From a bacterium (GTDB lineage: Bacteria > Sysuimicrobiota > Sysuimicrobiia > Sysuimicrobiales > Humicultoraceae): a DNA stretch of 13,254 bases. This document shows positions 1 through 13,254 of this stretch, in pieces (the stretch's first letter is position 1; each line of letters begins with the position of its first letter). Under the pieces are notes generated by a model, which had not been told where the DNA came from, searched no databases, and worked only from the letters and a program-made list of their open reading frames with translations. The translations under genes were made by a program, and so were the position numbers. Location of the stretch: the NCBI GenBank assembly GCA_041497675.1, contig JBGQGY010000102.1, forward strand, positions 1 through 13,254. The letters are read 5' to 3'.

Positions 1-588
1 GCCCCCGACCTCATGCTGCGAATCCCCGGCTCGTCCCTACGCCCGGGACGCAATACCGTGACGCTGGAACGCTCGGGCGGCGCCAGCCGGGTCTTCTACA
101 CCATGCAACTGCGGCAGGTCGTCGCCATGGACGAGATTCCGTCCCTGGACAGTCCCGACATCCGCGTGACGCGCGAGTATCTACGCGTGCGTCCCACGAA
201 GACCGACAAGGGCGAGTGGAAAGAAGAGGCGGAACCCACCGGCAACCAACTGCGGCAGGGCGAGCATATTCGCGTCCGGCTGACGGTCACGGCGTCTCGC
301 GAGCTGGCGTACGTCGTCCTCGAGGACCCGTTCCCGTCAGGACTCGAGGTCACCGAGCGGGGCAGCGCCGAAATCGACGAGTGGCGGTACTGGTGGGCCG
401 GGACCGATGTCCGGGATGACCGGATCGCCTTCTTCGTGCGATCGCTCCCGGCTGGGCGGCACGTCATCGAGTACAACCTCCGCGCCCAGACGCCGGGGAC
501 CTACCAGACGCTCCCCGCGGTTTTGCAGGGCATGTACCACCCCGACCGGCGGGCCGAGTCGGCCGGCGCGAAGGTGGTGATCAAGTGA
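1..588 (+). CDS. Bacterial alpha-2-macroglobulin family protein, C-terminal fragment (MG10-type domain); 5' end lies outside the window
   Basis: Frame 1 is open from base 1 to TGA 586-588. It shows the typical bacterial A2M C-terminal pattern: 'YVVLEDPFPSGLE', 'DVRDDRIAFF', 'YNLRAQTPGTYQTLPAVLQGMYHP'. Confidence 0.88.
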   Translation, partial: APDLMLRIPGSSLRPGRNTVTLERSGGASRVFYTMQLRQVVAMDEIPSLDSPDIRVTREYLRVRPTKTDKGEWKEEAEPTGNQLRQGEHIRVRLTVTASRELAYVVLEDPFPSGLEVTERGSAEIDEWRYWWAGTDVRDDRIAFFVRSLPAGRHVIEYNLRAQTPGTYQTLPAVLQGMYHPDRRAESAGAKVVIK

Positions 589-1373
589 AACTGGCCCCCG
601 TGGCTCTCGCGCTTGTGCTCGTGATGGTGGGCGGTTTCATGGTGGTGCGCTTGGGCGCCCCTCCCAGCGAGGTCGAACTGGCCGGGTACGCCACGACGCT
701 CGTCGGCCGCACGCCCGGCCAGCGGCACAACGCCCGTCTGGCGGCCCGCGCGCTGGACGGGGTCATCATCGCCCCCGGCGCCGCGTTCTCGTTCAACCGG
801 ACGGTGCGCTCGTGGACGATGGACCGCGGCTACGTCAAGGCACCCGTCAGCTACGACGGCGAACTCGTGCGGGCGTTTGGCGGGGGGGTTTGCCAGACTT
901 CAACGACGCTGTACAACGTCGCCCTACTGGCCGGCCTGACGATCATGGAGCGGCACTCGCACGTCTTCGCCCCTACCTACGTTGCCCCGGGTCGTGACGC
1001 CGCGGTCGCGCAGTACGACATCGACCTCAGGCTCGGCAATCCGTACCCCTGGCCCCTGCGGCTCCAGGCCCGGGCACAGGGTGACCGGCTTGAAGTCCGG
1101 GTCTTTGGCCGAGAACGGCCCCGGACGGCGGTTGAAATCATCACGGACGTCCTGTCGGCGACCGTCCCGGCGCGGATGGTTCAGCGGATCGACCGCCCGG
1201 AGGGGGCCTCGGGGCGCAGCTATCTCCGAACGCCCGGCGCCACCGGCTACCGCGTCGTGACCTACAGGACGTTTTCCATGGACGGCCGGGTGGTCCGGCG
1301 GGAATTGCTGTCCGACGACTCATACCCCGTGATGAACCGCGTCGTGGCGGTGACGCAGACCCGTATGCCCTAA
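585..1373 (+). CDS. VanW-family protein with an N-terminal membrane anchor and a G5-like C-terminal segment
   Basis: GTG start overlaps the A2M stop (GTGA 585-588). Hydrophobic N-terminus. VanW motifs 'FSFNRTV', 'GGGVCQTSTTLYN', 'ERHSH', 'PGRDAAV', 'DLRLGN'. The tail 'GATGYRVVTYR...RELLSDDSYP' is typical of VanW-G5 proteins. Confidence 0.9.
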   Translation: MKLAPVALALVLVMVGGFMVVRLGAPPSEVELAGYATTLVGRTPGQRHNARLAARALDGVIIAPGAAFSFNRTVRSWTMDRGYVKAPVSYDGELVRAFGGGVCQTSTTLYNVALLAGLTIMERHSHVFAPTYVAPGRDAAVAQYDIDLRLGNPYPWPLRLQARAQGDRLEVRVFGRERPRTAVEIITDVLSATVPARMVQRIDRPEGASGRSYLRTPGATGYRVVTYRTFSMDGRVVRRELLSDDSYPVMNRVVAVTQTRMP

Positions 1374-1485
1374 ATCTTCTGATCAGGTTCTGGCAATCTG
1401 ACGGGCCCCGCCACCCCCGGTTGACCGAATTTCCACCTGGCCACCACCCCCCTTGTATGGCCCCCTAGACGCCCTGATGTGACAC

Positions 1486-1499
1486 TTGTGCTTGCACAA
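1486..1499. promoter_or_regulatory. Palindrome TTGTGC-TT-GCACAA, a candidate transcription-factor site upstream of the 1535 gene
   Basis: Perfect 6-bp inverted arms about 20 nt before the RBS GGAGGTG (1518-1524). Confidence 0.35.
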
Positions 1500-1534
1500 A
1501 AGCCAGTCAATTCATTCGGAGGTGACGTGAATTC

Positions 1535-2458
1535 ATGAAGCGCGTTCTGCTCGCCCTTATCCCCGTCGCGCTGCTCGCCACCGCATCACTGGCCTTCACG
1601 CACGTGATCGACGCGCCGTACTTCAGGACCACGATCACGAGCAGCGAGGATGCCACACGGCCTTCCTCGACTGCGACCGCGCCGCGGGTCCCCTCCTCGG
1701 TCGCGATTGAATCCACGACCATCACAGCCCAGGCACCGACACAGCAACCGGCACCGTCCGACCAGGCGACACAGCCCGCCGTCGTCGCAGAAGACACCGA
1801 CCAAGTCGAGCCCCTTCCGGAACTCGTCGTGGATAAGACCCCGTTGACGTCCGCGCTGATCGATCTCGACAAGGCGATCCAGCAGGCGAAGTTGTCCGTC
1901 ACGGCGGTCGATGCCGCCTCGCAGAGCCGTTACATCCAGGAGACCCTGAACCTGATCGCCGGCCGCGAGGAGCCCAACTTCCGTCTCACAGCCCAGTCCG
2001 ATCCCAACGGAACGACCTACCGCGGCGTGTCCCCGCTGTTGGTCGAAGCGCGCGTGAAGCGCGAGGCCTCTGAAGTCCAGTGGATCGCCGCAGTGCAGGC
2101 GCAGCTCGAAGCACGATCCAAGAAGCTCGCCGAGCTGGCGCAGGCCGGGCAGAGCAACGGCACCGTGCCCCAGCCCCAGGCCCCCGTGCTCGACCTGAAT
2201 GCGACCGTCGGACCGAGCGGCGTGCTCGGGACGCGCGGGATGCGGCCCGAGGAGCAGGCAAACGATCTGATCAACCGCGCGGTCAAACATGCGATCGAAG
2301 CGATGCGCCTCTCGAGCGCCGTCCGCCCGTCGGGTAGCGTATCAGACGGCGACGTGCAGCATGCCTACGCATCAGATGACGCGACCCGCATGATGGAGTC
2401 GCTGGTCCGGACGCTGGAGACCGCCAAGAAGATCGTCCAGATCGCGATCGATCGGTAG
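1535..2458 (+). CDS. Hypothetical secreted protein (signal peptide, Ser/Thr/Pro/Gln-rich linker, predicted helical-bundle C-terminal domain)
   Basis: Strong RBS GGAGGTG at 1518-1524. Signal peptide 'MKRVLLALIPVALLATASLA'. Low-complexity linker followed by amphipathic helices. High GC at third codon positions and a downstream terminator. Confidence 0.8.
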   Translation: MKRVLLALIPVALLATASLAFTHVIDAPYFRTTITSSEDATRPSSTATAPRVPSSVAIESTTITAQAPTQQPAPSDQATQPAVVAEDTDQVEPLPELVVDKTPLTSALIDLDKAIQQAKLSVTAVDAASQSRYIQETLNLIAGREEPNFRLTAQSDPNGTTYRGVSPLLVEARVKREASEVQWIAAVQAQLEARSKKLAELAQAGQSNGTVPQPQAPVLDLNATVGPSGVLGTRGMRPEEQANDLINRAVKHAIEAMRLSSAVRPSGSVSDGDVQHAYASDDATRMMESLVRTLETAKKIVQIAIDR

Positions 2459-2514
2459 TTTCAAGCCGCGCGGCTCCGGCATCGATCGGTATCCCCGATC
2501 GGCCGCGCGACCCC

Positions 2515-2550
2515 CGGGAGGCGCGCTTCGGCGCGCCTCCCGCCGCTTTT
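2515..2550 (+). terminator. Intrinsic terminator-like hairpin
   Basis: Perfect 12-bp stem CGGGAGGCGCGC (2515-2526) / GCGCGCCTCCCG (2531-2542) with a C(UUCG)G tetraloop, followed by CCGCTTTT. Confidence 0.75.
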
Positions 2551-2557
2551 GTGCGGG

Positions 2558-2563
2558 TATACT
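2558..2563 (+). promoter_or_regulatory. Sigma70-type -10 element (TATACT) for the sensor kinase, probably giving a leaderless transcript
   Basis: TATACT is separated by 6 nt from the in-frame GTG at 2570, and no Shine-Dalgarno sequence precedes that codon. Confidence 0.6.
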
Positions 2564-2569
2564 GTTGAC

Positions 2570-4027
2570 GTGACGCGCATTAGCCTGAAGGTCAAGTTCA
2601 TCCTGGCCTTCGTCGGCCTGACGGTCTTGTTTGCCGCGACGTTCGGCGCGCTCGCCACCCGGCGGCTGCGCGAAGTGTTGCTGGAACAGGTACGCATCCG
2701 CGCGAAGATCGTTGTCGAGGACTTCGCGAGCGAAGCCGGCCGCTTTATCGTCACGCCTGAAGGCATTACCGACACGCCCATCTCAAGCCGGCCGACCCGC
2801 CGGCTGGTGGCCGGCACGATTCTCTACGCGCAGATCGTGCGGGACGGAAAACTGCGATTTACCGACGGACAGGCCGACATGGCCGGGCCGGCCGCGCTGA
2901 TCGGCCAGCCACTGGTCGTCGACGAGCGGCAGACGCTCGACGGTGTGCCGTACATGGACCTCATGCGGGCCATCCCCGAGTTCACGCTCGACCAGCAGAC
3001 GTACGTCCGCGTCGGCTTTCCGCTGGCCGCCGTGTACGCGCGCATCGGAAAGGAGACCCGCCTGATTGCGCTGGCCAGCCTTGGTCTCGTGGCGGCGGGC
3101 ATCATCGCAGCGTTCGTCCTCCAACGCGCGATCCTCGGGCCCGTCGACCGGATGACCGGCGCCATCCGCCGGCTGCGGGGCGGCGACTACTCCGCGCGCG
3201 TCGAAGCCCGGATGAGCGATGAGCTCCAGCTCCTGGGCGAGGAATTCAACACGATGGCGTCGGCAATCGAGGTGCGCGACCTCGAGCTCGCCAGGATCAA
3301 TCGTGAGCTGGCCGAGGTCAACGAGGCGCTGCGCAAGGCCAACCGCATCAAGGACGAGTTCTCCGCCGCGATGAGCCACGAGTTGAAGACGCCGCTGCAC
3401 GCGATTCGCGCGTATGCGCAACTCGTGCTCGAAGGCATCGATGGGCCGCTGACCGACGCACAGCGCAAGGACCTCGACGCGATCCTGGCGGCGGGTGATC
3501 ACCTGCTCCACCTCATCGAAGGGATCCTGCGCTACTCGGCGCTGGAGGCCGGCGGCATCGTCCCGCAGATCGGTGAGGTCAAGATCGCCGAGGCCCTGGA
3601 GGCGGCACGCCAAAATGTCGACCACGTCGCGAGGGCCAAGGGGCTGCCCATCGACGTGCGCACGGACGGCGCGGCGACCGTGCGAGCCGACGAGACGATG
3701 CTGCGCCAGATCCTGATCAACCTGCTGCACAACGCGTTGAAGTACACGCCGCGCGGGCGGATCATGGTCACGACGTCGGTGCAGAACGGGCAGGTAACGT
3801 TCGCCGTCGCCGACACAGGTCCCGGCATCCCGCCGGAGGACGCCGGGGCGGTCTTCGAACCGTTCAGGCGGGCCGGTCACGCCGCAAAGCGCGAGATCGA
3901 CGGGATCGGTCTGGGTCTGGCCGTCGTGAAACGCTACGTCGAGTTGTTGGGCGGCCGGATCTGGTTCGAGAGCGGCGGCAGCGGGACGACATTCTACTTC
4001 ACGATGCCAAAAGGGAGCGACGGATGA
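2570..4027 (+). CDS. Membrane sensor histidine kinase (2 TM, periplasmic domain, HAMP, HisKA, HATPase_c)
   Basis: H-box 'SHELKTPL', N-box 'QILINLLHNALKY', G1 'DTGPGI', F 'FEPF', G2 'GIGLGL', HAMP 'GPVDRM...DELQLLGEEFNTMA'. Start placed at GTG 2570 rather than TTG 2549, which overlaps the terminator T-run. Confidence 0.95.
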   Translation: MTRISLKVKFILAFVGLTVLFAATFGALATRRLREVLLEQVRIRAKIVVEDFASEAGRFIVTPEGITDTPISSRPTRRLVAGTILYAQIVRDGKLRFTDGQADMAGPAALIGQPLVVDERQTLDGVPYMDLMRAIPEFTLDQQTYVRVGFPLAAVYARIGKETRLIALASLGLVAAGIIAAFVLQRAILGPVDRMTGAIRRLRGGDYSARVEARMSDELQLLGEEFNTMASAIEVRDLELARINRELAEVNEALRKANRIKDEFSAAMSHELKTPLHAIRAYAQLVLEGIDGPLTDAQRKDLDAILAAGDHLLHLIEGILRYSALEAGGIVPQIGEVKIAEALEAARQNVDHVARAKGLPIDVRTDGAATVRADETMLRQILINLLHNALKYTPRGRIMVTTSVQNGQVTFAVADTGPGIPPEDAGAVFEPFRRAGHAAKREIDGIGLGLAVVKRYVELLGGRIWFESGGSGTTFYFTMPKGSDG

Positions 4028-4695
4028 AGATCCTCGTGGTGGAAGACGACGCCCGGTCGAGGGACCTGCTGACGAAATACCTCGGCGCCAAGGGCCATGA
4101 AGTCTCGGCGGCCGAAGACGGCAGCCGGGCGCTCACGGCGGTCGTCTCCGTCTCGCCCGACTTGATTCTGCTTGACGTCAACCTGCCCGAACTCGATGGG
4201 TGGGCGGTGCTCGACGCCGTCCGCAAGTTCAGCCAGGTGCCCGTCATCATGGTGACGGTGCGGGACGCGGCGCAGGACAAGGTCGCGGGGCTCGATCTGG
4301 GCGCCGACGACTACGTGACGAAACCGTTCGATCTCCGCGAACTCGATGCCCGGATCAGCGCCGTCATGCGCCGGTACCAGGCGACGGTGCCGCAGGTGAT
4401 CCGCACCGAGGAGCTCGTCATCGATGACGAGCGCAAAGAGGTGGTCGTCCGCGGCGAGGGGATCGCCCTCTCCCCGAAGGAATATGAGCTGCTGCGGCTG
4501 CTGGCGTCCAAACCAGGCAAGGTCTATTCGACCGACGAGATCCTGGCCGCCGTGTGGCCCAACCGCGACGCCGCCGCGGCCGAGGACGTGAAAAAGTACG
4601 TCCACATGCTGCGAAACAAGGTCGAACGCGACCCCGGGGATCCCAAGATCATCGTCACGGTACGCGGGTTCGGATACCGGTTCGGGCAGACGTAA
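4024..4695 (+). CDS. OmpR/PhoB-family DNA-binding response regulator
   Basis: Receiver domain 'ILVVEDD', 'ILLDVNLP', 'GADDYVTKPF' and winged-helix 'LSPKEYELL...LRNKVE...IVTVRGFGYRF'. ATGA overlap with the kinase stop. Confidence 0.96.
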   Translation: MKILVVEDDARSRDLLTKYLGAKGHEVSAAEDGSRALTAVVSVSPDLILLDVNLPELDGWAVLDAVRKFSQVPVIMVTVRDAAQDKVAGLDLGADDYVTKPFDLRELDARISAVMRRYQATVPQVIRTEELVIDDERKEVVVRGEGIALSPKEYELLRLLASKPGKVYSTDEILAAVWPNRDAAAAEDVKKYVHMLRNKVERDPGDPKIIVTVRGFGYRFGQT

Positions 4696-4697
4696 GG

Positions 4698-4703
4698 TAT
4701 ACT
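4698..4703 (+). promoter_or_regulatory. -10 element (TATACT) for tRNA-Ser, possibly also lepB
   Basis: TATACT lies just after the regulator stop and 16 nt before the mature tRNA 5' end. Confidence 0.55.
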
Positions 4704-4719
4704 GGGTGCCACGGGCCGC

Positions 4720-4811
4720 GGAGGGGTGCGAGAGCGGCCGAATCGGCACGCCTGGAGAGCGTGTAGGTGGGGGAACCCGCCTCGTGGGTTCAAATCCCAC
4801 CCCCTCCGCCA
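4720..4811 (+). tRNA. tRNA-Ser(GGA)
   Basis: Acceptor stem GGAGGGG/CCCCTCC, discriminator G and encoded CCA. Anticodon arm CACGC-CTGGAGA-GCGTG. Long variable arm (AGGTGGG-GGAA-CCCGCCT). T arm GTGGG-TTCAAAT-CCCAC. Confidence 0.96.
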
Positions 4812-4852
4812 TGCATGCTGCCAGCCACCACCCTGAGGGTCGGAGAGACGCG

Positions 4853-5437
4853 ATGTCAGAGGATTTCCGCAACGAACCACTACCCAGCTCGAAGGTGATC
4901 GCTGGAGCGGCGGGTTGGCGGCGGGCCGGGCGCGGCGCGCTCGATTTCGCCAAGACCCTAGTGATCGCGTTCCTGCTGGCTCAACTCGTCATGGTGTCGG
5001 TCGCCCAGGCGTTTCAGGTCGAGCAGTACTCAATGGAACCCACGCTGCTGCCCCACGACCGGGTGCTGGTCAACAAATTCATCTATCGGGTCCGCGAACC
5101 GCAGCGGGGCGACGTAATCGTCCTGCACTATCCACGCGACCCCAGCCGCAACTACATCAAGCGTATCGTCGCGCTCCCCGGCGACCGTGTGGAGATCCGC
5201 AACGGGCATCTGTACATCAACAATAGCTCCGTTCAAGAAGTCTACATCAATGGGCAGCCCTCAGGTGACTACGGGCCGGAGGCCGTGCCGGATGGTTCGT
5301 ACTTCGTCTTAGGGGACAACCGGAACAACAGCGAGGATAGCCGCGCATTTGGGTTCCTCAAGCGGAGTCAGGTGGTCGGCCGGGCGGTCCTGATCTACTG
5401 GCCGCCCCAGCGCATGCGGCTGCTCCATAGCCCGTAG
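4853..5437 (+). CDS. lepB: Signal peptidase I (S26 family)
   Basis: One TM helix, then catalytic Ser in 'YSMEPTL', Lys in 'YIKRIV', and box E 'GDNRNNSEDSR'. Start moved to ATG 4853, downstream of the tRNA, with GGAGA upstream. Confidence 0.95.
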   Translation: MSEDFRNEPLPSSKVIAGAAGWRRAGRGALDFAKTLVIAFLLAQLVMVSVAQAFQVEQYSMEPTLLPHDRVLVNKFIYRVREPQRGDVIVLHYPRDPSRNYIKRIVALPGDRVEIRNGHLYINNSSVQEVYINGQPSGDYGPEAVPDGSYFVLGDNRNNSEDSRAFGFLKRSQVVGRAVLIYWPPQRMRLLHSP

Positions 5438-5443
5438 ACCGCG

Positions 5444-7168
5444 TCACGCGTCGTCGGTGGTGTCGTCCTTCTGCTGTTCGCGGTCGCGGATCTCGCGACG
5501 CAGCGCCTTGCCGAGAAACGTCTTGGGGATCTCCGCAACGATCTCAAACCGGCGTGGCACCTTGTACGTGGAGAGCTGCTGCGCGCAGTAGTCCCGCAAC
5601 TCGCGCTTGAACGTCCGCTCGTCGCCGCCGTTCCTCAGGACGACGTGGGCCACCAGCACCTCGCCGCGGATGCGGTGTTTGACACCGACCACCGCGGCCT
5701 CTTTTACCTTGGGGTGTGTGTAGAGCACTTCTTCGATCTCGCGCGGAAACACCTTGAACCCGCCGATGATGACCATATCCTTCTTGCGGTCTTCGATGAA
5801 GAAGTAGCCGTCTGAATCCATCCTGGCGATGTCGCCCGTGTAGAGCCAGCCGTTGCGGAGGGTCTGGTCGGTCTCGCCGGGGTTGTTCCAATACCCCTTC
5901 ATGACCTGCGGGCCGCGCACGACGAGTTCACCGACCTCATTCAGGCCGAGGTCGCGCGTGCCGCTTTCGACGTCGACGATCTTGGCGTCTGTCGACGGCA
6001 CCGGGATCCCGATCGAGGCGACCTTGCGCGTGCCATACACTGGATTGGCGTGGGTCAGCGGGGAGGCCTCGGACATCCCAAAACCCTCGGTGATCCGCCC
6101 GCCCGTCAGCTCCTCAAACCGCCGCTGTACCTCAGCGGGCAGGGGGGCCGATCCGGACACGCACGCCCGGATCGACTTCAAGTTGTACTTCTCCACGTCG
6201 CGCAACTGATTGATCGCCAGGTACATGGCCGGGACGCCGGGGAAGATAGTAGGTTGGTACTTCGGCACGGCCTCGACGACGGTCTTCACGTCGAAGAGTT
6301 TCATCAACAGCATGATATTCACCGCGCCGATGGCCACCGACAGGTTCATGCACACGGTCATGCCAAAGACGTGAAAGAACGGTACCACCGAGAGAATGCG
6401 CTCTTGACCTTCCTTGACGTCGGTCAGCCAACTGCGGCACTGCAGGCAGTTGCTCACCAGGTTGCGGTGGGTCAGCGCCGCCGCTTTTGGCACGCCCGTG
6501 GTCCCGCCGGTGTACTGGAGCACCGCGACGTCTTCCTGGCTCACGATCGGGCGCTGGTCGAGCCTGGGCCCGCCGAGGAGGTCCATGAACGGGACGATCC
6601 CGGGCCCCGTCGGGAGGACGTCCCCTTCCTTCTTCGCCTTCAAGAGCCCGTAGAGCAGCCGCCACTTCGTCGGGAAGAAATCGTGCAGATTGGTGACCAC
6701 GGCCGCCTGCACGTCCGTTTGCGCGCGGACGTCACTCAGGGTCCCATACAGTCTCGACAGCGTGACCGCGAATGTCGCGCCCGAATCCTTCAGGTTGAAC
6801 GCCAGGTCTCGTCCTTTGTACAGCGGGTTGACCTGCACCAGCGCGCCGCCGGCCTTCCAGGCGCCAAAGGCCGCGATGACGTACTGCGGGCAGTTGGGCA
6901 GCATGATGGCGACGCGGTCGCCGGGCTTCAACCCACGGTCGATCAGCGCGCGGGCGAACCGGTCGGTCAGCTCGTCGAGCTGCGCATAGGTGATGCGCCG
7001 GTCAAAGTTGGGGCCAACCTGGATCAGCGCGTCCTGGCCGGGATACGTCTTTGCGCTGTGCGCGAGAAATCCATGGACGGGATGCGTGGGCAACTGAAGC
7101 GTCCGGGGAACGCCCGGCTCATAGAACCGATACCAAGACCGGTCTGCCGGCGACTCGTGGGCCTGCAC
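5444..7168 (-). CDS. fadD: Long-chain-fatty-acid--CoA ligase (AMP-binding, FadD/LcfA-like)
   Basis: P-loop 'YTGGTTGVPK', 'EGFGMSEASP', 'RGPQVMKGYW', 'WLYTGDIA', 'DRKKDMVI', terminal 'PKTFLGK'. GTG start preceded by GGAGGG. Confidence 0.92.
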   Translation of the reverse strand: MQAHESPADRSWYRFYEPGVPRTLQLPTHPVHGFLAHSAKTYPGQDALIQVGPNFDRRITYAQLDELTDRFARALIDRGLKPGDRVAIMLPNCPQYVIAAFGAWKAGGALVQVNPLYKGRDLAFNLKDSGATFAVTLSRLYGTLSDVRAQTDVQAAVVTNLHDFFPTKWRLLYGLLKAKKEGDVLPTGPGIVPFMDLLGGPRLDQRPIVSQEDVAVLQYTGGTTGVPKAAALTHRNLVSNCLQCRSWLTDVKEGQERILSVVPFFHVFGMTVCMNLSVAIGAVNIMLLMKLFDVKTVVEAVPKYQPTIFPGVPAMYLAINQLRDVEKYNLKSIRACVSGSAPLPAEVQRRFEELTGGRITEGFGMSEASPLTHANPVYGTRKVASIGIPVPSTDAKIVDVESGTRDLGLNEVGELVVRGPQVMKGYWNNPGETDQTLRNGWLYTGDIARMDSDGYFFIEDRKKDMVIIGGFKVFPREIEEVLYTHPKVKEAAVVGVKHRIRGEVLVAHVVLRNGGDERTFKRELRDYCAQQLSTYKVPRRFEIVAEIPKTFLGKALRREIRDREQQKDDTTDDA

Positions 7169-7312
7169 GATGTTCCCTCCCGGGCGAAACGGTAGGGCGG
7201 AGGTTCAAGTGGCAGGTCAGCAAATCCTGCAGGGGCACCCGCAATCGGCGTCTACGCTCGCCGATGTTCAGTTCTGGAGTCGCGGCCTCTTGCCCATGGT
7301 GTCGCGGGGAAG

Positions 7313-7346
7313 TAGAATGTAAGGAATATATTAGAAAAGTAAGGAA
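7313..7346 (+). promoter_or_regulatory. Toxin-antitoxin promoter/operator: -10 TAGAAT plus direct repeat TAGAA..GTAAGGAA
   Basis: AT-rich patch. TAGAATGTAAGGAA (7313-7326) and TAGAAAAGTAAGGAA (7332-7346) lie just upstream of RBS GGAGGG and the antitoxin ATG. Confidence 0.6.
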
Positions 7347-7360
7347 CCGGAGGGATCCCA

Positions 7361-7627
7361 ATGGCCACGGCGCGCGTGACATCCAAGGGGCAGATCACGG
7401 TCCCCAAAGCGATTCGTGAGAAGTTGGGCGTGGAACCTGGCGATGTGTTGGAGTTCATCGACAACGGGCGACGCCTGGAAGTGCGGGCCGTGAAACGCCG
7501 CAGCCTGAGAGAATTTCGGGGCGTATTCCGCGTGCCACAAGCGATCCCGTTTGAGCAAGAACGCGCTCGGGCCTGGGCGGCGCAGACTGGACGGCTCAGA
7601 CAAGGAGTCCCAAAGCGCCGTGGCTGA
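7361..7627 (+). CDS. vapB: AbrB/MazE/SpoVT-family antitoxin (VapB-type)
   Basis: 'ARVTSKGQITVPKAIREKLGVEPGDVLEF' is the swapped-hairpin AbrB signature, and the gene lies directly upstream of a PIN gene. Confidence 0.92.
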   Translation: MATARVTSKGQITVPKAIREKLGVEPGDVLEFIDNGRRLEVRAVKRRSLREFRGVFRVPQAIPFEQERARAWAAQTGRLRQGVPKRRG

Positions 7628-8039
7628 AGCATTGCTCGACGCCAATATCATCCTGCGATATCTGACCGATGAGCCCCGCGAGCTTGCTGATAGGGCGGCG
7701 CGAATCTTGGAGGCTTTGGAGGATGGGGGAGTCCGCCCAGTTGTCGCCGCGCTGACGTTGGGGGAAGTTGTGTTCGTCCTGGAGTCTGTGTACGGTTGGA
7801 AGCGACATCGGGTCGCTACTGAGCTCCTGGCCATCGTGTCCGCCTCCGTGATCGAATTCCTTGAGCAGAAGACGATCACTCAGGCGCTGCGCTGGTACCG
7901 GGAATTCGGAACCGTTCACTTTGCCGACGCGTACATCGCGGCCGTAGCATCGGAGCGGAAGAGTCCGGTGATTTCCTTCGATCGAGGCATCCGAAGACTT
8001 CCCAACGTCAAGGTCATCGACGCGCCCGAGCACCTCTGA
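7620..8039 (+). CDS. vapC: PIN-domain ribonuclease toxin (VapC-type)
   Basis: GTG 7620 overlaps the antitoxin end by 8 nt. The acidic tetrad is present: 'LLDANII', 'LGEVV', 'FADAYI', 'SFDRGI'. 139 aa. Confidence 0.92.
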   Translation: MAEALLDANIILRYLTDEPRELADRAARILEALEDGGVRPVVAALTLGEVVFVLESVYGWKRHRVATELLAIVSASVIEFLEQKTITQALRWYREFGTVHFADAYIAAVASERKSPVISFDRGIRRLPNVKVIDAPEHL

Positions 8040-10368
8040 ACGTCTTCGTGCCCGGGCTCGGTAGCCGCACGCTGTGAAGCCGGCGAGCGAGTAGATAGCT
8101 GCCGATCACGAAGCTCGCGGCCGCGATCTGCAGCGCGACACCTTCCCACGTGGCGAACACGCCGAACCACAGGCCCATCCAGTACGGCAGGTCCACGCCC
8201 TGCAACGGGTGGATCGGGAGCCAGCCAACCACCTGCATCGAGCGCACCGCGTGGCCGACGAGTTGAAGCAGGACGGCGCCGATCAGGATTCCCGTGGCGA
8301 TGAGCATCCGTTTGTACGGCAGCCGTGTCTGAAGGCGAAAGAGGACGGCGCCGACCAGGACCGTCGCCGCCAGCCCAAGGAGACCACCCGCGACGGATGG
8401 GCCAATACCGGCTTCAACCCCGAGCGCCTGCAAGAACAGTACGCTCTCGAAGCCCTCGCGGTACACGCTGGCAAATCCCAGCGCGACCAGACCGGTCGTA
8501 CGGCCGACCTCGCGGCGCAAGAGGCGCGACTTCCGACCATGAAAACCGGCCAGCCGGTCCGTCCAATACAGGTCGTGCAGAAACCAGTTGGTCACCAGGA
8601 GCAAGACGACAATGGCGATGATCGACACCACGGCCTCGAGCCGCTCGCCGTACCCGGCCAACGTCGCGAGGGTATGGCGCGCTGCCACCCACGTCAACAG
8701 TGTCGCCGCGCCCGCCGCGGCGGCTCCCCACCACAACGGCAGTCGCAACTCCCTGCGGGCTCCCTGCTTGAGACTGCCAAGCAGCGACGCGAGCACGAGC
8801 ACCGCTTCGAGCCCCTCCCGGAACACGACAACGGCGGCATTGATCAGGACGGCGCCCGGTGCCGCGGTGCCGGCGATCGCGCGGCGCGCGGCGTCGAGAT
8901 ACCCGTCGAGCGCGGCGCTGGCGCCGCGGATCACCGCCGGTGCGGCGCGGCGAGACAACAGCTCCGCCAGCCCATGGCCCGCCGTGCCTCCATACCACAT
9001 CAGGTCCTCGATCGGCACCACGAGGTGCGGCGCAAACGCCTTGAGCTTGGCTTCGGGTCCGGCTTCAATGAGCGCGTACGCCTCCAGGCGCGGCGTTTCC
9101 GCGACATCGTAGCGCTCCTCGCGCACCGCCGCTTCCATGCGGTCGAGCGCCGCGGCGACGAGGTCGAAGTCGGCCGCGGTTTCCCTGCGGCGCCAGGACG
9201 GCGGCATGACTTGGGTGATGAGCGTCAGGATGTCCAGCGCCTGCGTGCGCACGGCTTGGGGCTCCGGAGCCGGGATCCGATGGTCGGCATCGGCCAGCGT
9301 GCGTCCCAAGGCGTCGAGGAGTTCGGCGATCCTGGCTGTCTCCGCCGGATTTCGCTGCTCGAGGACGTCCCGCACGTCGGCAAAGGCCGATGCGGCGGCA
9401 TTGCGGAATGCAATGGCTTCGCGTAACTCCAAATCGATCGTCACGCGGCCGCCGCGCACGCCCCGCGCATACTCGACCGGTACGAGTTCGAGAAACCGCA
9501 AGAGCTGCGCTCCACGCCGTGCCTGTTCGCGCGGGCTCAGCGGCGCCGCGCGAAATCCGCGCAGGGTCGCGGCGATCTGTGTGAGCACTTCGTCCAGGGG
9601 GCGTCCCGCGAGCGCATGATCGCGCAACTGCTCTAGCCGCCGATCGAGCCGGGCCGCTTCGCCGGGTCCGCGCTGGGCCGAAAACGCCGGTGCGAGGATC
9701 GCAAAGTACCCCTGGGCCAGCGCCGCCGTCTCCGCCCGGCGAGTGGGAAATCCACGCTGAGCCGCCGCGGCCACATCTCTGAGTGCTTCGTTGAATCGGG
9801 CCTGATAGGTGTCGAGAACATCGGCCCGAACTGCCGCGAGCGCCTCATCGGCGCTGATGGCGCCGGCAGCCACGTCCGCCAGGGCCACGGTTGCGTCGGC
9901 GTTGGGTCGGGAGAAGCGCGTCGCGTGGCGATACTCGCGCACGCCGAGCCACCGGCGTGCCTCCCCGATGCGGCCGGTCTTGAGCGAGGCTTCGACCGTC
10001 TCGAAGCTGCCGGCCAGCACGGCAGTCCAGATCTGCGCCCGCGCGGCCGCAAAACCGGCCGGATCACGCGCCGCCTGCGCGCCCCTCGCCAGGTCAAATC
10101 CGGTACGGACGCGCCGGTCGGCGGCGATCGCGGTCACACGGAAGGTCGGGTGAAACGTGCCGGCATAGGCGCCGGCAAGCGCGATCAGCATGTCGGCCGC
10201 CTGGCGACCGTCGCCGCCGGCAAGGGTGAGCTGAGCGGCAAGCAGGCCGGTGCGAATCCCCTCGGCGGCCTCGAGAGGGGAGGCGCCCGCCGCGTGAGCA
10301 AGGGGGGCCAGACCCAGCAGGAAAGCCAGCAGTCCGGCCAATCCCGCGAATCTGCTGGAGCGCGTCAC
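8014..10368 (-). CDS. FTR1/EfeU-family iron (metal) permease with a large N-terminal periplasmic helical extension
   Basis: Two RExxE motifs, REGLE (8806-8820) and REGFE (8446-8460), sit in a C-terminal multi-TM domain. Signal peptide 'MTRSSRFAGLAGLLAFLLGLAPLAHA' is followed by about 480 aa of Ala-rich helices. Confidence 0.9.
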   Translation of the reverse strand: MTRSSRFAGLAGLLAFLLGLAPLAHAAGASPLEAAEGIRTGLLAAQLTLAGGDGRQAADMLIALAGAYAGTFHPTFRVTAIAADRRVRTGFDLARGAQAARDPAGFAAARAQIWTAVLAGSFETVEASLKTGRIGEARRWLGVREYRHATRFSRPNADATVALADVAAGAISADEALAAVRADVLDTYQARFNEALRDVAAAAQRGFPTRRAETAALAQGYFAILAPAFSAQRGPGEAARLDRRLEQLRDHALAGRPLDEVLTQIAATLRGFRAAPLSPREQARRGAQLLRFLELVPVEYARGVRGGRVTIDLELREAIAFRNAAASAFADVRDVLEQRNPAETARIAELLDALGRTLADADHRIPAPEPQAVRTQALDILTLITQVMPPSWRRRETAADFDLVAAALDRMEAAVREERYDVAETPRLEAYALIEAGPEAKLKAFAPHLVVPIEDLMWYGGTAGHGLAELLSRRAAPAVIRGASAALDGYLDAARRAIAGTAAPGAVLINAAVVVFREGLEAVLVLASLLGSLKQGARRELRLPLWWGAAAAGAATLLTWVAARHTLATLAGYGERLEAVVSIIAIVVLLLVTNWFLHDLYWTDRLAGFHGRKSRLLRREVGRTTGLVALGFASVYREGFESVLFLQALGVEAGIGPSVAGGLLGLAATVLVGAVLFRLQTRLPYKRMLIATGILIGAVLLQLVGHAVRSMQVVGWLPIHPLQGVDLPYWMGLWFGVFATWEGVALQIAAASFVIGSYLLARRLHSVRLPSPGTKTFRGARARR

Positions 10369-10385
10369 ACCGTTGGACCGGTGAC

Positions 10386-11468
10386 CTACTGCTGGATGGT
10401 CACTCTGAGTCGGACGGCGGCCTGGGAGATCATGCCGGTGACCGCGGTGGCCTGGGCCTGCGTTTCCGCGCCGAGCGTATCGGCTTCTTCCGGCGTGAAC
10501 CGCTTGCCGGCGCGTTCTCTGGCGTGGATGCCGGCGACAAACATGCGCATGCTCCGCAACCGCTGCCCGATCTGTTCGGCCTGCGCCTGATCCACGGTGC
10601 GGACCAGCGGTGCCACCCCCGCGTAGACCACCTCGAGACCCGCGATGATGTCTTGAATGTCGGCCAGCCGCGAGACGACCACGAAGTCACGTTGGGTGGA
10701 TGCGTTTCCGGCCACGAAGCGCGAATGCTTCCACGATTCGAAGTACTCGTTCATCGTCGGGACCATGACGACGAGCGCGGTGAAGTTGTCCGACACCGTG
10801 GGGGACCAGGCGCGCGCCGCGGTGAGGAGTTCGCCCGAATAGGCATCCAAGGCCGCCGTCCCCGCCTTGAGGACGTTCGCGTCCGGTAGCACCTCACCAA
10901 ACTCGATCCGCCCGTTGCCGTTGAAATCCGCGCGCACTGAGCGGACGCGATATTCGGCAAACGTCCCCCACAACGTACTCTCGGTGACGCCAAAGAGGTT
11001 GCCCGGCTTCTTTAAGATTCGCCCGTCGGGCAGCGTGAGGTCAAAGGGCACGACGTTCGATCCCCCGTCCACCGCCGATGCGCCGGAGTCGAGGATCACG
11101 TCGAACTTCCGCAGCGACGGGACGCCCGCCACGACTCCTTCCATCTGCTCGTACAGCGGGCTGGCGGCGATCCAGGACTGCCGCGCCTGGTGGATCAGGG
11201 CGACGACGACCGCCTTGCGGTCTTTCCACAGCTTTGCGTAGTCGAAGTTGGCGGCTTTGGCCAGATCGTAGTAACGCGAACTGGTATCCGAGAGATCGGC
11301 GGTGTGCTGTTTCATGGTCGAGGCTTTGTCCAACAGATATGCCTTAGCGGCGCCGAGATCGACGGTGACCTCGGGCGCCGCCGACGGGCCCGACGCTGCC
11401 GCGACCGGCCCAAATCCCAGCGGACCCAACATGACGATCACGAACAGCGATGACCAGACACGACGCAT
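10386..11468 (-). CDS. EfeO/imelysin (peptidase M75-like) periplasmic metal-binding protein
   Basis: RBS GGAGGTG (11481-11475) supports ATG 11468. Sec signal without a lipobox Cys. 'ARQSWIAASPLYEQMEGVV' and 'FDVILD' resemble the EfeO ExxE/D region. Located directly upstream of FTR1. Confidence 0.75.
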   Translation of the reverse strand: MRRVWSSLFVIVMLGPLGFGPVAAASGPSAAPEVTVDLGAAKAYLLDKASTMKQHTADLSDTSSRYYDLAKAANFDYAKLWKDRKAVVVALIHQARQSWIAASPLYEQMEGVVAGVPSLRKFDVILDSGASAVDGGSNVVPFDLTLPDGRILKKPGNLFGVTESTLWGTFAEYRVRSVRADFNGNGRIEFGEVLPDANVLKAGTAALDAYSGELLTAARAWSPTVSDNFTALVVMVPTMNEYFESWKHSRFVAGNASTQRDFVVVSRLADIQDIIAGLEVVYAGVAPLVRTVDQAQAEQIGQRLRSMRMFVAGIHARERAGKRFTPEEADTLGAETQAQATAVTGMISQAAVRLRVTIQQ

Positions 11469-11492
11469 GCGCTTCACCTCCACGCGGCTTTC

Positions 11493-11559
11493 ATTGTTGA
11501 CACGTCCGATCAAAAACTCAAGGGAAACCGCTAGCATCTAACAACCACTGTTTGCTAGC
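11493..11559 (-). promoter_or_regulatory. Copy A of a duplicated cis-element (upstream of the imelysin-like gene)
   Basis: Aligns without gaps, at offset 1355, to 12848-12914 (shared blocks ATTGTTGA, CAAGGnAAACCGCTA, TGTTTGCnAGC). Confidence 0.6.
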
Positions 11560-11565
11560 AGCCGC

Positions 11566-12780
11566 TTACCATTTGGCCTCTGCTTCGAAGTGGATGACCC
11601 GCACGTCGCCGAGCATCACTCCTGATACCGGACTCGTCGTCACGGTACCGCCGGCGACCGAGTACGTGTTGTACGTCAGCTTCAGGGAGACGTTGGTGTT
11701 CACGGCGTAGGTCAGACCCGCCGAGAAGATGCTGTAGCTCGGCCCGCCGTCCTTGTAGGCGCCCCACTCGCGGAGCGCGAACACGCCGAGCGCTTCGTGC
11801 AGCCTCAGGTCGAGCCGCGCGCCAAACCCGGTCAGGTTGTCGTTGATATTGAACAGGTTGAAGTCGTCGGGCGTCCAGAACGCGCCCCGCGGTGCCGTCC
11901 CGCCCGGGCCGCCGGGGATGGTGTAGGGCCCGAGGTTCTTGTACCAGACCGTCACCTTAGGCTCGTAGCGTTCCATCTTCGCCAGCGTCTTCAAGTCGAG
12001 CTCCACGTTGGCTTGATAGTGCGAGCGCGCGACGTCGCCCGTCTGCGCGTACCCCGCGTAGGCGAGTACCAGCGTGGCGCCCTCGACGATCGTCACCGAC
12101 AGGTCGGCCCCGATCCCCGCACCGGTGTTGCAGTCCACACCCGGGCACACGCCGGCATCCACGTTGCCCGCGCGGTCCACACGGTAGTTCAGACCCACGA
12201 CCCAGGCGGGTGAGATGGAGAGTTCTGCCCTGGCGCCCATCAGCGATCGGCTCGTCGAAAGATCGGCCAGCGCCCATTGGGCGAACACGAAGATCCGCAC
12301 CGGACCGATCTCCGGCAGCCACAGCTGGATGCCGTCACGCTGATCTTCGTAGAACTCCTCGGCGAGCAGCAGCGGGATGGGTCCAAGGGTGACGACGTCG
12401 CGGCCGATGCGCAGGTTGAGACCGTTGACACCGATCAGGCGACGGATCTCGATGTACAACTGCTGGAGGGTGACGTCGAGCGCTCCCCCCGACTCGTACT
12501 CGAGCTTGGTCAGGGCGGCGATGCTCGCCGATTCGCCGAGAGTAATCCCCAACCGCACCGACAGCTCGCCGCCGCCGATCGTCAATTGACCAGCCGGCCC
12601 GTTGTAGTTGTCGCCGCCGGCGGGGACGCCTGACGCAGACGTGTACTTGAGGATCGGGTTGATCTCGACTTTGAGGGTATCCTCATACGATGTTGACTCG
12701 TCGGACCCCGAGCGGGCCACGACAGGCATGATCATGCACGCCCACAGTAGAGAGAGCAGCACGGCTCCCGCGCGTCTCAT
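11566..12780 (-). CDS. Predicted outer-membrane beta-barrel (porin-like) protein
   Basis: ATG 12780 with GGAGGA at 12797-12792. Signal peptide 'MRRAGAVLLSLLWACMIMPVVA'. Many alternating amphipathic strands (e.g. 'FGARLDLRL', 'SAGLTYAV', 'SLKLTYNTY'). C-terminal beta-signal 'IHFEAEAKW' ending in an aromatic residue. Confidence 0.72.
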   Translation of the reverse strand: MRRAGAVLLSLLWACMIMPVVARSGSDESTSYEDTLKVEINPILKYTSASGVPAGGDNYNGPAGQLTIGGGELSVRLGITLGESASIAALTKLEYESGGALDVTLQQLYIEIRRLIGVNGLNLRIGRDVVTLGPIPLLLAEEFYEDQRDGIQLWLPEIGPVRIFVFAQWALADLSTSRSLMGARAELSISPAWVVGLNYRVDRAGNVDAGVCPGVDCNTGAGIGADLSVTIVEGATLVLAYAGYAQTGDVARSHYQANVELDLKTLAKMERYEPKVTVWYKNLGPYTIPGGPGGTAPRGAFWTPDDFNLFNINDNLTGFGARLDLRLHEALGVFALREWGAYKDGGPSYSIFSAGLTYAVNTNVSLKLTYNTYSVAGGTVTTSPVSGVMLGDVRVIHFEAEAKW

Positions 12781-12847
12781 CGTGTCGCGTGTCCTCCATA
12801 ACCCGGCCGGCTTCCGGCATTCCGGCGCGTGGGTCTTGTCGGAAGCG

Positions 12848-12914
12848 ATTGTTGATGGCAGCGGTAGTGAATGCAAGGAAAACCGCTACTACGTGCAAGC
12901 GATTGTTTGCAAGC
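12848..12914 (-). promoter_or_regulatory. Copy B of the duplicated cis-element (upstream of the beta-barrel gene)
   Basis: Same three blocks at the same spacing as 11493-11559. A candidate - strand -10 (TATGCT) lies at 12921-12916. Confidence 0.6.
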
Positions 12915-12966
12915 CAGCATAGCGGGATAACAATGGCTGGTGGCTGGGGCACGCCGTCCGCGGCGG

Positions 12967-12975
12967 TGGTATGAT
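12967..12975 (+). promoter_or_regulatory. Extended -10 promoter (TGnTATGAT) of the SRP RNA
   Basis: TGGTATGAT ends 6 nt before the predicted SRP RNA 5' end at 12982. Confidence 0.7.
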
Positions 12976-12981
12976 GCCTTT

Positions 12982-13252
12982 GGCCGTGCTAGGTGGGGAG
13001 CTAGCGGTTCCCTGTTACCCGCAATCCGCTACAGCGGGACTGAACTCCCGTCTAGAGGCGCCATCTCGTGGGGCCAGGCCCGCGCACGCAGCGAGGAAGG
13101 CCGGGTCCTGTGCAACGGGAACTGACCAACCCCGCCAGGCCCGGGAGGGAGCAACGGTACGTCAGCGCTCCCGTGTGCCGCAGGGACACCTGGCTGGAGC
13201 CGGCGACGCGGACACCGCTCGGGGGATGGTTGTCGAAGGCGGGTGCACGGCC
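12982..13252 (+). ncRNA. ffs: Large bacterial signal recognition particle RNA (Alu-domain-containing, Bacillus scRNA type)
   Basis: 5' GGCCGTGC pairs with 3' GCACGGCC. The Alu-like 5' domain 'GCCGTGCTAGGTGGGGAGCTAGCGGTTCCCTGTTACCCGCAATCCGCT' resembles B. subtilis scRNA. Helix 8 reads 'CCGCCAGGCCC-GGGA-GGGAGCAACGG'. About 271 nt. Confidence 0.93.
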
Positions 13253-13254
13253 AA

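Follow-up and report, generated by a model that had tools for sequence, protein, structure and literature searches.

An acquired EfeM-type binder and long FTR1 permease beside a host-phylum porin: a probable variant of EfeU/EfeO-type uptake in a sediment bacterium

The window, a 13,254-nucleotide stretch of DNA, carries on an accessory segment a three-gene unit that we read, with confidence a little better than even, as an imported pair of an EfeM-type binder and a long FTR1 permease mediating EfeU-EfeO-like iron uptake without EfeB, accompanied by a porin from the host's own phylum. The unit is a variant of known uptake of the EfeU/EfeO type, to which a porin has been recruited locally, and is not wholly new, although an earlier note on this DNA had listed it as a candidate new architecture; EfeU and EfeO of Bacillus subtilis are already described as a minimal ferric route operating without EfeB (Miethke 2013, quoted in PMC9174327). 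The barrel would probably let substrate cross the outer membrane passively, after which the soluble binder would capture periplasmic iron, most likely as Fe(III), both metal and oxidation state being what we infer. The loaded binder is then predicted to dock onto the permease's own outer domain, and may hand the metal to the REXXE channel, corresponding to the 'minimal' EfeU-EfeO route without the EfeB peroxidase. On entering an outer-membrane bacterium, the binder would have lost the lipid anchor that is near-universal in its relatives.

Open reading frames place all three genes on the minus strand in the same orientation, separated by 97 nt between barrel and binder and by 17 nt (10369-10385) between binder and FTR1 (Table 1), as the earlier note had described. 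Its account of the borders is also confirmed, with SRP RNA on one side and a toxin-antitoxin module on the other, making the unit complete; so too is the lack of EfeB, cupredoxin, P19 or TonB-dependent partners, with a Pfam search finding no DyP, cupredoxin, P19, Plug or TonB-dependent-receptor domain within the three genes. The proposed identities of the imelysin-like binder (PF09375 Peptidase_M75, 65.2 bits against a cut-off of 23.5, E = 9.6e-18) and the extended permease (FTR1, PF03239, 77.4 bits against 25.3, E = 1.5e-21, residues 511-709) are both upheld by scores above the family cut-offs.

Table 1. Coordinates of features in the window.
Feature	Position	Strand	Detail
Toxin-antitoxin segment, also missing in same-genus genome G001	7233-8010	.	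Of the PIN gene, G001 retains just the final ~10 codons
AbrB/MazE-type antitoxin	7361-7627	+	Family match
PIN toxin	7551-8039	+	Family match
Long FTR1-family permease	8014-10368	-	784 aa, GTG start, signal peptide
Three-gene segment absent at the G001 syntenic site	8052-12965	.	Same-genus genome alignment
REGFE (R637-E641), second REXXE	8446-8460	-	Fourth membrane helix
REGLE (R517-E521), first REXXE	8806-8820	-	First membrane helix
Extracytoplasmic N-domain, four-helix-bundle array (predicted)	8860-10290	-	Residues about 27-503, ~480 residues
Imelysin-like (EfeM-type) periplasmic binder	10386-11468	-	360 aa, ATG at 11468 behind GGAGGTG
H315-A-R-E318 (HxxE motif of imelysin-like proteins)	10515-10526	-	Binder alignment
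Barrel-binder spacer, 97 nt	11469-11565	-	Imperfect palindrome and TCAACAAT half-site
Porin-like outer-membrane barrel, signal peptide	11566-12780	-	405 aa, ATG at 12780, C-terminus ...EAKW
CPGVDC loop (C213-C218)	12130-12147	-	Strand 9-10 loop; marks clade linked to metal-transport genes
Conserved acidic loop, VVTLGPIPLLLAEEFYEDQRDG	12331-12396	-	Between strands 5 and 6; consensus LGPIGLLLDE..Y.EDRRDG
Barrel upstream region, candidate operator	12781-12983	-	ATTGTT-N21-AACAAT at 12902-12934; AACAATCG at 12846-12853 and 12900-12907
Large SRP RNA gene	12984-13250	+	Bacteria_large_SRP match, 176 bits; conserved right-hand flank

The permease belongs to a group of 2025 long-FTR1 homologues of about 745-837 aa, in which both REXXE motifs are at least 90% conserved (45 sequences), and with 72.3 it does not reach the cut-off of 255 for the NCBIfam EfeU equivalog. 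Its AF2 model (pLDDT 88.8) predicts seven long helices across residues 504-768, followed by a basic C-terminal tail. The preceding N-domain has 574 cluster representatives at E<=1e-3 and lies in no catalogued family: besides FTR1, matched by 44 of the 45 members, each Pfam family matched at most two, and DUF5059, an Atlas lead with a score of 0.77, is absent from the 25 Pfam families listed for these 45 proteins. Foldseek returned nothing for this domain at E<=0.001, and a VIA comparison only generic helical bundles (Z<=12.4). An hhalign comparison of the N-domain with imelysin gave a probability of 1.9%.

The binder signal peptide has no lipobox Cys, which is present in 33 of 35 complete N-termini, the exceptions being the window binder and its closest relative; a longer frame from 11537 would add 23 residues that no homologue aligns. 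Among its 1595 homologues, those with names are Chloroflexota proteins called "EfeM/EfeO family lipoprotein" or "imelysin family protein", and no PDB chain was matched by sequence at E<=0.3. Residues E107, E110, D123, D127 and E318 are invariant in all 39 aligned sequences, with position 315 occupied by His in 19, Tyr in 18 and Gln in two, and the invariant residues are spaced like those of the acidic 'Site IV' and the HxxE 'Site III' reported for EfeM (PMC9174327). The protein resembles EfeM of Pseudomonas syringae (PDB 7Q1G), likewise M75-only and secreted, in its HxxE motif and in a patch of acidic residues of the form E..E/D...D, but differs in that Tyr replaces the HxxE His in about half of its subfamily, and in that the EfeM system also has EfeO and EfeB.

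Modelling of the binder with the FTR1 N-domain, as the earlier note had proposed, predicts that the binder docks on the permease's outer domain, with an ipSAE of 0.84 (runs 0.84, 0.80 and 0.90) against 0.00 for the best of three controls, at least 61% agreement in contacts between runs, and a partner pLDDT of at least 83. Among 157 solved complexes, 116 attain this ipSAE mark, and so do two of 215 mismatched pairs, counts that are only a rough guide to this prediction because our own alignments were used; a search turned up no solved FTR1 complex for the model to have drawn on. The predicted interface is mildly more conserved than the remainder of the binder (3.45 against 3.15, p = 0.02), and no more conserved than the remainder of the N-domain (mean 2.15 against 2.11, p = 0.41).

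The pair is a widespread two-gene module that is unstudied as far as searches show. The binder gene lies directly upstream of the long FTR1 gene in all four Chloroflexota loci having upstream sequence and in both Deinococcus plasmid loci examined, while a Shinella plasmid carries both in one cluster, where genes for a multiheme cytochrome c and for DUF4405 are inserted between binder and permease, a hint that redox chemistry may play a part in the pair family. In the cultured bacteria Deinococcus gobiensis (plasmid P1) and D. aetherius (pDAETH-3), the same module is recorded in RefSeq as 'EfeM/EfeO family lipoprotein' and 'FTR1 family protein', with the FTR1 proteins 45-47% identical to that of the window over residues 114-769; unlike the window, a lipoprotein binder is annotated in one of the two records, and neither has an adjacent barrel gene. 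These Deinococcus carriers also have an outer membrane, and a literature search found no experimental study of their pairs. Iron-linked genes neighbour the pair in D. gobiensis (an iron ABC transporter), at locus L010 (flavodoxin and a solute-binding protein of ferric type) and at L012 (a Peripla_BP_2 protein), and in D. aetherius the copper-related neighbours are DUF305, a heavy-metal P-type ATPase and a copper-binding protein with a four-helix bundle.

As in EfeUOB (YwbLMN of B. subtilis, and its E. coli counterpart), an FTR1 permease with two REXXE motifs is encoded beside an extracytoplasmic M75 binder. The window unit departs from EfeUOB in that EfeB/DyP is absent throughout the genome, the binder lacks a cupredoxin domain, the permease bears its large outer domain and scores far below the EfeU cut-off, and the first gene of the unit encodes a porin. 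FetMP of E. coli and cFtr1-P19 of Campylobacter jejuni similarly combine, as two genes, an FTR1 permease with a periplasmic metal-binding partner, and FetM has an N-terminal periplasmic extension, but their partner is P19 rather than M75, and the host genome has no P19 family match.

The barrel is not "small", as the earlier note had it, but modelled with 18 main strands (AF2 pLDDT 82, pTM 0.77). It matched no Pfam or NCBIfam family and is an SLH-less member of the host phylum's OmpM-related family, within a Cys-loop clade. Foldseek against the PDB relates the predicted fold to AlgE (3rbh, E = 5e-13), MOMP (5ldt), OprD/Occ and OmpM1 of Veillonella parvula (8bym, E = 2.9e-11), a porin-type fold common to these 18-strand porins (E of 5e-13 to 3e-11). 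From these proteins it differs in having no SLH anchor domain, in sharing only 9-14% sequence identity, in its clade-specific CPxxxC loop, and in being encoded within transport loci rather than serving as a housekeeping tether. This Cys-x4-Cys loop occurs in 22 of 22 clade rows of the alignment and none of the remaining 13, and would lie on the outer side, going by the modelled strand order, while the acidic strand 5-6 loop is a candidate constriction loop; L133, G134, L138-L140, R149, D150 and G151 are invariant across 16 sequences. Two of the 15 homologues carry an SLH domain, and SLH-plus-barrel homologues adjoin TonB in the host phylum. Eight close homologues have a readable context, with CopC/CopD adjoining four and ZnuA one, two following AcrB-type (RND) pumps, and one beside none of these. 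BamA/Omp85 is encoded in the genome.

The host is a sediment bacterium with an outer membrane, its 3.97-Mb genome comprising 272 contigs (98.6% completeness, 3.6% estimated contamination). Contig C122 of G001 aligns to window positions 3124-7232, then 8011-8051, then 12966-13254, and in both same-genus genomes searched, G001 and G002, the acyl-CoA synthetase gene on one side and the SRP RNA gene on the other are joined without the unit; the unit is therefore an acquired accessory segment, with the three genes and the toxin-antitoxin pair occupying ~5.7 kb between these flanks. The SRP RNA gene shows 77-98% identity across the 12 related genomes searched. The pair was acquired horizontally: its binder and its long FTR1 each occur in one of 41 genomes (G000 only), and the outer domain in one of 94 genomes of the own-phylum sample and 18 of 301 Chloroflexota genomes. 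One sediment run also yields a contig joining 7206 to 12966.

That the adjacency is an artefact of assembly or binning, with a Chloroflexota fragment joined to a host contig, is very improbable: the pair's nearest named relatives are Chloroflexota and the assembly is fragmented and estimated to be slightly contaminated, but the flanks share 83-98% identity with same-genus genomes, contigs of other sediment runs bridge both junctions (6990-8464, 8410-13010 and 10804-13254), contig GC of 65.8% compares with 65.9% for the genome, and the segment also carries the barrel, whose family is that of the host phylum. A more serious, though still unlikely, alternative is that the barrel is a mere neighbour, one of the phylum's several paralogous general porins, which landed beside the pair during island assembly and has no specific role in the pair's transport. 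The three-family architecture is not conserved: the barrel is absent from all seven other pair loci (four Chloroflexota, two Deinococcus, one Shinella), a lack of synteny that the earlier note had itself named as refuting its candidate, and was found in none of 301 Chloroflexota genomes, its relatives instead lying beside CopC/CopD, ZnuA or RND pumps. As no other lineage examined has the barrel with the pair, the link between them rests on adjacency and on the clade's habit of occupying metal loci. The wider spacer before the binder also fits a chance neighbour, as do the GH1 glycosidases and ABC transporters beside some members, which mean the barrel family overall is not metal-specific. Against this, the barrel gene is co-oriented with the pair on the same inserted segment, the spacer holds no terminator-like site, the CPxxxC clade stands apart (SH-aLRT support 100), CopC/CopD or ZnuA accompany five of the eight readable clade members, and matching contig sizes (13774 and 4391) suggest that two near relatives keep the barrel and the binder together. 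Further trios are likely only in such near-identical relatives, at 79-91% identity.

The claim of an oxidase-free relay holds at the locus, and no DyP or P19 was found in the genome, but two multicopper-oxidase loci (C68 and C19) and 13 Cupredoxin_1 matches lie elsewhere; similarly, the unit is TonB-free while the genome encodes TonB and one TonB-dependent receptor outside it. It is accordingly conceivable, if doubtful, that an oxidase, cupredoxin or cytochrome encoded elsewhere supplies a redox step, as the Shinella cluster might suggest, although no redox gene adjoins the pair in the four Chloroflexota loci, the two Deinococcus loci or the window, and EfeU and EfeO suffice for ferric uptake in B. 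subtilis (PMC9174327). Less probable still is transport of a cation other than iron (copper, zinc, lead, manganese or a lanthanide). The iron/lead transporter superfamily does include lead importers, and copper-related genes neighbour the pair in D. aetherius. EfeM of P. syringae binds Cu2+ and Zn2+ besides iron (PMC9174327) and a sister clade of the barrel is tied to CopC/CopD; the case for iron therefore comes only from the REXXE motifs and from membership of the FTR1 family. Opposing another cation are the conservation of both motifs, the iron-linked neighbours in D. gobiensis, L010 and L012, and the window's permease being the genome's sole FTR1, with short FTR1 genes in 13 of 40 relatives, adjoined by a DtxR-type or Fur gene in four loci.

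The barrel start is preceded by a Shine-Dalgarno-like GGAGGA, and the three genes are probably co-transcribed; no promoter-like or terminator-like site was found in the 97-nt spacer, which could nevertheless hold a separate promoter. The ATTGTT-N21-AACAAT palindrome upstream of the barrel is the only one of its kind in the genome, as is the pair of AACAATCG sites within 120 nt, and palindromes resembling it precede short FTR1 genes in the related genomes G032 and G038.

The window is one entire contig (C102) of the 3.97-Mb genome G000, which is assembled in 272 contigs at 98.6% completeness. Open reading frames and profile matches bear out the layout described in an earlier note, of three co-oriented genes separated by gaps of 97 and 17 nt, with an SRP RNA gene and a toxin-antitoxin module at the borders. 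The FTR1 and PIN genes are convergent and overlap by 26 nt (8014-8039). The left end of the window (13-1373 and 1535-2458) codes for the C-terminal part of a bacterial alpha-2-macroglobulin (bMG10), for a VanW/G5 protein and, after these, for a 307-aa ORF without a Pfam family; next come genes of a two-component system, of signal peptidase I and of an acyl-CoA synthetase. All of these are syntenic in relatives. Bases 1-141 are 100% identical to G000:C111:12147-12287, which is probably an overlap of two assembly contigs. Between 7300 and 13254, two terminator-like sites were found against 3.8 expected, and promoter-like sites numbered 0 against 0.7 expected; the scan is uninformative.

Features of the three-gene unit, its borders and its candidate regulatory sites
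Feature	Position	Strand	Description
Barrel gene	11566-12780	-	405 aa; without a Pfam or NCBIfam match
Binder gene	10386-11468	-	360 aa; PF09375 Peptidase_M75/imelysin, 65.2 bits
FTR1 permease gene	8014-10368	-	784 aa; PF03239 at residues 511-709, 77.4 bits
Large SRP RNA gene	12984-13250		one border of the unit; 176 bits
AbrB/MazE-PIN toxin-antitoxin pair	7361-8039		other border of the unit
Candidate operator	12902-12934		ATTGTT-N21-AACAAT, upstream of the barrel gene
Two AACAATCG copies	12846-12853, 12900-12907		upstream of the barrel gene
AACAATCG / TCAACAAT half-sites	ahead of the barrel gene and at 11469-11565		the second location is the 97-nt spacer

As judged by whole-window DNA comparison and by its distribution, the three-gene unit is an acquired segment. 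The same-genus genome G001 aligned to 3124-7232, then to 8011-8051, and then to 12966-13254, while in the second same-genus genome, G002, 570 unrelated bases separate the genes for acyl-CoA synthetase and SRP RNA. The same flanks are kept in two genomes of the same family (G006 and G007). Of the window's 7233-8051, all that G001 retains is a stretch of ~10 codons from the end of the PIN gene (G001:C122:4134-4178). As this remnant is kept at the syntenic site, the toxin-antitoxin pair was deleted there, which makes the region ahead of the SRP RNA gene a variable site that has seen both gain and loss. The possibility that the contig is a chimera was excluded by the flanks shared with relatives, by contigs from other sediment metagenome runs that bridge 6990-8464, 8410-13010 and 10804-13254, and by a GC content equal to that of the genome. 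Differences in depth between flank and island were left out as evidence, as contig depths sum over organisms. One run, X4, contained the island form together with a contig joining 7206 to 12966, the shorter side of which is 30 bases; therefore the community may be polymorphic for the segment, or the flanks may be shared by a related species.

The binder and the long FTR1 were each found in 0 of 40 relatives, drawn from the genome's own genus, family and order, 13 of which (a count that takes in the unpublished genome G010) have short FTR1 only, in frames of 286-323 aa that are 28-36% identical over the permease part. Of 1595 binder homologues, those with names among the best 120 all come from Chloroflexota, at ~55-65% identity, under the labels 'EfeM/EfeO family lipoprotein' or 'imelysin family protein'. 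Long-form FTR1 homologues numbered 2025 among the candidates scored, the best 120 being 745-837 aa, with Chloroflexus, Roseiflexus, Herpetosiphonaceae and Caldilinea among their names. The extracytoplasmic outer domain alone matched 574 cluster representatives at E<=1e-3 (45 of the 150 listed are 690-875 aa), and was present in 18 of 301 Chloroflexota genomes and in one of 94 genomes in a sample of the window's phylum, that one being G000.

The binder gene directly precedes the long FTR1 gene in all four Chloroflexota loci with upstream sequence, three of which have two long FTR1 genes. In one of the four (L012:2415-5633) a single 1072-aa ORF with three tandem imelysin-like domains lies between two long FTR1 genes; it has three tblastn matches, at 40-42%, to the window's binder, and no Pfam match to M75 at E<=1e-4. 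Among 24 matching records in a plasmid collection, the four that cover at least 80% of the long FTR1 are all from Deinococcus. In the two examined, the RefSeq annotation puts the binder (as 'EfeM/EfeO family lipoprotein' or as 'imelysin family protein') directly before an 'FTR1 family protein', with an iron ABC transporter among the neighbours in one record, and Nramp and a metal regulator in the other. On plasmid pShin-02 of Shinella sp. HZN7 (L069:2497-7968), a binder, DUF4405, a multiheme c-type cytochrome and a long FTR1 (29% identical) stand in a row; by its gene content, this version of the module includes a redox part. Neither a barrel homologue nor a DyP gene adjoins the pair in any of these seven loci (four Chloroflexota, two Deinococcus, one Shinella). 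The barrel does not come from Chloroflexota, having been found in 0 of 301 genomes of that phylum and in 0 of the four genomes carrying the pair. The three-part architecture that the earlier note had proposed is thus not supported as a conserved one, with the barrel homologue absent beside the pair in seven of seven other loci.

The permease is a member of the FTR1 family, scoring 77.4 bits against PF03239 (curated cut-off 25.3). Its modelled order (pLDDT 88.8) is a signal peptide, a helical outer domain of ~480 residues, seven long membrane helices (504-768) and a basic tail. The family is marked by a pair of REXXE motifs, one in membrane helix 1 and one in helix 4; here REGLE 517-521 falls in modelled helix 504-532, and REGFE 637-641 in modelled helix 623-653, both motifs being at least 90% conserved across 45 sequences. 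By profile score it is not an EfeU equivalog, as it is below the cut-offs of NCBIfam NF041756 (72.3 vs 255 bits) and TIGR00145 (96.3 vs 303.8).

The outer domain has no Pfam family: 44 of 45 members match FTR1, and any other family matches at most two. That it might be a duplicated imelysin fold was rejected by hhalign of the FTR1 and binder alignments, which gave a probability of 1.9%, and whole-model Foldseek found nothing at E<=0.001, with E. coli EfeO (7wgu) appearing only at E 0.81. VIA-align returned only generic four-helix bundles, at Z 9.8-12.4, values inside the noise stated for helical models. An Atlas lead to DUF5059 and Nitrososphaerota clusters (scores 0.77-0.84) was dropped, with DUF5059 absent among the 25 Pfam families listed, of 46 matched, in the 45 long FTR1s. 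A PDB sequence search found no relatives of the long FTR1, the best hit being a low-complexity match to ATP synthase b subunit, and no studies of the long form were found in literature on EfeU/EfeO/Deinococcus and FTR1/Chloroflexus/iron permease.

The binder is of the M75-only, EfeM type, with PF09375 matching residues 90-340 of 360, a signal peptide ending in AAA-S, and an HxxE motif (H315-A-R-E318) in which the glutamate is invariant; Pfam did not find the cupredoxin domain that EfeO combines with M75. Residues Y106, E107, E110, D123, D127, E163, D270, D293, E318, E327 and E335 are invariant in an alignment of 39 sequences, in which the first position of HxxE is taken by His in 19 rows, by Tyr in 18 and by Gln in two. 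The E..E and D...D spacings are like the acidic 'Site IV' of Pseudomonas syringae EfeM, as described in PMC9174327. The HxxE and acidic sites are putative metal-binding positions, at which residue conservation was observed. A PDB sequence search found no binder relatives (best E 0.34). A lipobox cysteine is present in 33 of 35 complete binder N-termini; the two without it, which have plain signal peptides, are the window's binder and its closest relative (87% identical in the alignment, 91% by BLAST).

The earlier note had asked for complex prediction of the binder with the FTR1 N-domain, and in the controlled model the two proteins docked. Binder 27-360 and permease 27-510, each with its own alignment, gave an ipSAE of 0.84 (runs 0.84, 0.80 and 0.90), while the best of three controls scored 0.00. 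In the benchmark, 116 of 157 solved complexes scored as high, as did two of 215 mismatched pairs, counts that hold only roughly because our own alignments were used. Contact agreement between runs was at least 61%, and partner pLDDT at least 83. The modelled interface comprises permease 138-164, 202-213 and 302-320, including R147, E314 and E317, and binder 233-249 and 326-353, including E327 and E335. Binder interface residues are slightly more conserved than the rest (p 0.02); on the permease side, interface residues are no more conserved than others in the outer domain (p 0.41), and the docking model gains no support there. The model supports binding of the binder to the outer domain of the permease, short of proof.

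The barrel, which the earlier note took to be small, has 405 residues and, in an AlphaFold2 model from an alignment of 16 sequences (pLDDT 82), a signal peptide followed by 18 main strands. Its Foldseek neighbours are the 18-strand porins AlgE (3rbh, E 5e-13), MOMP (5ldt), OprD/Occ and OmpM1 (8bym, E 2.9e-11). The modelled closed barrel, signal peptide, aromatic residue at the C-terminus and an Omp85 insertase in the genome place it among porin-type outer-membrane barrels. OmpM-type tether porins join an N-terminal SLH (S-layer-homology) domain to a C-terminal barrel, whereas Pfam profile search found no SLH domain in the window's barrel. Only 15 homologues were found among 5.8 billion clusters, two of them with SLH (P0132, P0138), and SLH was also found in eight relatives' genes and in a gene of G000 on contig C46. 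The nearest deeper relatives (P0126-P0129) are 54-58% identical, and a metagenome scan recovered three loci, all from an RND-linked subclade.

Barrel family members are present in 17 of 40 relatives, and G000 itself has a paralogue (46% identity) on contig C12, also with the CPxxxC loop. In a maximum-likelihood tree of 35 members, this loop is in all 22 sequences of one clade (SH-aLRT 100) and in none of the remaining 13. Within the clade two SLH-bearing rows branch first, followed by an SLH-less group of 20 (support 99) that divides into the window's subclade of seven rows and a subclade of 13. Among eight readable contexts of close homologues, excluding the window, CopC and/or CopD adjoin the barrel gene in four (own C12, G006, G032 and G001), ZnuA in one (G026 C94), AcrB-type pumps in two (L006, L008), and none of these in one (G026 C3). 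Distant members without the loop adjoin GH1 glycosidases or ABC transporters, and five of eight loop-less members with SLH are near a TonB-dependent receptor and/or TonB gene. At the C12 locus (G000:C12:1796-5785, L048), a gene for a CopD-YtkA-cytochrome c fusion and one for CopC precede the paralogue, with an ABC-3 metal permease gene 4 kb beyond it; the arrangement of CopC/CopD with a barrel recurs in G001, G006 and G032. The window also points to a clade of Cys-loop porins that, in a little-studied phylum, is linked to loci for copper, zinc and iron.

With a porin of this metal-locus-associated clade of the host phylum ahead of an imported pair, the trio is therefore a mosaic, and its recent assembly is a new finding. 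Relatives of barrel, binder and FTR1 (79-91% identity) are each on a contig of equal size (13,774), and one barrel and one binder relative are on contigs of equal size (4,391), circumstantial evidence which suggests that two near relatives keep the arrangement.

The earlier note had also proposed that this uptake route lacks any oxidase, peroxidase or TonB system, and these claims held in part. No Fet3, EfeB, cupredoxin or P19 partner is inside the unit, and G000 has no match to EfeB/DyP (PF04261; the same search was positive in four of 14 control genomes) or, by family profile search, to P19; however, it has 13 Cupredoxin_1 matches and two multicopper-oxidase loci in trans, as well as two FeoB genes. 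Given the multicopper oxidases and cupredoxins in trans, functional independence from an oxidase is putative. The long FTR1 is the sole FTR1 of G000, and the binder its sole M75 protein. The barrel is not a TonB-dependent receptor by profile (no match to PF07715 or PF00593), but TonB and the genome's only TonB-dependent receptor are encoded on C46. Judged from markers comprising this cluster and an Omp85/BamA gene, G000 has an outer membrane. Besides the receptor and TonB, the C46 cluster (C46:2220-7501, L049) encodes a RuvX-like product and an SLH-barrel protein of 604 aa; it recurs in relatives (loci L054 and L056), being complete in G028 and G036, and parts of it, with receptor and/or TonB near an SLH porin, are in G014, G034 and G039.

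The unit is best read as an uptake route of EfeU-EfeO type that does without EfeB. A periplasmic EfeM-type binder would take up iron, most likely ferric; it would dock on the permease's own outer domain and deliver metal to the REXXE channel, with the host porin probably giving passive entry across the outer membrane. We infer the metal, its oxidation state, the role of the porin and co-transcription of the trio. The route would differ from EfeUOB in the DyP-type peroxidase EfeB, which G000 lacks, and in the binder, which is M75 only, whereas EfeO has an N-terminal cupredoxin and M75. FTR1 permeases are usually called oxidase-dependent; here the only partner of a large subfamily is an M75 binder. 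For Bacillus subtilis a 'minimal EfeU-EfeO complex for ferric iron' is on record, as quoted in PMC9174327, and imelysin-like proteins beside Ftr1-type permeases are described in PMC3143127. New here are the long permease form, whose uncatalogued outer domain is predicted to take part in docking, a binder that has lost its lipid anchor in the present host, and the Cys-loop porin clade. The predicted docking offers a testable answer to how EfeO/EfeM-type proteins meet the permease. The window shows an uptake module refitted for an outer membrane, with the binder's anchor lost and a host porin gene in front. We also entertain, as a tentative and rather unlikely whole, a wider proposal: that long FTR1s, across Chloroflexota, Deinococcota and others, are self-contained oxidase-independent iron importers whose outer domain is the receptor for EfeM-type binders in a ferric hand-off; that the SLH-less Cys-loop porins of the window's phylum are a new family of metal-selective channels recruited into uptake operons; and that the window records such a recruitment, shortly after a lipoprotein-binder module entered an outer-membrane cell. 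Cultured carriers make bench tests possible: the annotated pair is plasmid-borne in Deinococcus gobiensis and D. aetherius, and the long FTR1 is matched by named Chloroflexus and Roseiflexus proteins.

Short FTR1 genes in the relatives are unaccompanied: the 53 ORFs scanned across 13 loci yielded no M75, DyP, P19 or cupredoxin domain; DtxR-type repressor genes are beside them in two loci, and Fur genes in two. Upstream of short FTR1 genes, TTAGGnTAGCCTAAC-like sequences, which resemble the IdeR/DtxR box, occur in seven of nine regions inspected (L035, L039, L041-L044 and L046). In G000 there were 0 matches to a strict IdeR-like pattern and 0 to AACAA-N3-TTGTT. The palindrome ahead of the window's barrel gene is the sole one of its pattern in G000, as is the pair of AACAATCG copies within 120 nt. 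Across 41 genomes, including the unpublished G019, the palindrome pattern has seven sites and its reversed control none. Three of the seven are upstream of FTR1-type genes, namely the window's unit and the short FTR1 genes of G032 and G038, which hints, as a lead only, that the unit may have been put under a native regulator.
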